Sequence record: PV231353.1
Reading direction: 5' to 3' (one strand)
Length of the DNA: 64,000 nt
Numbering within the stretch: position 1 is the stretch's first letter; each line of letters starts with the position of its first letter. The notes below the pieces were generated by a model, which searched no databases, had not been told where the DNA came from, and was given only the letters and a program-made list of their open reading frames with translations. Shown one piece after another: positions 1 through 64,000 of this stretch. The translations under genes were made by a program, and so were the position numbers.

Positions 1-1
1 C

Positions 2-3000
2 GAGTTCCGCGCCACCCTCGGCGCGGCGCGTTATGTCAAGCCGTTCACCCCGGCGTCGTTCGCGGCGACGTCCCCGGCGGTTCCGACGTTGACGTCCACC
101 GTCCAGGCCCCGCAGGGCTCGTCGGGTAACGCAGCCAACAACACCGCTACGAATTATATCGCCGGACGCGGCGTCGGCGCCCAGACGCGTCTCACGGCGG
201 GCACCGCTCCGTCGGGCGGCGACGGTCAGATCAGTTATTTCATCGCCACCTCCACGGTCTCGGCGTCCGGGCCGATCGGCACGGTCACGGTCTCGGGCCT
301 GACCGACGCCGCCGCCGGCGCCTTCTACCCCCTCCCGCCCGTGGGCTCGGTCGTCGTCGAGCCCTATACGGGCGCGCGCGTCAACTACGAGGTCACCGAG
401 CCCGGCGGCGCGCGGATCAAGGTCGAGATGTGGGGCGGCGGCGGCGGCGGCAGTTCGGCCAATAACACCCTGACCACCAACGGCGGCGGCGGCGGCGGGT
501 ACACCGTCATCGAACTCGATCTCGTCCAGGGCGACCGGATCACCGTCCAGACGCCGTCGGGCGGCGCGGGCGGCGTCAACGCCGGCAGTGGTTCGGCGAT
601 CAACCTCGGCGGCTACCCCGACGGCGGCGATGGTTATCGTCCGGCCCTCACGGCGCTCAACTGCGGCGGCGGCGGCTCGGCGCGCCTGTGGGCGCAAGGC
701 AATCTGGCGGCGGTCGCCGGCGGCGGCGGCGGCGCGGCCTATGGCGGCGGCGGCTATGACTTCCCTGGCGGCGCGGGCGGCGGCAACCTCGGCGGCCCTG
801 GCGCCTATGACGGCGTCAACGCCACCTTCCCCAATGGCGGCGGCACCCAGATCGCCGGCGGCGTCGGCACGGCCAATGGCTTCAACGGTGCCTCGCTGCA
901 AGGCGGGCATGGCGGTGTCGTTTCGGGCGTCGCCAACAACGGCTGCGGCGGCGGCGGAGGTTATTACGGCGGCGGCGGCGGCGGCGCCTACAAATCTGGC
1001 GGCGGCGGCTCGGGCTACGTCAACACCGGCCTGCCGGGCTACCGCACGGGCTCGACCACGGGTGGCTCTGGCAACCTGCCGGCCGGCATGTCCTCGCCCA
1101 ACTATGTCTCGGGCATCGGCGTCGGCTCGAACGGCAAGGGCGGGGCGTTCACCAACGGCGGCAACGGCCGTATCGTCATCTCGGTCATCACCCCGACCCC
1201 CGGCAATGCCTCAGGTACGATCGGCACTGTTGACGTCTCGGGCCTGGACAACTTCGGCCTGCTGATTGGTGTCCCGACGGGTGACATCGGGACGATCGAT
1301 GTCGTCGTTCCGGTGGGGCAGTCGGGCCAGCCGGGCTTTGCCGAAGGTCCGCTGACCACCATTGGCGTGGGTCCGCCGGAAACGATTCCCCAGGCCCAGG
1401 CCGTCGTCATCGTTCCGATCAACGATCAGACCTCGATCCTGATCGAGCCGCCGATCAACGCGCCGCTGGAGGTTCCTGGCGAGGGCATTGGCGAGCTTCC
1501 GACGATCGTCGTCACGGGATTTGAGTCCAGCCTCGAAGCGGGCGCGACTTTCGACGCCACCGATCTCGGGACGATCCTCCTCGTCGCTCCTGAGGCCGAT
1601 GCGGTCGAGATTCCGCCGGTCGAAACCAGCGGCGCCATCGGCACGGTCATCGTCACCGCGCCCGAGGCGTCGACCCAGGTCATTCCGCCGGTGGAGACCA
1701 GCGGCGACATCGGCACCATCACCGTTGTGACGGTGACGGGCGCGGCGTCGTGGAACAACGATGTCTCGACCAGCGGCGACATCGGCACGATCGTCGTCAC
1801 CTCGCCGGAGGCCGATGCCGTTGGCGACGATCTGGCCACGGGGGACCTCGGCACGATCATCGTGACCGCGCCCGAAGGCGTCGCACATCAGGACGCCAAT
1901 GTTTCGAGTGACATCGGCACCATCTCGGTCTATCCGATCGAGGGTGGCCAGCCTGCCGACGTGGTCGGTGATGTTCCTTATATTCAGGTCGTCACGCCGG
2001 GCGCCACGGTCAGTGCCTCGTCGGGCGACGATATCGCGCTCTACGCCGACATCGGCACGATCTATCTTCTGCAAGTCTACGGCCAGGGCTACATCATCTC
2101 GGACGACAACTTCGTCCACGCCCTGCCCGACCCGCTGATCATCAGCATCACGGCCGCACCCGAGGCCTCGGCGCGCGGCGACGTCCACGTCGTCCAGTCG
2201 CTGCCGGTCATTAACGTCGACCCGCCGGTCCCGCTGTCGACGGGCGAGGGCTTTGTTGAAGGTTACACGGGCGACTTCATCATCCTGGTCGACCCGCCGG
2301 TTCCGCTGACGGAACTGAACGCGAACGTCAACGTGGCGATGCCGCCGCCGATCGTCATCAATGGCAATGACGCGGAAACCTCGCTCGACGTCACGATCCC
2401 GTTCAGCGACACGGCGGTGTTCGTCTCCGGTCCCGAAGCCCTGGGCCTGGGCTTCCACGGCGGCGAGATGGGGCCGCCGATCCTGGTCACGCCGCCGGAA
2501 GGCGGGCCTGAGATTTCGGTCGAAATCTTTGTCGACCCCGGCACGATCCTGGTGGAGGCCCCGCGCTTCCACTACATCCCGCCGATCACGGTGCTCCCGC
2601 CCGAAGGGGTGGCGCTGGACGCGCACTCGGCCGAGGCCTCCGGCGATCTGGGCACCATCACCATCGGGGTCCCGACTGGCGGCTATCAAGCCAACGTCGC
2701 CATCAACCTGCCGCTGCCGACGATCTTCGTCAATGTCCCGCAGGTCGTGGTCTTCGCCTCGGTCGCCGTCTCGGGTGATGTCGGGACCATCACGCTCACG
2801 CCGCCTGACGCCACGCTGACGGCGGGCGTCGATGCGTCGTTCGCCCTGCCCGGCCCGATTGTCGTCTCGACGCCCGAAGCCACGGCGACGGCGGGCTCCT
2901 CGGCGGCGACGTCCGGCGCCCTGGGCACGATCACGATCACGCCGCCCGAGGGCTTGGTCTCGACCGGCACGGCAGCGGCGACCTCGGGCGCGATTGGCAC

Positions 3001-4471
3001 GATCGTCGTGTCGCCGTTCGACGGCAGCGTCTTCATCTCCTATCCGGGCAACGCGTCGGGCGCGATCGGCACGATCATCGTCACCCCGCCGGCGGCGAGC
3101 CTCACCCACGGGCACGACCTGTCGATCGCCCTGCCCGGCCCGATTATCATCACCGCGCCTGAGGCTCAACCGCAGGCGGGCGCGACGGTCTCGGGTGATA
3201 TCGGCACGATCATCGTCACCCCGCTCGACGGGCATGCCACCGGCGATACCGTCCTGGCTTCGGGGGATATCGGCACGATCGTCGTCTCCACCCCGGACGG
3301 CGAGGCGACGGGACGTGGTCTGGGCTCGGGTGCGATCGGCACGATCGTCATCACCCCGCCGGCCGCGACCCTGACGGCGGAGGCCAACAAGGCGGTCGCC
3401 CTGCCCGGCCCGATCATCGTCACCCCGCCGACCGGCGTGGGTCAGGTCCCCGCTGCGGCGGCGGGTGATCTGGCGACGATCACGATCACCAGCGTCCCCG
3501 AGGCGACGCTGTCGATCGGCCAGGACATCTCGGGCCAGATCGGAACCATCACGGTCACCCCGCCTGAGGCGTTCCCGCAAGGCTCGGTGTTCGTCGATCC
3601 GACCGACGAGATGGTCGTGCAGCTTCTGCCGCCGCAGGCCATCCTCTTCCAGGAAGCCACGGTCATCGTCGGCTTCCCGACGGTCTACCTGATCGCGCCC
3701 GAGGCCATCACCTATTCGCTGGCCGAGTTCGCCTCGATCACCTTGCTGCCGCCGGACGCCTATGTCGACGTTCCGCTGCCGCTGGGCAAGAACCGCATCC
3801 GCTATCGCCGCAACAACACCGCCGGGCTCGCCCCGACCAGCCTGCGGCCCAACGAAATCGCGCTGAACGAGACCGACGGCCTGCTGTTCACGCGTGACGG
3901 GTCCGGCGCGGTCAAAGCCACGCCGCTGGGCTTCCTGACTGGCGCGGGTGTGCCGCCGCCGGTCACCGACAACGGCAAGGTCCTGTCGGGCGGCCTGTCG
4001 TGGGAAACGCCCAACACCCGCTATCTCCTGCCGGTGCGCAACGCGCCGCCGGCTGGTACGCGCATCGCCCTGGGCGAGGGCGTCGTGGGGGTCTCGACCT
4101 TCACCCCGACGGTCGACGTCGTCTATACGCGGCCGTTCTTCGTGGCCAAGACCATCGACATCCAGGCGCTGTCGGTCGACGTCGTCACCACCGCCGCCGC
4201 CACCGCCGAACTCGGGCTGATCGGCTGGTCCCTGGCCGGCGCGCCCGGCGCGACCCTGGCTCTGGGCACGGTCAGTACGGCGACCACGGGGATCAAGACC
4301 GCGACCGGCACGGCCGTGACCTTGACGCCGGGCTGGTATGCCTCCACCTTCAAGGTCACCGGCGCGGCGGGGGCGGCGTTCCGGGCTCCGACCGCACCGA
4401 CGGCGATCGCGCCGGACCTCACCGTGACGCCGGGCGCCCCGGCGCCGGTCATGGCTGACCTGGAGGCCTAA
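2..4471 (+). CDS. Giant virion structural protein, 5'-partial (LamG-like tail end, Gly-rich region, ~30 'G(D/A)IGTIxVxxP' repeats); head-filament/fibre candidate
   Basis: Frame is open from base 2 (EFRATLGAARYVKPFTP, resembles the end of a LamG/ConA domain), so the track start at 89 is not the true start. Poly-Gly region is followed by many SGDIGTIIVTPPE-type repeats. Confidence 0.85.
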   Translation, partial: EFRATLGAARYVKPFTPASFAATSPAVPTLTSTVQAPQGSSGNAANNTATNYIAGRGVGAQTRLTAGTAPSGGDGQISYFIATSTVSASGPIGTVTVSGLTDAAAGAFYPLPPVGSVVVEPYTGARVNYEVTEPGGARIKVEMWGGGGGGSSANNTLTTNGGGGGGYTVIELDLVQGDRITVQTPSGGAGGVNAGSGSAINLGGYPDGGDGYRPALTALNCGGGGSARLWAQGNLAAVAGGGGGAAYGGGGYDFPGGAGGGNLGGPGAYDGVNATFPNGGGTQIAGGVGTANGFNGASLQGGHGGVVSGVANNGCGGGGGYYGGGGGGAYKSGGGGSGYVNTGLPGYRTGSTTGGSGNLPAGMSSPNYVSGIGVGSNGKGGAFTNGGNGRIVISVITPTPGNASGTIGTVDVSGLDNFGLLIGVPTGDIGTIDVVVPVGQSGQPGFAEGPLTTIGVGPPETIPQAQAVVIVPINDQTSILIEPPINAPLEVPGEGIGELPTIVVTGFESSLEAGATFDATDLGTILLVAPEADAVEIPPVETSGAIGTVIVTAPEASTQVIPPVETSGDIGTITVVTVTGAASWNNDVSTSGDIGTIVVTSPEADAVGDDLATGDLGTIIVTAPEGVAHQDANVSSDIGTISVYPIEGGQPADVVGDVPYIQVVTPGATVSASSGDDIALYADIGTIYLLQVYGQGYIISDDNFVHALPDPLIISITAAPEASARGDVHVVQSLPVINVDPPVPLSTGEGFVEGYTGDFIILVDPPVPLTELNANVNVAMPPPIVINGNDAETSLDVTIPFSDTAVFVSGPEALGLGFHGGEMGPPILVTPPEGGPEISVEIFVDPGTILVEAPRFHYIPPITVLPPEGVALDAHSAEASGDLGTITIGVPTGGYQANVAINLPLPTIFVNVPQVVVFASVAVSGDVGTITLTPPDATLTAGVDASFALPGPIVVSTPEATATAGSSAATSGALGTITITPPEGLVSTGTAAATSGAIGTIVVSPFDGSVFISYPGNASGAIGTIIVTPPAASLTHGHDLSIALPGPIIITAPEAQPQAGATVSGDIGTIIVTPLDGHATGDTVLASGDIGTIVVSTPDGEATGRGLGSGAIGTIVITPPAATLTAEANKAVALPGPIIVTPPTGVGQVPAAAAGDLATITITSVPEATLSIGQDISGQIGTITVTPPEAFPQGSVFVDPTDEMVVQLLPPQAILFQEATVIVGFPTVYLIAPEAITYSLAEFASITLLPPDAYVDVPLPLGKNRIRYRRNNTAGLAPTSLRPNEIALNETDGLLFTRDGSGAVKATPLGFLTGAGVPPPVTDNGKVLSGGLSWETPNTRYLLPVRNAPPAGTRIALGEGVVGVSTFTPTVDVVYTRPFFVAKTIDIQALSVDVVTTAAATAELGLIGWSLAGAPGATLALGTVSTATTGIKTATGTAVTLTPGWYASTFKVTGAAGAAFRAPTAPTAIAPDLTVTPGAPAPVMADLEA

Positions 4472-4474
4472 GAC

Positions 4475-5143
4475 ATGCCGACCAACATCAACATGGCGCC
4501 GGACACCACCCTGCTGGCGGACATCCTGCTCAATGGCGGGGCGGGCGCGCCGGCGGACCTGGAGGACGGCGAACTCTACATCGACGAGGCAGGCCGCACG
4601 CTCTATGTCGAGACCGTGGTCGGCGTCCAGCCTATCCCGCTCGACGTCGGTTATGTCCCGCGCCGCCCCAGCGGCACGCCGCTCGACTACGTGGTCAACA
4701 AGACCGAGACGGGCGCCGAGTGGGGGCCGCTGGACGGCGGTGCGGGCGGCTCGCCGTTCGATGCGGCCGAGTTCCGCGTCCCCGGTTTGGCCCCCACGGG
4801 CCTGGACACGGTCGTCATGCCCGGCGCCTCCGGAGGCCTGGGCCTGTTCGAGATGCCGATCCAGGACGTGCTCCTGAGCATCCGCGTACACGCCTCGGCG
4901 GGCGCGGGGTCCGTGACCGTGGCGCTCTATCCGTACAACGGCTCGCTCGGCTCGCTGATCTTCACCCAGACCCTGACCTTCGCCGCCCCCGAGGCCCAGG
5001 TCGTGCCCGTGTCCCAGCCCCTGACGCCGGGCGTCTACGCCTGGGTCTGGACCGGGACCGACGGCCTGACTCTCGACGCGATCAAGGGCTCGCTCCCGTG
5101 GGCGACGCGCGAGCAAACCCATCCCGTGGCGATGAAGTTCTAA
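4475..5143 (+). CDS. Putative virion structural protein, paralogous to the C-terminus of the upstream giant protein
   Basis: 222-aa ORF starting 3 nt after the upstream stop; carries PADLEDGELYID and LTPGVY motifs. Confidence 0.85.
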   Translation: MPTNINMAPDTTLLADILLNGGAGAPADLEDGELYIDEAGRTLYVETVVGVQPIPLDVGYVPRRPSGTPLDYVVNKTETGAEWGPLDGGAGGSPFDAAEFRVPGLAPTGLDTVVMPGASGGLGLFEMPIQDVLLSIRVHASAGAGSVTVALYPYNGSLGSLIFTQTLTFAAPEAQVVPVSQPLTPGVYAWVWTGTDGLTLDAIKGSLPWATREQTHPVAMKF

Positions 5144-5145
5144 CG

Positions 5146-5922
5146 ATGGCGATCCAGAACCCCCATTCCACCACGCCCGGCACCATGCCGCACCTGACGC
5201 CCGGCGAGGTCGGCGTCAACAAGGCCGACGACATTCTCTGGTTCCGCTCCCAGGGCCGGCGCGTGCCGATCATCCTGAGCGACCTCACCCGCGCCCCGCC
5301 GGCGGACGGCTATGTGGGCGCGCCCCTGGCCCTGGAGGGCGGCGCGCCGGTCTGGAACGTCAAGCTCTTGCCGTCCTCGATTGTCGCCGGCGCGGTCAAG
5401 GTCGACCTGCCGCCCGCCGCCGGCCTGCACGCCATGCCCAGCGTCCTGCTCCAAGGCCTGGGAACCGACCGCGTCCTGGCGGCCAACGACCTGGACCTCA
5501 CCCCCTTCTATGTCCGCTCCGACTCCATCACCCTGACCCATTTGGCGTTCAGCGTCCGCTCGGCTGGCGCGCCGGCCATGCGCGTGGGGATCGTCGACAG
5601 CTTCGGCGTCGTCCAGGCCGACATCTTGGTCGCCGCGCCGGTCGTGGGCGCCAATGTCGTGGCTCTCTCGCCGGTCCTGACCCTTCAACGCGGCGTCTAC
5701 CGCACCATCCTGGCGACGACCGGGGCGGTGACCGTGGGAATCGCCACGGGCGCGCGCATGGAGCAGGGCTGGGACATCATCGCCGACGCCCCGTCGTTCA
5801 TCCGGGGCTACAGTGGCAGCAAGAACACCGGCGGCGGTATCGGGAGCCTGCCGACGCTCACCCCGCGCCGCGACCCCGCGCCGGGCCAGGATCACGCCGT
5901 CCTCTTGCGCTGGACGGCGTGA
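5146..5922 (+). CDS. Putative virion structural protein (third paralogue)
   Basis: ATG at 5146, 2 nt after the previous TAA, inside track ORF 4720..5922; carries PHLTPGEVGVN and LQRGVY motifs. Confidence 0.85.
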   Translation: MAIQNPHSTTPGTMPHLTPGEVGVNKADDILWFRSQGRRVPIILSDLTRAPPADGYVGAPLALEGGAPVWNVKLLPSSIVAGAVKVDLPPAAGLHAMPSVLLQGLGTDRVLAANDLDLTPFYVRSDSITLTHLAFSVRSAGAPAMRVGIVDSFGVVQADILVAAPVVGANVVALSPVLTLQRGVYRTILATTGAVTVGIATGARMEQGWDIIADAPSFIRGYSGSKNTGGGIGSLPTLTPRRDPAPGQDHAVLLRWTA

Positions 5923-5953
5923 ATCTTGACACTTGATCCAAATGCGGTTAACC
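5918..5953 (+). promoter_or_regulatory. Promoter with (GT)CGTGAATCTTGAC motif
   Basis: CGTGAATCTTGACA-N15-GTTAAC upstream of the 5985 ORF and the tRNAs. Confidence 0.7.
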
Positions 5954-5984
5954 TGCGCGCTCATCTGGAGTTTCGAGCGCCATC

Positions 5985-6250
5985 ATGGCCGAGCTTGTCC
6001 GCATCTATCACCCCGAGACGAACGAGCCGTTCGACGTGATCCCGTCGACCGCCGAACGTCTGCGCCTGGGTCAAGGTCTGGACGGTCTGGTGTGGCTCTC
6101 GCAGCCCTTCTCCCGCGCCGCTGCCGAAGAGCCGGCGCCGGAAGCCCCAAGGGGCGAGGTCGTAAGCGCGTCGCCGCGCCCGTCTCGGACGAAGCCGAAG
6201 ACGATGGCTGGCGTGACGCGCCGACCGAGGACGCTTCCGAAGCCGCGTAA
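5985..6250 (+). CDS. Hypothetical protein, probably 88 aa with a 1-nt deletion at the C-run 6145-6148
   Basis: Track ORF is 5985..6275. Restoring one C joins it to the frame ending ...KGRGRKRVAAPVSDEAEDDGWRDAPTEDASEAA* at 6250, which has more typical codon use. Confidence 0.7.
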
Positions 6251-6294
6251 GGCGCTTCCCCGTCCACTCTGCTGAAATTCGGTCTCAGTCCCAT

Positions 6295-6370
6295 GTCGGT
6301 CTAGCTCATGGGGTAGAGCGGCGGTCTCCAAAACCGCGCGTGGCAGGTTCGAGTCCTGCGACCGGCGCCA
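6295..6370 (+). tRNA. tRNA-Trp(CCA)
   Basis: Cloverleaf; GCGGT-CTCCAAA-ACCGC; TTCGAGT T-loop; encoded CCA. Confidence 0.95.
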
Positions 6371-6375
6371 TTTCC

Positions 6376-6450
6376 GCGTCCATCGTATATGGGTTATTGC
6401 TTCGCGTTGCCAACGCGACGAACCGGGTTCGAGTCCCGGTGGACGCTCCA
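6376..6450 (+). tRNA. tRNA-Gly(GCC)
   Basis: TCGCG-TTGCCAA-CGCGA; acceptor GCGTCCA/TGGACGC; CCA. Confidence 0.93.
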
Positions 6451-6456
6451 ATCCAG

Positions 6457-6530
6457 GCGGATATAGCTCAAAGGGAGAGCTACTGCCTTCCAAGCAGAAG
6501 ATGCGGGTTCGAGCCCCGCTATCCGCTCCA
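6457..6530 (+). tRNA. tRNA-Gly(TCC)
   Basis: CTGC-CTTCCAA-GCAG; acceptor GCGGATA/TATCCGC; CCA. Confidence 0.95.
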
Positions 6531-6542
6531 AATTTTTCTTCC

Positions 6543-6580
6543 ATGACAAGCTTGACAGCCGTCGAGTTTTGTGAGAGCCT
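6543..6580 (+). promoter_or_regulatory. Promoter class 2 (GCTTGACA-N13-GTGAGAGCCT), copy 1
   Basis: Near-identical layout to 7340-7377. Confidence 0.6.
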
Positions 6581-6589
6581 TCAACCACT

Positions 6590-6652
6590 ATGACGCACCT
6601 CCTGACCCGTTACGAACGCGAGGCCACCGGCCTCGATACCACCACCGCCTAA
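6590..6652 (+). CDS. Micro-ORF MTHLLTRYEREATGLDTTTA (possible leader peptide)
   Basis: ATG directly after the promoter; stop followed by a hairpin with a T-run, then tRNA-Glu. Confidence 0.35.
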   Translation: MTHLLTRYEREATGLDTTTA

Positions 6653-6686
6653 AAGCGGTTCTGGTAACCGAGGCCTTTTGTCATGT

Positions 6687-6764
6687 GGCCCGGTCGTCTA
6701 GCGGTTTGCAGGATTCGTGACTTTCAATCACGAGAGCGGAGTTCGAGTCTCCGTCGGGCCTCCA
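6687..6764 (+). tRNA. tRNA-Glu(TTC)
   Basis: TCGTGA-CTTTCAA-TCACGA; CCA. Confidence 0.93.
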
Positions 6765-6786
6765 CCCCAAAGTCTCCTCTGAGCTT

Positions 6787-6861
6787 GGTGCGTTCGTATA
6801 TCGGTCAATACTCCGGATTGTCGATCCGGCAAGAGGGGTTCGATTCCCCTACGCACCGCCA
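6787..6861 (+). tRNA. tRNA-Asp(GTC)
   Basis: CCGGA-TTGTCGA-TCCGG; acceptor GGTGCGT/ACGCACC; CCA. Confidence 0.95.
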
Positions 6862-6873
6862 GGGCTCCTCCCT

Positions 6874-7032
6874 ATGCCTCTTCAGTCGGGTTCGAGCGAC
6901 GCCGTCGTCTCGCACAACATCGCCAAGCTGATCGACGAAGGCTACTCCAAGGAGCAGGCCGTGGCGATCGCTCTGTCCCAGGCGCGCAAGCCGCGCCGTC
7001 CGAAGGTCTCGCGCGGCTCGCGCCGGCGCTGA
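6874..7032 (+). CDS. Small basic protein [42 protein letters not shown]... (52 aa, below the track cutoff)
   Basis: Resembles the widespread small phage family 'MPLKxGxSxxxISxNI...QAVAIALxxAR' (recognised from memory, not searched). Confidence 0.8.
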
Positions 7033-7103
7033 TCTCGCCTCGCTAAAGCACCCCCAGGTTCCCGGCCTCGTCGTGAGGCCGCCTGCGGTCGCGCGAGGCT
7101 TCC

Positions 7104-7328
7104 ATGACCTTTCTTGATCTTCGTTCGCAGTCGAGCGCCGCGCTCCTGCGCCATGTGTCTTCCCGATCCCCGATGGCGGAAGCGGCTCGCACCGAGTTGC
7201 TGACCCGAGGCCTCGTCCCGCTCCTCACGCGGCACAACGGCTGGCGCCTCGCCCCGAGCGAGCCCTTTCCGCAGCATCTCATCCCGCGCCCCGATCCGCT
7301 CGCGAGGTTCACGTGGCGGGCGGGATGA
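7104..7328 (+). CDS. Hypothetical protein
   Basis: 74-aa ORF in the gap between the small basic protein and the next promoter. Confidence 0.5.
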   Translation: MTFLDLRSQSSAALLRHVSSRSPMAEAARTELLTRGLVPLLTRHNGWRLAPSEPFPQHLIPRPDPLARFTWRAG

Positions 7329-7339
7329 AGATTTTTCTC

Positions 7340-7377
7340 ACGACATGCTTGACATCCGTTTGAAGTTGTGAGAGCCT
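7340..7377 (+). promoter_or_regulatory. Promoter class 2 (GCTTGACA-N13-GTGAGAGCCT), copy 2
   Basis: CACGACATGCTTGACATCCGTTTGAAGTTGTGAGAGCCT. Confidence 0.6.
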
Positions 7378-7470
7378 ACCCAACGTCACGGATCACGACA
7401 CTCTTCGGAGTGCAAAAGCGTGGTCCTTCGTCTTCCCAGGCCGCCAGCGGGCGGCCGTTCGAGAGTCATC

Positions 7471-7608
7471 ATGTTCGCCTTGTCGCATAACAGCCTGAGC
7501 CTGAAAGCCGCCTCCCCGGCGACGCTTTCGCTTGCGCTGTCTCCGACGGCCGCGACGCCCTCGACCAAGCCGACCCACTCGGCCTCGCACTCGACGGATC
7601 ACCTCTAG
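7471..7608 (+). CDS. Ser/Ala/Thr-rich micro-ORF (45 aa), possible leader peptide
   Basis: ATG at 7471 within track ORF 7420..7608; lies between a promoter and a terminator. Confidence 0.35.
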   Translation: MFALSHNSLSLKAASPATLSLALSPTAATPSTKPTHSASHSTDHL

Positions 7609-7673
7609 GGTATCTCGTCTCGGGTGCAGGCCTTGGAGCCGCACCCGCTACCTACATCCTGTAGACCTAGCGC

Positions 7674-7710
7674 AAGGCGGCTCCCAGCAAGGAGACCGCC
7701 TTTTCTTTTT
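7674..7710 (+). terminator. Intrinsic terminator upstream of the Pro tRNAs
   Basis: AAGGCGG-CTCC-cagcaa-GGAG-a-CCGCC followed by TTTTCTTTTT. Confidence 0.7.
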
Positions 7711-7722
7711 CGCGTTGATCAT

Positions 7723-7798
7723 CGGGGTGTAGCTCAGTCGGTAGAGCGCTCGGTTCGGGACCGAGAGGCCGTGGGTTCGAGTCCCGCCACCCAGACCA
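7723..7798 (+). tRNA. tRNA-Pro(CGG)
   Basis: CTCGG-TTCGGGA-CCGAG; CCA. Confidence 0.95.
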
Positions 7799-7805
7799 AC
7801 GCCAT

Positions 7806-7880
7806 CGGGATGTAGCTCAGCGGTAGAGCGCGCGGCTGGGGGCCGCGAGGCCGCAGGTTCGAGACCTGCCACCCCGACCA
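7806..7880 (+). tRNA. tRNA-Pro(GGG)
   Basis: CGCGG-CTGGGGG-CCGCG; CCA. Confidence 0.93.
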
Positions 7881-7885
7881 ACAAT

Positions 7886-7958
7886 GCTGCTGCGCCTGGA
7901 TCGGCGCCGGCCCCTTGGTATGGGGAAGTAGAAGGTTCAATTCCTTCCGGCAGCACCA
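7886..7958 (+). tRNA. tRNA-Thr(GGT), atypical D arm
   Basis: Acceptor GCTGCTG/CGGCAGC, CCCC-TTGGTAT-GGGG, GAAGG-TTCAATT-CCTTC, CCA. Confidence 0.75.
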
Positions 7959-7963
7959 ACAAC

Positions 7964-8033
7964 GCCGATGCCTCTAGGAGGACACGTCTTTCGTAATGAC
8001 GTCAGGTGGGTGCGATCCCCACTTTCGGCTCCA
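7964..8033 (+). tRNA. Degenerate tRNA-like element, probable Thr(CGT)
   Basis: GCCGA/TCGGC acceptor plus TCCA; ACGTC-tTTCGTAAt-GACGT; T-loop TGCGATC; truncated D arm. Confidence 0.55.
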
Positions 8034-8070
8034 TCAAGATGATCGAGGAGAGATCGTAGACGAAACAAAT

Positions 8071-8157
8071 GGATGTGTCACCTCAGTGGCGAGAGGACCG
8101 GGCTCTTAATCCGGCAGCGAAAGCTCATCGTGGGTTCGAGTCCCACCACATCCTCCA
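8071..8157 (+). tRNA. tRNA-Lys(CTT) with long variable arm
   Basis: CCGGG-CTCTTAA-TCCGG; V-arm AGC-GAAA-GCT; U73; CCA. Confidence 0.9.
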
Positions 8158-8163
8158 AACTAT

Positions 8164-8254
8164 GCACGAGTGACCCGAGTGGCGAAGGGCGTCGACTTTT
8201 AATCGACTAGGCGTCCGCGCCTCACCGAGGGTTCGAGTCCCTCCTCGTGCTCCA
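8164..8254 (+). tRNA. tRNA-Lys(TTT) with long variable arm
   Basis: GTCGA-CTTTTAA-TCGAC; V-arm AGGCG-TCCG-CGCCT; U73; CCA. Confidence 0.9.
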
Positions 8255-8260
8255 GGTTGT

Positions 8261-8344
8261 GCGAAAGTGGCGGAACGGCAGACGCACTGGTCTCAGGTAC
8301 CAGCGACTTCGGTCATGAGGGTTCGAGTCCCTCCTTTCGTACCA
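8261..8344 (+). tRNA. tRNA-Leu(CAG)
   Basis: CTGGT-CTCAGGT-ACCAG; type II; CCA. Confidence 0.93.
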
Positions 8345-8351
8345 ACGACAT

Positions 8352-8436
8352 GCCGGTCTGGCGGAAATGGCAGACGCAGTGGCTTCAAGTCCCACCGCCT
8401 TCGGGCGTCCCGGTTCGAGGCCGGGGACCGGCACCA
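8352..8436 (+). tRNA. tRNA-Leu(CAA)
   Basis: GTGG(c)-TTCAAGT-(c)CCAC; type II; CCA. Confidence 0.9.
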
Positions 8437-8441
8437 TTTGA

Positions 8442-8530
8442 TGCGAAGTGGCGGAACTTTGGTAGACGCACCGGCATGAGAGGCCGGCGCCCTTCGGGGC
8501 GTGAGGGTTCGAGTCCCTTCTTCGCGACCA
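8442..8530 (+). tRNA. tRNA-Leu(GAG)
   Basis: CCGGC-ATGAGAG-GCCGG; type II; CCA. Confidence 0.9.
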
Positions 8531-8537
8531 ATATCAT

Positions 8538-8609
8538 GCCGGACGGCGCAGGCGCGCGGGGGAGGTTGTGTCCCTCCTTGGCTCCGATCGTTACGGAGGT
8601 TCGGTTCCA
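8538..8609 (+). tRNA. Non-canonical tRNA-His(GTG)-like
   Basis: Acceptor GCCGGAC/GTTCGGT (G1:U72), GGAGG-TTGTGTC-CCTCC, T arm CTCCG-ATCGTTA-CGGAG, TCCA. Confidence 0.6.
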
Positions 8610-8614
8610 GTTAC

Positions 8615-8685
8615 GGGGTATGCGCAGGGCGCAGGCATCCTTTGCAAGGAAGTCGGGGTGGGTTCGAGTCCCACATACTCCACCA
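8615..8685 (+). tRNA. tRNA-Ala(TGC), minimal D arm
   Basis: GGGGTAT/ATACTCC with the G3:U70 Ala determinant; TCC-TTTGCAA-GGA; CCA. Confidence 0.8.
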
Positions 8686-8689
8686 ACAC

Positions 8690-8778
8690 GGTAGGTTGGC
8701 TGAGAGGCCGAAGGCGCCCGTTTCGAAAACGGGAGAACCGCAAGGTTCCGTGGGTTCGAGATCCCACACCTACCTCCA
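8690..8778 (+). tRNA. tRNA-Ser(CGA)
   Basis: CCCGT-TTCGAAA-ACGGG; long V arm; T-loop reads TTCGAGAT (one extra G). Confidence 0.92.
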
Positions 8779-8782
8779 ACAT

Positions 8783-8871
8783 GGATGTATGGCTGAGAGG
8801 CCGAAGGCGCCCGCTTGGAAAGCGGGTGAACCGCAAGGTTCCGTAGGTTCGAGATCCTACTGCATCCGCCA
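8783..8871 (+). tRNA. tRNA-Ser(GGA)
   Basis: CCCGC-TTGGAAA-GCGGG; long V arm; T-loop TTCGAGAT (one extra G). Confidence 0.92.
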
Positions 8872-8875
8872 ACAT

Positions 8876-8962
8876 GGTAGGTGGTTCCGGCCTGGGGCCG
8901 GACCCGGTTGCTAACCGGCCGGAGCCGCAAGGCTTGGGGTTCGATTCCTCCTCCTACCGCCA
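8876..8962 (+). tRNA. tRNA-Ser(GCT)
   Basis: CCGG-TTGCTAA-CCGG; V arm AGCC-GCAA-GGCT; GCCA end. Confidence 0.88.
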
Positions 8963-9237
8963 CTTCGATGTTGACACCCGCGACGCGGCCTGTCATACGT
9001 CACGACAGAGCGAACACCCCCGGCCGGGTTTGTTGTCATACCGGGTCGTCACGCCCCGTCGGGGCTCTAGTAGCTCTTCGTGTGGAGTTTTCCGCCTCCC
9101 TCCCAGACAAGGAGGCGGACCCAACCAACATCGCGATCTCCCGTGATCGTCGGCGACGGGCGCCGTCAGAGACCTTTGCCTGCGCGGCTCCGCTGCGGCC
9201 CTGGTCTCGTCCCGACCAAATTTTTTCGTCGTGGTGC

Positions 9238-9266
9238 TTGACACTGCGAAACTGTTCTGCTAGGGT
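9238..9266 (+). promoter_or_regulatory. Sigma70-type promoter
   Basis: TTGACA-N15-GCTAGGG. Confidence 0.7.
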
Positions 9267-9273
9267 TCACGTC

Positions 9274-9372
9274 ATGAGCAAGACCTATCGTCAATTTGTG
9301 CGCCAGATTCAGGTCGTCCGGAATATCCGGGCGGGCCGCTCGCGCATGGCTGACGAAGGGTTCAGGGACTAG
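9274..9372 (+). CDS. Micro-ORF MSKTYRQFVRQIQVVRNIRAGRSRMADEGFRD (possible leader peptide)
   Basis: Begins ~8 nt after the -10 box and precedes a terminator. Confidence 0.45.
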   Translation: MSKTYRQFVRQIQVVRNIRAGRSRMADEGFRD

Positions 9373-9402
9373 GTCCCACACCACGTTCAACCAGCTTTCG
9401 AG

Positions 9403-9434
9403 AGGCCCGCCTGGAAACCCCAGGCGGGCCTTTT
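9403..9434 (+). terminator. Intrinsic terminator upstream of tRNA-Tyr
   Basis: AGGCCCGCCTGG-AAAC-CCAGGCGGGCCT-TTT. Confidence 0.85.
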
Positions 9435-9475
9435 CGCATTTCAGCTTCAGATCACGGAGATCGCCAAACAGACAC

Positions 9476-9560
9476 GGATGCTTAAAGCTGGAGGGCTCCA
9501 GCCGGGGACTGTAAATCCCCTCTCTTCGGAGGAGTGGTTCGATCCCACAAGCATCCACCA
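9476..9560 (+). tRNA. tRNA-Tyr(GTA)
   Basis: GGGGA-CTGTAAA-TCCCC; V arm; CCA. Confidence 0.88.
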
Positions 9561-9565
9561 ACCAC

Positions 9566-9641
9566 GGACTCGTAGCTCAGCAGGTAGAGCGCCGGCTTGA
9601 AACCCCGGAGGTCGGAGGTTCGACTCCTCCCGTTTCCACCA
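9566..9641 (+). tRNA. tRNA-Phe(GAA)
   Basis: CCGG(c)-TTGAAAC-(c)CCGG; two acceptor-stem mismatches; CCA. Confidence 0.88.
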
Positions 9642-9646
9642 ACAAC

Positions 9647-9722
9647 GCCCGATGAGCCAGATGGGAAGGCGCCGCCGTGACATGGCGGGATTGAGAAGGT
9701 TCGATTCCTTCATCAGGCACCA
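9647..9722 (+). tRNA. tRNA-Val(GAC)
   Basis: CCGCC-GTGACAT-GGCGG; CCA. Confidence 0.88.
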
Positions 9723-9724
9723 AT

Positions 9725-9800
9725 GCAAGTGTAGCTCAGTTGGTAGAGCAGCGGACCGATAATCCGCCTGTCCCTGGTTCGAGTCCAGGCATTTGCACCA
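9725..9800 (+). tRNA. tRNA-Ile(GAT)
   Basis: GCGGA-CCGATAA-TCCGC (C33); CCA. Confidence 0.92.
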
Positions 9801-9807
9801 ATTCTGA

Positions 9808-9882
9808 TGTGGCATAGCTCAGGGGTAGAGCGCGCGCTTGATAAGCGTGAGGTCGGGGGTTCGAAGCCCTCTGCCACTACCA
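9808..9882 (+). tRNA. tRNA-Ile(GAT), second copy
   Basis: CGCGC-TTGATAA-GCGTG; CCA. Confidence 0.92.
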
Positions 9883-9915
9883 GTTTCCAGGCCGGCGGAG
9901 ATGCGCCGAACCTGA

Positions 9916-9991
9916 TGGCGTTTAGCATAGTGGGAGTGCAGGGGTGTCACATACCTCGATCGAACTGGTTCGATTCCAGTAACGCCAACCA
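9916..9991 (+). tRNA. tRNA-Val(CAC)
   Basis: GGGGT-GTCACAT-ACCTC; acceptor TGGCGTT/AACGCCA; CCA. Confidence 0.88.
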
Positions 9992-9996
9992 AACGT

Positions 9997-10070
9997 TGAG
10001 GGTTCGTCTAACGGTAGGACGGCTGGGTCTGGTCCAGCTAATCTAGGTTCGAGTCCTAGCCCCTCATCCA
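9997..10070 (+). tRNA. tRNA-Gln(CTG)
   Basis: GCTGG-GTCTGGT-CCAGC; CCA. Confidence 0.9.
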
Positions 10071-10078
10071 AATACTGT

Positions 10079-10154
10079 TCAGGGTTAGTTTAGCTGGTAA
10101 AACACTGGGTTTTGGCCCCGGCGTCGCTAGGTTCGAAGCCTGCACCCTGATCCA
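10079..10154 (+). tRNA. tRNA-Gln(TTG)
   Basis: CTGGG-TTTTGGC-CCCGG; bulged T stem; CCA. Confidence 0.88.
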
Positions 10155-10165
10155 TTTGAGTTTAT

Positions 10166-10240
10166 TCCAGTCAATGCACAAGGTGTGCAGCGGCACTGTT
10201 AATGCCTGTGAGCCCGGTTCGATTCCGGGGTCTGGAGCCA
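10166..10240 (+). tRNA. tRNA-Asn(GTT)
   Basis: GGCA-CTGTTAA-TGCC; GCCA end. Confidence 0.9.
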
Positions 10241-10266
10241 ACACGCCGGCCTCGGCCGGCACATGC

Positions 10267-10350
10267 GCCCTGGTAACCGAGGGGGATTACGAGATCCCTT
10301 AGTCGTAGCAGGAGTTGAAAAGGGTGGTTCAAATCCACTCCAGGGTGCCA
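10267..10350 (+). tRNA. Non-canonical tRNA-Arg(ACG)-like
   Basis: Acceptor GCCCTGG/CCAGGGT-G-CCA; T arm GGTGG-TTCAAAT-CCACT; anticodon arm becomes GGGA-TTACGAA-TCCC if the G at 10293 is removed; D arm nearly absent; long V region. Confidence 0.55.
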
Positions 10351-10357
10351 AATTCAT

Positions 10358-10440
10358 AGCGCGCAGGCCGAGCAGGATTATCGTCAGGCGTCGCCCTCCG
10401 AAGGCGAAGAGGCCCGGTTCGAGTCCGGGGCGCGCTGCCA
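10358..10440 (+). tRNA. tRNA-Arg(CCG), enlarged D region
   Basis: TCGCC-CTCCGAA-GGCGA; acceptor AGCGCGC/GCGCGCT; GCCA. Confidence 0.85.
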
Positions 10441-10443
10441 TTC

Positions 10444-10522
10444 GCGCAGGTAGCTCAACGGACCCAGAGCGGCCGTCTTCTACACGGAAGGTTGGGGGTT
10501 CGAGATCCCTCCCTGCGCGCCA
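10444..10522 (+). tRNA. tRNA-Arg(TCT)
   Basis: CCGT-CTTCTAC-ACGG; T-loop TTCGAGAT (one extra G); GCCA. Confidence 0.9.
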
Positions 10523-10857
10523 AGCTTGACGAGCGATGCCGAATCGCTCAGCTTCCCGATTGGCTCTCGATGGGCCGCCACTGCACGCCGCCGGCGCCCT
10601 CCCGGTACAAGGAGGGGCGCACGTCGGCGACGTTCCAACCCAGTTCCGGACGATCTTCGAACGCGGCCTGCCGTGGAGGGGTGCTGGAAGGGCCGGGGTT
10701 GTGGAAACCGTCGAGCATCTCCTACATCCGGATCGGGCCTCCTGGGGGCTCCTCCGGTCAACCAGGGCCTGACCCGACCCCGGAGATGCGCCGTCTACGA
10801 TCACCCAGGACCGTCCTGGCGGTGGAAAGGGTCTGAAATTTTTCTGGCGCTGATGTG

Positions 10858-10886
10858 TTGACACTCCTCGGAGGCTCGGCTAAAAC
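10858..10886 (+). promoter_or_regulatory. Consensus Caulobacter-type sigma70 promoter
   Basis: TTGACA-N15-GCTAAAAC. Confidence 0.8.
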
Positions 10887-10891
10887 CAGCA

Positions 10892-10989
10892 GCGTCAGAG
10901 CGGCGTTGGACCACGAGGTCCGCCGCGAGCTTCTGCGTTGTCGTCAGGAACGGCCCGCCAGCAATCCCGCTGGCGGGTCGTTTCGTTTT
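10892..10989 (+). ncRNA. Candidate ~100-nt small RNA
   Basis: Lies between the promoter at 10858 and the terminator at 10949-10989; no ORF with a start codon fits inside. Confidence 0.5.
10949..10989 (+). terminator. Intrinsic terminator
   Basis: AACGGCCCGCCAGC-AATCCC-GCTGGCGGGTCGTT-TCGTTTT. Confidence 0.8.
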
Positions 10990-11025
10990 GGGCGCAATGC
11001 GACGTTCAGTCCAACCATGGGTAGT

Positions 11026-11040
11026 GTCATGAATCTTGAC
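11026..11040 (+). promoter_or_regulatory. GANTC/-35 motif copy (GTCATGAATCTTGAC)
   Basis: Upstream of the 11110 ORF. Confidence 0.7.
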
Positions 11041-11109
11041 TTTCGGCGCTTATTCCGGTAGCTTTCCCGACATCAGCAAACGCTCACAAGTCGGGGACCG
11101 AGAGCCGTC

Positions 11110-11526
11110 ATGTCGCAAGACCACAACGGCTCGTCCTCGGGCCAAGAACGCATCTACCAGAAACTGGATGAGCTTGGCTCCATGCACGCGCGCACCCGTG
11201 AAGATATTGCCCGCATCCAGGAGATGATGCGAGCGGTCGGTTCGTCGCAGGAGCGGATCGAAAAGCGCCAGGACCATTTCGAGCGCGAAATCTGGCGTGA
11301 GATGGAAGATCGCGCCGCGCGCACGAGCGCCCAACTCGACGAGATCAAGAGCCACACCAACCTGCGCATCGAGGAGATCGAGGCCAAGGTCGACACGATC
11401 CGCGAGGAACGGATCGCCGAGAAGGCCCAGTGGCGCGGCCCCGAGAAGGCCATCGCCGCCCTGGTCGCCGTCGCCGGGGCCATCGCCGCCTTCGCCACGA
11501 TCCTCACTTTCCTGAAGGGACACTAG
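11110..11526 (+). CDS. Coiled-coil protein with a C-terminal TM helix (XhlA/holin-like architecture)
   Basis: Charged heptad region followed by AIAALVAVAGAIAAFATILTFL. Confidence 0.8.
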   Translation: MSQDHNGSSSGQERIYQKLDELGSMHARTREDIARIQEMMRAVGSSQERIEKRQDHFEREIWREMEDRAARTSAQLDEIKSHTNLRIEEIEAKVDTIREERIAEKAQWRGPEKAIAALVAVAGAIAAFATILTFLKGH

Positions 11527-11633
11527 GACTTATAGTCAAGCTTGGGTGCCTGCGGCCAGAAGTCGCGCTTCTTGACACCCGATCTGGGCCGGCATAACCA
11601 TAGGGCCATCGTTCCTGGGTGGAGTTTTCCCTA

Positions 11634-11840
11634 ATGGCTGTCGCGCTTACTGTCGTCTCGGTTGAGACCGAATCTACCATCCAAGGTGTTGACCCCGACG
11701 CGGCGCATGTCCGCCTGATCGAGGTCCTGCATACCGCCGCAGAAGCGGGTCTTGGGGAAATGACGTTGGAAGTCAAAGCGGAGATCGCGGCGCTGCTCCA
11801 GCAGGCGTCCGTGGAACTCTCCCACTGCCGGCCGGTGTAG
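11634..11840 (+). CDS. Hypothetical protein
   Basis: GGAG SD 9 nt before ATG 11634; upstream TTGACA at 11572. Confidence 0.7.
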   Translation: MAVALTVVSVETESTIQGVDPDAAHVRLIEVLHTAAEAGLGEMTLEVKAEIAALLQQASVELSHCRPV

Positions 11841-11874
11841 GGGTCCCGTAAATCGCCATCCCAGAGGGAGCGAC

Positions 11875-12741
11875 GTGTCCGAGTCTGCTGAGTTCAACCC
11901 GCTCGACCAAAATCAGTTCCCTCCTCGCCTCACCAAGGCTGCTGCGCGACAGGCGCGGCGCCAGGAGCGCAGCCAGAAAAAGGACCCCACGGCCAACAAG
12001 CCGAACTACAAGGCGCTCGAAGCCAAGACCGAACGCCAACGGCGCTATATCCAGGCCCTCAAGGCGGGTGAAAGCGTCATCGCCATTGGTGGGGCCGGCA
12101 CGGGGAAGACCTACATCCCGTCCCGGCTCTTCGCCAAGAAGCTGATCGAGGCGAAGATCGAACGCCTGATCATCGCCCGCGTCACCGCCTCGCGTCCCAA
12201 GCACGCCCTGGGCTTCCTGCCCGGCAAGCTGGAAGCCAAGCTCGCCCCGTGGCTCGTCCCGGTCATCGAGGGCGTCAAGGCTGAGATGAACGCCCAGACC
12301 TACACGCAGTTGCAGGAAGCCGGCAAGATCGAGTTCGCCTCGTTCGAGCACATGCGCGGCCGGACCTTCGCCGAGTGCTGCGTCCTCCTCGACGAGGCGC
12401 AGAACGCCGACTACAAGGACCTGAAGATGGTCCTGACCCGCTGGGGCGAGAACGCCCAATACGCGGTCACCGGCGACATCGACCAGATCGACGTCGACGA
12501 CTCGGGCCTGGAGACGGTCGTCGACATCGTCGAGACCCACGACATCCCGATCCACGTGATCGAGTTCACCGACGAGGACGTCGTCCGCTCGCCCATGGCC
12601 AAGGCCTGGGTCAAGGCGTTCTCCGCCCATGAGGGCAAGGACGAGCGGGCGCGGCGCTTCCACCGCCCCACTGTCAGGAATCTTGACGTCCTGCCGGCTT
12701 TTATCGATAATGGCCGAGTCACGAAACCCGTGGCGTCGTGA
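11875..12741 (+). CDS. phoH: PhoH-like ATPase
   Basis: GGAGTGKT Walker A, LGFLPG, MRGRTF, LLDEAQN, GDIDQID, DVVRSP motifs. Confidence 0.97.
   Translation: MSESAEFNPLDQNQFPPRLTKAAARQARRQERSQKKDPTANKPNYKALEAKTERQRRYIQALKAGESVIAIGGAGTGKTYIPSRLFAKKLIEAKIERLIIARVTASRPKHALGFLPGKLEAKLAPWLVPVIEGVKAEMNAQTYTQLQEAGKIEFASFEHMRGRTFAECCVLLDEAQNADYKDLKMVLTRWGENAQYAVTGDIDQIDVDDSGLETVVDIVETHDIPIHVIEFTDEDVVRSPMAKAWVKAFSAHEGKDERARRFHRPTVRNLDVLPAFIDNGRVTKPVAS
12673..12687 (+). promoter_or_regulatory. GANTC/-35 motif copy (GTCAGGAATCTTGAC) inside the phoH 3' end
   Basis: 72 nt upstream of the 12759 ATG. Confidence 0.6.
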
Positions 12742-12758
12742 CAAAGACGTAGCGCACC

Positions 12759-13280
12759 ATGGCCTTCACCTTCGTTGTTGAGACTGGCGCCGGCGACCCG
12801 GCCGCGAACTCGTACTGCGACGTGCAGTTCGCGGACGACTACATCTACGCCAATGTCTACGCCAACACCGCCTGGGATGCGCTGGATCAGGACGGCAAGG
12901 AACGCTTCCTGGTCCGGGCGTCCAAGTACCTCGACCGCACGATCGCCTGGGCCGGGGAGAAGGTCGACGAGGATTCCGGCCTGCGCTGGCCGCGCGCCGG
13001 GGTCTATGACATCGACGGCTTCCTGATCCCCAGCGATGCGATCCCCCAGCAACTCATGGAGGCCACCGCCGAGATGGCGGCGGCCCTCATGAACAACGAC
13101 TGGACCTCGCCGCAGACCACGCGCGGCATGAAGGAAATCCAGGTCGACGTCATCGAACTGAAGTTCGACAGCGAAATCCAGCGCGGCTCCATGCCCGACA
13201 TCGTCATGTCGATCCTCGAAGGTCTGGGGGTCGTCAAGACCGGCACCCGCCCGGCCTTCAAGAAGATCATTCGCCACTAA
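12759..13280 (+). CDS. Head-tail adaptor (DnaT-like domain type)
   Basis: FVVETGAG..ANSY, L.WPR.GV, IP.Q..EAT.E.A motifs; position before the neck genes. Confidence 0.75.
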   Translation: MAFTFVVETGAGDPAANSYCDVQFADDYIYANVYANTAWDALDQDGKERFLVRASKYLDRTIAWAGEKVDEDSGLRWPRAGVYDIDGFLIPSDAIPQQLMEATAEMAAALMNNDWTSPQTTRGMKEIQVDVIELKFDSEIQRGSMPDIVMSILEGLGVVKTGTRPAFKKIIRH

Positions 13281-13672
13281 TGGCCCTCGAAGCCTTCATC
13301 CGTTCCCAGGTCGTCATCGCCTTCAACCAGCTTGACGACATCGCCAAGCGCTGGACCTACGTCCAACGCTCGGGCGATCCGGTGCGTGATGTCGAGAGCG
13401 GCGTGACCACCTATCCTTCGACCGAGATCGTCATTCCCAAGGCGGTCAAGGTGCGGTTCAAGAAGGACGAGAAGGACGCCCACGGCCAGACCCTGGTGGG
13501 CGAGAAGGTCCTGTTCCCCCGTGTCTTCCTGCCGGGCGACTTCGAGACCGCGACCTCCGACTACCTCGTCGACCAGAACGGCATCATCTGGGAGATCATG
13601 AGCGACCTGGGCGACCCGGCCTCGGCGCTGGCGATGTTCCAGGTCCGCAGCACGCGGAAGAAGACCCCGTGA
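13280..13672 (+). CDS. Putative head-closure protein
   Basis: TAATG overlap with the previous gene; synteny. Confidence 0.7.
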   Translation: MALEAFIRSQVVIAFNQLDDIAKRWTYVQRSGDPVRDVESGVTTYPSTEIVIPKAVKVRFKKDEKDAHGQTLVGEKVLFPRVFLPGDFETATSDYLVDQNGIIWEIMSDLGDPASALAMFQVRSTRKKTP

Positions 13673-14143
13673 AGTCGGGCGGAGCCAAGCTCAGCTTCTA
13701 CACCGACGGGAACCTGGAGGCGGCGTTCAAGCGCTTCTTCGCCACCGCCGAGAAGCGCTATGACGAGCGGGCCGATCGCCTGCTGATCAAGCTGAACGAA
13801 CTGATCCTGGCCCGCACCCCGGTGTGGGAAGGCGACACCATCCACAACTGGCGCTGGTCGACGCGCGCCCCGGACATGCGCCACGAGGCCCCGCTCGACA
13901 ACGGCGATCCGGGCCGCACGAGCGAGATGGACCTGGGCCAGGAGCCGCGCCGTCGCGTCAACGAGACGCGCCCCCGCCAGTCGCTGGCCGGCGCCCTGCG
14001 CGCCAAGGAGCCGATCGACATCTATCTGACCAACACCGCCGAGAGCGCGGTCGATCTCGAATACGGTCTGCTCCCGACCAGGGCGCAGAGCCGAAACAAG
14101 ATGGGGATGGTCCGAGATCTCGATTAAAGAGGTGTTCGGATGA
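13669..14143 (+). CDS. Putative neck/tail-completion protein (HK97 gp10-like); 3' end shifted by an extra G at 14116
   Basis: TPV..G....NW and LEYG motifs. Track stop is 14127; without G14116 it reads ...GMVRISIKEVFG* ending at 14143 with an ATGA overlap. Confidence 0.75.
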
Positions 14144-14214
14144 TCCCCGCCTTCATCATCCTGCCTCGCGTCTATCTCGCCGCGTGGCTGTCGTTCTGGC
14201 TGGGAGAGGACTGA
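14140..14214 (+). CDS. 24-aa hydrophobic micro-ORF MIPAFIILPRVYLAAWLSFWLGED
   Basis: ATGA and TGATG overlaps on both sides; also carries the GGAG SD for the next gene. Confidence 0.45.
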   Translation: MIPAFIILPRVYLAAWLSFWLGED

Positions 14215-14669
14215 TGCTCGAACACGACATGCTCCGGCAAGTCCTGGAGCAGCAGGCCGTCGCCGCCGCCCCGACGATCGGGCTGAAGCTGAACTTCGAC
14301 AACTCCGAATTCGTCCAGCCCAAGGACGGCGCGCACTGGGCCGAGTTCTGGGTCCAGACGGGCAACACCGTGCCCTGCGAGGTCGCTGGCCCGCGCGGCT
14401 ACGAAAAGACCTCGGGTCTGATCCAGTTCACGCTCAAGGCCCCCGAGGAAGAAGGCAACGGCGCGATCCTCAAGAAGGCCGGCGCGCTCAAGAAGGTCTT
14501 CAACCGCCGCCAATGGGTCGTGCCGCCGGACGGCTATGTCACCCTCGACCCGATCTCGGTCCAGTCGCACGGCAAGCCGATCGACGGCTTCTATAATGTC
14601 GTGGTCTGGGCGACCCTCTGGTTCTACCACCGCGATCCCGACGCCGACGATCGCTGGATTCGCGGTTGA
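14214..14669 (+). CDS. Tail terminator protein
   Basis: ATG 14214 in track ORF 13824..14669; DNSEF.QP.DG..WA, G..QF....P...G motifs; directly precedes the major tail gene. Confidence 0.8.
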   Translation: MLEHDMLRQVLEQQAVAAAPTIGLKLNFDNSEFVQPKDGAHWAEFWVQTGNTVPCEVAGPRGYEKTSGLIQFTLKAPEEEGNGAILKKAGALKKVFNRRQWVVPPDGYVTLDPISVQSHGKPIDGFYNVVVWATLWFYHRDPDADDRWIRG

Positions 14670-14692
14670 CCGCGTCTTTCACGCCGGCTAAG

Positions 14693-14707
14693 GTCGTGAA
14701 TCTTGAC
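14693..14707 (+). promoter_or_regulatory. GTCGTGAATCTTGAC motif, major tail promoter
   Basis: Perfect copy. Confidence 0.8.
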
Positions 14708-14811
14708 ATTTCCCAAAGTCTAGGGTAGGGTCACCACACTTGCGATGCAGGGCCGGGTCGGCACGCTCGCTGACCCCTTTTGTCACAAAACCGTGGATTG
14801 GTGACCTGCCC

Positions 14812-16644
14812 ATGGCTGCATCGTTCTTCGCCGACTCCAACCGCGCGCGGATGCGCTACATCAAGGAGAACAACGTTGTCTGGGGCGTGACCCCCGCCAG
14901 CGGCGTCTCCCGTGAACTGCGGTACACCGGCTCCACCGTCAACGCCCAGAAGGACACGACCCTCTCGGAAGAAATCCGTGCTGACCGCATGGTGTCCGAG
15001 ATCGTCGAGGTCGCCGCGCGCACGACGGGCGAAATCAACATCGAATTCTCGGCCGGCTCGCACGACGACCTGCTGGAAGCCTTCATGTACGGCGCCTGGA
15101 CGCGCCCGATGACCTTCGACTCGGTCCAAGGCGTCTCGCTCGAATGGGCCGACACCGACACCCTGTACGTCAAGGGCAAGAACGTCACGCCCTACTTCTT
15201 CGCCGGCCGCCGCGTCCGTACCCAGGGCTTCATCAACGTCGCCAACAACGGCTACTGGCAGATCGACACGATCACCTTCAACGCCGGCGCCAACCGCACC
15301 GAGATCAACATGTCGACGTCGACCGCTGTCGCTGAGCGCGGCACGGCCTACTCGGCGCTCTACGACGCCAACGACGTCATCGTGCTGAACAACACCGCCA
15401 TCCGCGCCGGCACCGGCGGCGAGGCGGCGTTCGACTCCAACGGCACCAACGCCTTCGCTGCGGCGATCGCGGCGGGCCAACTGTCGGTCGGCCAGAAGAT
15501 TTTCGTCGAAGGCCTGGGCTTTGAGACCGGCACGGTCGTCCTGGCTGGTCTGCCGACCGCCGGCGCCCGCGTCCAGATCAGCGACGGCGTCAAGACGGTT
15601 CCCTTCCAGTTCGGCGGTTCGGCGGCTCAGCCGACCGTGGTCGTCGCCCTGGGCGCCGACGAGACGGAGACCGCTCAGAACCTCGCCGACGCGATCAACA
15701 AGCTGCGCGTGCGCAAGCAACTGGAAGTCGGGGCCTCGGCCGCGACCGGCACCGTGACCCTGCGCAACCTGCTGGTCACCGGCGGCTCGATCATCGAGAC
15801 CGTGGCCGACGCCAACGTCACCGTGACCAACTTCTCGGGCGGCGACGCCTCGCTGCGCGGCGTGTTCACGATCGAAGCGCTGACCGACGACAAGATCACC
15901 GTCAACCCGGCGCCCGCGACCCTGGCCAACACGACGGCTAAGGTCAACATCAAGGGCTCGATGCTCCGTAACCCGTTCGACCCGGACGTGATCACGGCGC
16001 AGTCGTTCACCTTCGAGACCGGCTTCGAGGACGTCGACCAATACTACCTCGCCGACGGCATGCGGATCGGCACGGTCGCGCTGAACATCGCGGCCAACTC
16101 GATCCTGACGGGCTCGTTCGGTCTGCAAGGCCGCGCCTCGACCCGTCAGAACACCTCCAAGCTCGGCGAAGCGCCCTACACCGCGCTCCAGACGACCGCG
16201 ACGCCCGTGGCCAACGCCACCGTCAACGTCGGCAAGATCGCCATGAACGGCGAAGAACTGTCGACCGCCGTGCAGTCGATCGCCATCAACGGCACGAACA
16301 ACCTGCGTGACCAGATGGCCGTGGGCTACAAGTTCCCCGCCGGCATCGGCGCGGGCCGCATGGAAATCTCCGGCTCGCTGGTCGCCTACTTCGCCGACGG
16401 CAACCTGTGGGACAAGTTCATCAACCACGAGACCGTCTCGGTGAGCTTCCCGCTGACCGACGTGCTGGGCAACCACTACGAGTTCACGATCCCGGCGGCG
16501 AACTTCTCGACCGACACCGTGAACCCGGCCGGCGGCAACCAGGACATCATGGAGAACCTGGAATACACCGCCAAGCGCGACCCGGTCACCGACTGCCAGT
16601 TCCAGATCGACCGCTACTCCTCGATCTTCGCGAACACGAACTAA
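14812..16644 (+). CDS. Major tail tube protein with inserted domain
   Basis: MAASFFADSNRARMRY, SEEIRADR and G.I..E.S motifs of phage tail-tube proteins; followed by chaperone and TMP. Confidence 0.9.
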   Translation: MAASFFADSNRARMRYIKENNVVWGVTPASGVSRELRYTGSTVNAQKDTTLSEEIRADRMVSEIVEVAARTTGEINIEFSAGSHDDLLEAFMYGAWTRPMTFDSVQGVSLEWADTDTLYVKGKNVTPYFFAGRRVRTQGFINVANNGYWQIDTITFNAGANRTEINMSTSTAVAERGTAYSALYDANDVIVLNNTAIRAGTGGEAAFDSNGTNAFAAAIAAGQLSVGQKIFVEGLGFETGTVVLAGLPTAGARVQISDGVKTVPFQFGGSAAQPTVVVALGADETETAQNLADAINKLRVRKQLEVGASAATGTVTLRNLLVTGGSIIETVADANVTVTNFSGGDASLRGVFTIEALTDDKITVNPAPATLANTTAKVNIKGSMLRNPFDPDVITAQSFTFETGFEDVDQYYLADGMRIGTVALNIAANSILTGSFGLQGRASTRQNTSKLGEAPYTALQTTATPVANATVNVGKIAMNGEELSTAVQSIAINGTNNLRDQMAVGYKFPAGIGAGRMEISGSLVAYFADGNLWDKFINHETVSVSFPLTDVLGNHYEFTIPAANFSTDTVNPAGGNQDIMENLEYTAKRDPVTDCQFQIDRYSSIFANTN

Positions 16645-16794
16645 GGGCTTAGTCACGATTCCCCCGAATCGTGACGGCCCCACCCGCTTCCCCCGATAGA
16701 CCAAAGTCCCCAGGACAGAAGTCTCAGCGCTGAGCAGGGCCGCCCGGAAATCGGGGCCGGGCGGCCCACCCTCCCCGATACGGAATCCCCGAAC

Positions 16795-17223
16795 ATGACC
16801 GACAAGATCAAGATCGACATGCTGGACCTCTTCTCGACCGATCGCGAGTCGGAAGAAGCGGGCGTCTGGATTTACCTGGACGAGGCCGAGCAGACCGGTT
16901 TCAAGATTCGCGCCCTGGGCGCCAAGGCGGTCCTCGACCTGCGCGAGGAACTGACCAAGAAGTACCAGTCTCTGATCCGCGCGGGCGGCAAGCTCCCGGA
17001 CGAGAAGGTCGAGGAAATCAACCTGAAGGTCATCGCCGGCGGCGTGCTGGCGGACTGGAAGGGCATCATCGTCGGCGGCGAGGAAATCCCCTACAGCGCC
17101 GAGGCGGCCTACACGGTCCTGAGCAACCCGAAGCTGGGCAAGATGTCCGCCTTCATCGCCCAGCACTCGATGGACGCCCAGAACTATCGCGACGACGCCC
17201 GTGAGGACGCCGCAAAAAACTAA
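16795..17223 (+). CDS. Tail assembly chaperone (gpG-like)
   Basis: Between major tail and TMP; ends GCA AAA AAC TAA. Confidence 0.9.
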   Translation: MTDKIKIDMLDLFSTDRESEEAGVWIYLDEAEQTGFKIRALGAKAVLDLREELTKKYQSLIRAGGKLPDEKVEEINLKVIAGGVLADWKGIIVGGEEIPYSAEAAYTVLSNPKLGKMSAFIAQHSMDAQNYRDDAREDAAKN

Positions 17224-17690
17224 CGGCGGCTCTGGAGTTCACGCTCAGCCAGAAGCACGGGGGCAGCGGGCGCGTCAAGTCGGCGGCCCGCGCCCCCAAT
17301 GCTGAATCGCCTGACGACTGGCTGGCGCGGATCAAGGCTCAGAACTCCGCTCCTCCGCCGAGCGCGGACGACGAGTTCGACCTGAACGCAGAGCCGAAGG
17401 GGATTGAGCCCTATCCGGACCTTCTGTGGGTCTGGGACGGTTTCTGGCGCCTCTCGAACAAACGCCCCAACGGCATGTCCGGCCCGATGCGGATTCCGAC
17501 CTCGGAGATCGAGGCCTTCACCCGCATCCGGCGCTGGGACTACGCCAAGAGCAACGAATTCCTGTTCTACGTCGACATGATGGACGAGGTCTACATGGCC
17601 CACGTCGCCAAGGTCCTCGAAGAGCAGGAGCGCCAGCGAGAAACCGCCGCCAACAAGCCCCCGATCCACAATAAGCGGGGCCGCCGATAG
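17214..17690 (+). CDS. -1 frameshift extension of the chaperone (gpGT-like)
   Basis: Slippery AAAAAAC at 17214-17220; the -1 frame is open to TAG 17690 (includes track ORF 17475..17690). Confidence 0.85.
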   Translation, partial: KKLTAALEFTLSQKHGGSGRVKSAARAPNAESPDDWLARIKAQNSAPPPSADDEFDLNAEPKGIEPYPDLLWVWDGFWRLSNKRPNGMSGPMRIPTSEIEAFTRIRRWDYAKSNEFLFYVDMMDEVYMAHVAKVLEEQERQRETAANKPPIHNKRGRR

Positions 17691-17695
17691 GATCA

Positions 17696-20600
17696 ATGGA
17701 CAGCGAAGCCCTCAAGCTTAAGATCGATTCCTCGCAAGCGCGTACCGACCTGGACGCGCTTGCGAAGTCCCTCGACCGCGCGTCCAAGGCCGCCGGCTCC
17801 ATGCAGTCGAACCTCGCCAAGGGGGTCGACAAGTCCAACGAGGCCCTGTCGCGCGGGGCCAAGAACATCGAGAAGTTCGCCCGCGTCACGGCGGAACTCT
17901 CGAAGGTCAAGCTGTCCGGCGACCCGGCCAAGCAACTCACCGAATTCGCTAACGCCGTCTCGGCCGTGGCGCGCGCGCGCGAGATCAGCGCCGCCAAGCT
18001 CAATGGCCTGTCGAAGTTCGTCCAGGTCGGCGCGGCTATCTCCAAGCTGCGGTTCACCGGCGAGTCCTTCTCGGGCCTGCACGCCCTGACCCAGGCGATG
18101 GACGAGGCCGGCCGCGCCCGCGCCGTCAGCGCCGCCAAGCTCAAGTCGTTCGTCGACTACATGGAAGTCGCCGCGCGCGCCTCGCGCCTGCGCTTCTCCT
18201 CCCAGACCTCCGAAGCCCTGAAGTCCCTGGCCAGCGCCATGGACGCGGTCGCGCGCTCGCGCGTGGTCAGCCCTCAGAAGCTGGCGGCCTTCAAGGAACT
18301 CTTCGCCACCCTGGCCACCGCCAAGGGCGTGCCGAACGCCGGCGCGATCGCCCGCGACCTCGACACCATCGCCGGGGCCGCCTCGCGCGCCGCCAAGGCC
18401 ATGGCGGAACTCAAGGGCGCGCGCTCGGGCATGGGCTCGATGCGCGCCTCGGGCGGCTCCGGAGGCGGCGGAGGCATCGCTTCGGGCGCGTCCTCCAACG
18501 TCAAGCGCTTCAACGAGGAAGTCGCCAAGGTCAAGGGCCATACCGACAACGCCGCCAAGGGCGTCGACGGCCTGGGCAAGGGCCTGGGTTTCCTGACCGG
18601 CCGCTTCAACCTGTCTTATCAGGCGGGTACGCTGTTCTCGGCGCTGTTCTCGTCCTTCACCTTCGGCCAACTGGTCAAGGGCATCTACGACACCACGGTC
18701 TCGTTCCAGAAGCTGAACAAGGCCATGCTGTTCGTCACCGGCACCTATGCCGGCGCGCACAAGGCGACCCAGGACTTCATCGACATCTCGGTGCAACTGG
18801 GCGCGTCCGTCGAAGACAACGCCGACGCCTATTCGCGCTTCGCCATCTCGTCGGCCGCCGCCGGCCTGAAGCTGAACGACGTCAACAAAATCTACCGGTC
18901 CACCCAACTTGCCCTGACCGCCGTCGGCGCCAACAGCGAGCAGGTCGGCTATGCCTTCTACGGCCTGTCGCAGGCCATGGCGAAGGGCAAGATTTCGTCC
19001 GAAGAATTCAACCGTCAGATCGGCGAGCAAATCCCCGGCAACGCCCAGGCGGGCGCGCGCGCCCTGTCCAAGCTGACCGGGCAGCAGAAGTCGGTCGCCG
19101 ACCTCTTTGACGAGATGCGCAAGGGCACGCTCCAGTCCGCGCCGTTCCTGAAGGCCTGGGCCGACGAGATCAACCGCATGTTCGCCCCGCTGCTGCCGGA
19201 GGCCGAAAAGCGTCCTGACTTCCAACTGGGCAAGCTGAAGACCGCCTTCTCCCTCTGGAAGGCGGAAGTGGGCCGGTCGCAGTTCATCGGCGCCCTGACC
19301 ACCCAGTTCAAGAAGCTCTCGGACATGTTGATCGTGATCGACGGGGATCACCAAGTCCTGACCGAGCGCGGGCGCAAGCTTGCCGAGTCGTTCGGCAAGG
19401 GACTGGCCCAGGCCGTCAACATCCTCGGCAACGCCCTGGCGTGGCTGGCGGACAACCTCGACAAGGTCGTCGCCGTGATCAAGGTGGTTGGCGCCCTGGC
19501 GATCGGCAACGAGTTCGCCAAGTGGGGCCGGCAGGTCGCGGCCTTCGCCGACAACATGCTGGGCGTCAAGCGGGCGATCGAGGAAGTCTCGGCCGCCGAG
19601 ACCGCCGCCTCGGGCAAGCGCGCGGTGACCTCCAAGGCCGGGGCGGTCAACGCCGTCTCGACCGTGGCGTCCGATCGCATGGCGATGGCGACCAACCGCA
19701 CCCGTAACGCGGTGATGGGCGGCACCTTCGTCGCCAATGCGGTGGCTCCGGCCGTGCGTCAGTCGCCGCAGTTCTCGCAACTCTCCTACCTGACCGGCAA
19801 CCCGACCTCGCCCACGCGGGGCGCGCCGACGTTCGGCCGTCGCCAGCCCTATACCGGCACCATGACCTTCGACGCGCGCCCGACGGGCCGGGCCGGCGGC
19901 ATGGGCGGCCTGTTCGCCGCCATGGGCTCGGGCGCGGCGACCGCCGCCACCGGAGCCTTCACGGGCCTGCGCAAGGCGCTCAACGTCCTGCCCGGCGTCG
20001 CCCTGGCTGGGGCCGTGGCCCTGGCGATCTTCGGCAACAGCATCACCAAGCTGAACGACAAGGCCGTCTCGTACAACAACATCGCCGCCGGCGCCCTGGG
20101 CACGGTGGGCGACGAGATCGGCAACGGCATGACCGGGCTGATCAACGGCATCCGGGGCCTGTTCGGCGCCGAGCAGAAGGCCCAGGGCACCGGCGACTGG
20201 CTGGTGGACCTCTCGGCGACGTTGATCGTCTTCGGTAAGGCCATCTTCACCCTGGCGACCACGCTCGGTAAAATCCTCGGCACGCTGATGGCCAATGTCA
20301 TCATCCCGTGGATCGAATTGGGTCAGAAGCTGGCGTCGGGCGATCTGAAGGGCGCGGCGGCCAAGTCCGGTGAAATCCTCATGGGTCAACTGGGCAAGGG
20401 TAACCGCGAGCGCTGGGCCGAACTGGGCAAGGAACTGGGCAAGGACTGGGGCAAGGCCCTGGACTACGCGGGCACGCGCCAGTCGATCGTCAACGGCGCC
20501 CTGAAGTCGGCGGCCGGCGACAGCGCCACCCCGCAGGGAGCCTCCGACAAATTGACCGAGGCGGCCCTGGCGCAGATGAAGGCCGCCGACCAGCAGGCCC

Positions 20601-23581
20601 TCGCCGCCGCCGACCTGAAGGACGCCACGGCGAACTTCAAGAAGGACCTGGAGCCGCTCAACTTCAACGACCTCTTCAAGCGCGCCTCGGCCCTGGCTGA
20701 TGGTAGCTTCGCACGCACCGCCGCCGCGTCCAAGCCGGGCGGCGTGATGGCGTCGCCGGCCGTGGCGACCCAACAGACCGCCGCCACCATCAAGACCGTC
20801 ATGGCCTCGATGGGCGATCGCGTGTACGCGACGGCTGGTCAGCACCTCGGACAGACCGAGGCCAAGGATGCGGCGTCGCTGCAAGCCTACTTCAAGGCCA
20901 ACGGCGTCACCATCGACCCCAAGAAGCTCTCCTGGTGCGCGGCCTTCGTCAACGCGGTCCTGGCCCAGAACGGGCTCTCGGGCTCGGGCTCGCTGGCGGC
21001 TTCGTCCTTCAAGGACTATGGCGACGAGGTCTCGCGCACTGACGCCCGCAAGGGCGACATCGTCGTCCTCAAGCCCCAGGCGGCGGGCGCCACCGGTCAC
21101 GTCGGCTTCCTCGACGGCTTTGACCGTCACGGCAACGTGCGCGTCCTGGGCGGCAACCAAGGCGCGGCCGGCGGCGGCGGCGTCAACGTCTCGACCTTCG
21201 CCTCCAATCAGGTCGTCTCCTTCCGTCGCACGGGCAGCGGCGGGGCCTCCAACTTCCAGGGCGGCGGCATCACCGAGGCCCAGGGCGAAGAAGGCGGTTC
21301 GCTGTACGAACGTCGGATGAATATGGTCAAGGCGCTTGGCACGATCACGGGCCAAGCCTCGCCTGCTGCCGACGCCATTTCTGAGTATCAATCGTCTCTC
21401 GAAAAGCTCCGTGACGTCCTGGTGTTCGAAGAAGGACTGGCTAAGAAGGTGGGTCCGGAGTTCCAGTCCATCTTCAACGCCAAGGTCCTGGAAGAGACGG
21501 TCGCCGCCCAGAAGAAGTGGAACCGCTCGATCGTCGAGGCGCTCAACCCGATCGCCAAGGAATCCCGGACCCTGGCCGAGGCCAACGACGTTCTGCAACT
21601 GCGCGCCAAGGGCCTGTCGCAGGAAGCCGACTGGCAAGAGCGCCTGACCGAACTGCGCAACTCCGGCATCAATGTCGACCTGATGCAGGACGAGGCCAAG
21701 TGGACCCAGTACCTGAACGAGTTGAAGAAGCAGGGCCTGGAGATCGACGTCAAGGCCCTGCAACTGAAGCCGGACGAACTGCGCTACCAGCAGGGCCGCG
21801 CCGAGGCGCTCCAGGCTGAACTCGACCTGACCAAGGCGCTGAACGACGCCAAGCTGGCGGGCATCGCCCGCACCGGTTCCAGCTATGACCGCACCCTGTC
21901 GGGCCTCGTCGCCGGCAAGGGCCGCGACGGCGAGACGCTCGACCAGACCCGTCAGCGTCTGGCGGGCTCGGTCGGCAGCGACGGCCGCAGCGCGCTGGAA
22001 GCCCTGCAAGAGCAGGCCGGCGTGATGGAAGGCTCGCGCATGGCCGACGTCAAGGCCAGCATGCAGTCGCAGCTTGAGATCATGCGCGAGAGCGCGCGCC
22101 TCAACAACACCCAGCGCGGCATCTACGACGACTACCGCAATATCCTGGGCGAACTGCTGAACAAGCAGGGCGCCTCGCTGAAGGAATTGCTGGACTCGGC
22201 CGACGAGGAGACCAAGCGTCTCGCCCAGTCGTTCGTCCGCGCCAAGGCGGACTTCGAAAACCCGCCCGGCTTCCAGAAGTGGGCCGACTCCCTGGAGCCG
22301 CTGGACAAGCGCCTCCAGGACATCAAGGCCAACTTCCTCGACAACTTCTCCGGCGGCATCACCGATGCGCTGCTGGGTGAGAAGGTCGACTGGAAGGCGA
22401 TGCTGCACGATACCTTCAAGCAGATGCTGCGCGCCCAGGTCGATGAGGGTCTGAAGAGCCTCACCTACAAGCTGCTCGGCCAAGGTGGCGACCAGGGCGC
22501 GGCCCAAACCCCCGAAGCCCAGGCGCTAGTCTCGGCGGCCGATGTCCAATTGCAAGCCGGCAACAGCCTGCAACAAGCCGCCGCCAGCCTGATGCAGGCG
22601 GCTCAGACCACCGCGACCGCCGGCGCGGGCGGCGGCCTGGGCGTGATGACGGGCGGACCCGCGATGGGCGGCCTGGGCGGTCTCCTGGGCGGTGGCGGCG
22701 CCATGGGTGGCGGTGGCGGCCTCGGCGCGCTCGCCGGCGTCCTGGGCGGCGGCGATGGCACGGCGACCAACCCCTTCTCGATCGCCGACTCGATCCTCTC
22801 GCCGCTGGTCGTCGACCAAACGGGCGGACCGGGCTTCCAGGCGGCGGGCGCGGCGCTCCAGGGGCTGAACATCACCCCGCCGGGTGGCGGCGGCTTCCTG
22901 TCGGGCCTGGGCTCGATGTTCCAAGGCGGCCTGGGCTCGATGCTGCAAGGCGCCCTGAGCTTCGCCGGTCCGCTGCTGGGCGGCCTGCTGACGGGCGGCA
23001 AGAAGAGCCCCAAGACGCCGGCGAGCTACCGCATGCCGGGCGGCGTCATCGGTCAGGCGAGCACCAACAGCGTCTCGGGCCGCGTGGTTGGCCCCAAGCA
23101 AAACCTGATCGGCTCTCTGGCGAACCTGGGCTTCCAGTTGTTCGCGGGCGGCATGGGCGGCGGCGGCGGCCTGATGAGCATGTTCGGCATGGGCGGCGCT
23201 GGCGGCGCGGGAAGCTTCATTGGCTTCAAGGAAGGCGGCCTGACGGGCGCGCCGGTCAACCGTTATACCGTCTCCTCGCTGGGCTCGATGTTCGCCAACG
23301 CTCCGCACTATGCCGAGGGCACCAGCAACACCAAGCTGGCCAATGGCGGCATGCCGGCGATCGTCCACCCGGACGAGGCGGTGATCCCGCTGTCGCGTGG
23401 CCGCAACGTCCCGGTGGAACTGAAGGGCGCCGGCGGCGGAAGCTCGACCACCGTGGTCTCGCCGATCACCGTCTACGCCAACGACGTCGACAGCTTCCGC
23501 CCGGCCCAGGCGCAGATCGCCCGCAAGCAGAACCGCACCCTGCGCCGCGCGGCCTTGCGCAACGCCTCGATGGTCAACTAG
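17696..23581 (+). CDS. Tape measure protein with internal NlpC/CHAP-like peptidoglycan-hydrolase domain
   Basis: 1961 aa; QAMAKGKISSEEF..QIGE tape-measure motif; WCAAFVN...GDIVV...GHVGF...VLGGNQ; C-terminal PAIVHPDEAVIP. Confidence 0.95.
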   Translation: MDSEALKLKIDSSQARTDLDALAKSLDRASKAAGSMQSNLAKGVDKSNEALSRGAKNIEKFARVTAELSKVKLSGDPAKQLTEFANAVSAVARAREISAAKLNGLSKFVQVGAAISKLRFTGESFSGLHALTQAMDEAGRARAVSAAKLKSFVDYMEVAARASRLRFSSQTSEALKSLASAMDAVARSRVVSPQKLAAFKELFATLATAKGVPNAGAIARDLDTIAGAASRAAKAMAELKGARSGMGSMRASGGSGGGGGIASGASSNVKRFNEEVAKVKGHTDNAAKGVDGLGKGLGFLTGRFNLSYQAGTLFSALFSSFTFGQLVKGIYDTTVSFQKLNKAMLFVTGTYAGAHKATQDFIDISVQLGASVEDNADAYSRFAISSAAAGLKLNDVNKIYRSTQLALTAVGANSEQVGYAFYGLSQAMAKGKISSEEFNRQIGEQIPGNAQAGARALSKLTGQQKSVADLFDEMRKGTLQSAPFLKAWADEINRMFAPLLPEAEKRPDFQLGKLKTAFSLWKAEVGRSQFIGALTTQFKKLSDMLIVIDGDHQVLTERGRKLAESFGKGLAQAVNILGNALAWLADNLDKVVAVIKVVGALAIGNEFAKWGRQVAAFADNMLGVKRAIEEVSAAETAASGKRAVTSKAGAVNAVSTVASDRMAMATNRTRNAVMGGTFVANAVAPAVRQSPQFSQLSYLTGNPTSPTRGAPTFGRRQPYTGTMTFDARPTGRAGGMGGLFAAMGSGAATAATGAFTGLRKALNVLPGVALAGAVALAIFGNSITKLNDKAVSYNNIAAGALGTVGDEIGNGMTGLINGIRGLFGAEQKAQGTGDWLVDLSATLIVFGKAIFTLATTLGKILGTLMANVIIPWIELGQKLASGDLKGAAAKSGEILMGQLGKGNRERWAELGKELGKDWGKALDYAGTRQSIVNGALKSAAGDSATPQGASDKLTEAALAQMKAADQQALAAADLKDATANFKKDLEPLNFNDLFKRASALADGSFARTAAASKPGGVMASPAVATQQTAATIKTVMASMGDRVYATAGQHLGQTEAKDAASLQAYFKANGVTIDPKKLSWCAAFVNAVLAQNGLSGSGSLAASSFKDYGDEVSRTDARKGDIVVLKPQAAGATGHVGFLDGFDRHGNVRVLGGNQGAAGGGGVNVSTFASNQVVSFRRTGSGGASNFQGGGITEAQGEEGGSLYERRMNMVKALGTITGQASPAADAISEYQSSLEKLRDVLVFEEGLAKKVGPEFQSIFNAKVLEETVAAQKKWNRSIVEALNPIAKESRTLAEANDVLQLRAKGLSQEADWQERLTELRNSGINVDLMQDEAKWTQYLNELKKQGLEIDVKALQLKPDELRYQQGRAEALQAELDLTKALNDAKLAGIARTGSSYDRTLSGLVAGKGRDGETLDQTRQRLAGSVGSDGRSALEALQEQAGVMEGSRMADVKASMQSQLEIMRESARLNNTQRGIYDDYRNILGELLNKQGASLKELLDSADEETKRLAQSFVRAKADFENPPGFQKWADSLEPLDKRLQDIKANFLDNFSGGITDALLGEKVDWKAMLHDTFKQMLRAQVDEGLKSLTYKLLGQGGDQGAAQTPEAQALVSAADVQLQAGNSLQQAAASLMQAAQTTATAGAGGGLGVMTGGPAMGGLGGLLGGGGAMGGGGGLGALAGVLGGGDGTATNPFSIADSILSPLVVDQTGGPGFQAAGAALQGLNITPPGGGGFLSGLGSMFQGGLGSMLQGALSFAGPLLGGLLTGGKKSPKTPASYRMPGGVIGQASTNSVSGRVVGPKQNLIGSLANLGFQLFAGGMGGGGGLMSMFGMGGAGGAGSFIGFKEGGLTGAPVNRYTVSSLGSMFANAPHYAEGTSNTKLANGGMPAIVHPDEAVIPLSRGRNVPVELKGAGGGSSTTVVSPITVYANDVDSFRPAQAQIARKQNRTLRRAALRNASMVN

Positions 23582-23596
23582 CTGTCACCCACGACA

Positions 23597-23611
23597 GTCG
23601 TGAATCTTGAC
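23597..23611 (+). promoter_or_regulatory. GTCGTGAATCTTGAC motif
   Basis: Perfect copy upstream of the distal-tail gene. Confidence 0.8.
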
Positions 23612-23664
23612 GTTCCTGGATGATCGTGGCATCCAGGGACACCTCCTTTCATGGTTAATGCCCG

Positions 23665-24315
23665 ATGCCGAGCTTCCACGACGTCCTGTTCCCCGAGACC
23701 ATCAGCTACGGCTCGTCCGGTGGTCCGAAGTTCAAGACCACGATCTTCCAGGCCGACAGCGGCTTTGAGCAGCGCAACAAGGACTGGAGCGACATCCGCT
23801 GCGAGTACGATGTCGCCCAGTCGATCCGCTCGACCGAGGACATGGACGAGCTTCGCGCCTTCTTCATGGCCCGCAACGGCCGCGCCCACGGTTTCCGCTA
23901 CAAGGACTGGGGCGACTTCCGCCTCAAGAACCAGTTGATCGGCGTCGGCGACGGCGTCACCAAGGTCTTCCAGATCGTCAAGACCTATACCAGCGTCGCC
24001 CACGACGGCACCGAGTACACCTACACCCGCACGATCCGCAAGCCCAAGTGGGACTCGATCGCCGGCGTCAAGGTCGGCGCCGTGGTTCAGGTCGCCCCGA
24101 CCAACTACGAGGTCGACTATTCGACCGGCCTGATGACCTTCGTCACCGCGCCGCCGGCCGACGCCCCGGTCACCATTGGCCTGGGCGAGTTCCACGTCCC
24201 CGTCCGCTTCGACACCGACTTCATGGACGTCACCCAGGAGTTCTGGATGCGCGAGACGTGGCCCAACATCCCGATCGTCGAAATCCGTGACTGGCAAGAG
24301 GCCCTGACGCCGTGA
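23665..24315 (+). CDS. Distal tail protein (DUF2460, GTA-like)
   Basis: FHDVLFP..ISYGSSGGP, FF.AR.GRA.GFR.KDW.D, F.VPVRFD motifs. Confidence 0.92.
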   Translation: MPSFHDVLFPETISYGSSGGPKFKTTIFQADSGFEQRNKDWSDIRCEYDVAQSIRSTEDMDELRAFFMARNGRAHGFRYKDWGDFRLKNQLIGVGDGVTKVFQIVKTYTSVAHDGTEYTYTRTIRKPKWDSIAGVKVGAVVQVAPTNYEVDYSTGLMTFVTAPPADAPVTIGLGEFHVPVRFDTDFMDVTQEFWMRETWPNIPIVEIRDWQEALTP

Positions 24316-25937
24316 AATCCGTCCCCGATGACCTGATGGCGCACCTCCAGGAGGAGGTGACCACGCTCGCGACGTGCATCACGATCGTGCGCCAGGACGG
24401 CAAGGCGTTCTTCATGACCGACCACGATCGGCCGATCAAGTTCGAGAACCAGACCTACGTCCCCTACGACTCCTACCAGCGCACGTCGATCCTGATGTCG
24501 TCGGAACTGGAAGTCGACACCGCCGACATCACCGCCTTCCTGACCTCGAACGGGGTGACGCGCGACGACGTGGCCTCGGGCCTGTTCGACTACGCCGCGA
24601 TCAAGGTCCAGTTGCTGAACTACGAGCGGCCCGAGGACGGGGCGATCCTGCTCCGCAAGGGCACGTTCGGCGAAGTGACCATGAACCAGGACGAGACCTT
24701 CTCGGCCGAAATCCGGGGCATGACCCAGGTCCTGACCTACCGGGTCGGGGAGACCTACGCGCCCGAGTGCCGGGCCGACCTGGGCGATCGCCGCTGCAAG
24801 ATCGGCCTGATGCCTGAGGAGTGGCAGGCCAACAAATACTACGGCCTCGACGCCTGCGTGCTGGGCGAACTCGTCGCCCCTACGTCGTTCGTCAATCCCG
24901 TGGTCGTCAACGGCAACTTCGAGGACGGCGCCCTCAACGCCGTCGTCACCGCGCCGACGGGCTGGGTGGCCTATGGCGATCCGACCAGCCGCTGGGTCTA
25001 CAAGCACGACTGGTACAATCTGTCGCGCCCGCAGGTCGGCAACCAGTTCATCGCCGCCACCCGCACCTCGATCTCCGACAAGCAGGAAGTCGCGGGCATC
25101 TACCAGGACATCAACCTCATTTCCGCCGGCGTGCCCGCCGCCGCGATCGACGGCGGCCTCTGCCGCGTGCGCTACAAGTCCTTCGCCGCCTGCCTCAACA
25201 ACCGCGCCCAGTCGCGCGAACGCCTGACCTGCATCAAGGCTGACGGCTCGGTGGAGACGATCTGGGACACCGGCGAGATCAAGTACCCCGAGGACCGCTG
25301 GATCGCGGTCAACGCCGATGACATCCTGATCCCGGCCGGCACGCGTGTCCTGCGCATCGACCTGTGGTCCAAGAAACGCAGCGTCCACGAGGAGGGCGCG
25401 GCCTATGATGGGATCAGCCTGTCGATCAACCTGCCGGCAGGCACCGCCGGCAACGCCCATGTCTATGGCGGGGTGATGTTCAAGTGCATCCAGGCGGGGA
25501 TCAGCGGCGGCACCCAGCCGGCCTGGACTAACGAACTGGGCGCCACCTATACCGACGGCACGGTCATCTGGCAGTGCGTGGCCAACTACAAGAAGGTGGG
25601 CACGGTCGCCACGGTCGCCTCCAACAAGTCCTTCACCTCGACCGACATCACCGAGCCGGCCGGTCACTACGACGGCGGCGTGCTCTACTGGGAAACCGGC
25701 CGCAACGCCGGACGCGCCCAGGAGATCAAGACCTGGGCCGCCAACCTCTTCACGCTTTTCCAGCGCACCTACTATCCAATCACGGCGGGCGACCGCTTCG
25801 TGGTCTATCCCGGCTGCGACAAGCGCCGCGCCACCTGTGCCGACAAGTTCCACAATATCCACAATTTCCGCGCCGAGCCCGACGTGCCCGGTCAGGACAT
25901 CTACTACCGCACGCCCAACGCTCCGGAGCAGGAATGA
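24312..25937 (+). CDS. Tail hub/baseplate protein (DUF2163, GTA-like) with an ~250-aa insertion
   Basis: C.A.LGD.RC and GCDK...TC..KF.N..NFR.EP..PG motifs. Confidence 0.9.
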   Translation: MKSVPDDLMAHLQEEVTTLATCITIVRQDGKAFFMTDHDRPIKFENQTYVPYDSYQRTSILMSSELEVDTADITAFLTSNGVTRDDVASGLFDYAAIKVQLLNYERPEDGAILLRKGTFGEVTMNQDETFSAEIRGMTQVLTYRVGETYAPECRADLGDRRCKIGLMPEEWQANKYYGLDACVLGELVAPTSFVNPVVVNGNFEDGALNAVVTAPTGWVAYGDPTSRWVYKHDWYNLSRPQVGNQFIAATRTSISDKQEVAGIYQDINLISAGVPAAAIDGGLCRVRYKSFAACLNNRAQSRERLTCIKADGSVETIWDTGEIKYPEDRWIAVNADDILIPAGTRVLRIDLWSKKRSVHEEGAAYDGISLSINLPAGTAGNAHVYGGVMFKCIQAGISGGTQPAWTNELGATYTDGTVIWQCVANYKKVGTVATVASNKSFTSTDITEPAGHYDGGVLYWETGRNAGRAQEIKTWAANLFTLFQRTYYPITAGDRFVVYPGCDKRRATCADKFHNIHNFRAEPDVPGQDIYYRTPNAPEQE

Positions 25938-26359
25938 CCCGCGACGACATCGTGACCGAAGCGCGCCGCTATGTCGCGCTCCAAACCCCCTGGCGCCATC
26001 GAGGCCGCACCGAACGCGGCCTCGACTGCATCGGGCTGGCCGTCATGATCTTCGAAAAGTTCAACCTGGAGTATATGGACCAGGACGGCTACGCGCGCAC
26101 GCCCGACGGTGAGAAGTTCGTCGACGTGATCCGCCAGCACATGACCCTGGCCGATCCGACCGCGCTCAAGCCGGGCATGCTGCTGTTGTTCAACGACGAT
26201 GCCCGGCCCTGTCATGTCGGCATCCTGGCGCGCCAGCACGGGCGCCTGACCCTGATCCACGCGACCGCCGACAAGAAGCGGACGGTCGAGGAAGTCTATG
26301 ACCGCCGCTATGCCGCCCGGTTCCGCATGGCCTTCGATTTTCCCGGCGTTGAGGACTAA
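25934..26359 (+). CDS. NlpC/P60 tail-associated peptidase
   Basis: ATG 25934 (ATGA overlap); TPWRHRGR...GLDCIGL, HVGI and LIHA motifs. Confidence 0.92.
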   Translation: MTRDDIVTEARRYVALQTPWRHRGRTERGLDCIGLAVMIFEKFNLEYMDQDGYARTPDGEKFVDVIRQHMTLADPTALKPGMLLLFNDDARPCHVGILARQHGRLTLIHATADKKRTVEEVYDRRYAARFRMAFDFPGVED

Positions 26360-26361
26360 TC

Positions 26362-29300
26362 ATGGCCGCCGCCATTGCCCTTCCGATCGTCTCCGCCATC
26401 GTCAGCACGGCGATCAGCTACGCCTTCCCGAGCGATGGCCCGCGCCTGCGCGACACCAAGGTCTCGGCCTCGACCTACGGCAACGTGATCCCGGAAATCT
26501 ACGGGACCGCGCGCGTCGGCGGCAACATGATCTGGTCCAAGCCGTTCACCGAGAAGAAGAAGAAGAAGCGGGCCGGCAAGGGCGGCTCCTACTACAACGA
26601 ATACACCTACTACTGCGACTTCGCCATGGCCTTCTGCCGGGGGCCGGTCAAGGAAGTGCGCCGCATCTGGGCCGACGGTAAGGTGATCTATGACACCACC
26701 GGCGGCTCGGAGGTGATCGACAACAACAAGTACCGCTTCCGCTTCTATCCCGGCGACGAGACGCAGCTTCCCGACAGCCTCATCGTCGAGGACAAGGGCG
26801 CCGATTACGCCCCCGCCTACCGGGGCCTCTGCTACGTCGTGTTCGACGACTTCGCCCTGGCCGATTTCGGCAACCGCATCCCGCAGATCATGGCCGAGGT
26901 CTATGCCGGAGACGAAGGCGGCGCGGCGATCACCGACATCGTCCCGCTGCCGAGTTCGCCGGTCACTGGTGGGTCCTATCAGCTTGGCCAGATGATGATC
27001 GACGCTGACCGGGGCTATTTCTACCTCGTCGATTCGGTGTCCAACCCGGCAGGCACCGTTCTGCGCCGCTTCCTGCTGGCGAACGGCAAGGAGGATCGGC
27101 GCGAAATCGTCTCGATCCCGCAGACCCAGTTCCCGCCCTCGGTCTATGACAGCCCCGATCTGACCTCGGTCCGGGCCGTCACTTCCAAGGGCGAGCTTCT
27201 CTGCGTCTTCGGCGGGGTCAACAACTACATGCGGATCGAGAAGCTCGATCCCTATTCCTGGCAGTCGCTGGGGACGATCGGCCGCAGCTATCCCTTCGCG
27301 GGCACGCCCGAAAACAGCCTGGAGCACTCCAACACCAACTTCGAGATTTCGCGGGACGAGAAGGGCAACTATCTCTGCCTGACGCTCGGGGTGTTTGGTG
27401 AGTACAACATCTTCGATCCCTCCGACATGTCGTTCAAGGCTAAGGGCGAAATGGCGGGCTGGGGTGGTCCGGGCACGCCGATGTACATCTGCGCCCGCCA
27501 GGGCGGCTCGGCGGCCTCCCGCCGCTTCTACCACGTCACCTATACGGGCGGGGCGTCCTTGCAGGTGTGCAGCCTGAACGAGGTGCTCTACAATCATCCG
27601 CTTGATCATCCTGGAGATTCCCAGACCGCGACGTCCTGGGCCTTCTGGGACGAGGGCGATCCGGGGGTGGTCTTCTTCTATTCCGACGGCCCCAACCGCT
27701 ACATCGCCAAGTGGTCCGAATCCACCGGCGTGCTGGCCTGGAAGACCCAGCTTCGCAACTCCGATCCGTTCTGCGGCTATGGGGTCTATGGCCTGCGCGC
27801 CCGGATCAAGGACAACGAGTTCCACTGGGTCTACAACAAGCACCTGTTCTCGATCAACACCGCCACGGGGCAGTGGATCGACCGGACCTTCGACCAGGAC
27901 TTCTACAAGAGCGACAACGACAAGACCGCCGAACAGGTCAACGACGGCGACAAGGGCCTGCTGCTGCCGCGCGACATCTCCGAGGACTATGTCATCTACG
28001 ATCCGCGCCGCAACATCGTGATTTGCGTCGGACAGATTCAGGGCCAAAACGGCATCGTCCACGTCGGCGGCTATACGGGCGGCAAGACCTCGGTGGGGGC
28101 CATTGTCGAGCGTCTTCTGGTCTCGACGGGGCAGATGACCTCGAACGACTACGACCTGACGCCGCTCTACGACATCCCGGTCTACGGGTACGGCTACGCC
28201 TCCTCGACCGACATCAAGTCGATCATCGCCGAACTGCGCAACCTCTTCATGTTCGACCTCGTCGAAAGCGACGGTCGACTGGTCGCGCGCGTGCGCGGCG
28301 ATCAGGACCCTGACGCCGAGGTGCCCTGGAAGCTCCTGGGCTCCCAGAGCGGCCCGACCCCGGACAAGGCCGACTACTGGAAAGAGACCCGGATGTCGGA
28401 GTCCGATCTTCCGGCCTCGATCGACCTGACCTATTCGAACATCGACGACGATTACAACCCGTCGACGGCCAAGTCCAAGCGGATCGCCTCGCCGGTGGCG
28501 ACCATGCTGTCGCGCCAGCAGGTCAAGGCCGAGTGCAACCTCGTCATGGACGCGACCGAGGCCAAAAACCGCGTCAACATCATGCTCTACACCCAGTGGG
28601 AGGAGCGCACGCAGCACCAGACGGCCCTTCCCTGGCTCTACGCCAATCTCGACGCCTCGGACCTGATCTCGGTGACCATGGAGGACGGCCGCAACTACTT
28701 CGAGCGGATCGGCTCGATCGAGTTCGGCGCCGACTTCTCCTCGCGTCTGGAAACCTACGGCACCGACAGCGGCGCCTACCTTTCGGACAAGACCGGCGAC
28801 GGCGGCGGCGCTGGGCGGCCCACGGTCGTGCCGGCCCCCAAGCCGGTGGTGGGCTTCATCCTCAACACCCCGTTGCTGCGCGATACCCACGACAGCGGCG
28901 GCAACTTCTCCAACTGGTATAGCGCCATCGGCGCCGGCGCGCCGGGCGTGTTCCTCGGCGGCACGATGTTCAAGTCCGCCAATTCGCAGGACTACGTTGA
29001 TCTCTACCAGGAGCCGGAGAGCGCCGAGTGGGGCACCGTGATGGGTGTCGTGCCCTCGCCCTCGCACGGCTGGTTCGCGCTCGACTGGGAGACGCGCATC
29101 ACCATCACGCCGGCGGTCGACTTCTTCGAACTGGAATCGATCACCGACGACGAGCTTTGGGAAGGCCTCAACCTCGTGATGATCGGCGACGAGGTCCTCC
29201 AGTTCCGCGACGCGGTGCAGAACGCCGACGGCACCTGGACGATCTGGAATCTGCTGCGCGGGCGCCGGGGCACGCAATATGCCTGCGACAATCACAAGGC

Positions 29301-29838
29301 CGGCGAGCGCTTCCTGTTCCTCGACGAGCGCTCGATCGAGTTCCAGGCCGAGAACCTCGACACCTCGGGCCAGAACCGCTGGTATAAGGCCGTCGGCTCG
29401 GGCATGTCGCTGTTCGAGACCGATCCGATCCAGATCAACTACCAGCCCCGCGACCTCATGCCCTACCGCCCGGCCGACATCCGTCGGGCGGTCGCGGGCG
29501 GCGACGTCACCGTGACCTGGAAGCGCCGCACGCGCTTCACGGCCACGCTCAAGGATGGCACCGGCGAAGTCAGCCTCAACGAAGGCGCCGAAGCCTACGA
29601 GGCCTATGTGCTCGCCGCACCGTACTCGGGCGACCTGTCGCGTCAGGACGCGCCGGCCGTCTACCGCCGCAAATACACCCTGACGAGTCCGAGCTTCACC
29701 TACACGGCGGCCGAGCAGGCGGCCGACGGATTTGACGTGAATCTTGACACTCTGCACGTGGTGATCTATCAGTTGAGTTCGGTTGTTGGTCGGGGTTTCC
29801 CCGGCGCGCGCTCGATTGAGTCCTGGCAGGACTTCTAA
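26362..29838 (+). CDS. Tail tip / central fibre (GTA gp15, lambda J-like)
   Basis: STYG..IP..YGT.R..GN.IW, PAYRGLCYVVF..F.L..FGNRIP and LLRGRRGT motifs. Confidence 0.92.
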   Translation: MAAAIALPIVSAIVSTAISYAFPSDGPRLRDTKVSASTYGNVIPEIYGTARVGGNMIWSKPFTEKKKKKRAGKGGSYYNEYTYYCDFAMAFCRGPVKEVRRIWADGKVIYDTTGGSEVIDNNKYRFRFYPGDETQLPDSLIVEDKGADYAPAYRGLCYVVFDDFALADFGNRIPQIMAEVYAGDEGGAAITDIVPLPSSPVTGGSYQLGQMMIDADRGYFYLVDSVSNPAGTVLRRFLLANGKEDRREIVSIPQTQFPPSVYDSPDLTSVRAVTSKGELLCVFGGVNNYMRIEKLDPYSWQSLGTIGRSYPFAGTPENSLEHSNTNFEISRDEKGNYLCLTLGVFGEYNIFDPSDMSFKAKGEMAGWGGPGTPMYICARQGGSAASRRFYHVTYTGGASLQVCSLNEVLYNHPLDHPGDSQTATSWAFWDEGDPGVVFFYSDGPNRYIAKWSESTGVLAWKTQLRNSDPFCGYGVYGLRARIKDNEFHWVYNKHLFSINTATGQWIDRTFDQDFYKSDNDKTAEQVNDGDKGLLLPRDISEDYVIYDPRRNIVICVGQIQGQNGIVHVGGYTGGKTSVGAIVERLLVSTGQMTSNDYDLTPLYDIPVYGYGYASSTDIKSIIAELRNLFMFDLVESDGRLVARVRGDQDPDAEVPWKLLGSQSGPTPDKADYWKETRMSESDLPASIDLTYSNIDDDYNPSTAKSKRIASPVATMLSRQQVKAECNLVMDATEAKNRVNIMLYTQWEERTQHQTALPWLYANLDASDLISVTMEDGRNYFERIGSIEFGADFSSRLETYGTDSGAYLSDKTGDGGGAGRPTVVPAPKPVVGFILNTPLLRDTHDSGGNFSNWYSAIGAGAPGVFLGGTMFKSANSQDYVDLYQEPESAEWGTVMGVVPSPSHGWFALDWETRITITPAVDFFELESITDDELWEGLNLVMIGDEVLQFRDAVQNADGTWTIWNLLRGRRGTQYACDNHKAGERFLFLDERSIEFQAENLDTSGQNRWYKAVGSGMSLFETDPIQINYQPRDLMPYRPADIRRAVAGGDVTVTWKRRTRFTATLKDGTGEVSLNEGAEAYEAYVLAAPYSGDLSRQDAPAVYRRKYTLTSPSFTYTAAEQAADGFDVNLDTLHVVIYQLSSVVGRGFPGARSIESWQDF
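29734..29748 (+). promoter_or_regulatory. GANTC/-35 motif copy (GACGTGAATCTTGAC) inside the tail-tip 3' end
   Basis: Upstream of the fibre genes. Confidence 0.65.
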
Positions 29839-29910
29839 GCCCCCTTTCCACAATCCCGCGATCCCGGCCTGGGCGCCGGGATCGTCCCTTGTCATAAAAG
29901 TCGTGGAACG

Positions 29911-30753
29911 ATGAGCAATACGCCGATCCTGAGCATCCCCCAGGTTGCCCCCAACCAGAACCAAAAAGAAGACACGATCAACACGGGTCTGGCGATCCTG
30001 GAGGCGGCCCAGAACGACGACATCCAACTGACGGTGTCGTCCGGCACCTACAATATCACCACCGTCCAGTTTACCCGCGCCTTCCTGCATCGCTATTCGG
30101 GCCATACCGACGCCACGGTCGTGGCGGTTGTCCCCACCACCCCGCGCTGGTTCGCCGTCGCCAACGAAGGTGGCTTCGCGATGGGCCTGAAGGTCTTCGG
30201 GCAAACCCCGGTGACGACGATCCAGCCGGGCAAGATCGTCCTCTTCCAGTCCGACGGGACCACGCTGCGGGCGGTCTCCGAGGGGGTCAGCCGCATCTTC
30301 GACCTCTCCGACGTCGATGGCTCCGACACGCCGTCCGACGGGCAGGTCCTGGTCTGGAGCACCACGACCAGTCGGTTCGAGCCGGCCGATCTGCCGGCCG
30401 ACGTCGACTTCTGGACGACAGGGGTGACCCCCAACGACGGGGTCGTCCTGCGCAAGCTCTTCCTGCGTCCGGTGCGATTCCTGGCCAACTTCCTGGGCTC
30501 GGTCGCCAAGGCCGGCGTCGCGGCGACCGCCAGCACCGTCTTCACGGTCAAGAAGACCACCGGCGTCACCACCACCACGGTTGGGACCATCACCTTCACG
30601 GGCTCTTCGGCCGCCTTCTCCACGGACCAGGGCAGCGGCGCGGTCACCGTCAACTTCGGGGCCGGCGACATCATGACCATCACCGGCCCGGCCTCCGCCG
30701 ACGCCACCCTCGCTGACATCGTCGCTTCGCTCAAGGGCGTCATCCTGCAATGA
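29911..30753 (+). CDS. Short tail fibre/accessory protein (DUF2793-like N-terminus)
   Basis: TPIL..P.VAPNQNQKEDTIN..LAILE N-terminus shared with the next gene. Confidence 0.85.
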   Translation: MSNTPILSIPQVAPNQNQKEDTINTGLAILEAAQNDDIQLTVSSGTYNITTVQFTRAFLHRYSGHTDATVVAVVPTTPRWFAVANEGGFAMGLKVFGQTPVTTIQPGKIVLFQSDGTTLRAVSEGVSRIFDLSDVDGSDTPSDGQVLVWSTTTSRFEPADLPADVDFWTTGVTPNDGVVLRKLFLRPVRFLANFLGSVAKAGVAATASTVFTVKKTTGVTTTTVGTITFTGSSAAFSTDQGSGAVTVNFGAGDIMTITGPASADATLADIVASLKGVILQ

Positions 30754-33700
30754 CCGATTACACGCCGATCCTGAAGCTCCCTGAGGTCGCGCCGAACCAA
30801 AACCAGAAGGAAGACACGATCAACACCGCGCTCGCCATCCTGGAGAGCGCGATGAACAACGTGAAGGTCTACACCCTCACCGGCGCGGGGCCGCGCAACC
30901 TCACCGAGGACGACTACACCCGCTACTTCCTGCACCGGTTCTCGGGCCAGACCGCCGCCTACGAGGTCACCGTCCCGGCCGCCCTGCCGCGTTGGTTCGC
31001 GGTCGAGAACGCCGGCAGCTTCGCCATCACCGTGCGCTGCCAGGGCGTCACCGGCGGCCTGCCGTTCGAGGTGCCGCCCGGCAAGATCGGGCTGGCGGTC
31101 TCCGATGGTTCGGACGTCCGCACCGTCGTGCCGCAGTCGGGCATGGGCCTGCTCCAGGACCTCTCGGACGTGTCGGGCGTGCCGACCGACAAACAGGTCC
31201 TGCGCTACGACGCCGCCACCAGTCTGTGGAAGCCCTCGACCTTCACGATGGCCTTCACCCAACTGACCGACGTGCCGGGCAGCTATTCGGCCCAGCAGGG
31301 CAAGCTTGTGGCGGTCAACGCCGCCGGCACGGGCCTGGAGTTCGTCACCTCGGCCTCCAACGTCAACGACTTCCTCGATCTCACCGACACGCCCAGTTCC
31401 TACGCGGGCGCGGCCGGCAAGACCGTCAAGGTCTCGTCGGGCGGCACGGGCCTCGTGTTCGGGAGCCCGACCTTCCTGGAGAGCACCGACACCCCGTCCA
31501 GCTACAGCGGCGGCGCCAACAAGTTCGTCCGGGTCAATCCCGGCTCCAGCGCCCTGATCTTCTCGGACGTCAAGCTGACCGACCTCTCGGACGGGCCGGG
31601 GACCTATACCGGCTTTGGGGGCATGTTCCTGCGCGTCAAGAACGACGGGACGGGGTTCGAATTCAACACCGGTTCGGGCGGCCCTGACAACTTCCTGGAC
31701 CTGACCGACACGCCTGACGCGTACACGGGTCAGGCAAGCAAGGCCGTGCGCGTCAAATCCGACGTCTCGGGGCTGGAGTTCTATACCCCTAACTTCCTGC
31801 TGCTGTCGGACACCCCGGCTGATTACTCGGGCGCGGCCAACAAGGTCCTGCGCGTCAATGGCGCCGGCAACGCCGTCGTCTTCAGCACCTTGGCCTTCCA
31901 GGACCTCCAGAACGTCCCGACGGCCCAGGCCAACAAGTGGCTGCGCTGGAACCCGACCGCCACGGCGTTGATCAACGACACCCCGACCTTCTTGGGTCTG
32001 TCCGACACCCCGGCGGCCTATACGGGCAACGAGGGCAAGTACGTCTACGTCAAGGGGGATGGCTCGGGCCTGGGCTTCACCGCGACCTCGGCCAACCTGT
32101 CGTTCCTGGAGTTGAACGACACGATCGACACCACCTACGACTCCAAGACCGACATGGTGCCAATCGTCACCATCGTTTCGGGCTCGCCGGTCCTGCAACT
32201 GGGCTATTACGCCTTCGCCAAGCTGGCGGGGATCAGCCTGTCCTCGCCGACCAACGGGCAAATCCTCGGTTACAATTCGACCTCCGGCCTGTGGACCAAC
32301 ATCGACGCGCCCGAGGGCGGCGGCGGCGGCTCTATCGGCGTGCCGTCGTATGGGGCGCATCCCTATTGGCGCCTCCTCCTGCACGCCACCGACGGCTCGA
32401 CCGTCGAGTACGGCATCCAGGAGATCGAGTTCAAGCACACCAAGACGGGCGCTGATCTGGCCACTGGGGGTACCGCCTCGGCGTCCTCGACGGCCGAAGG
32501 CTCGCCGGACGGGGCGTTCGACGACACCGTGGGCGCGGCGTGGTTCTCCTCGACGGCGGCGGACGGCGAGTGGATCAAGTACCACTTCACCGCGCCGGTC
32601 GATGTGCGCTACCTGACCCTGAAGGGCTCGCAGTCGCGACCCAACGGCTCGCCCTCGGCCTTCTCGGTCCAGTACAGCGACGATGACTCGGTCTGGACCA
32701 CCGCCTGGGAGGTGACGGGCCAGACGGGGTGGGCGGCGGGTCAGACCCGCGAGTTCCACGCCCCGATCGACCTCTTCTTCACCGACCTCGCCGACGCCCC
32801 GCCCAGCTATATCGGGCAGGCGGGCAAGGCCCTGCGCGTCAACACCGGCGAGACGGCGCTGGAGTTCTTCACCCCCACCACGACGCTGGCGACCATGGGG
32901 GATGTCGACTTCACCTTCCCGCCGACCGATGGCCAGTTCCTGCGCTATGACAACGCGACCGGCAAGTGGAAACCCTATACGCTGACGTCCGAAGGGCAGA
33001 AGGCGGCCTTCCGGGGCGAATGGTCCGGCTCGGGCGAGAACATCACCCTGACCTTTGACGCCTTGACCATTCCGAGCGTCCTGTCGCCGGACGCGCCGGG
33101 ATGGACGATCGTCGGGCAGGCCGACGCGACGGCTGGCACCACGCAGGCGCTGAAGTCGCGCCCGATCGGCAATAGCGGGCTCTGCTACGTTGAGCAGACC
33201 GTCAATTTCGTCGGCGATACGCCGTTCAAGGTGCGCTACAAGGTCTCTTCCGAATCGGTCGACGTCTTCCGCATCCTGGTCGACGGCTCGGTCGTGCTTA
33301 CCGACAGCGGCAACAACGGGACGTTTGAAGAGTTCTCGACCACCCTGTCGGGTACGCACACCATCCGCTACCAGTACAGCAAGGACCCCAGCGTCGCGGT
33401 GGGGGACGACTGCGTCTATATCAGCCAGATCACCTACAAGAAGACGGCGGACACGCCGTTCATCTATGGTGACACCGTCACCTATCTCGGCAATACCTTC
33501 TTCTGCCTGATCGACAACACCACCGAGACGCCGGGCGTGGGAACCGACTGGTCGATGTTCGGCGGCTCGGGCTCGGGCACCTTCCTGGGTCTCACCGACA
33601 CCCCGGCCAGCTATTCGGGACAGTCGCTCAAGGCCGTGCGGGTCAAGGCCGACGAGACGGGCCTGGAGTTCTACACCGCCGCGACGGGCGGGGGCGGTGG

Positions 33701-34991
33701 CTCGGGCGGCGCCCTGCCCGAGCGCACGCGCCTGCACCGCACCACCACCCAGTCGATCCCCTCGGCTACCTGGACGGCGGTCCAGTGGGATGCGGAACTG
33801 GAAGACCCGGTCGGGGCCTTCGTGTCGAGCGCTAATACACGCATCACCGTCCCGGCGGGCGTGCAGTATGCGCGGGTCACGGCCTATACGACCTGGAACA
33901 CCAGCCCGACCAGCGCGACGATCGGTTTGGCGCTGCGCCGCAATGGCGTCGAAATCGGCGCCTCGGGCGGCACCAGCATCGCCGCTACCCGCACGGGTTT
34001 TGCCGAAAGCCACCTGAACCTCACCTCTGAATGGTTCCCGGTCACGGCGGGCGACTACTACGAGGTCTATGTCCTCCAGAACTCTGGCTCGGCCCAATCC
34101 CTGAACGGGCCGGTGACGAAGTTCGGCGAGAACTCCTATGTCCAGTTCGAGTGGGACGTGGGACCGGCGGCCCAGCAGTACGAAGCCCACGCCGCCCACA
34201 AGGGCTGGCGCGTGATCGTCACCGAGAGCCAAACCGACACCTACGCGACCCTGGCGGAACTGAAGTTCTACGACCGGTCCGGAACCCTGGTCCCGACGAC
34301 GGGCGGCAAGGTCTACGACACCAACTCCCATGGGACCTATCCGGCCTCCCAGGCGTTCGACGGCAACACTGCCACCTACTGGTCGTCGTTGCAGCAGACC
34401 TCGACCGACCTTCCCGGCGGTCCGGGCTATATCTTCGCCTCGGGCGTCGACGTGGGGTCTTTCAAGATCACCACCACTGGCTCGGACTTCAACACCACCA
34501 ACTCGCCCAAGAACTTCTCGCTGCAATATACCGACGACGATGGCGCGTCGTGGAAGACCTACGCCGTCTACACCAACCAGACGGGTTGGGGCGTCAGCGA
34601 GGAGCGCACCTTCACGGTCCCCGTCGTGGGTGTGGCGGCCAACGCACCGGGTGGGGGCGATACCACGGCCGACTTCGGCTCCTTCATCGCCGGCAAGCCC
34701 CTGGCCAATGAAAAGGCGATCCGCTTCGTGGTCGCCACCCCGTTCACGGTCACGACCGGCCTCCACCAGGGCTCGGCCGAGACGGCGGCGACGGCCTCGC
34801 GCACGTTCAGCTTCGCCAAGAATGGCGTCGAGTTCCTGACCGCGACCTTCGCGGCGGCGGGGACGGTGGCGACGTTCTCGGCCAACGCCGCCACGAGTTT
34901 TGCCGCCGGGGACGTGCTGATGATCACCGCCCCGTCGACCCAGGACGCCACCCTGGCGGACATTTCCTTCACGCTCAAGGGAACCCGATAG
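30750..34991 (+). CDS. Long tail fibre with FLxLxDTPxxYxG repeats and two discoidin (F5/8)-like domains
   Basis: 1413 aa; repeated FLDLTDTPSSYAG...VxV...GLEF; AFD....A.W.S and SP..F..QYSDD...W motifs occur twice. Confidence 0.9.
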   Translation: MTDYTPILKLPEVAPNQNQKEDTINTALAILESAMNNVKVYTLTGAGPRNLTEDDYTRYFLHRFSGQTAAYEVTVPAALPRWFAVENAGSFAITVRCQGVTGGLPFEVPPGKIGLAVSDGSDVRTVVPQSGMGLLQDLSDVSGVPTDKQVLRYDAATSLWKPSTFTMAFTQLTDVPGSYSAQQGKLVAVNAAGTGLEFVTSASNVNDFLDLTDTPSSYAGAAGKTVKVSSGGTGLVFGSPTFLESTDTPSSYSGGANKFVRVNPGSSALIFSDVKLTDLSDGPGTYTGFGGMFLRVKNDGTGFEFNTGSGGPDNFLDLTDTPDAYTGQASKAVRVKSDVSGLEFYTPNFLLLSDTPADYSGAANKVLRVNGAGNAVVFSTLAFQDLQNVPTAQANKWLRWNPTATALINDTPTFLGLSDTPAAYTGNEGKYVYVKGDGSGLGFTATSANLSFLELNDTIDTTYDSKTDMVPIVTIVSGSPVLQLGYYAFAKLAGISLSSPTNGQILGYNSTSGLWTNIDAPEGGGGGSIGVPSYGAHPYWRLLLHATDGSTVEYGIQEIEFKHTKTGADLATGGTASASSTAEGSPDGAFDDTVGAAWFSSTAADGEWIKYHFTAPVDVRYLTLKGSQSRPNGSPSAFSVQYSDDDSVWTTAWEVTGQTGWAAGQTREFHAPIDLFFTDLADAPPSYIGQAGKALRVNTGETALEFFTPTTTLATMGDVDFTFPPTDGQFLRYDNATGKWKPYTLTSEGQKAAFRGEWSGSGENITLTFDALTIPSVLSPDAPGWTIVGQADATAGTTQALKSRPIGNSGLCYVEQTVNFVGDTPFKVRYKVSSESVDVFRILVDGSVVLTDSGNNGTFEEFSTTLSGTHTIRYQYSKDPSVAVGDDCVYISQITYKKTADTPFIYGDTVTYLGNTFFCLIDNTTETPGVGTDWSMFGGSGSGTFLGLTDTPASYSGQSLKAVRVKADETGLEFYTAATGGGGGSGGALPERTRLHRTTTQSIPSATWTAVQWDAELEDPVGAFVSSANTRITVPAGVQYARVTAYTTWNTSPTSATIGLALRRNGVEIGASGGTSIAATRTGFAESHLNLTSEWFPVTAGDYYEVYVLQNSGSAQSLNGPVTKFGENSYVQFEWDVGPAAQQYEAHAAHKGWRVIVTESQTDTYATLAELKFYDRSGTLVPTTGGKVYDTNSHGTYPASQAFDGNTATYWSSLQQTSTDLPGGPGYIFASGVDVGSFKITTTGSDFNTTNSPKNFSLQYTDDDGASWKTYAVYTNQTGWGVSEERTFTVPVVGVAANAPGGGDTTADFGSFIAGKPLANEKAIRFVVATPFTVTTGLHQGSAETAATASRTFSFAKNGVEFLTATFAAAGTVATFSANAATSFAAGDVLMITAPSTQDATLADISFTLKGTR

Positions 34992-35201
34992 ATGGCCGAC
35001 GGAACGGCTCGCGTTACACAGGAGACGGTGGAGGTCATCTCCACCGGCCCCAAGCCCGTTCGCCTCACCCAGGAGACGGTGGAGATCATCTCGACCTCCA
35101 AGCGCCCCGCCCGTTTGACCCAGGTCACCTTGGAGGTGATCCGATCGGTCGGGGTCGCGGCGGAGCGCCCGCGTCGCCTCATCTTCATGCTCGGAGCCTG
35201 A
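34992..35201 (+). CDS. Small protein with three 18-aa repeats (RxTQETVEVIS)
   Basis: 69 aa, abutting both neighbours. Confidence 0.75.
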   Translation: MADGTARVTQETVEVISTGPKPVRLTQETVEIISTSKRPARLTQVTLEVIRSVGVAAERPRRLIFMLGA

Positions 35202-35202
35202 C

Positions 35203-36291
35203 ATGGCCTATATTTTCGTCGACGGCTGCGACAGCGGTAGCAACGCCAATAACACCGTGATGGCTCAGAAGTGGAGTTGGGCCGTCACCAACACGAGCTA
35301 CCTTAACTGGGGCGGTACGGGACGCTTCGGCGGTCAGGCCTACTATGGCGGAGCCACCACGCTCAACATCTATGGCGCCGGGAAAGCCTTCCCGCTTACC
35401 GGGACGGCGGTCGGCACCGATGAGTTCTTCATGGGGTGCAGCCTCTACGCGGCCGGCACGACGAGCGGGGGCTACATCATGGCGTTCCAGAACTCGACTC
35501 CGGTGCTCGATGGGTCGGTCACCTTCAGCACGGGGTCGGCGCCCACCCAATTGTCGATCCGCCTGACCGGTTCGATGACTCTGGCGATCTATCGGGGCGC
35601 GACGCTCCTGGCGACGGGCACCACGGTCCTGACGGCGGGCCAATGGTATCGCATCGAGGCGCGGATCGTGATCTCCAACACCGGGGTGTTCGATATTCGC
35701 CTGAACGGCAATCCCGAGATCACTTTCTCAGGCGACACTTACGATACGGGCGACCAGGGCGTGCGGCAGTTCTGCATCGTTCCGACCGCCAATACCTCCG
35801 CGTCGCTACGTTTTGACGACATCGTGCTCTACAACAGCGCGGCGGTCGAGGGCGAGCCGACGACGTGGCTGGGCGACCTACGGATCGACACCCTGCGGCC
35901 GACCGCCAACGGCGACGTCGTCAACTCCACGCCGCTCTCGGGCGCGGCCTATGCGGCGGTCGACGAGGTGGCCTCCGACGGCGACACCACCTATACCGAG
36001 TCGACCAACATCGGCGACAAGGACCTCTACCAGCTTAGCGACCTGACCGAAACGCCGCAGACGATCCATGCCGTGGTCGTCACCGCGATGGCCAAGTCGA
36101 CGGGCACGACCAACCGGGCGATCAAGCTCAAGGTCAAGTCGAGCGTCGAGGGCGACAGCGCCGCCAAGACCGTGCCGCTGAGCGCCTATGGCGGCCTTCA
36201 AGCGACGTTCTCGCGCGATCCGGCGACGGCGGCGGCCTGGACCGCGACCGCCGTCAACGGCATGCAGGCGGGCTGGCAGGTCGATACCTGA
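35203..36291 (+). CDS. Putative tail-associated lectin-like structural protein
   Basis: 362 aa, beta-rich, GQWYRIE.R motif, DDI..Y motif. Confidence 0.8.
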   Translation: MAYIFVDGCDSGSNANNTVMAQKWSWAVTNTSYLNWGGTGRFGGQAYYGGATTLNIYGAGKAFPLTGTAVGTDEFFMGCSLYAAGTTSGGYIMAFQNSTPVLDGSVTFSTGSAPTQLSIRLTGSMTLAIYRGATLLATGTTVLTAGQWYRIEARIVISNTGVFDIRLNGNPEITFSGDTYDTGDQGVRQFCIVPTANTSASLRFDDIVLYNSAAVEGEPTTWLGDLRIDTLRPTANGDVVNSTPLSGAAYAAVDEVASDGDTTYTESTNIGDKDLYQLSDLTETPQTIHAVVVTAMAKSTGTTNRAIKLKVKSSVEGDSAAKTVPLSAYGGLQATFSRDPATAAAWTATAVNGMQAGWQVDT

Positions 36292-36296
36292 CGAAT

Positions 36297-36311
36297 GTCG
36301 TGAATCTTGAC
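36297..36311 (+). promoter_or_regulatory. GTCGTGAATCTTGAC motif, lysis cassette promoter
   Basis: Perfect copy. Confidence 0.8.
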
Positions 36312-36370
36312 ATCGGCAGGTTTCCGGACCATAGTCAAGACCTTAATTTTCAGCACTTCCGGAATTCAAC

Positions 36371-37012
36371 ATGCGTGTCTCCGACACCGGCCTGAAGCTG
36401 ATCCAGGCCTGGGAAGGTCTGGGCGACGGGAATCCCGCCACGGTCGACCTGGAGCCTTACATCTGCCCGGCCAAGGTCTGGACGGTCGGCTGGGGGCACG
36501 CCCTGAAGACGCCGACCGGTCAGATCATCGATGTCGACGTCTTCGGCGCCGCCAGGGCCAAGGTCCTGGCGGCCGAATCCATGCAGCGCAAGTTCGGCAA
36601 GGGCGCGATCACCCGTGATCAGGCCGTCGCCCTGCTGCGCGAGGATGTCACGGGCTTCGAGCGCTCGGTCGACAAGATGATCGGCGCGGCCGGCGCCACC
36701 CAGGCCCAGTTCGACGCCCTGGTCTCGTTCGCCTTCAACTGCGGTTCGGCCAACCTCCAGTCCTCGACCCTCCTGCGCCTGCACAACGCCGGCAAGCGCG
36801 CGGTGGGCGACGTGTCGATGTCGGCGCTCTGCAAGGAGAGCAAGCTCTCCACGCCGATCGGCAACATCGCCGTGGCCTTCTCGCGCTGGAACAAGGTCAA
36901 CAAGGTCTGGGCGCTGGGACTGTTCCGCCGCCGGCTGTCCGAGGTCCTGGTCTATGGCGGGCATAATCCCGACGAGGCGGTCAAGGCCGCCCAGGGCTTC
37001 AAGGGCTGCTGA
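36371..37012 (+). CDS. Endolysin (phage lysozyme, GH24-like)
   Basis: LI.AWEG, PY.CPA.VWTVGWGH, TQ.QFDALVSFAFNCG, RW.K...GL.RRR..E motifs. Confidence 0.93.
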   Translation: MRVSDTGLKLIQAWEGLGDGNPATVDLEPYICPAKVWTVGWGHALKTPTGQIIDVDVFGAARAKVLAAESMQRKFGKGAITRDQAVALLREDVTGFERSVDKMIGAAGATQAQFDALVSFAFNCGSANLQSSTLLRLHNAGKRAVGDVSMSALCKESKLSTPIGNIAVAFSRWNKVNKVWALGLFRRRLSEVLVYGGHNPDEAVKAAQGFKGC

Positions 37013-37014
37013 TC

Positions 37015-37503
37015 ATGAGTCTGTTCGGTGTCATCGCCCTGGCCTGGAAGTTCTTCCTCAACCCGGCCGTCATGGGCGTCGTCTTCGCGGCGATCGCCGC
37101 CTTGACGGGATTGTGGCTGCTGGGCGGCCCGGTCCTGTTCTGGAAGGTGGTGCGCGACGCCCGGCTCTGGCTCGTCGTCGCCTGCGCGGCGGTGATCTTC
37201 GGCTACGCCCATCTCCAGACCAAGCTCGAAAAGGCCGAGCAGCGCCTGGAGGAGATCGCCGACCAGAAGCAGGCTCATGACGACGGCCAGGAGGTCGTCA
37301 AGAACAACATCAAAAAGCAGGTCAAGCGCGCCAAGCAGGCGGCCAAGTACCAAGAGGTTATTCACGATGCCCCGACTGGCGAAAAGCTCGACGCGCTCCT
37401 CGACGAGTTCGCGCGTGATCAAGGCGGTGCTGCTCCCGTCCCTGGTGATGCTCAGCCTGACCCTGGCGGCGTGTCAAACCGTCCCGGTCGGATTCTCCCC
37501 TGA
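37015..37503 (+). CDS. Inner-membrane spanin (Rz-like)
   Basis: N-terminal TM segments followed by a coiled coil; follows the endolysin. Confidence 0.8.
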   Translation: MSLFGVIALAWKFFLNPAVMGVVFAAIAALTGLWLLGGPVLFWKVVRDARLWLVVACAAVIFGYAHLQTKLEKAEQRLEEIADQKQAHDDGQEVVKNNIKKQVKRAKQAAKYQEVIHDAPTGEKLDALLDEFARDQGGAAPVPGDAQPDPGGVSNRPGRILP

Positions 37504-37756
37504 CGACCTCTATCCCAAGGAACTGCGGACCTGCGCGCCCGCGCCGCAGGTTCCCCCGCGCCCGGCGCCCGGCGCGCCCCGCCCTGAGGACGTCCAGGCC
37601 GGCTACGTCAAGGATGACCATCTCGCCGGCGCCGACTGCCGCGACAAGGTCGAATCCTGGAACGAGCGGGCTGTCAAGTACGAGGCCCAGTACAAGGCCA
37701 TGAACGCCGGCCCGGTCGGCAAGTTCTTCGGCAAGCTCAAGGGAAAGACGCAGTGA
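37415..37756 (+). CDS. Outer-membrane lipoprotein spanin (Rz1-like), overlapping Rz
   Basis: GTG 37415 gives MIKAVLLPSLVMLSLTLAAC, a lipobox; Pro-rich mature part. Confidence 0.85.
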   Translation: MIKAVLLPSLVMLSLTLAACQTVPVGFSPDDLYPKELRTCAPAPQVPPRPAPGAPRPEDVQAGYVKDDHLAGADCRDKVESWNERAVKYEAQYKAMNAGPVGKFFGKLKGKTQ

Positions 37757-38232
37757 CGCCACCCTGGATCGCCGCGCCGCTGCGGGTCTGCGGCAACTTC
37801 TTTCGCTGGGTCCGCTTGACCCTGGACACGCTCTGCGATCGCCCTGACCACCTCCAGCGCCTGTCGATCATCGGCTCGGGCATGGCGGCCTTCCCGCTGA
37901 TCATCGGGATCATCGCGATCCTGGTGCATTTCGGTCTGCACGGGCCGGACAGCGCCGCCGCCCTGGCGACCATCCCGATCATCGGCAACATGGGCTATGG
38001 CGCCCTGGCGCTCTACGCCCTCTCCCAGGTGGCGCTCCTGGGGATCATCAAGGGCGTGCGTCTTTCCGGTCCCGGCGGCGTCAATGTCGAGATCGAGACC
38101 ACCTCGGGCGATGGCGACGGCCTGTCCGATACCCACACCACGATCGTCGAGCGCGGCCGGCGTCACGGCCGCGATCGCGATTGTGCCCCCAACCCTCAAG
38201 CCGGCTCTGGCGCCGGCGCTATCACGGAGTAG
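37753..38232 (+). CDS. Two-TM membrane protein, holin candidate
   Basis: Two hydrophobic helices; located in the lysis cassette. Confidence 0.65.
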   Translation: MTPPWIAAPLRVCGNFFRWVRLTLDTLCDRPDHLQRLSIIGSGMAAFPLIIGIIAILVHFGLHGPDSAAALATIPIIGNMGYGALALYALSQVALLGIIKGVRLSGPGGVNVEIETTSGDGDGLSDTHTTIVERGRRHGRDRDCAPNPQAGSGAGAITE

Positions 38233-38237
38233 GGACC

Positions 38238-38411
38238 ATGCGCGAAGGCTTCATGCTGGAAGGCTATGGCGGTCTGAAGATCGGTCCGGGCGGCGGGGCT
38301 GGCCCGTACACGACCTTGGGCGACGGCGGCTCGGAAGGCTGCATCCCGGTCAAGGACGACATCTCCGGCGACAGCGGGACCGAGATCATCTCCCCGCTCG
38401 GCTATGGCTAA
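38238..38411 (+). CDS. Gly-rich small hypothetical protein (57 aa)
   Basis: ATG 38238 after GGAG/AGGGA. Confidence 0.6.
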   Translation: MREGFMLEGYGGLKIGPGGGAGPYTTLGDGGSEGCIPVKDDISGDSGTEIISPLGYG

Positions 38412-38432
38412 CCTTGCGACATAACGTCGCAT

Positions 38433-38469
38433 GTCATGATCCTTGACAGAACGACGATCTTCGAGTATG
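38433..38469 (+). promoter_or_regulatory. Motif variant promoter (GTCATGATCCTTGACA)
   Basis: TTGACA-N15-GAGTATG-type -10. Confidence 0.55.
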
Positions 38470-38474
38470 GTCGC

Positions 38475-38769
38475 GGCTCTTCGACGGCATCCCACCGTCA
38501 CCCATGGCTCGCGACCCACCGTTCGCAGGGAGATGCTCGCGACCAAGGCGGTAGCCGGAACGACGCTAGGCTGCAAAGCCAAGCCTCCGGAACACGCAGC
38601 AGCCGGCTGGAACGCTAGGCCGTTACGTCCAAACGGGGCCAGGACCTGTGAGGCGAAAGCCGAAAGGCCCCACCACCCGACAAGGGTTCACGCGTGATGC
38701 GGAAGAGGGACGTCAGTCCTGAAGTGTCTCAGGTGCAGAAGGCCCGCCGGTTTCCCGGCGGGCCTTTTT
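38475..38769 (+). ncRNA. Candidate ~290-nt structured RNA
   Basis: Promoter-to-terminator unit with hairpins and only shadow ORFs. Confidence 0.4.
38739..38769 (+). terminator. Intrinsic terminator at the convergence of the two arms
   Basis: AAGGCCCGCCGG-TTTC-CCGGCGGGCCTT-TTT. Confidence 0.9.
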
Positions 38770-38788
38770 CTGGTCTGGGGACTAGGAC

Positions 38789-39589
38789 TTAGTCGACCGC
38801 TTCCAGGCGCCGGCGCTTGGGCGCGCTCGCCGGCAGGGACGGGGCCAGATCGCCGATCTTGCCGACCACCTTGCCGAGGAACACGATCCGCTTGGGATCA
38901 ACGTCGACATGATCCTTCAGGTCGGCGCTATAGACCCGGAACGCGCCGCCCTTGGAGGGACGGGTGACGTGCGCGACCTGCATGACCTTGTCCAGGCCGT
39001 AGACGAACTCGCCGCCGGCGGTGCTGGGCTCGACATCGCGGCGGACCACCGCCATGTCGCCCGGCTTGAGGCCAGGGGCGAAGTCGTGGATCGGGGCCAG
39101 GGCCAGATCGGTCGGCTCGGCCTCGAAGCGCTCGCGAAGCCAGTCGGGATCGAGGTTCCAGGTCCGGGCGCGCTTGAACTCGCCAAGGCGGCCTTTGAAG
39201 GTCACTTCCTCGACCGGGTTGGGCGCGCCGACCCCGAAGGTGATGTATTCGGGCGTCGTCTTCAGGACGTGGGCGATCTGCTCCAGCACGTCGATGTGCG
39301 GCTTGACGCTGTCGGACTCGTACATGATGTACGCCGTGCGCGCCAGCGGCCGGCGCTCGCCCGCCTGCTTCGGCTCCCAGCCCGGTTTGGTGCTGGAGTC
39401 CTTGCGGGAATTGCTCTGCTGGGTCAGGAAGATCATCTTGGCGACCTGTTCCTGAGTCAGGTCGAGGGCCTTCCGGCAGGCGGTGATCCGCTGCCCGATG
39501 GTCTGAGGATGCGCAAGATCGGCATCCTTGTGGATCAAGGAACGAGCGCGATGGGGCACCATCGGCTTCAGTTCGGCCACGGCTTGCAT
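38789..39589 (-). CDS. XRE-family HTH regulator with S24-like C-terminal domain
   Basis: IGQRI..CR....LTQEQVA, E......P....L..IA..L...PEYI.FG, PGD..VV motifs. Confidence 0.88.
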   Translation of the reverse strand: MQAVAELKPMVPHRARSLIHKDADLAHPQTIGQRITACRKALDLTQEQVAKMIFLTQQSNSRKDSSTKPGWEPKQAGERRPLARTAYIMYESDSVKPHIDVLEQIAHVLKTTPEYITFGVGAPNPVEEVTFKGRLGEFKRARTWNLDPDWLRERFEAEPTDLALAPIHDFAPGLKPGDMAVVRRDVEPSTAGGEFVYGLDKVMQVAHVTRPSKGGAFRVYSADLKDHVDVDPKRIVFLGKVVGKIGDLAPSLPASAPKRRRLEAVD

Positions 39590-39765
39590 TTCGTTCTCCT
39601 CCGTCCGTCGGGAACCGCGTCATTCGGTGTCGGGGTAACACCTGACATTTGCGATGGTTCCACGCCGCAACGTTTCCTTGTCGAAATTGACAAAGAGGGG
39701 ATGTACACCCTCTTTGGCAACACATCAAGGCCAGAGATGAAAAAGTTGTTAACCCGACTTAAGGC

Positions 39766-40248
39766 TCAGGCGCCGGTCGAGCCGAAGCCGCCCGCGCCCC
39801 GTTCGGTGTCGTCCAGGCTATCGACCTCGACGACCGGCACGATCAGGCACTGTTCGAGGATGATCTGGGCGATGCGATCGCCGGGCTTGATCTCCACGGT
39901 CTCCCCGAAGAAGGGCGCGCCGAAGACGTCGGCCTGCTTGCCGTGGTGGGTCAGGATGACCTTGACCTCGCCGGTGTAATCCTCGTCCACCACGCCGGCC
40001 AGGACCCCGATGCCCTTGACGCCCAGGCCCGAGCGCGGGGCGACGCGGGCGTAGGTTCCCTCGGGCGCGGTGATCGAGAGGCCCGTCGACAGCAGGGCGC
40101 GATCGCCGGGGTTCAGGCGCACTGTCGTCTCGCCGTCGTAATAGACGTCCAGGCCGGCGGCCTTGGGCGAGCCCCGCGTCGGGAGCTTGGCGGTCTGGGT
40201 CAGGCGCTTGACCTTCAGGACCGGGCCGTCGTGCTTCACCTTGGTCAA
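39766..40248 (-). CDS. dut: dUTPase (probably longer: 39766..40448 with a 1-nt deletion at 40401-40403)
   Basis: AAGLD, RVAPRSGL, GVVDEDYTGE, GDRIAQ, RGAGGFGSTG motifs. Confidence 0.95.
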   Translation of the reverse strand: MTKVKHDGPVLKVKRLTQTAKLPTRGSPKAAGLDVYYDGETTVRLNPGDRALLSTGLSITAPEGTYARVAPRSGLGVKGIGVLAGVVDEDYTGEVKVILTHHGKQADVFGAPFFGETVEIKPGDRIAQIILEQCLIVPVVEVDSLDDTERGAGGFGSTGA

Positions 40249-40465
40249 ACCCCTCGCCTCCTCCCAGGACAGAAACTGGACGTCGCGCGTGAACCGCCCG
40301 TAGAGAGCGACGTTCTGGTCGACGCCTGAGCGGACGTCCGCCTCGATGCCGGCGCCCCGAAGGGCGTCGGCGAGGGTGTAGGCCTGCTCAGCTTGCGCAG
40401 CCCTTGATAGAAGACGGTAGCTCGGCCGTAAAGGTGGGTCGGGGACATTATTTTCGGGCCTCTGG

Positions 40466-41899
40466 TTAACGGGGGATGTCGAGGTGATCGGCCAGGGCGT
40501 CGGCGCCTCCGATGAAGGCTTCCTCCTCGCCGCCCGCGTCCAGCAGGAAGATCATCGGCGAGGTGTTCCAGGTCGGGTGGCCCCAGTTCTGGCGGACGTC
40601 CTCGAACTTGGCGCGGCGGTCCTCGTCGCTGGGCTGGACGGCATCATAGGGGATGCCCTCACGATCCAGGTAGGCTTTGGCCCGGTCGCAGTGCGGGCAG
40701 TTGGCCTTGGTGTAGACCCGGTATTCCGGCGCGCCGGCCGGCGCGGTGACCGCCACCTCGTCGAGGCGCTTGACCGACCAGTAACGCGGCGTCTCGGGGA
40801 TCGCGCAGACGCCCTCCTCGGCGCAGCCGTCGTCCTCGGGCGGCGGCGTCCAGACCGGACGCTGAAGGAAGCTGAACGCGCGCTCCCAGCCGGGGATTTC
40901 GCCCTTGCCGTACTCCGTCGAGCGCTGCTCGAAGAAGTTGGTGTGGGTCGGGGCGTTCATGATCCAGTCGAGCCAGTCGAACGGATTGTCCTTGACGCCG
41001 TAGTTGGGCTTCAGGCCCAGTTGCAGCAGCCGGCGGTCGGCGATGTAGCGGATGTACTGCTTGGTGTCCTCGGGCGTGACGCCCTCGATCTGGAGCTTGC
41101 GGAACTTGCCCGAGCGGCGCTCGGCGCGGTTCTTCGCCGCCGGCTTGGCCTCGGCCATGTCCGGGGCGATCGCGAAGGCCTGATCGATGAACGCATCTTC
41201 GAGGTCGACCATGGCGCGGCAGGCGTCGTAGATGCGCTTCTTGGTCTCGTCGTTCCAGGCGCGCGGGTGCTCCTTGATCAACTCGTGCAGGAGCTTGATC
41301 ATCGACTCCACGTGGTGGCTCTCGTCGCGGATCGACCACTCGACGATCGTGGTCATGCCCTTCATGCGGTTGCGGCGCTGGAAGGACATCAGCAGGGCGA
41401 AGGACGAGAAAAGCTGCATCCCCTCCCCGAAGGCCGAGAACACGGCGATCTCGACCATCAGGTCGGCGATCGAGTTGCCGCTGTCCCGATTGAACATGTA
41501 CTCGTGCTTCTCGCGCATCGCCTCGTAGTCGAGGAAGGCGCGGAACTCGACCTCGGGCAGGCCCAGGGTGTCGATCAGCGTCGAGTAGGCGTCGATATGG
41601 TTGGCCTCGGCGGCGATGAACGCGCCCAGCATCATCCGCACTTCCGGGTGCGGGAAGCGCGGGCCGTACTTCTCGAAGTAGCCGCGCGCCACGTCGACGT
41701 CGGCCTGGGTGAAGAACCGGAAGAGTTGCGTCAGCAGGGACTTCTCGTCCGGCGTCAGCTTCTCGTTCCAGTCCTGGATGTCCTGGTCCATGGGGGCTTC
41801 GTGCGGAAGCCAGTGCATGGCCTGCATGGTCTTGTAGGCCTCGTAGGCCCAGGGGTAGACGAACGGCTTGTAATAGTCGCGGGATTTGAGCAGGGACAT
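40466..41899 (-). CDS. nrdB: Ribonucleotide reductase class Ia beta subunit fused to a C-terminal glutaredoxin
   Basis: FFTQADVDV, EA.H..AY, EG..LFSSF, RDE..H, NFFE motifs; C-terminal YTK.NCPHC..AK.YL. Confidence 0.95.
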   Translation of the reverse strand: MSLLKSRDYYKPFVYPWAYEAYKTMQAMHWLPHEAPMDQDIQDWNEKLTPDEKSLLTQLFRFFTQADVDVARGYFEKYGPRFPHPEVRMMLGAFIAAEANHIDAYSTLIDTLGLPEVEFRAFLDYEAMREKHEYMFNRDSGNSIADLMVEIAVFSAFGEGMQLFSSFALLMSFQRRNRMKGMTTIVEWSIRDESHHVESMIKLLHELIKEHPRAWNDETKKRIYDACRAMVDLEDAFIDQAFAIAPDMAEAKPAAKNRAERRSGKFRKLQIEGVTPEDTKQYIRYIADRRLLQLGLKPNYGVKDNPFDWLDWIMNAPTHTNFFEQRSTEYGKGEIPGWERAFSFLQRPVWTPPPEDDGCAEEGVCAIPETPRYWSVKRLDEVAVTAPAGAPEYRVYTKANCPHCDRAKAYLDREGIPYDAVQPSDEDRRAKFEDVRQNWGHPTWNTSPMIFLLDAGGEEEAFIGGADALADHLDIPR

Positions 41900-41952
41900 G
41901 AAGGGGTCTCAGGAAAAGGAGGGAAGGGGAGGATGAAGGGGCCGCCGGCCCC

Positions 41953-44760
41953 TTACCCCTCACATGCCAAGCAGTCGGACGAGGCCGTCGGATTGAGGGC
42001 CAGCATCGCGGCCTCCTCGGCGGAGCCCTCGGTCACGGGGTCCTCGGCGATCTCGATCTTCTTGCGCTCGACCTTGGCGTTGGTGTTCTCGGCCCGCTTG
42101 GGGGTCGACGAGCGCAGGTAGTAGAAGGACTTGACGCCGGCGCCCTCGCCCCAGCCCAGGAAGTGGAGTTCCGAGAGGTACTCGGCGTCCGCGTCGTGGG
42201 GCACGAAGACGTTCAGGGACTGGCCCTGGCAGATCGACTTGGAGCGGTCGACCGCGAGGGTCACGACCCAGCGCTGGTCCATCTCGCGGGCGGTCCGATA
42301 GACCTTCAGGAGATGCAGGCGCTCGGCTTCCGGCATGGTCACGCCGTGCTCGGTCAGGAACTCGGGCGTGAAGTGCTGGATCGACCCCTCGGCCGCGACG
42401 ATCGACTTCCAGACCGCCTCGGTGTCCAGGCCCAGTTCGCCCAGGCGCTTCTTCAGCCAGCGGTTCTTGACGGCGAACGAGCCCGACAGGGTCTTGTGCA
42501 GGAAGGTGTTGGCCGGAATCGGCTCGATCGACGGCGAGGTGCCCCCGCAAAGGATCGAGGACGAGGCGTTGGGCGCCACGGCCAGCTTGTGGGCGAAGCG
42601 CTCGCCCGTGCCTTCCATGTCCGGAGCCTCGCCGCGTTCCTTGCCGAGCAGCAGGGAGGCCGCGTCGGCTTGCTTGCGCATGTGGACGAACAGTTCCAGG
42701 TTCAGCCGGCGGGCGGCGTGGCTCTCGAACGGGATGTCCAGCATCTGGAGCAGGGAGTGGAAGCCCAGGAGGCCCAGGCCCACCGAGCGCTCGCGGACGG
42801 CGCTGTAGGCGGCGCGGTGCATCTCGTCCGGCGCGTTGTCGATGAACACCTGGAGGCAGTTGTCCAACATACGCATGAGGTCTTCGATGAAGGTCGGGTG
42901 ATCCCGCCATTCCGGCCACTTCTCGGCGTTGACGCTGGAGAGGCAGCAGACGGCGGTCCGCATCTTGCCGAAGATGTCGCGGCCCGAGCCCAGCATGATC
43001 TCCGAGCAGTTGCCCGTCAGATAGCCGTTGAAGACCAGACGGTGGCGCAGGGGCTCGGTCGCGCAGAAGACGTCGGCCTTGTGCGCGAGCGGATGGACGT
43101 CGGCGACCGTCGCCGCCAGGATCGAGGCCACCCCGATCGCGGCGTCGCGCGGCTCGATCGCGTGGGCCAGGACGATGCCGCGATCCGACAGATAGGCCAC
43201 ATCCCACTCGGCGAGCGAGAAGGCGCTGACCGTGTCGGTCAGGCGGATGCGCGGGTGCAGGCCGGACTCGATGGCCATGAGGCGCATCTGGCGGATCAGG
43301 TCGACGTCGGTCGAGCCCACGGTCAGCCAACGCACGCCGTCGATCTCGACCCACTCGCCGGCCGCGTCCAGGGCGCCGGCCAGCCACGTCAGGCGGCGTT
43401 CGACGGTCCAGGCGAATGGCACCACGCCGGGATTGATCACCTGCGGGTCAAAGCGCAGGGTCGTGCCGTGCTCGTCGCCTTCCAGGTTGGTCGACAGCGT
43501 CGACAGGCGCTTGAGCACCTCGCCCGGCAGGCTCGCGGGCACGAAGGCCGACAGCCGGTTCTTGTCGTCGAAGCCGGCGAAGGTCGTCCACCCGGCGGCA
43601 TAGGCCTGCTCGATCGGCGGCGTCGCCTCGGCCAGCCCCTCGATCACCGGCGCCTGGGCCTTGGCCAGCACGGTCCCGAGCTTCAGTTCGCCGGCCCGCA
43701 CCTCCACGCCGTCCTGGGTGTAGAACTTGTGGTAGGGGGTGCAGTCGAGATAGTCGCCATCCTCGAACCAGACGCGCACCAGCGCGGCCTTCTCGTCGGT
43801 GGGGTTGGTCTGCTGGATCAGGACGCGGCTGAATTCCTCGCCGTTCCAGACGTCGTGGTATTCGCCCTTCAGGGCCTCGATCGGCAGGTGGCCGTTGCGG
43901 GTCAGGATTTCGGTCTCGCCGGTCACGCAGAGGTTCGACTGGCGGACCTTGAGGCCGAGCTTCTTCTGCGCCTCGGGGAAGTGGCGGTTGGAGGTGTCGA
44001 TGAAGTGGATGTAGGGCTCGCCCGTCTGCATCCGCGTCTCGATCAGCAGGCGCCACAGTTCGCGCGCCCGCTCGACGCGGATCACCTCGCCGGTCTTGGG
44101 CGAGCGCAGGGCGAACTCGGTGTCGTCGCGCACCGCGATCATGAACTCGTCGGTGACGTTGACGGCGTTGTGCAGGTTGGTGATCTTGCGGTTCTGGTCG
44201 CCGCCGGTAGGCTTGCGGGCCGTGATGAACTCGCGGATTTCCGGGTGGCTGATGTCCAGATAGACGGCGTTGGAGCCCCGGCGCGTGCCGCCTTGGCTGA
44301 CGGCGAGAATCAGGCGATCGTCCACCGCCATGAACGGGATCACGCCGGTCGACTGCGAACCCTTCGAGGTCTTCTCGCCCAGGCCGCGCAGGGCGCCGTA
44401 GTAGGAGCCGATGCCGCCGCCCATCGACGAGAGCCAGATGACCTCGTCATAGTGCTCGGAGATCGACTCGCGGCTGTCCTCGATCGCGGTGAGGAAGCAG
44501 GAGATCGGCAGGCCGCGCGCGGACCCGCCGTTCGACAGCAGGGGCGTGGCGAACATGAACCAGAGGTTCGAGACATAGTCGTAGAGCCGCTGGCCGTGCT
44601 CGGCGTCATCCGCGAAGGCCGCACTCGCGCGCGCGAAGGCCTCCTGGGGCGAGCTTTCCCCAGGCAGCAGATAGCGTTCACGGAGGGTCTGAAGGGTGAA
44701 GTCGTCGAGCAGGGCGTCGCGGGTGAGATCGATCTTGATTTCGGAGGGTGCGACAGCCAT
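41953..44760 (-). CDS. nrdA: Ribonucleotide reductase alpha subunit with intein, no ATP-cone
   Basis: ATP..SNGG, ISCFL, GGGIG, QGG.RRG, SNL[intein]CSEI, APNASSS, QGQSLN, YY.RS motifs, C-terminal CLACEG; start taken at ATG 44760. Confidence 0.95.
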   Translation of the reverse strand: MAVAPSEIKIDLTRDALLDDFTLQTLRERYLLPGESSPQEAFARASAAFADDAEHGQRLYDYVSNLWFMFATPLLSNGGSARGLPISCFLTAIEDSRESISEHYDEVIWLSSMGGGIGSYYGALRGLGEKTSKGSQSTGVIPFMAVDDRLILAVSQGGTRRGSNAVYLDISHPEIREFITARKPTGGDQNRKITNLHNAVNVTDEFMIAVRDDTEFALRSPKTGEVIRVERARELWRLLIETRMQTGEPYIHFIDTSNRHFPEAQKKLGLKVRQSNLCVTGETEILTRNGHLPIEALKGEYHDVWNGEEFSRVLIQQTNPTDEKAALVRVWFEDGDYLDCTPYHKFYTQDGVEVRAGELKLGTVLAKAQAPVIEGLAEATPPIEQAYAAGWTTFAGFDDKNRLSAFVPASLPGEVLKRLSTLSTNLEGDEHGTTLRFDPQVINPGVVPFAWTVERRLTWLAGALDAAGEWVEIDGVRWLTVGSTDVDLIRQMRLMAIESGLHPRIRLTDTVSAFSLAEWDVAYLSDRGIVLAHAIEPRDAAIGVASILAATVADVHPLAHKADVFCATEPLRHRLVFNGYLTGNCSEIMLGSGRDIFGKMRTAVCCLSSVNAEKWPEWRDHPTFIEDLMRMLDNCLQVFIDNAPDEMHRAAYSAVRERSVGLGLLGFHSLLQMLDIPFESHAARRLNLELFVHMRKQADAASLLLGKERGEAPDMEGTGERFAHKLAVAPNASSSILCGGTSPSIEPIPANTFLHKTLSGSFAVKNRWLKKRLGELGLDTEAVWKSIVAAEGSIQHFTPEFLTEHGVTMPEAERLHLLKVYRTAREMDQRWVVTLAVDRSKSICQGQSLNVFVPHDADAEYLSELHFLGWGEGAGVKSFYYLRSSTPKRAENTNAKVERKKIEIAEDPVTEGSAEEAAMLALNPTASSDCLACEG
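43009..43929 (-). mobile_element. Intein (307 aa) in NrdA with a degenerate LAGLIDADG-type endonuclease
   Basis: QSNL|CVTGET...NGYLTGN|CSEI; internal YAAGWTTFAG and WLAGALDAAG blocks. Confidence 0.92.
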
Positions 44761-44866
44761 GGGGTCTCGTTCTCGCGTCGAGGCGCGATGCGTTAAAAAG
44801 CCCTGAGAAATCAGGGCCTTAGATTGACAGCAAAGGATGGTTAAGATAGCCTGAGGGGTCCCGAAA

Positions 44867-44881
44867 GTCAAGATTCACGAC
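44867..44881 (-). promoter_or_regulatory. GTCGTGAATCTTGAC motif, nrdA promoter
   Basis: Perfect copy on the - strand, followed by N15-GCTATC. Confidence 0.8.
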
Positions 44882-44922
44882 ACTCGTGAACCCCTCAAAG
44901 ATTCCTTGACAGCCCCTCGGAT

Positions 44923-45174
44923 TTACTCGTCGGCGAACTTCATTCCGGCCGCCTGGAGGATGTCCTTGGTATTGCAGGGCTTTCCATCCAGGAGGAAACA
45001 GAGGCGGGTTTCGCGGACCCGATCCCCCAGCGCGGCGATCGCGCGTTCGAGGACCGTCATCCCATCGCCGAGGGGAGCGATCAGGGCTCCGGTCTCGCGC
45101 GGAAGGCGAGGGCCGCTGCCCTTCGCCTCCTTCGGGGCCTTGCTCCGCTTACCGGACAACGCCAGCCACCCCAA
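44923..45174 (-). CDS. Hypothetical protein (start uncertain)
   Basis: Overlaps the upstream gene end; typical codon use. Confidence 0.65.
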   Translation of the reverse strand: MGWLALSGKRSKAPKEAKGSGPRLPRETGALIAPLGDGMTVLERAIAALGDRVRETRLCFLLDGKPCNTKDILQAAGMKFADE

Positions 45175-45496
45175 CCACCGCCTGGAACTCGGCCAGGGCT
45201 TGGTCGACGTCGTGCCCGGCGGCGATCTTCGCCGAGAGGTCCGCGACGGCGGTGTTGACCCGGTCGAGTTCGGCCTTGAAGTAGTCCGGGGTCTCCTTCA
45301 GGATGTTGACCAGCGCCAGGGTGACGATGTCGACCACCGGGATGCGGATGGTCTCGCCGTCGGCTTCGTTGAACGAGGCCAGCGACAGGCCGATGGTGAA
45401 GCCGCTCGGATTATCCGGCGTCTCGGTCAGGGCCAGGACCGCTTGGGCGAGCGAGCGCTCTTCTTGGACCTGGATGTCTTCAGTGGGGGAGGTCAT
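45149..45496 (-). CDS. Hypothetical protein
   Basis: 115 aa; AGGA SD. Confidence 0.8.
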   Translation of the reverse strand: MTSPTEDIQVQEERSLAQAVLALTETPDNPSGFTIGLSLASFNEADGETIRIPVVDIVTLALVNILKETPDYFKAELDRVNTAVADLSAKIAAGHDVDQALAEFQAVVGVAGVVR

Positions 45497-45785
45497 GGGA
45501 TTCCTGCTGCATGAGGAGGGTGATGCGGTTGACGGCGTCGACTTCGCTGATCGGCCCGGCCTTCAACAGGGCGTCGATCGTGTCGGCGATCACCCCCTGC
45601 TGGTCGAGGGTCATGATCGCAAGGCCGTAGAGCAGCGCCTGGGACGCGTGGCGCCGGACGCTCGGAGTGGTGTGGTGGATGATCAGGTCGGCCTCGGCGC
45701 GATCCCCGCTGGCGGGCACGAAGGCCGAAAGCGAGAATTCCGGGGCCAGATCGTCCGGGATATCGAGAGGGGCGGGGGAGGACAT
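45480..45785 (-). CDS. Hypothetical protein
   Basis: 101 aa; follows a motif copy. Confidence 0.8.
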   Translation of the reverse strand: MSSPAPLDIPDDLAPEFSLSAFVPASGDRAEADLIIHHTTPSVRRHASQALLYGLAIMTLDQQGVIADTIDALLKAGPISEVDAVNRITLLMQQESHDLPH

Positions 45786-45823
45786 GCTCGGCTCCGGTGA
45801 TGTCGTGTCTCCTGACGATTGAT

Positions 45824-45838
45824 GTCAGGATTCACGAC
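45824..45838 (-). promoter_or_regulatory. Motif variant GTCGTGAATCCTGAC
   Basis: One mismatch to the consensus; 39 nt upstream of ATG 45785. Confidence 0.6.
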
Positions 45839-45852
45839 ATCGGTCAACAAGG

Positions 45853-46812
45853 TTAATTCGCCGCAGGGGCGTCCCAGACGGCTTCGCCCGGCACGAACTT
45901 GCGGAACTGCTGGAAGCCCCGGAAATTGCCTTGGTGCGCCTTGGTCAGCGCGTCGCCCGGACGGGCGGCGCGGGCTTGGTGCTCCAGCGGCGAGGCGTGG
46001 ACCGGCTGGGAGGCGGCCAGCTTCAGGAAGGTCCCGACGTCACGGGTGATCGAGGCCTTGGAGCCGTCGAAGTCGCGATAGCTGGCGCGCGCGCAGCGCG
46101 ACGCCGACGAGACGATCAGGAGGCGGTCGATCTCGGAGACCTCGCGCAGATTGACGAAGGCGAAGTCGATCAGGCCCAGATTGTAGTCGGCCTGAGCCCG
46201 CTCGTTGCGCAGGAAGCGCGAGATCGTGTCGATGTCCTCTTCCAGGTTGATGAACGGCAGGTGCCATTCGCCCGGCCGCAGCAGGCGCGGGGTCTGGGCG
46301 TACAGGTCCGCCTTGATCCGCCGCGCCAGGGTCTGGATTTCGTCCTGGGCGCCGGCGTCGTCGCGCAGGGTCAGGAAGTTGATCCAGTCGGTGGCCGAGA
46401 CCACGACCGAGATGTAGCCGAACCATTCGGTGGCGCGGTTGACCCACTGCTTATGGATGTTGAGGCCGCCTTCCTCGCGCGGCAGGCCCAGCTTGGCGAC
46501 GCCGGCGCGCACCGCGTCCGCCATCTCCATCCAGATCGCCTCGGCCGCCTCCTGGTCGGCGTTCGACAGATACTCGCCCGGTTGCATGCCCGGCTTGTTC
46601 TCGCGGAACAGCGGCACGTAGGGCTCGTCCAGCAGCATCTTCTTGAGCGGGATGGCCCGGCTCGACGAGGCGTTGCGGCTGAACACCCGATGGGTCATGA
46701 AGTCGGCGTGGACCATGCGCGGATAGCGCAGCAGCAGACTGTCCAGGCGCTTGCCGTCCTGGGTGATCGACGCGGCCAGCGGCGTAGTTTGAACGAAATC
46801 GAGGGTCGGCAT
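45853..46812 (-). CDS. thyX: Flavin-dependent thymidylate synthase
   Basis: THRVFSRNASSSRA (ThyX motif), W.NF..LR....AQ.EI, HASPLEHQA. Confidence 0.9.
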   Translation of the reverse strand: MPTLDFVQTTPLAASITQDGKRLDSLLLRYPRMVHADFMTHRVFSRNASSSRAIPLKKMLLDEPYVPLFRENKPGMQPGEYLSNADQEAAEAIWMEMADAVRAGVAKLGLPREEGGLNIHKQWVNRATEWFGYISVVVSATDWINFLTLRDDAGAQDEIQTLARRIKADLYAQTPRLLRPGEWHLPFINLEEDIDTISRFLRNERAQADYNLGLIDFAFVNLREVSEIDRLLIVSSASRCARASYRDFDGSKASITRDVGTFLKLAASQPVHASPLEHQARAARPGDALTKAHQGNFRGFQQFRKFVPGEAVWDAPAAN

Positions 46813-46815
46813 GGA

Positions 46816-47352
46816 TCAGTCCTGGTCGGCGTCGAGCACGATCATGGCGATCGCGTTGTGGAGATCGTCGATCCCCCGGTCGTTGGTGATGGTCCAGTCG
46901 GGGACGATCAGGTCCATCTCCAGTTCGGAGGCGTGCTGGGAGGCGGCGTCCTTGGTGACCTTGCGCGGGTCCTCGACGCGGATGATCCGGCCCTTCAGCG
47001 CCCGCACGGCGGCGGCCTCGTTCAGGAAGCGGCAGTCCGAGCAGACGACATGGCTGTAGCCGCCGGCCGCCCGCTTGAAGGCCTCGATCCAGGTGTCCGA
47101 CTCATAGGAGCGGAACATCTCGGTGCCGATCTTCTGGAGGATGTCGCGGGGGCTCTTGAAGGGGTAGCGGTCCAGGACCTGCTCCTTCAGCACGGGGTCC
47201 GACATCTCAAGGTCGGTCACCCCGTAGGCGATCTTGGCGATCTCCCGCAGCGGGTCGGCGAAGTTGATGTGGCGATAGCCGGCGGCTTCCAGGCGGCGCG
47301 CGGCCGTCGTCTTGCCGTGCCCGCGCTTGCCAGTGATGGCGATCAGGTCCAT
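46816..47352 (-). CDS. Deoxynucleoside monophosphate kinase
   Basis: ITGKRGHGKTT, FADPL, R.ILQKIGTE, SDCRF.NE, H.SE motifs. Confidence 0.93.
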   Translation of the reverse strand: MDLIAITGKRGHGKTTAARRLEAAGYRHINFADPLREIAKIAYGVTDLEMSDPVLKEQVLDRYPFKSPRDILQKIGTEMFRSYESDTWIEAFKRAAGGYSHVVCSDCRFLNEAAAVRALKGRIIRVEDPRKVTKDAASQHASELEMDLIVPDWTITNDRGIDDLHNAIAMIVLDADQD

Positions 47353-47361
47353 GGGGGTCTC

Positions 47362-48696
47362 CTAGCGAAGGATGGTGAGGGTCTTGGCCGCGCGGGTGAT
47401 GCCCGTGTAGAGCCACTTGTCTTCGTCGGCCCGGAAGCAGCCGCTTTCGTCGATCAGGACGACGTCGTCCCACTGCGAGCCCTGGCTGGCGTGGCAGGTG
47501 ATTGCGTAGGCCCAGTCGGCGACGATCGAGCTTTTCAGCGCCCGCCAAGCCTTCTGCTCGGGAGCGGTGTAGCCCTTGTTGGTGCGCGAGAAGTGCTCCT
47601 CGAACATCCCCTGGAACATCGTCTTGTCGTGGTACTCGACACCGTTCTCGTCGCTGAACGAGCCCAGGAACGTCGCGTCGCCGTGGGTGAACTCGACCGA
47701 CTTGAGCGAGGTCACCTCGGTGCCGTTGGTCAGGTCCGGGTTGTCGCGGACGTTCTTACGGATGATCAGCGGCTCGTTCTTCTGAGGCCCGACGCGTTCG
47801 CCGGGATAGTCGACGTAGCCGAACTCCGAACGCAGTTGCTGATTGACGTTCCAGCGCGTCTTGTTGCGACCCACGATGAACTGCGGGCGGTCCTCGAAGT
47901 CGAAGACCTCCTCGTATTCGGCGCGGCGCATCACTTTGACGCCGCCTCCGTAGTCACGGAACGGCAGGTCCTTGCCCTCGCGCGCCAGGGTCGACAGGTG
48001 GATGATCGGATTGTCCTTGGCCTGCCGGTGGATTTCCGACAGGAAGAAGTCGGGGTCATTGGCGAGCAGGCCCGCGTCGTCCTCGACCGGCGGAAGCTGC
48101 CCCGGATCGCCCATGGCGAAGATGGGCACCCCGTATTCCATCAGGTCGTCGGTCATCCGGCGCCCGACCATGGACGCCTCGTCGACGACGATCAGGCTCG
48201 CCAACTGGATGGCGCTGTCGGGGTTCAGTTGGAAGTTGATCTTGTCCTCGCGGTAGGCCGCGCTGAGTTCGGCCTCCAGGCGCTTGATCAGCTTCTTTTG
48301 CGTGAAGATGTGCTGGTCCTTGTCCGGATCGCCGCCTTCCATGGCGCAGATGTAGAGCGCTTCGCTGAGCGCTTCCCGGTGGTTTTCCAGGTCGGTTTCG
48401 AGTTGTGAGATCGGGGCCGGCTTGGCGCGGTAGATCGCCGAATGGATCGTGCCCGCGTTGGTGTTGGCGTAGCCCTGGGCCTTCAGCTTGGTCCGCATGA
48501 CCTTGGCGGCCTTGCCCGTCGGGGCGACGAAGGCCACGGTCTCGGGCGCGATGCCGAGGCTGTCGAGAATGAACGGCAGGATGGTGGACTTGCCCGAGCC
48601 GGCGAAGCCGGTCATCGTCGTCAGGGGTTGCCCGTCCTTGATCTTTTCGACAACGACCTTGCGGGCCGTGTCCTGTTGTGCGCTGAGCGTAGTCAT
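47362..48696 (-). CDS. RecD/Dda-like SF1 helicase
   Basis: GFAGSGKST, APTGKAA, TIHS.IY, VDEASMV, GDPGQLPPV, YAITCHASQGSQW motifs. Confidence 0.93.
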   Translation of the reverse strand: MTTLSAQQDTARKVVVEKIKDGQPLTTMTGFAGSGKSTILPFILDSLGIAPETVAFVAPTGKAAKVMRTKLKAQGYANTNAGTIHSAIYRAKPAPISQLETDLENHREALSEALYICAMEGGDPDKDQHIFTQKKLIKRLEAELSAAYREDKINFQLNPDSAIQLASLIVVDEASMVGRRMTDDLMEYGVPIFAMGDPGQLPPVEDDAGLLANDPDFFLSEIHRQAKDNPIIHLSTLAREGKDLPFRDYGGGVKVMRRAEYEEVFDFEDRPQFIVGRNKTRWNVNQQLRSEFGYVDYPGERVGPQKNEPLIIRKNVRDNPDLTNGTEVTSLKSVEFTHGDATFLGSFSDENGVEYHDKTMFQGMFEEHFSRTNKGYTAPEQKAWRALKSSIVADWAYAITCHASQGSQWDDVVLIDESGCFRADEDKWLYTGITRAAKTLTILR

Positions 48697-48769
48697 CGGA
48701 GACTTTCGGACGAGACGAGGGAACCCGCCCGGCGCGTCCGGGCGGGTTGGTCGAAGGGATCAGGAGCGC

Positions 48770-49858
48770 TTAGAAGCGACCCCGGCCGCGCGAGGCGCGT
48801 TCGGTGCGCTCCTCGCCTTCGTCCTCGTCGTCGCGACCCCGGCCGCGCGTCGGACGCTCGTCACGCTCGTCCTCCTCGTCGCGGCTGCGACGGGCGGGAC
48901 GCTCGTCACGTTCCTCGCGGTCGTCGTCGCGGCTGCGGCGAGCCGGGCGCTCGTCTTCCTCGTCGCGCGAGCGACGGGCCGGACGTTCGTCCTCGTCGTC
49001 ACGGCTGCGGCGGGCGGGACGCTCTTCCGGTTCGTCGTCGCGCGCGGCGCGGCGGCTCGAACGCTCTTCGCGCTCCTCCGGCTCGTCATCGCGGCTGCGG
49101 CGGCTCGAACGCTCTTCGCGCTCTTCGCGGTCGTCGTCACGCGAACGACGGGCCGGACGCTCGTCCTCGTCGTCGCGGCTGCGACGCGAGCGCTTGTCCT
49201 CGACGGCCTTGGGCTTGTCGTCGTAGTCGTCCGGCGTGCCTTCCAGCAGCGCGGCCAGTTCCGTCTCCGGCATCCAGCGCACGATCTTGAACTTCGGCGC
49301 GTACTTGGTGACCTTCCGGCCGCCCTTGGTCTTGCCCTCGAAGGGGTTGGAGTCCAGGGCGATGATCGGCACCTCGCCGGGGTGGTTGCGGAAGCTGTTG
49401 CCGAAGTCCTTCAGGAACGCGGCCAGCGCCCGGCGCTTGGAGACGTTGTTGGCCTGGAAGACCATCTCGACGTAGGGCTCGTCGATCAGACGGAAATCGA
49501 TCGTGTACTGCTCGACCGGGCCGTCTTCCTCGCCGTAGGGACCGTGGTCCGGCAGGCTGTTCTTCGACGGCTGCGGGCCGTCTTGCAGGGCGACCATTTC
49601 TTCGTAGACGACCTTGCCGTCCACCCAGATCACCCAGCCGCGCTTGTAGGAGCGCAGGTTGGCGGCCATTTCGGTGCCGTTCTTCAGCGGCTCGTCTTCG
49701 GCGCCGTAGGAGTACGTGCCGTCGTTGCCGTCGAACTTCATGAAGGCCTTGCCGTCGCCGCCGCCCTTGAGGTTGTTGGCCTCGTTGGCGATCGCGGCGT
49801 AGAAATCGTCCTGGCTGGCCAGATAGCCGCCGGCCGAACGCGTGGTGAGTTCACCCAT
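48770..49858 (-). CDS. Putative ssDNA-binding protein with an R/D/E repeat tail
   Basis: OB-like N-terminal part (MKF.G.DG.Y..G; Y.PKF.IV.W); C-terminal ERPARRSRDD repeats; lies between the nuclease and helicase. Confidence 0.75.
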   Translation of the reverse strand: MGELTTRSAGGYLASQDDFYAAIANEANNLKGGGDGKAFMKFDGNDGTYSYGAEDEPLKNGTEMAANLRSYKRGWVIWVDGKVVYEEMVALQDGPQPSKNSLPDHGPYGEEDGPVEQYTIDFRLIDEPYVEMVFQANNVSKRRALAAFLKDFGNSFRNHPGEVPIIALDSNPFEGKTKGGRKVTKYAPKFKIVRWMPETELAALLEGTPDDYDDKPKAVEDKRSRRSRDDEDERPARRSRDDDREEREERSSRRSRDDEPEEREERSSRRAARDDEPEERPARRSRDDEDERPARRSRDEEDERPARRSRDDDREERDERPARRSRDEEDERDERPTRGRGRDDEDEGEERTERASRGRGRF

Positions 49859-49970
49859 TTGCTGATACCTATTTTCTGTGGAGTTCCTCGGAGGCGCGAG
49901 TGCCTCCGAGGCTGTTACTAGGACTAGGCTGAGACTAGGCTAGGACTGGTGGAAGACTTCGTAAGTTGAG

Positions 49971-51107
49971 CTACTCCTCGTCCGCCTTCTGAGCACCCTT
50001 TTCAGAGATGTTCAGGCGACCGTGGCCTTCGCCTTCCCTCATGTAGTCTTCGATGTTGAGACCATTTTCCGCCAGCGCTTCGCGAACGGCGTTGGTGTCG
50101 AGGGTCTTGCGACCCTTGATCCACGAGATGGAGGCCTTGATCTTTCCGTCTGCCGACTTCGCGACCCGGACTCCGGTGTTGTGGAACCACTGCTTCAGAG
50201 CCTCCGAAGCAGCCTTGTGTCCCACTTCGGCCGCCTTTTTCGCAGCCGAGGCGCACCGCTCCTCGGCCACAAGGCGTTCGAATTCTTCCAGGATCGGCGC
50301 GGGCGTCGTCTTCGAGTTGGCCTCGCCGGTCGTGGGGGTGGACTTCTTGGTCGTCTGGGCGCAGGCGACCTTGAACGGGCAGTAGGTGCAGGAGCTATCG
50401 ATCTTGCCCTCGGCCATGACCTCCGCCGGGTCCTTGATGGCGAAGACGTCGCGCGCGCGCTGCATGGCGACGTCGAACACCTTCTGGTCGAAGGGGACGA
50501 CGAACACCTCGATGTCGTCGAAGAACGAAGCGTCGATGTAGATGATGACCGCGTAGTTGGGCCGCCAGGACGAAAGCTGGCGCGTCAATCCCATCTGGAC
50601 GATCGTCTGACCCCTATGGATGCTTTTCTCCTCCTTCAGGTTCACCCGAGGATCGATCGACTTGATCTCCAGGTTGAAGCAGTTGGAGGGGTGCTCGACG
50701 TCCTTGCGCGAGCCGCCCAGGGAGGCGATGCCGTACTCGGCCAGGGCGTCATCGTCGGCGTAGATCACCAGACCGTCGGGCGTGGCCGACAGGGGCGCTT
50801 CGGGCGAGATGAGGGTCCGCTGGTTCGCGCCGCCCCAGATCAACTGGGCGTCGCGGGTCAGGTTCTCGGTGATCCACTTCACGCCGGGCTCGACGAAGTA
50901 GTTCTCGATCAGGTCGCCGCGTTGCAGCGCGCCCCAGGACTGCTCGTAGTCCGGGTCCTTCGGGGCGCCGTGCTTGGCGAACCACACCTTGCGCAGGCAC
51001 CCGAACGCCTCCGAGGCGCCGACCGACTTGCTGCGGTCGTGCTTCCACACCTTCTGGTGGGCCTCGACGTATTCGTTAAACCCGGATTTGAAGTTGATCG
51101 CAGCCAT
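49971..51107 (-). CDS. PD-(D/E)XK (Cas4/RecB-like) exonuclease
   Basis: ASE..GCLR, ATPDG, LEIKS, QTIVQM, C.YCPF...C motifs. Confidence 0.88.
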   Translation of the reverse strand: MAAINFKSGFNEYVEAHQKVWKHDRSKSVGASEAFGCLRKVWFAKHGAPKDPDYEQSWGALQRGDLIENYFVEPGVKWITENLTRDAQLIWGGANQRTLISPEAPLSATPDGLVIYADDDALAEYGIASLGGSRKDVEHPSNCFNLEIKSIDPRVNLKEEKSIHRGQTIVQMGLTRQLSSWRPNYAVIIYIDASFFDDIEVFVVPFDQKVFDVAMQRARDVFAIKDPAEVMAEGKIDSSCTYCPFKVACAQTTKKSTPTTGEANSKTTPAPILEEFERLVAEERCASAAKKAAEVGHKAASEALKQWFHNTGVRVAKSADGKIKASISWIKGRKTLDTNAVREALAENGLNIEDYMREGEGHGRLNISEKGAQKADEE

Positions 51108-51178
51108 CGCGCACCGTCACATTTCTCTGGTATCGTGACTTGGGTTCATCCAGGGTCACGGGCCTGGGGCGCGGCGCG

Positions 51179-51262
51179 CTAGGGGCGATCGAGCTTGTTA
51201 CGCAGCCAGATCAGGAAGGCGGCCCCGATGCAGCCAACGGCGATCCAAAAGAGGTCGGTCAC
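51179..51262 (-). CDS. 27-aa single-TM peptide MTDLFWIAVGCIGAAFLIWLRNKLDRP
   Basis: GTGA overlap with the exonuclease stop; hydrophobic core and basic tail. Confidence 0.55.
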   Translation of the reverse strand: MTDLFWIAVGCIGAAFLIWLRNKLDRP

Positions 51263-51888
51263 GCGGCCTTCTCCCGCATCTTGGCCGCGACCATGTCTTC
51301 CATGGCGTAGTAGCAGCGCTGGGTGGCGAGGACGTCGGCGATAGCGGTGTGGGCGTCCTCGAACCCCTCGCCGATCAGGTGCTTGTGGAGGTCGATCAGC
51401 TTGGGCTTGCGATAGCCGCCCTGCTTGGAGGGCAGCTTCATCAGCGGCATGCCGGCCAGGATCGTGTCGAACATCGCCTTGCCCGCGAACGGGTCGGCGT
51501 CCGGGCGGCCCAGGACGCGCCGCACGACGTTGGTCATGATCTTGTTGTCGAAGGAGACGTGATTGTGCCCGACGACCAAGTCGGCGACCGCGACCATGTC
51601 GCAGAAGGCTTCCACGACCAGGACCTCGGTGATCCCGATCTGCTCGGAAAGCTCGGGGCTGATCCCGTGGATGGCGGCGGCGCCGCCCTTGCCGTCCTTG
51701 CCGACGGTCCAGTCTTGCAGCACGTTGGCCGGCACGTCGCCGACCCGCAGGATCATGTCCAGGCGCTGCATTTCCCGGCGCTCCGGATTGGCCAGGATCG
51801 CCCCGAGTTGAACAACGCGAGGCTGCTCGTCCAGGGAGCGTTTGCTGTCCGGAAAGCCGGTGGTTTCGGTGTCGTAGAAAAGGATCAT
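51259..51888 (-). CDS. DEDDh 3'-5' exonuclease (DnaQ-like)
   Basis: FYDTETTG, VGHNH.SFD, AH.A.ADV motifs. Confidence 0.92.
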   Translation of the reverse strand: MILFYDTETTGFPDSKRSLDEQPRVVQLGAILANPERREMQRLDMILRVGDVPANVLQDWTVGKDGKGGAAAIHGISPELSEQIGITEVLVVEAFCDMVAVADLVVGHNHVSFDNKIMTNVVRRVLGRPDADPFAGKAMFDTILAGMPLMKLPSKQGGYRKPKLIDLHKHLIGEGFEDAHTAIADVLATQRCYYAMEDMVAAKMREKAA

Positions 51889-51936
51889 CGGGCGATCTCG
51901 TTCGGGAGTGTCTTGTTAACCAAGTTCCGGATGGGT

Positions 51937-51973
51937 GTCAAGATTCACGACATAGAAAGTCAGGAATCGCGAC
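51937..51973 (-). promoter_or_regulatory. Tandem motif copies (perfect at 51937-51951, variant at 51959-51973)
   Basis: GTCGTGAATCTTGACA-N15-GTTAAC on the - strand. Confidence 0.75.
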
Positions 51974-52634
51974 TTGCGGCCTCGGTCTTGATGATCTCGT
52001 AGATGCGCTGGGCCGACAGGCTGTAGGCCTCGGCCAGTTGCGACACCGGCTCGCCCTTGGCGTAGCAGTCGGCGATCTCGGCGTAGAAGCGCTTCTTGGC
52101 CTCGGCGCGGCGCAGCTTGGCCTCGGGCGCGTGGCGGTCGATGAAGCGATAGATCGCGATCCGGGTGACCCCATAGTCCTTGGCGATCAGAGGCACCGGC
52201 GCGTAGGCGGCGTAATCTTCGATGATGGTGGCGGCGTGGTCGGCGAGGGCCATGGGAATCTCCAGGGTGTCGAGGGCGCGGTCGATCACCACCGCCGCGC
52301 GCTTGGAAGGATGCTTGGTCAGGAAGCCGCAGGGGCGGCCGGCGGCGTAGGGCGGCTCCAGGCCCGCGCAGAGGTACTGGTCGGCGGTCGGGTCCAGCCG
52401 CCAGCCCTCGCGCGTCCCCAGCCACCAGTGCGTCCCGCCGTCGGGGTCGGGAGCGACCATGCCGCGCCAGACGCTGGCCTTGGCGTCGAGCAGATGCCAG
52501 AGCGCCTCGGCGGCGACATAGCAGTGCCCGGCGGTCGGGTTCGAAGCCGTGTACGCGGAACGATAGGGCTCGCGCAGAAGCTCGGGCGTGAGGCCGGCCT
52601 GGACGGCGCTAAGGGATTGGAGCGGCGACAGCAT
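51960..52634 (-). CDS. Cys/His (YunG-like) domain fused in frame to a Mor-like double HTH; internal start at 52253
   Basis: TGATG overlap with the polymerase stop; GHCYV...GGTHWW; C-terminal VSQLAEAYSLSAQRIYEII; GGAG SD 6 nt before ATG 52253. Confidence 0.75.
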   Translation of the reverse strand: MLSPLQSLSAVQAGLTPELLREPYRSAYTASNPTAGHCYVAAEALWHLLDAKASVWRGMVAPDPDGGTHWWLGTREGWRLDPTADQYLCAGLEPPYAAGRPCGFLTKHPSKRAAVVIDRALDTLEIPMALADHAATIIEDYAAYAPVPLIAKDYGVTRIAIYRFIDRHAPEAKLRRAEAKKRFYAEIADCYAKGEPVSQLAEAYSLSAQRIYEIIKTEAASRDS

Positions 52635-54880
52635 CAGTGCGTCTCCGCCCAGGTCCGGCCCCACTTGACGTCGACATCGACCGGCAGGCGGAAGTCGAAC
52701 CGCTCGCCCGCCTCCTTCGCCGCGTCGACGATGTTGCGGCGGCAGATTTCCTTGACCGCCGCATCGTCGCGCACCGCCACCTGCATTTCGTCGTGGACCC
52801 AGGCCAGGACGGCGTAGTCGCCGTGCCAGCCGTGGACCAGCCCGTCGTCCTCGTTGAAGGTCTCGAAGTTGACGCACCAGCCCTTGGCGATCGTGGCGCC
52901 GGCGCCCTGGAGCTTGGTGTTCAGCGCCGAGTGCTTGGCCCGCACGAAGAGATGGCGGCCGTCGAGGGCGTCGACATAGCCGCGCTTGGCTTCGCGCTGC
53001 ACCGACTTGACCACCTGTTGCAGGGCCGGGATGCGCGTCATGATCCGCCGGCGCATTTCCGAGCCCAGGGCCTTGGCCTTGGCGACGTTCATGGTCAGCG
53101 ACGGGTCGACGGTGCAGCCCAGCTTGTAGTCCTGGGCGCCGTAGATCATGGCGTAGATGAAGGTCTTGGCGGTGTCGCGCGACTCCATCTCCATGGCCGC
53201 TTGGTGGACGCCGTGGACGTCGCCGTCGAGCACGATCTTGCCGTACTGCCCGTTGTCGAACTCCGCCATGAAGTGGGCCAGACAGCGCAGTTCGATACCG
53301 GCTTGGTCGGCGCCCATCAGGGTCCAGCCCTCGGGGACGTAGAAGAGGTCGCGGCAGTCCCAGCCGTGATCGCCCTCGCGGCCCTTCATCAGGACCTTCT
53401 TGGTGACCACCTCGCCCTTTTCGTTCAGGGTGAACTCGCCCTCGGGCGTCAGCACCGGGCGGCCCCGGATTTGCTTGCCGTCCGGGCCGAGCAACGGGAT
53501 CGTCTTGGCCTCGTCCTTCCATTGCGGCGGCGACTTGAAGACGACGCGCGGGACCTGGGCGATGTTGGGGTTGGAGTGCGAGGCCCGGTTGGTCACCGTG
53601 CCGCCGACATTGACGCGGCCGTGAATTTTGCCGTCGCCGTTCCACTCCTCGCACTTGACCAGCCAGCCGTTCTTGCCGTCGACCAACTGCCCCAGGCGCT
53701 TCTTGTAGTAGAAGATTTCCGCCAGGGTCTCGCAGATCGGGATCACCAGCTTCTTGGTGTTCTCGTCCTCGGCCTTGGCCAGATCGCGCAGCACTTCGTC
53801 GTCCACCACCGGCGAGCCGGTTTCGGTGAACTCCTGGGGTTGCCAGCCATAGACCTTGGTCAAGCGGTCGATGATCTGCGGACGCGAGTTGGGGTTGAAC
53901 TCGGTGATCTTGACCGGGCAAAACGGCGCGCCGGCGGTGCGGTCGCCCTTCATCGGGTCCTTGTACTTGACATCGCGCGTCGGGACCGTCACCTCCGCCC
54001 AGTGCTCGCGGCTGTCGTCCTCGCCGAATTCGGGGCGCGGCTTGTAGGCGACCTGATCCTTCTCGGGCTTGCCGGTCTCGGGCGAGGTGTAGGTGGTCGA
54101 CTTGTGGCGCTTGAGCCACTTGCCCGGCACCCACCAGGAGCCGAAGTGCGCGATCGCCTCGTCCGACATCTTGGTGTGCGCCGTGCGCAGTTCTTCTTCC
54201 AGGCGACGCGCTCGCTCGCGGTGGAACGGGAAGCCGTTGCGCTGCACCCGCTCCATCATGTCGTGGATCATGTGTTCGAGCGTGATCGCGGTCTTGGACC
54301 ACGGCCGGCTCTCGATCTTGCGCCACAGGGCCTCGGTGACCTCGACGTCCTGGATCGCGTAGTCTTCCATGTCCTGGTTCCAGGACCCCCAGACGTACTT
54401 GCTGATCTCGGCCTTGTCGGTGATGCCCTTGGCCTTGGCCTCTTCCTCGGCCACGTCGGCGTAGTCGCCCTTGGGGAAGCCCAGGCGCTGGCCCCAGGCG
54501 CCCAGTTCGTGCGAGCCGATGTAGCCGCCCCAGAGGTCGCCGCGCTTCCACATCCGGAAGTCGTCGTCCTTGAGGTCGGCGAACAGCATGCGCGTCATCA
54601 CCAGGGTGTCGCGGATGATCCCCTGGGGATTGAACTTGTTGCCATAGACCTTCCACAGGGCCTCGCAGTCGAAGCCGATGATGTTGTGGCCGATCAGCAT
54701 GTCGGCGTCGTTCAGCATCGCGACGCCTTCGAGGATGTTGTCCTCGCGCTTGTTGCGGTGGAAGACCCAACGCTGACGGGTGTCGGCGTCCTTGATCACC
54801 AGGATGTGGATGCGCGTCAGTTGCAGCAGCAGCCCATCGGTTTCAAGGTCGAACAGGAGCCGGCGCTTACGGAGCTTCAT
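52634..54880 (-). CDS. Family A DNA polymerase (T7-like) with 3'-5' exonuclease
   Basis: FDLETDG, GHNIIGFD, Y.IQDV, GADQAGIELR, R..AKTFIYAMIYGA, QGAGA, VHDE motifs. Confidence 0.96.
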   Translation of the reverse strand: MKLRKRRLLFDLETDGLLLQLTRIHILVIKDADTRQRWVFHRNKREDNILEGVAMLNDADMLIGHNIIGFDCEALWKVYGNKFNPQGIIRDTLVMTRMLFADLKDDDFRMWKRGDLWGGYIGSHELGAWGQRLGFPKGDYADVAEEEAKAKGITDKAEISKYVWGSWNQDMEDYAIQDVEVTEALWRKIESRPWSKTAITLEHMIHDMMERVQRNGFPFHRERARRLEEELRTAHTKMSDEAIAHFGSWWVPGKWLKRHKSTTYTSPETGKPEKDQVAYKPRPEFGEDDSREHWAEVTVPTRDVKYKDPMKGDRTAGAPFCPVKITEFNPNSRPQIIDRLTKVYGWQPQEFTETGSPVVDDEVLRDLAKAEDENTKKLVIPICETLAEIFYYKKRLGQLVDGKNGWLVKCEEWNGDGKIHGRVNVGGTVTNRASHSNPNIAQVPRVVFKSPPQWKDEAKTIPLLGPDGKQIRGRPVLTPEGEFTLNEKGEVVTKKVLMKGREGDHGWDCRDLFYVPEGWTLMGADQAGIELRCLAHFMAEFDNGQYGKIVLDGDVHGVHQAAMEMESRDTAKTFIYAMIYGAQDYKLGCTVDPSLTMNVAKAKALGSEMRRRIMTRIPALQQVVKSVQREAKRGYVDALDGRHLFVRAKHSALNTKLQGAGATIAKGWCVNFETFNEDDGLVHGWHGDYAVLAWVHDEMQVAVRDDAAVKEICRRNIVDAAKEAGERFDFRLPVDVDVKWGRTWAETH

Positions 54881-55925
54881 GGAGCACCTTGAGGATTTGA
54901 TCGCCGATCCAGTCCACCATCGGGACGATCAGGCTGTTGCCGACGATGGTCCGGCGCTCGGTGTCCGAGAGCCCTTCGATCGCGGTGTGGCCGACGGGCA
55001 TGCCCATCAGGCGCTCGTACTCGGACACGGTGTGATTGCGGATGCGCCAGTCCTCGCCTTCCTTGACGAGCAGCATGGCGACGCTGGAGCCGCCGCCGGC
55101 CGTGCGCAGGCAGTTGGCGATTACGCCGCGCTCTTCGATTTGCTGGTCGGGGCGTCCGCGAACAGCGAGGGATCGAGCCCGTGGGACAGGGCGGCCGTCA
55201 ATTCCGGCGACAAGGTCCGACCGGCTCGGATCGCGTTGTTCAGGAGGGTCAAACGCCGGGACGGGCTCATGTACAATCCGGCGGGGATCGATTCCGGAGC
55301 GTCGAGTACACGCGACAAGCACAAGCCGGGGGCGGGACTGGGGGATTCCGAACTGGGGACCGTCGAAGACCGTCCAGGCGATCGCGCGGCGCGGTCCCAG
55401 CACATAACCACAGTCCGGCCACCGATTCCCTGCCGTGTCGTCGTCACCTTCGGGCTTTCCGTAGGGATAGAGGGGTTCTCGCTCGCCGGCGAGGCGTCCG
55501 AGGAATTGTCCAAAGGCGTTGTCCTTGTTGGAGAGGAGCTTGACCACGTTCTCGAAGCAGAAGATCGGAGGATCGACCTCGTCGATCACCCGCAGGCCCG
55601 AAAGGGTCAGTTGTCCGCGCGGGTCGGCCAGACCCAGGCCCTTGCCAGCCTCGCTCCACGGCTGGCAGGGGAACGACGCCCACAGGACGTCGACCTTGCC
55701 CTCGTGGGGCGTGCCGTCGATCTGTTCGAGGTTCCCGAGGTTCGGGACGGCCTTCCAGTGCGTCTCCAGGAGACGGATCGGGGCCGAGGCGATCTCGCTG
55801 AAGAAGCGGGCCTTGCCGCCCTTCTTCTCCCACGCCACCGAGGGGACGTCGGCGCCGGAGCAAAGGGTCGCAAAGACCCACGGCGTGACGCCGGAGGCGT
55901 CCGCAGGGGAGGGGTTCGGGGACAT
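54867..55925 (-). CDS. DNA cytosine-5 methyltransferase
   Basis: FPCQPWS.AG catalytic motif, ENV, Q.RPR, E.ERLMG.P, GNS motifs. Confidence 0.92.
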   Translation of the reverse strand: MSPNPSPADASGVTPWVFATLCSGADVPSVAWEKKGGKARFFSEIASAPIRLLETHWKAVPNLGNLEQIDGTPHEGKVDVLWASFPCQPWSEAGKGLGLADPRGQLTLSGLRVIDEVDPPIFCFENVVKLLSNKDNAFGQFLGRLAGEREPLYPYGKPEGDDDTAGNRWPDCGYVLGPRRAIAWTVFDGPQFGIPQSRPRLVLVACTRRSGIDPRRIVHEPVPAFDPPEQRDPSRSDLVAGIDGRPVPRARSLAVRGRPDQQIEERGVIANCLRTAGGGSSVAMLLVKEGEDWRIRNHTVSEYERLMGMPVGHTAIEGLSDTERRTIVGNSLIVPMVDWIGDQILKVLHEAP

Positions 55926-55944
55926 GGCTCTATGGTTAACGGAT

Positions 55945-55962
55945 GTCGTGAATCACGTCAAG
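55945..55962. promoter_or_regulatory. Rearranged motif GTCGTGAATCACGTCAAG upstream of the C5 MTase
   Basis: On the - strand the TTGAC precedes the GATTC half-site. Confidence 0.45.
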
Positions 55963-55980
55963 AAATGTCGTCAACGACGA

Positions 55981-56769
55981 CTAATTCTTGTCGGCGGCGG
56001 GCTGACGCAGGCGCGCGTGCATGGCCTCGATCTCGTCGTCCGACAGCGGCCGGCGGCCCGTGGTCTTGACCTCGCCACGCCAGATGACGTCGGCGAGCTT
56101 GAGGAACGCCTTGGCGAGCTTCTGCTTGTCGGTGTGCCCGATCGCGCGCTGAAGGCCCTCGGGCCAGCGCGGCGGCAGGGCGTAGAAATACATCAGCCCC
56201 GGCCGGGTCCAGACGTCGACGGCGAAGTCGCCCGCCTGCCGCTTTCCCACCGCGAACGACTGGTCGCCCAGCATCGCGACGTTGTTCTCGTCGTAGTAGC
56301 CGATCCCCAGCCTGATCTTGTCGATCTCGCTGTCATAGGCCAGCCACAGGCAGCGCCCATCGCCCAGGGGGACGTTCTCGATCTCCCAGTCCTGGGGATG
56401 GCCCCAGACCGCGTCGTGGGCTTCGCGGATGGCGTCGGCCAGCATGCCGGTGATCGTCTTGGGCGAGACCGAATCCCCGACCACCAGGAACGAGCCGGGC
56501 TCGATCTCCAGGGTCTTGTCGACCCCGAAATGCTCGGCCAGCCGCCCGGCCTTGAACGAGAAGCCCTCGCGCTCGATGCGGTCGGCGATCTCGTAGGCGA
56601 ATCCCGGCTTGAGGTTGAGCGTCATCACGTGCGAGACGTTCAGCCCCGAGGCCGATTCATGCCCGAGCCCGATCTGGATCGAATGGGTCTCGGACGTCAC
56701 CAGGGCGTAGAGGAAGCCCCCGGAGGGCCGGGTCGGATAGGCGACCCGGCGGGAGAAGAGGAGGGTCAT
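55981..56769 (-). CDS. Hypothetical protein
   Basis: 262 aa; in operon order. Confidence 0.8.
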   Translation of the reverse strand: MTLLFSRRVAYPTRPSGGFLYALVTSETHSIQIGLGHESASGLNVSHVMTLNLKPGFAYEIADRIEREGFSFKAGRLAEHFGVDKTLEIEPGSFLVVGDSVSPKTITGMLADAIREAHDAVWGHPQDWEIENVPLGDGRCLWLAYDSEIDKIRLGIGYYDENNVAMLGDQSFAVGKRQAGDFAVDVWTRPGLMYFYALPPRWPEGLQRAIGHTDKQKLAKAFLKLADVIWRGEVKTTGRRPLSDDEIEAMHARLRQPAADKN

Positions 56770-56779
56770 GGGACCTCGC

Positions 56780-58484
56780 TTACAGGCGCCAGTGGCGGCC
56801 GTTGAAGGTGATCAGCGCCCGCTTGCCGTTCGGGTACTGCACGCAGTGGGTGTGCGCCCAGGACGAGGGGCCGGTGTTGTAGCCCATGTCCAGCTTCGAG
56901 GTCGTGCCGGTGTTGTAGGCGCTCTCGAAAATGCCGGGCGAGTGAGTGTGGCCAAACGTAGTCTTCGGGCCGATCTTGGCGAACTGCTGGATGTTGCCGC
57001 GCGAGCCGTTGGCGCCGTTGTGACCGTGGTTGGAGTGCTCGACCCCACCGACGACGCAGGATTCGTCCTCGCGCAGGAACTTCACGCCGTTGCAGTTCCA
57101 GACGTCGAAGGCGTTGGTCATCACCTCCTCGAAGATCGAGAAGTTCTTCTCGCCGGTCCGGATCGAGGCGTAGACCGCCCGCTGACAGGTGAGGAAGAAC
57201 TCGGCATTGACCGGGTCGGCGCGGTAGTCGGCCGTCTTCAGCCACTTGTTGAGCGCCAGATCGTGGTTGCTCTCAACCACCGTGACCTTCGAGTCCGGGG
57301 CCTGCCGACCCAGGATGGTCAGGAACATCGCCACCTCGCGCAGTTCCTGCTCGACGCTTTCGGAGCCCTTGACATAGAGCCGGAAGCGGTCGTGCGGATC
57401 GGCGATGTTGTGGTGGTTGCGCGCCCGGAAGTCGGAGACGTCGTGGACGAAGATGTGCTCGGGCCGCAGGACGTCGATCATCGACGGCGTCGCCACGCTG
57501 CCCCACACCCGGCTCCCGTCGGCCGAGCGCTGCTCGGTCGGGAAGAAGCCGAAGGTGGCGGCCGAGACCTCGGGATCGATCTGCGCCACGTGGACGTCGC
57601 CGGGCGTCAGGCAGGCCACGCGATGGCCCTCGGTGACCACGCCGTCCTTGACGAAGACGTCCAGGTCGTAGAACGAGCCATCGGTGTCGCCCAGAAGGTG
57701 GCGGCAGAAGAACTTGCCGTCCTCGTCGACCTCGACCAGCACCGCGCCCAACTGGTGGTGGAAGCTGGCCTTGATCCCGGCCTTCTTGGGGACGTAGTTC
57801 GGCTTGGTGACCGCGCCCGTCGTCATGATCTGCTTGGACGGGGTGTGCTTCATCGTCGGAACGCTGACGAGTTGCACCTTGGCGTGGGGGAAGATGCCCC
57901 AGCGCTCGCGGGTGTAGGAGTGGAAGCCCGACAGCGGATTCTCGGCCGTGGGGAGGGTGTTCATCTCGCCGCAGAAGTCGATCCGGTCGGCGATCCGCAC
58001 GCGCTCGGCGACGAGGTATTCCATCACCCGCTTGTGGAAGAACGCCGCGTGCTTGGCGTGGTCCTCGAACAGGCGCTTGGAGTAGGTGAAGCCAGCGATC
58101 ATGATCTCGCACGGCGCGTCCTGGCGCAGGTGCTCGGCATAGGCCTCCAGGTTGTCGACGAACTCCTCGTGGATGTGCGTCGAGATCCTGGGCCGAGGAC
58201 AGGATGAACCGCCGGCGCCCGGTGGTCTCATCCACCGGCACGGTCCGGGCGGCGGGCGCCGGGCGGTGCGACAGCGGGTCCTTGCGCATCGAGTAGAGGC
58301 GGTTCTGGAGCGTCGTGCGCTTGACGCTGTACTTGCGCGAGAACGCCCGTTGACCGCCGGCCTTCTTGACCATCGCGTTCAGTTCTTCCGGCGACACCGA
58401 GTAGATGTCGAACGGACCCTCGGCCGGCAGGGCGGCCTTGGGCTTCTTGCCCGCCTTGGAAGCGTGTTCGAACTCAGCCGGCAT
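56780..58484 (-). CDS. HTH + calcineurin-like metallophosphoesterase-type protein, split by a 1-nt insertion at 58184
   Basis: N-part MPAEFEH...RRFILSSAQD (frame of 57273..58685) joins STHIHEEF... (frame of 56780..58231) if one base is removed; GDVH, HD..D, SNHD, HGH.G and GHTHS motifs. Confidence 0.8.
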
Positions 58485-59175
58485 AGAGAAGCTCCGGTTT
58501 GGCGCTGACCGGCTTGGACCACGACCAGACGTACCAAGCATAGGCGAAGCGCGGGGCGCCCTTGGTGCCGGCGATCCAGCGGGGGCGGTGACGAAGGGTG
58601 ACCTTCGCGGTGAAGGCGGGGTGATCGAACAGGTCCGCGCGCGAGCGCGCCGCGTCCCATTCGTGGCGGCAGAGGAAGGCCACAAGGCCCTGGTCGGCCT
58701 CCATCAGGTCCAGCGCGTGGCGCGCGGCGCGCTCGGCGTCCTTGCCGTAGGGCGGGTTGGTGACGATCGCGTCCGGGCGCGGCGGCAGCGGCGTGTTCTT
58801 GCGCTCCTCGCCTTTCTCGTCGACAACCGTCTCGGGGCGGGCCTTCAGCGCGCCCAGGCGGTCGAGGTCGGCCGGTGTCAGCTTGAAGAAGTCCTCGACC
58901 GCGTCGACCTCGAAGCCCTCGTAGCGGTGGATGTCCGTGGCGAGGACCTCCTGCACGAAGGGCTTGAGCGGCGTGGCGATGGCGCCGTTGCCGGCGAAGG
59001 GCTCCCAGGCGAAGAACGGGGCGAAGTCATCGCCCAGGGCCTCGATCAGGGCGTCGAAGGCCGGCCGAGGAGTCGGGTAAAAGTCCAGCGGGGTCCTGGC
59101 ATATCCGGAGGCGCCCAGCATGGAGGGGTCTTTGCGACCAGCATCGGAGAGAGACATGGTCGTGAGGGATGTCAT
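58474..59175 (-). CDS. Amino (N6-A/N4-C) DNA methyltransferase
   Basis: DFYPTP, WEPFAGNG, TDI and IVTNPPY motifs; start may be ATG 59157. Confidence 0.88.
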   Translation of the reverse strand: MTSLTTMSLSDAGRKDPSMLGASGYARTPLDFYPTPRPAFDALIEALGDDFAPFFAWEPFAGNGAIATPLKPFVQEVLATDIHRYEGFEVDAVEDFFKLTPADLDRLGALKARPETVVDEKGEERKNTPLPPRPDAIVTNPPYGKDAERAARHALDLMEADQGLVAFLCRHEWDAARSRADLFDHPAFTAKVTLRHRPRWIAGTKGAPRFAYAWYVWSWSKPVSAKPELLYAG

Positions 59176-59189
59176 GGTTAACGAAGGGT

Positions 59190-59204
59190 GTCAAGATTCA
59201 CGAC
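59190..59204 (-). promoter_or_regulatory. GTCGTGAATCTTGAC motif, MTase promoter
   Basis: Perfect copy on the - strand. Confidence 0.8.
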
Positions 59205-59205
59205 A

Positions 59206-59233
59206 TTGACTGTCGTGACGCAGCACGTTAATC
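59206..59233 (+). promoter_or_regulatory. Divergent sigma70-type promoter
   Basis: TTGACT-N15-GTTAATC, back-to-back with the motif copy. Confidence 0.65.
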
Positions 59234-59237
59234 AGGA

Positions 59238-59899
59238 GGCAACGGGCCGTCCTTCTGCATTAGCCCCGCCGTCGCGCCTTCCAGGCGGCACGGGCCGGGA
59301 CGGTGGTTGGTGACGAGCAGGCCGAGGCAGCGGCGGGCGAGTCGAAGGAGAACCCGGCGAGCGGCGGAAGGCGTCGTTGACGCCCTCGGACTCGACAAGC
59401 ACGGGGTGATGCCGGAAATCACCGCGATCGCGCGGACGTCTGGACGTTGCTAGGCGTAAGGCAGGCCTGCCGAGAAGTGGAAACGGCCGGGGCGGGCGGG
59501 ACTTGATCTCGTCCGCCTTTCCGCCTAAGCTTCCCTCATTGCAGGCGCAGCACCGCCCTTCGCTAACGGCCCCGAGGGGTACGCAAGGGCTAGAAGCCTT
59601 GCCTGGGACAGGACTGCCTCTGATCCAGGAACGCCCTGGGCCGCGTAGCGCCCATGACGCGAACGCCGGCCGAGAATGGGCGACTAGGCGTGACGGCGGC
59701 CAGAGGCCGCAGCGACATTCCAAGCTCGATAGAGCGATCGGCGGGCCGGGGCGAAAGCCCTGTTTCGAGAGCCAGGGCAACCCGTCATAGGTCCTGGTCG
59801 GGCGACGAGGCAGCAAGTCCCGCGAACGGAGCCTCTGAGGCGGCGTCACCAAGATGCAGCAGACGCAAAAAGGCCCCGATCGCGAGATCGGGGCCTTTT
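59238..59899 (+). ncRNA. Candidate ~630-660-nt structured non-coding RNA
   Basis: Own promoter and terminator; many hairpins; only mutually overlapping shadow ORFs. Confidence 0.5.
59867..59899. terminator. Bidirectional intrinsic terminator
   Basis: AAAAAGGCCCCGATC-GCGA-GATCGGGGCCTTTT. Confidence 0.92.
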
Positions 59900-59904
59900 C
59901 ATGT

Positions 59905-59993
59905 TGGAGCTTCGGGAGGGACTCGAACCCTCATAGGTGTTCCCACCAGCAGAGATTTGCAATCCCGCGCCTAACCTCTCAGTCCACCGAAGC
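59905..59993 (-). tRNA. tRNA-Cys(GCA) with long variable arm
   Basis: Reverse complement: GCTTCGG/CCGAAGC-T-CCA, GGGA-TTGCAAA-TCTC, V arm GGTG-GGAA-CACC. Confidence 0.88.
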
Positions 59994-59995
59994 AC

Positions 59996-60028
59996 AAAAG
60001 GACCTCGACGCCCGAAGGCCCGAGGTCC
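59996..60028 (-). terminator. Intrinsic terminator (- strand) upstream of tRNA-Cys
   Basis: GGACCTCG...CGAGGTCC-TTTT on the - strand. Confidence 0.7.
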
Positions 60029-60177
60029 GATCCGTAACCAGGGGAGGGCCGTAGCTGTCCCCTGACCCTGAACGACAGGTGGCGGGCTTGGTCGTCATCC
60101 CGTCAGGCTCGCGGCGCCGCTCGCCTGAACCGCCGATATGCCACGAGGGCAGTGATCCGCAGGTCCCCATAAATAGC

Positions 60178-60218
60178 AAAAAGGCCACGATCCGCGAGGA
60201 CCGTGGCCTTTTCGTTTT
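60178..60218. terminator. Bidirectional terminator closing the large RNA
   Basis: AAAAAGGCCACGATC-CGCGA-GGACCGTGGCCTTTT. Confidence 0.88.
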
Positions 60219-60219
60219 C

Positions 60220-61092
60220 CGATGGGCTGAGACTACACCCATCAGCAATCCCGCTTCGAGGATTATTCCCCAGGTGCGACCCCAGGTATTCCCTCGACGT
60301 CCACCAGACCCCTTGCGGTAGTCCAGTCCGAGATCATCGCCGCCGTTCTTGCGCACCCCGAAGGGATTGCGGGTCTGGCGTTTGACCCATCATGGCGAAC
60401 TACTCGACAGTTCCTTCCCCGCTGGGCTTGCGACCCACTCACCGGCGCTAACCGGCTGACGAAGCTCTTCCTATCGACACCTCGCGGGCTTGCGACCCTT
60501 GAGATGACTCCGTTACCCGAAGGCCGGAGCATTTGGCGACTTACGTCCGCCACTGGACCAGTCTTTGCGTTTTTCATCGAAGCGGGGATTGAACCCGCGA
60601 CCGACAGCTTAAGAGGCTGTTGCACTACCACTGTGCTATTCGCAAACCCACCAAGACGTGCTGGTCCAGTTGTTCCCAGAGCTTTTGACCCCAGAAATGC
60701 AACACGCCTCATATCTTTCGCCTTGCGGGCTACTCGACTGCTCTTCAGGACCCCGTCTCCCCCAACCTTTCGGCCAGGATGCCCAGCACCCCTCGAACTG
60801 AAGCAAAGCTCTTCACCGCGAAGTGTCGAACCCTGCAACCCAAACGGTTATCCGTACTCCCTAGACACGCTTGCACGGGATAGTCCGCTTGCGACGGACT
60901 GGCGGTTAAAGCCTCGGAGTTACCCCGGCCCCGCCTTGTCTCCCACGGTCTTCAGGTCTATCCCCTTTTGCAAGAGGCGGCCAGCTTCCCAGCCCGGACC
61001 CGTCGGCTTCCTCTGTCCTCTTGCGAGGTCGGGCGGCCTATGGGAGACCGTCCCTGTCACCCCGTCGCCGGGGCTTTCGTCAGAAGCGACGA
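60220..61092 (-). ncRNA. Large ornate ncRNA (~870 nt), GOLLD-like, with embedded tRNA-like domain
   Basis: Consensus promoter and terminator; about ten GNRA-capped hairpins; repeated GTCGAGTAG and GAAGAGC modules; 3' pseudoknot. Family name is inferred, not searched. Confidence 0.72.
60575..60645 (-). tRNA. tRNA-Lys(CTT)-like domain inside the large RNA, without CCA
   Basis: GCAC-AGTGGTA-GTGC, ACAGC-CTCTTAA-GCTGT, GCGGG-TTCAATC-CCCGC; only 4-bp acceptor; no CCA. Confidence 0.75.
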
Positions 61093-61096
61093 TGAC

Positions 61097-61125
61097 GTTC
61101 TAGCGACAGCCAAAGTCGTCGTCAA
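61097..61125 (-). promoter_or_regulatory. Consensus sigma70 promoter of the large RNA
   Basis: TTGACG-N15-GCTAGAAC on the - strand. Confidence 0.85.
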
Positions 61126-61181
61126 CGACTTTTTTCGTCTCGCCCTCGAAATTTTTCGACAGTCGTGGGTGACGACAGTGC

Positions 61182-61209
61182 TTGACATTCTCGGAGCCGC
61201 GTGCTAGGT
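61182..61209 (+). promoter_or_regulatory. Sigma70 promoter of tmRNA (divergent)
   Basis: TTGACA-N15-GCTAGGT. Confidence 0.8.
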
Positions 61210-61211
61210 GT

Positions 61212-61590
61212 CGGAAATCGTTGTAATTCGGACAACGGAACTGGCGGCAAGACAGGGGTGCGAATCCCCTCGCCTCCACCATCGACGCCCGGCGCTGGGA
61301 GTACGCGACTCCTGGGCAGGGAGTGTTACCCTGGCGGGCTGCGGCCCGAGCCAAAGGTAGCCGGGCGTCGTTGATGGGGGCGACTAGCTTTCGATTGGCG
61401 CTCGGGACTGAAAGACGCAACGGTGGGTGACCTCCACATCGGCTTGCCGGTGATCGGGTCAGGCAACAGTAAATGTCGCCGCCAATGACAACGACGTCGT
61501 GGCTTTCGCCTCGGCTCGTGAAGCCATCGCCGCCTAATAAGCGGTAGAGGAGCCCGCCGGGAGCTTGGCAACAGAATCCCGGCAACCCCC
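61212..61590 (+). ncRNA. ssrA: Circularly permuted two-piece tmRNA
   Basis: Acceptor piece ends ...AGGGG-TGCGAAT-CCCCT-CGCCTCC-A-CCA (61281). Coding piece starts GGGGGCG (61376), giving G3:U70. Tag frame ANDNDVVAFASAREAIAA-TAA-TAA (61481-61540); GGCAACAGAA near the 3' end. Confidence 0.93.
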
Positions 61591-61718
61591 TTTCGCAGGC
61601 GGGAACACCAACAGGCGATCTGTCGGGCGACCGATTTCCGATCCGTGTTCCCGTCTTCGAAAGGTGGTCAGGCCTACCCTCTTGGTGTGCTATCCAAGGG
61701 TCTGGCCACTTTACAGAA

Positions 61719-61797
61719 CGCGGGGTAGAGGAGTCCGGTTGTCCTCGTCTGGCTCATAACCAGGAGATCGTGGGTTCAAATCCCACTCCCGCTCCCA
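61719..61797 (+). tRNA. tRNA-Met(CAT), initiator-like
   Basis: CGCGGGG with C1xU72 mismatch; TCTGG-CTCATAA-CCAGG; CCA. Confidence 0.9.
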
Positions 61798-62075
61798 ATG
61801 CGAACGCCGGCTGTTGAGAACGACGGCGTGACAAGCTCGGAGAGAACGAGCACTCCAGTCCGGGGTATGAGGCCGGACTAGCGGACGCCGTAGCGATTGC
61901 AGGCGTGACACCCGGAGATAGCGGGACCGATTTTCCAGGCTCCATGCCCGGCGCGTCGGGGGCGGACAGTTAATCCGCCCGGCGTCAGAGGATGAGGCTA
62001 GTTCTCGGCGATGAAGCTGCGCGCGCAGTGAGAAAGCCAGGGCATGGCGCTTGGAAAGTCGGTTCGCGGTTCGTC

Positions 62076-62168
62076 CGCTACGAGATGGAGATGTCGCCGG
62101 TTCGAGTCCGGCAGGTCCCCCAAAAGGAGGCCTTAGCTCAGTCGGTAGAGCGCTCCTATCCCACCTTT
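62076..62168 (+). ncRNA. YrlA-type Y-RNA-like circularly permuted tRNA mimic
   Basis: Order is stem strand, T arm (GCCGG-TTCGAGT-CCGGC), acceptor stem closed by CAAAA loop, D arm (GCTC-AGTCGGTA-GAGC), complementary stem strand, TTT. Confidence 0.7.
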
Positions 62169-62253
62169 GGTACGGTGGCTCGACAGGTAAGGCATCGGCC
62201 TCATAAGCCGAGGGTTCGTCCCAATCCTGGTTCAAATCCAGGTCGTACCTCCA
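62169..62253 (+). tRNA. tRNA(CAT), elongator Met or Ile2, with long variable arm
   Basis: GGTACGG/TCGTACC-T-CCA; TCGGC-CTCATAA-GCCGA; V arm GGG-TTCGT-CCC. Confidence 0.88.
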
Positions 62254-62327
62254 AATTGACGCTTGACCCCAGGCCGCAGGCTGCTAAGCTTCCCCGGTCG
62301 GGATCGTCCCGCGTCCTTTCCAAGGTC

Positions 62328-62358
62328 AAGCCCCCGGAGCCTCGCTTCGGGGGCTTTT
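62328..62358 (+). terminator. Intrinsic terminator closing the RNA island
   Basis: AAGCCCCCGGAG-CCTCG-CTTCGGGGGCTT-TT. Confidence 0.85.
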
Positions 62359-62711
62359 CAGTTCTTGACCACCCGCAGGCGCCGGGCCTCGTTGGCGCGC
62401 TCCTCCGCCGCCACGCGCGAGACGTCTTGCAGATGCGCCTTGGCGATCAGGTCGGGCGCGCCCACGGCCCGGAAGGGCACCTTGACGGAGAGGTCAACAT
62501 AGCGCCGCAAGAGCGGCTCGAACTCCAGGCCTCGCGCCTGGGCGATCCGCGACAGTGCGCCGGCGACGATCGCCACGACCAGGACGTTGGTCGGTGTCTC
62601 CTTGGTCAGGGTCCAGATGCCCGGTATAGACTGCCCAGGATGAAGTTCCTGCCGCGCCACGTCATCGGCGGCGGCGCGGAAGAGGTTCTCGTAAGGGACG
62701 TTTTCGAGCAT
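62358..62711 (-). CDS. Hypothetical protein
   Basis: ATG 62711 within track ORF 62358..62903. Confidence 0.75.
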   Translation of the reverse strand: MLENVPYENLFRAAADDVARQELHPGQSIPGIWTLTKETPTNVLVVAIVAGALSRIAQARGLEFEPLLRRYVDLSVKVPFRAVGAPDLIAKAHLQDVSRVAAEERANEARRLRVVKN

Positions 62712-62790
62712 ACGACAACGATAGCGATCTTTTGCCGCCTGTCTACCCTCTACTCTTGATAGTAGTAAAGCCCCGATTTCAACATAAGAG

Positions 62791-63177
62791 CTAAAGCCGT
62801 CCGCCGTAATAGTCCCGCCACATTCCCTCCCAATAGTCGATGTGCTTCTCGGTGCAGTCCGGGCAATACCGACGGTCCCGGTTGGGGTCCTCGCCCTTGC
62901 CATCCCAGTGGTAGCAGGTCATTGAGCCGACCATCCCCAGGCGCCAGAACGTCCCGCAGTGTTCGCATCCCCCAAGGGCGATGTTCTGCATCGTCCGGTG
63001 GTGGTTCCACTTGCAGAGCCAGTTGAACCAGAGTTCATAATAGAGGGCGTCGCGGATGCTGCTGTACTGGGTGAGGCGGACCTGAACGACCTTGCGCCGG
63101 CCGTTAGGCTTCAGGTCGCGGTCATAGGTCGGCCTGTAGAAGACCTTGATCTTCGGGAACCAGCGGCGCTTCTTCAC
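62791..63177 (-). CDS. Hypothetical protein with two CxxC pairs (possible Zn finger)
   Basis: GTGA overlap with the helicase stop; CEHC and CPDC. Confidence 0.7.
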   Translation of the reverse strand: MKKRRWFPKIKVFYRPTYDRDLKPNGRRKVVQVRLTQYSSIRDALYYELWFNWLCKWNHHRTMQNIALGGCEHCGTFWRLGMVGSMTCYHWDGKGEDPNRDRRYCPDCTEKHIDYWEGMWRDYYGGRL

Positions 63178-63998
63178 GTGTCCATGACCCTTGCGATATT
63201 GTCCTCCTTCTCCTTGGCGGCCTGGGCGATGCGCGCGTCGAGCGAGCCGTTCGCCACCAGGAAGAAGCACATGATTTTCTCGGCCGTCTGCCCGATCCGG
63301 CAGGCGCGGTCCTCGGCCTGCTCGATCAGGGTCGGCGTCCAGTCCCCCTCGGCGAACGCCACGTCGTGCGCCCGCGTCATGGTGAAGCCTACACCGGCGG
63401 CCTGGAGGTTGCAAACGATGACCCGGCAGGACTCGTCGTCCTGGAACTTGTCGACCTGAAGCTGGCGCTTGTTGACGGGGGTCCCGCCATAGATCATCGC
63501 CGGATTGTAATCCGCCAGCGCCTCGGCGAGCGCCTTGACGACGTCGGAGTGGTAGGCGAACAGGATCAGCTTGTCGCCGCCGTCGAGGAAGTTCTTGACC
63601 CAGGGAATGATCGCCGGGAGCTTGGCCATCCCCAGTTCACGGCGGACGGCGGCGATCTCCTCGAAGAGCACCGCCACGGCCGGCGGCGCGAGCCCCAGCA
63701 CGGCGGCGGCGTAGTCGAGATTGAGCGCCCGCGAGTTGGGCTTGTCAGGATCACCGTCCTGTCCCACCGCCTTGTCGAAGCCGTAGCGCTGGGCCGTCTC
63801 CAGGATCGACAGACCCAGGCGGATGTCGCGCTGGTCCTCGGTCTCGTTCTCGCCGGCCAGCACCGTGGCCTCGTAGAGCTTCAGCGCCTGGGAAAGCTCG
63901 TCCTCGCGCGCCACGACCTCGCGGATTTCCGGGCTGTCGAGGAGGACGATCTGGCGGAACTTCGGCGGAAGCTCGGGTAGCACCTCGCGCTTGTTCCG
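63174..63998 (-). CDS. SNF2/HARP-like helicase, C-terminal part (5'-partial)
   Basis: K.EVL.ELP, KLILFA.H, R...VD.FQ, AAGVGFT.T.A, WTP....QAEDR..RIGQ motifs. Confidence 0.93.
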   Translation of the reverse strand, partial: RNKREVLPELPPKFRQIVLLDSPEIREVVAREDELSQALKLYEATVLAGENETEDQRDIRLGLSILETAQRYGFDKAVGQDGDPDKPNSRALNLDYAAAVLGLAPPAVAVLFEEIAAVRRELGMAKLPAIIPWVKNFLDGGDKLILFAYHSDVVKALAEALADYNPAMIYGGTPVNKRQLQVDKFQDDESCRVIVCNLQAAGVGFTMTRAHDVAFAEGDWTPTLIEQAEDRACRIGQTAEKIMCFFLVANGSLDARIAQAAKEKEDNIARVMDT

Positions 63999-64000
63999 CC

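Follow-up and report, generated by a model that had tools for sequence, protein, structure and literature searches.

A circularly permuted, YrlA-like tRNA mimic in the tmRNA/tRNA operon of Caulobacter phage RBC57

Permuted and non-decoding copies of the tRNA body

The bacterial and phage Y RNAs of the YrlA type (Rfam RF02553; Chen et al. 2014, PMC4201824) have a constant order of parts, in which one strand of a closing stem is followed by the V region, the T arm, an acceptor-like stem-loop, the D arm and the second strand of the closing stem, and in which the nucleotides of the tRNA core are conserved. They adjoin rsr, and a GNCGAA(N0-1)G motif near their 5′ end is the presumed contact with Ro60 (PMC4201824). 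RNase P cleaves the YrlA RNA of M. smegmatis, whose acceptor stem has 7 bp, and the RNA acquires a CCA (PMC4201824). YrlA-type RNAs are also known in phages, including CcrColossus, a relative of the phage analyzed here.

Circularly permuted tRNA genes were reportedly described by Soma and colleagues in 2007 in Cyanidioschyzon merolae and other algae. In these the 3′ half lies upstream of the 5′ half, with a short linker at the acceptor end; the genes have a full anticodon loop and a bulge-helix-bulge, and yield, through a circular intermediate, chargeable tRNAs. We know of no machinery for this type of maturation in bacteria. In the two-piece tmRNA of Alphaproteobacteria (RF04321/RF01849), too, the acceptor 5′ strand comes after the T arm and acceptor 3′ strand, a long intervening segment lying between them, and there are an mRNA-like tag frame, an encoded CCA and alanine identity (G3:U70). 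Other copies of the tRNA body that RNase P processes, namely mascRNA/MALAT1 and the viral tRNA-like structures, do not decode but are able to engage tRNA-processing enzymes; they have the normal 5′-to-3′ topology and a free acceptor end.

Anatomy of the element and of its operon

The window, i.e., the whole stretch of 64,000 nucleotides of record PV231353.1 that was analyzed, belongs to Caulobacter phage RBC57 of the phiCbK group (100% identity). It contains 28 tRNA genes, of which 27 encode CCA. An RNA operon in it has the order tmRNA, tRNA-fMet, an X RNA of ~270 nt, the permuted element, tRNA-Met, and terminator, and the genes adjoining the element encode small hypothetical proteins and a helicase. 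Whereas YrlA is found beside rsr, this element thus lies within a tmRNA/tRNA operon. The features are the following.

61189-61628, plus strand: permuted (two-piece) tmRNA gene, operon member upstream of the permuted element (ARAGORN and Rfam)
61719-61797, plus strand: tRNA-fMet, operon member upstream of the permuted element (ARAGORN and Rfam)
61798-62065, plus strand: X RNA, ~270 nt, structured and conserved (alignment of phiCbK-like phages)
62066-62078, plus strand: 5′ mini-hairpin GCGG/TTCGT/CCGC (GCGGTTCGTCCGC) (sequence; a hairpin in the minimum-energy fold)
62084-62090, plus strand: closing stem, 5′ strand GAT-GGAG, pairing with 62153-62160 (minimum-energy and centroid folds)
62091-62095, plus strand: variable-loop equivalent ATGTC, positions 44-48, with A44, G46 and C48 (sequence and Rfam YrlA alignment)
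62096-62112, plus strand: T arm GCCGG/TTCGAGT/CCGGC (sequence, Rfam YrlA alignment and RNAfold)
62113-62133, plus strand: acceptor-like hairpin closed by CAAAA (sequence and RNAfold)
62113-62120, plus strand: acceptor 3′ strand AGGTCCC and C73 (sequence)
62121-62125, plus strand: CAAAA loop (sequence)
62126-62133, plus strand: G-1 and acceptor 5′ strand GAGGCCT (sequence)
62134-62152, plus strand: U8, A9, D arm and G26 (sequence and Rfam YrlA alignment)
62136-62151, plus strand: D arm GCTC/AGTCGGTA/GAGC (sequence)
62153-62160, plus strand: closing stem, 3′ strand CTCC-T-ATC, with a bulged T (RNAfold)
62161-62168, plus strand: 3′ tail CCACCTTT, ending at the expected RNase P cut for tRNA-Met (sequence)
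62169-62253, plus strand: tRNA-Met (CAU), 85 nt, with a long, class-II-like variable arm (ARAGORN and Rfam)
62329-62360, plus strand: intrinsic-terminator-like hairpin and T run that closes the RNA operon (sequence)

The permuted cloverleaf itself occupies 62084-62160. It has the YrlA-type order, running from the T arm through the acceptor stem closed by CAAAA to the D arm, with both ends meeting at the position of the anticodon stem. The initial annotation had described a perfect T arm ahead of a perfect D arm, an acceptor stem with CAAAA as its loop, and ends that meet in a stem at the anticodon position, and all of this holds: the two arms are intact at 62096-62112 and 62136-62151, the acceptor-like hairpin (7 bp plus 1) is paired at seven of eight positions (A2.C71 is mismatched, and G4.U69 is a G.U pair), and RNAfold pairs 62084-62090 with 62153-62160. 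The extent then proposed, 62076-62168, does contain these features, but the unit starts earlier, as it corresponds to an insertion of 103 nt (62066-62168).

Within the closing stem, the GGAG of the 5′ strand corresponds to tRNA positions 40-43. As in YrlA, the core nucleotides of tRNA are all conserved (U8, A14, G15/C48, G18G19, G26/A44, G46 and T54-Psi55-C56-A58), and the 7-bp acceptor stem matches that of the M. smegmatis RNA. The sequence needs of tRNA enzymes (TruB, DusA, RNase P and the enzyme that adds CCA) are present, namely UUCGA in the T-loop, GG in the D-loop and a stack of 7+5 bp. The minimum-energy fold given by RNAfold is the permuted cloverleaf, and the fold-energy z-score (-0.19) is uninformative, which is usual for tRNAs. 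The element resembles mascRNA and the viral tRNA-like structures in being a non-decoding copy of the tRNA body, but differs from them in being permuted and in having a closed acceptor stem. It shares the order of T arm and acceptor strands with the two-piece tmRNA, whose gene lies ~600 nt upstream in the same operon, but has a loop of 5 nt, a true D arm and a G3-C70 pair. With no tag frame, no G3:U70 and no CCA, it was rejected as a two-piece tmRNA, which is the gene placed at 61189-61628.

A T-loop followed after 14-40 nt by a D arm occurs twice in the window for 0.00 expected, and hence the element cannot be attributed to chance. The second occurrence is an ordinary tandem tRNA junction. The permuted element is set apart from such a junction because neither ARAGORN nor Rfam calls a tRNA on either side of its T-loop/D-arm junction, because its acceptor strands are complementary at six of seven positions (a level reached by 20 of the 702 cross-pairs of the phage's own tRNAs), and because ARAGORN calls a canonical cloverleaf in the joined-up sequence. 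The tRNAs of the window include no donor of the two halves. None of 185,579 bacterial species genomes contains the exact 40-mer that spans the acceptor junction, and no prophage or host source was found. Scans of IMG/VR and metagenomes anchored on tRNA-Met retrieved only known phages and one unrelated tRNA-Tyr.

The cloverleaf called in the joined-up sequence is a tRNA-Gly(CCC), which raises the alternative of a genuine permuted tRNA gene. Its ends would be cut and joined (e.g., by the RtcB ligase of the phage), the CAAAA loop would be opened by RNase P and 3′ trimming, and the addition of CCA would give a chargeable tRNA. The element does have the 3′ half upstream of the 5′ half and a short linker at the acceptor end, as in the algal genes. 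The claim that it has no anticodon and no free CCA needs a small correction: CCA is not encoded and the stem continues at the anticodon position, but once the ends were joined, 62158-62164 (ATCCCAC) would have the form of an anticodon loop (CCC), as the flank reads A-U-CCC-A-C, with U33 and A37 in place. The phage has tRNAs for Gly-GCC and Gly-UCC and none for Gly-CCC, and RtcB is found in 30 Caulobacter phage records. Nevertheless, this alternative is highly improbable. The co-occurrence of U33 and a purine at 37 is a 1-in-8 coincidence, and the equivalent flank in Colossus and Gurke lacks U33 and is not loop-like. According to RNAfold, the extended stem takes up loop positions 32-34 in pairs, so that where the algal genes have an anticodon loop one finds a continuing stem, and there are U31.U39 and A2.C71 mismatches. 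Bacterial glycine identity is given by U73 and C2:G71, for which C73 and A2.C71 are unfit. CCA is missing when nearly all the tRNAs of the window encode it (27/28), there is no bulge-helix-bulge motif, bacteria to our knowledge lack the splicing endonuclease, and the rtcB of RBC57 is annotated in two pieces. If the tRNA-Gly(CCC) reading were true, a permuted tRNA gene would be known outside algae for the first time.

Relation to YrlA RNAs and to Ro60

As initially claimed, the permuted element has the topology of the YrlA tRNA-like domain, and a permissive local search with the Rfam YrlA model aligns model positions 23-85 of 114 with 62088-62155 (29.7 bits, E = 2e-4 in 561 nt). This cmsearch had been suggested along with the initial annotation, and its outcome is a local match well under the Rfam gathering cutoff of 69 bits; at gathering thresholds there is no YrlA call. 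The score is also barely above those of tandem tRNA junctions of the same window (25.3 and 22.9 bits), and since such junctions score nearly as high as real elements, this matters for scans of phage genomes for Y RNAs. The missed cutoff is not decisive alone, because the YrlA-like RNAs found beside Ro60 in CcrColossus, Gurke and bacterial relatives of the Colossus Ro60 also score just 30-60 bits.

The GNCGAA(N)G motif has no match in 61798-62168, a region from which the Colossus-type GGTGGCGTAG...CTTCG module is equally absent, and the element lacks a GGCGTAG-type motif. The closing stem has 4+3 bp and is separated from tRNA-Met by just 8 nt, so the long stem that binds Ro60 cannot form. A tblastn search of 50,697 phage records with the TROVE protein of Colossus reveals Ro60 in CcrColossus and CcrPW, and gives no match in the phiCbK group, RBC57 included; none lies within ~4 kb of the element on the same strand. 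In Colossus the Ro60 gene (gp139) is located between the lysis genes and an HTH gene, where RBC57 and its relatives have no room for it. Four other CcrColossus ORFs (gp233, gp218, gp297 and gp440) were checked and have no TROVE domain. Y RNA membership fails on three counts, i.e., the Rfam cutoff, the GNCGAA(N)G motif and a nearby Ro60. With no Ro60 gene, no Ro60 motif and no long stem, the term phage Y RNA, which the initial annotation had used, is not supported in its defining sense. The Rfam YrlA cutoff itself misses the tested Ro60-adjacent Y RNAs of this phage and bacterial clade.

The element has diverged counterparts in relatives that do encode Ro60. In CcrColossus, CcrPW and seven Brevundimonas phages (vB_BpoS), a permuted tRNA-like element with the same four-helix cloverleaf lies directly 5′ of the same tRNA-Met, and the spacing between element and tRNA-Met is 8-17 nt in every lineage having one. 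The 17-mer of the T arm is identical in RBC57, CcrColossus and CcrPW. Of the five Brevundimonas copies read, three have a 3′ tail that ends in a U run, as do RBC57, Colossus and PW; those of Gurke and Kikimora do not. While the body of the RBC57 element is fully canonical, in the copies of Colossus, PW and the Brevundimonas phages the D arm is degenerate (GTGT.AACGGNA.GCAC or GAGG...CCTC) and the acceptor hairpin is longer, and these copies also have a conserved GGATAAACGG-type 5′ extension and an extra upstream T-like hairpin.

MAFFT aligned the phiCbK-, Colossus- and Brevundimonas-type elements incorrectly when they were taken together, and the eight sequences were hence aligned by hand. In this alignment, which is fitted to the structure, 159 of 163 cells are canonical and 14 of 21 pairs are changed on both sides, compared with 31-43% canonical cells and one to five such pairs in shifted-partner controls. 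In the unbiased MAFFT alignment of the Brevundimonas subset, all cells are paired (100%), there are four compensatory pairs, and none of 500 shuffles reaches the observed covariation score. In these alignments, all four helices are kept through compensatory changes across three phage genera. When a covariance model is made from the Brevundimonas copies, the RBC57 element is its top hit locally, but at only 8.4 bits (E = 0.034 in 601 nt), and is not recovered from a search of 197 kb; the Colossus element is also undetected at genome scale. Synteny, the T arm identical to that of Colossus, and architecture are the grounds for a putative homology of the phiCbK type with the Colossus/Brevundimonas type. 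We define here an unannotated group, the tRNA-Met-adjacent permuted tRNA-like RNAs of Dolichocephalovirinae, and the RBC57 element has its site and its four-helix permuted cloverleaf.

Some of these genomes connect the group to RNAs beside Ro60. A link to Y RNAs is given by Marchewka, where a paralog (43 bits) of the element adjacent to tRNA-Met lies immediately upstream of Ro60, and CcrColossus has ~7 Y-like units upstream of Ro60. Permuted modules that have the same T and D arms and are closed by a hairpin occur in other viral contigs, and at least three of them adjoin tRNA genes.

One may then ask if the element is a true Y RNA, binding a Ro60/Rsr supplied by the host and tethering it to an effector as YrlA does. 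Besides the topology and the local Rfam match, all seven Brevundimonas phages have their counterpart on the strand of Ro60, ~3.3 kb downstream of that gene, and Asticcacaulis, from the bacterial family of the host, has close Ro60 homologs with YrlA-like RNAs upstream. We regard it as improbable, given a phage without Ro60, the absence of both motifs, and a closing stem so short that an 8-nt tail leads straight into the next tRNA. There is also no Caulobacter in the best 80 of 142 Ro60 relatives across 185,579 species genomes, a weak argument as the scan finds close relatives only.

Presence, absence and possible roles in the phiCbK group

The 103-nt insertion that contains the element lies between the X RNA and tRNA-Met, its boundary being set by the empty-site phages BL57, RBC63, BL10 and Rogue, where the X RNA abuts a near-identical tRNA-Met without spacer. 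By alignment, the insertion is carried by RBC57, phiCbK and Karma, and nine further phiCbK-group records match the whole region of 371 nt. Magneto and Swift have at the same site an unrelated insert of 143 nt, in which no permuted tRNA was found. The element is dispensable, because it is absent from close relatives and replaced by an unrelated insert in these two phages. The sequence of the element is identical among carriers, and this was dropped as a sign of selection because local background divergence is merely 1-2%. A literature search returned no paper with expression data for this locus. The mini-hairpin that opens the insertion (62066-62078) resembles a T arm with a shortened loop.

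The empty sites bear directly on a role in cis, in which the tRNA-like fold would recruit RNase P or other processing enzymes, or insulate folding, and so aid the maturation of tRNA-Met or of the X RNA. The constant position 8-17 nt upstream of tRNA-Met and the U run at the end of the tail, a feature common in RNase P leaders, would fit such a helper. However, the empty-site phages join the X RNA directly to tRNA-Met, so no helper is needed, and we consider this role slightly more improbable still than a true Y RNA.

A relic is a real rival, though an unlikely one. The element would be a functionless leftover of a Y-RNA or tRNA-like module, or a tandem tRNA duplicate trimmed at both sides, that arrived by illegitimate recombination at GGTTCG microhomology and is still transcribed owing to its position in the operon. 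This is consistent with its patchy presence among near-identical phages, with the unrelated insert of Magneto and Swift at the same hot spot, and with the 7-nt direct repeat CGGTTCG (62060-62066 and 62067-62073) at the left junction, beside a T-loop-like GGTTCG. The carriers show no variation from which selection could be demonstrated, and the phage may have lost Ro60 or never had it. Furthermore, neighboring isoacceptors such as Pro/Pro have cross-complementary acceptor strands, and a trimmed tandem duplicate of these would resemble the element. On the other hand, one would expect decay in a relic, and the tRNA core is flawless, more canonical than its counterparts in the phages that encode Ro60. 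Both helices that require matched halves are intact, the same-site counterparts of three phage genera retain the four helices by compensatory changes, and no tRNA of the window is the donor.

The reading that we tentatively favor is that of a stand-alone, Ro60-independent tRNA mimic of the YrlA type, possibly a competitor for tRNA-directed enzymes. It would be one continuous RNA of ~80-100 nt folded as a circularly permuted tRNA body, probably co-transcribed with the flanking tRNAs, the terminator following tRNA-Met, and its 3′ end would be produced when RNase P cuts the 5′ end of tRNA-Met, 8 nt downstream. The predicted fold is L-shaped, with an elbow made by the D and T loops, both intact, and an acceptor/T stack of 12 bp capped by CAAAA, and would have neither an anticodon loop nor a CCA end. 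It may be recognized by host enzymes reading the elbow and the acceptor of tRNAs, the candidates being RNase P, TruB, Dus enzymes and the CCA-adding enzyme. RNase P may also open the CAAAA loop, as in the YrlA of M. smegmatis with its 7-bp stem.

YrlA's tRNA-like domain has been proposed to inhibit an anticodon nuclease competitively (Hughes et al. 2020, PMC7790460). By analogy, and speculatively, an element acting without Ro60 could compete for tRNA-directed proteins such as anticodon nucleases, which would bind the decoy and find no anticodon loop to cut. A decoy role is plausible, if purely speculative, and would be an accessory and dispensable function beside the 28 tRNAs and the tmRNA of the phage. 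The more specific proposal, that an anticodon-less tRNA body from the tmRNA/tRNA operon competitively inhibits tRNA-targeting defence nucleases of the host or other tRNA-directed enzymes, and complements the tRNA set and the RtcB repair ligase of the phage, is doubtful. The link between the element and RNA repair is weak: in phiCbK ~32 kb separate the RtcB gene from the element, and rtcB is split into two ORFs in the record of RBC57.

RBC57 provides a natural occurrence of the tRNA-like module of Y RNAs without Ro60 and without a Ro60-binding motif. The phage-host pair concerned, phiCbK and Caulobacter crescentus, is well studied and genetically tractable, and there are natural controls in the sister phages with empty sites, those with an unrelated insert, and the Ro60-encoding relatives with a diverged copy at the same site. 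Hence, the stand-alone action of a tRNA mimic is directly testable. The Ro60-independent reading, if true, would show that Y RNAs have in their tRNA-like module a separate function, one that can be detached from Ro60.

The RNA operons of these phages hold several unannotated structured RNAs. For example, the X RNA (61798-62065), which has no match in an Rfam search, is common to the aligned phiCbK-like phages, and its 5′ part is also present in CcrColossus and CcrPW.

The permuted tRNA-like RNA and its operon

Sequence searches place the region 61150-62400 in Caulobacter phage RBC57 (PV231353.1; 100% identity), and its identity with phiCbK, Karma, and the Shapirovirus Ccr phages is 95-99%. The RNA genes of the window comprise 28 tRNA genes, a permuted tmRNA (61189-61628), and a GOLLD RNA. 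The latter (60224-60710, - strand; 169 bits, over the cutoff) is without annotation in the RBC57 record and has tRNA-Lys (60573-60646) inside it. Directly 3′ of tRNA-Ser(GGA), positions 8876-8958 (+) give a tRNA-Sec-like match of 44 bits (cutoff 47) with no ARAGORN call, which may be an extra unusual tRNA of the array.

The element is part of an RNA-only transcription unit, in the order tmRNA, tRNA-fMet (61719-61797), X RNA (61798-62065, a structured RNA), element, and tRNA-Met (62169-62253), closed by a terminator-like hairpin at ~62329-62360. The initial annotation had described a permuted cloverleaf here, with the T arm preceding the D arm, and all its coordinates prove correct when the sequence is read.

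Features of the permuted cloverleaf, 5′ to 3′
62084-62090, +, closing stem 5′ strand GATGGAG
between this strand and the T arm, +, variable loop ATGTC
62096-62112, +, T arm
between the T arm and the CAAAA loop, +, acceptor strand AGGTCCC and C73
62121-62125, +, loop CAAAA
directly 3′ of the CAAAA loop, +, G-1 and acceptor strand GAGGCCT
62136-62151, +, D arm, preceded by U8 and A9
62153-62160, +, CTCC-T-ATC, preceded by G26
between CTCC-T-ATC and tRNA-Met, +, tail CCACCTTT
from 62169, +, tRNA-Met

The permuted cloverleaf is the minimum-energy structure of the element (RNAfold), and swapping its halves back in silico gives a canonical cloverleaf (ARAGORN); no complete tRNA is called on either side. 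The acceptor strands are complementary at 6/7 positions, plus G-1:C73, and a 6/7 match is reached by only 20 of the 702 cross-pairs among the phage's own tRNAs. A T-loop with a D arm after it is found at two places in the window (0.00 expected), the second being an ordinary Val/Ile tandem tRNA junction. A permuted tRNA-like structure at this position is confirmed. One might also see in it a true permuted tRNA-Gly(CCC) gene, as the formal anticodon loop carries U33 and A37. However, these two residues amount to a 1-in-8 coincidence and the loop is not common to the Colossus or Gurke counterparts, while the acceptor does not resemble that of tRNA-Gly, and CCA is absent. A hypothetical protein of 41 aa is annotated in the RBC57 record (61998-62123, -), overlapping X RNA and the element's T arm; this ORF is probably spurious, overlying RNA genes, and Colossus gp163 is a similar case.

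Insertion site and counterparts in related phages

When eight phiCbK-like phages are aligned, the element stands out as an insertion of 103 nt (62066-62168) that RBC57, phiCbK, and Karma share without any difference and that BL57, RBC63, BL10, and Rogue lack; in these four, X RNA directly adjoins tRNA-Met. The whole 371-nt region is matched by nine further phiCbK-group records. Identity among the carriers is uninformative, because the flanking spacers diverge by only 1-2%. Magneto and Swift have, in place of the element, a structured 143-nt insert that is unrelated to it. It occupies the exact element site (1066-1209 of the CcrMagneto locus L003; same in CcrSwift) and has a strongly predicted multi-branch fold (z -2.2). 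Small structured RNA cassettes seem to have a hot spot at the X RNA/tRNA-Met junction. A relic or recombination by-product would be in line with the patchy distribution of the element and with a direct repeat of 7 nt at its left junction, but the flawless tRNA core and the conservation of the helices across genera argue against it. A cis-acting role in processing of the neighboring RNAs is disfavored, as the empty-site phages do without the element.

X RNA (~270 nt) is conserved and structured between tRNA-fMet and tRNA-Met in the aligned phiCbK-like phages, its 5′ part is also present in Colossus and PW, and it has no match in Rfam. Of the 67 pairs in its consensus fold, which includes a closing helix of ~28 bp, 7 show compensatory changes, and its invariant block GTCAGGGGATGAGGCTAGT recurs within the tmRNA intervening loop of Brevundimonas phage Gurke. 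The tRNA-Met (+ strand, 85 nt), conserved in Caulobacter and Brevundimonas phages, combines a class-II-style long variable arm with a CAU anticodon and U73; this combination is unusual, and its amino-acid identity is therefore uncertain.

CcrColossus and CcrPW, which encode Ro60, have, immediately 5′ of their own tRNA-Met, a permuted tRNA-like element that has diverged. Its 17-nt T arm is identical to that of RBC57, its acceptor hairpin is longer, with a C-G to A-U exchange between the two phages, and its D arm is degenerate. Each of the seven Brevundimonas vB_BpoS phages also has an element in this place, with Ro60 on the same strand ~3.3 kb upstream of it. In a hand-made structural alignment of eight sequences, 159/163 cells are canonical pairs and 14 of the 21 pairs are changed on both sides (31-43% paired and 1-5 such pairs in shifted-partner controls). 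Because this alignment was fitted by hand, the Brevundimonas subset was retested on a plain MAFFT alignment, in which every cell (100%) is paired and 4 pairs are compensatory; its covariation score is attained by 0/500 shuffles. Built from five Brevundimonas sequences, a covariance model identifies a paralog directly upstream of Ro60 in Marchewka (43 bits), which ties the tRNA-Met-adjacent elements of these phages to Ro60-adjacent Y-like RNAs. With this model, the RBC57 and Colossus elements come first within their local regions, at only 8-9 bits, and the family membership of the RBC57 element is therefore not based on a significant model score. The grounds for its putative place in this syntenic family are its position, its architecture, and the T arm it has in common with Colossus.

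Relation to YrlA and Ro60

The Rfam YrlA model does not match the element at its cutoff, and a permissive search gives a local match of 29.7 bits to model positions 23-85 of 114, i.e., the tRNA-like domain only. CcrColossus, for which Ro60 and Y-like RNAs are reported in PMC12135203 (citing PMC4201824), encodes a TROVE/Ro60 protein (gp139; Pfam, E 1.2e-17); about seven Y-like units are arrayed upstream of it on the same strand (46480-47650, -, of the CcrColossus locus L022). The model matches three of these, at only 42, 30.5, and 29.9 bits; the YrlA-like RNAs just upstream of Ro60 in bacterial relatives of the Colossus protein, including Asticcacaulis, score 30-60 bits. Since these Ro60-adjacent RNAs score low, the cutoff is too strict for this clade. 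The YrlA score by itself says little more than that a T arm is followed by a D arm, and tandem tRNA junctions in the same window score 25.3 and 22.9 bits. One Colossus unit overlaps an annotated "tRNA-Gln," and in Gurke an annotated "tRNA-Ser" overlaps a YrlA-like match.

Each Colossus unit is closed by the module GGGTGGCGTAG..(A)CTTCG / GTTCCCCC. Neither the GNCGAA(N)G motif nor the Colossus-type GGTGGCGTAG...CTTCG module is found in 61798-62168, and the gap between the stem and the next tRNA is only 8 nt. With Colossus Ro60 as query, tblastn over 50,697 phage records detects Ro60 in CcrColossus, CcrPW, seven Brevundimonas phages, and many others, but in no phiCbK-group phage; the Colossus Ro60 site, between lysis genes and an HTH gene, leaves no room for it in RBC57 and relatives. 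The initial reading as a YrlA-like Y RNA is supported in part: the YrlA-like topology is upheld, and a Y RNA in the Ro60 sense is not, as motif and phage Ro60 are both missing. Absence of the motif also speaks against a Y RNA serving a host Ro60; no Caulobacter genome is among the best 80 of 142 Ro60 relatives, in a scan that detects close relatives only. We class the element as an orphan tRNA mimic of the YrlA type that lies within the tmRNA/tRNA operon of a phage.

When IMG/VR is scanned for the T-loop and D arm of the element at a spacing of 14-40 nt, 22 loci result, about half of them tandem tRNAs and about ten hairpin-closed permuted modules. In one module (L111), Ro60 is encoded 470 nt downstream. 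At least three others (L108, L112, and L125, on unrelated viral contigs) lie beside ordinary tRNA genes, with no Ro60 seen in the contig DNA examined, so that orphan modules are not unique to RBC57. A related module (L121) has no tRNA called nearby.

Possible role and RNA-repair genes

The element would be co-transcribed with the neighboring RNA genes, its 3′ end presumably being made by the RNase P cut at tRNA-Met. The YrlA of M. smegmatis is cut by RNase P and then given CCA (PMC4201824), and the feature allowing this cut is matched by the 7-bp acceptor stem and 5-bp T stem of the element. The RNA may fold as an L shape and be recognized by enzymes that read the elbow and acceptor of tRNAs. 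What is established is the fold, its setting in the operon, and the lack of Ro60, and with modest confidence we suggest a Ro60-independent tRNA mimic that would compete for tRNA-directed proteins. Hughes et al. suggested the same competitor role for the YrlA tRNA-like domain, against an anticodon nuclease (PMC7790460). The element is a natural, tractable system to ask what the tRNA-like module does without Ro60.

RtcB is present in 30 Caulobacter phage records. In RBC57, the gene carries two separate CDS annotations outside the window (10135-11369 of the record; 4136-5370 of the extracted locus L130), for which a frameshift, a pseudogene, or an error in sequencing could account; one full-length match is seen in the other phiCbK-like phages listed, except BL57 (three pieces). 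The RNA-repair and tRNA toolkit of Colossus is large, and most of it is missing from the phiCbK group. It includes (L017-L022) Ro60, the Y-RNA array, RtcB, an Rnl-type RNA ligase with RlaP, and a CCA-adding enzyme, as well as a Thg1-like tRNA-His guanylyltransferase and a short HisRS-like gene.
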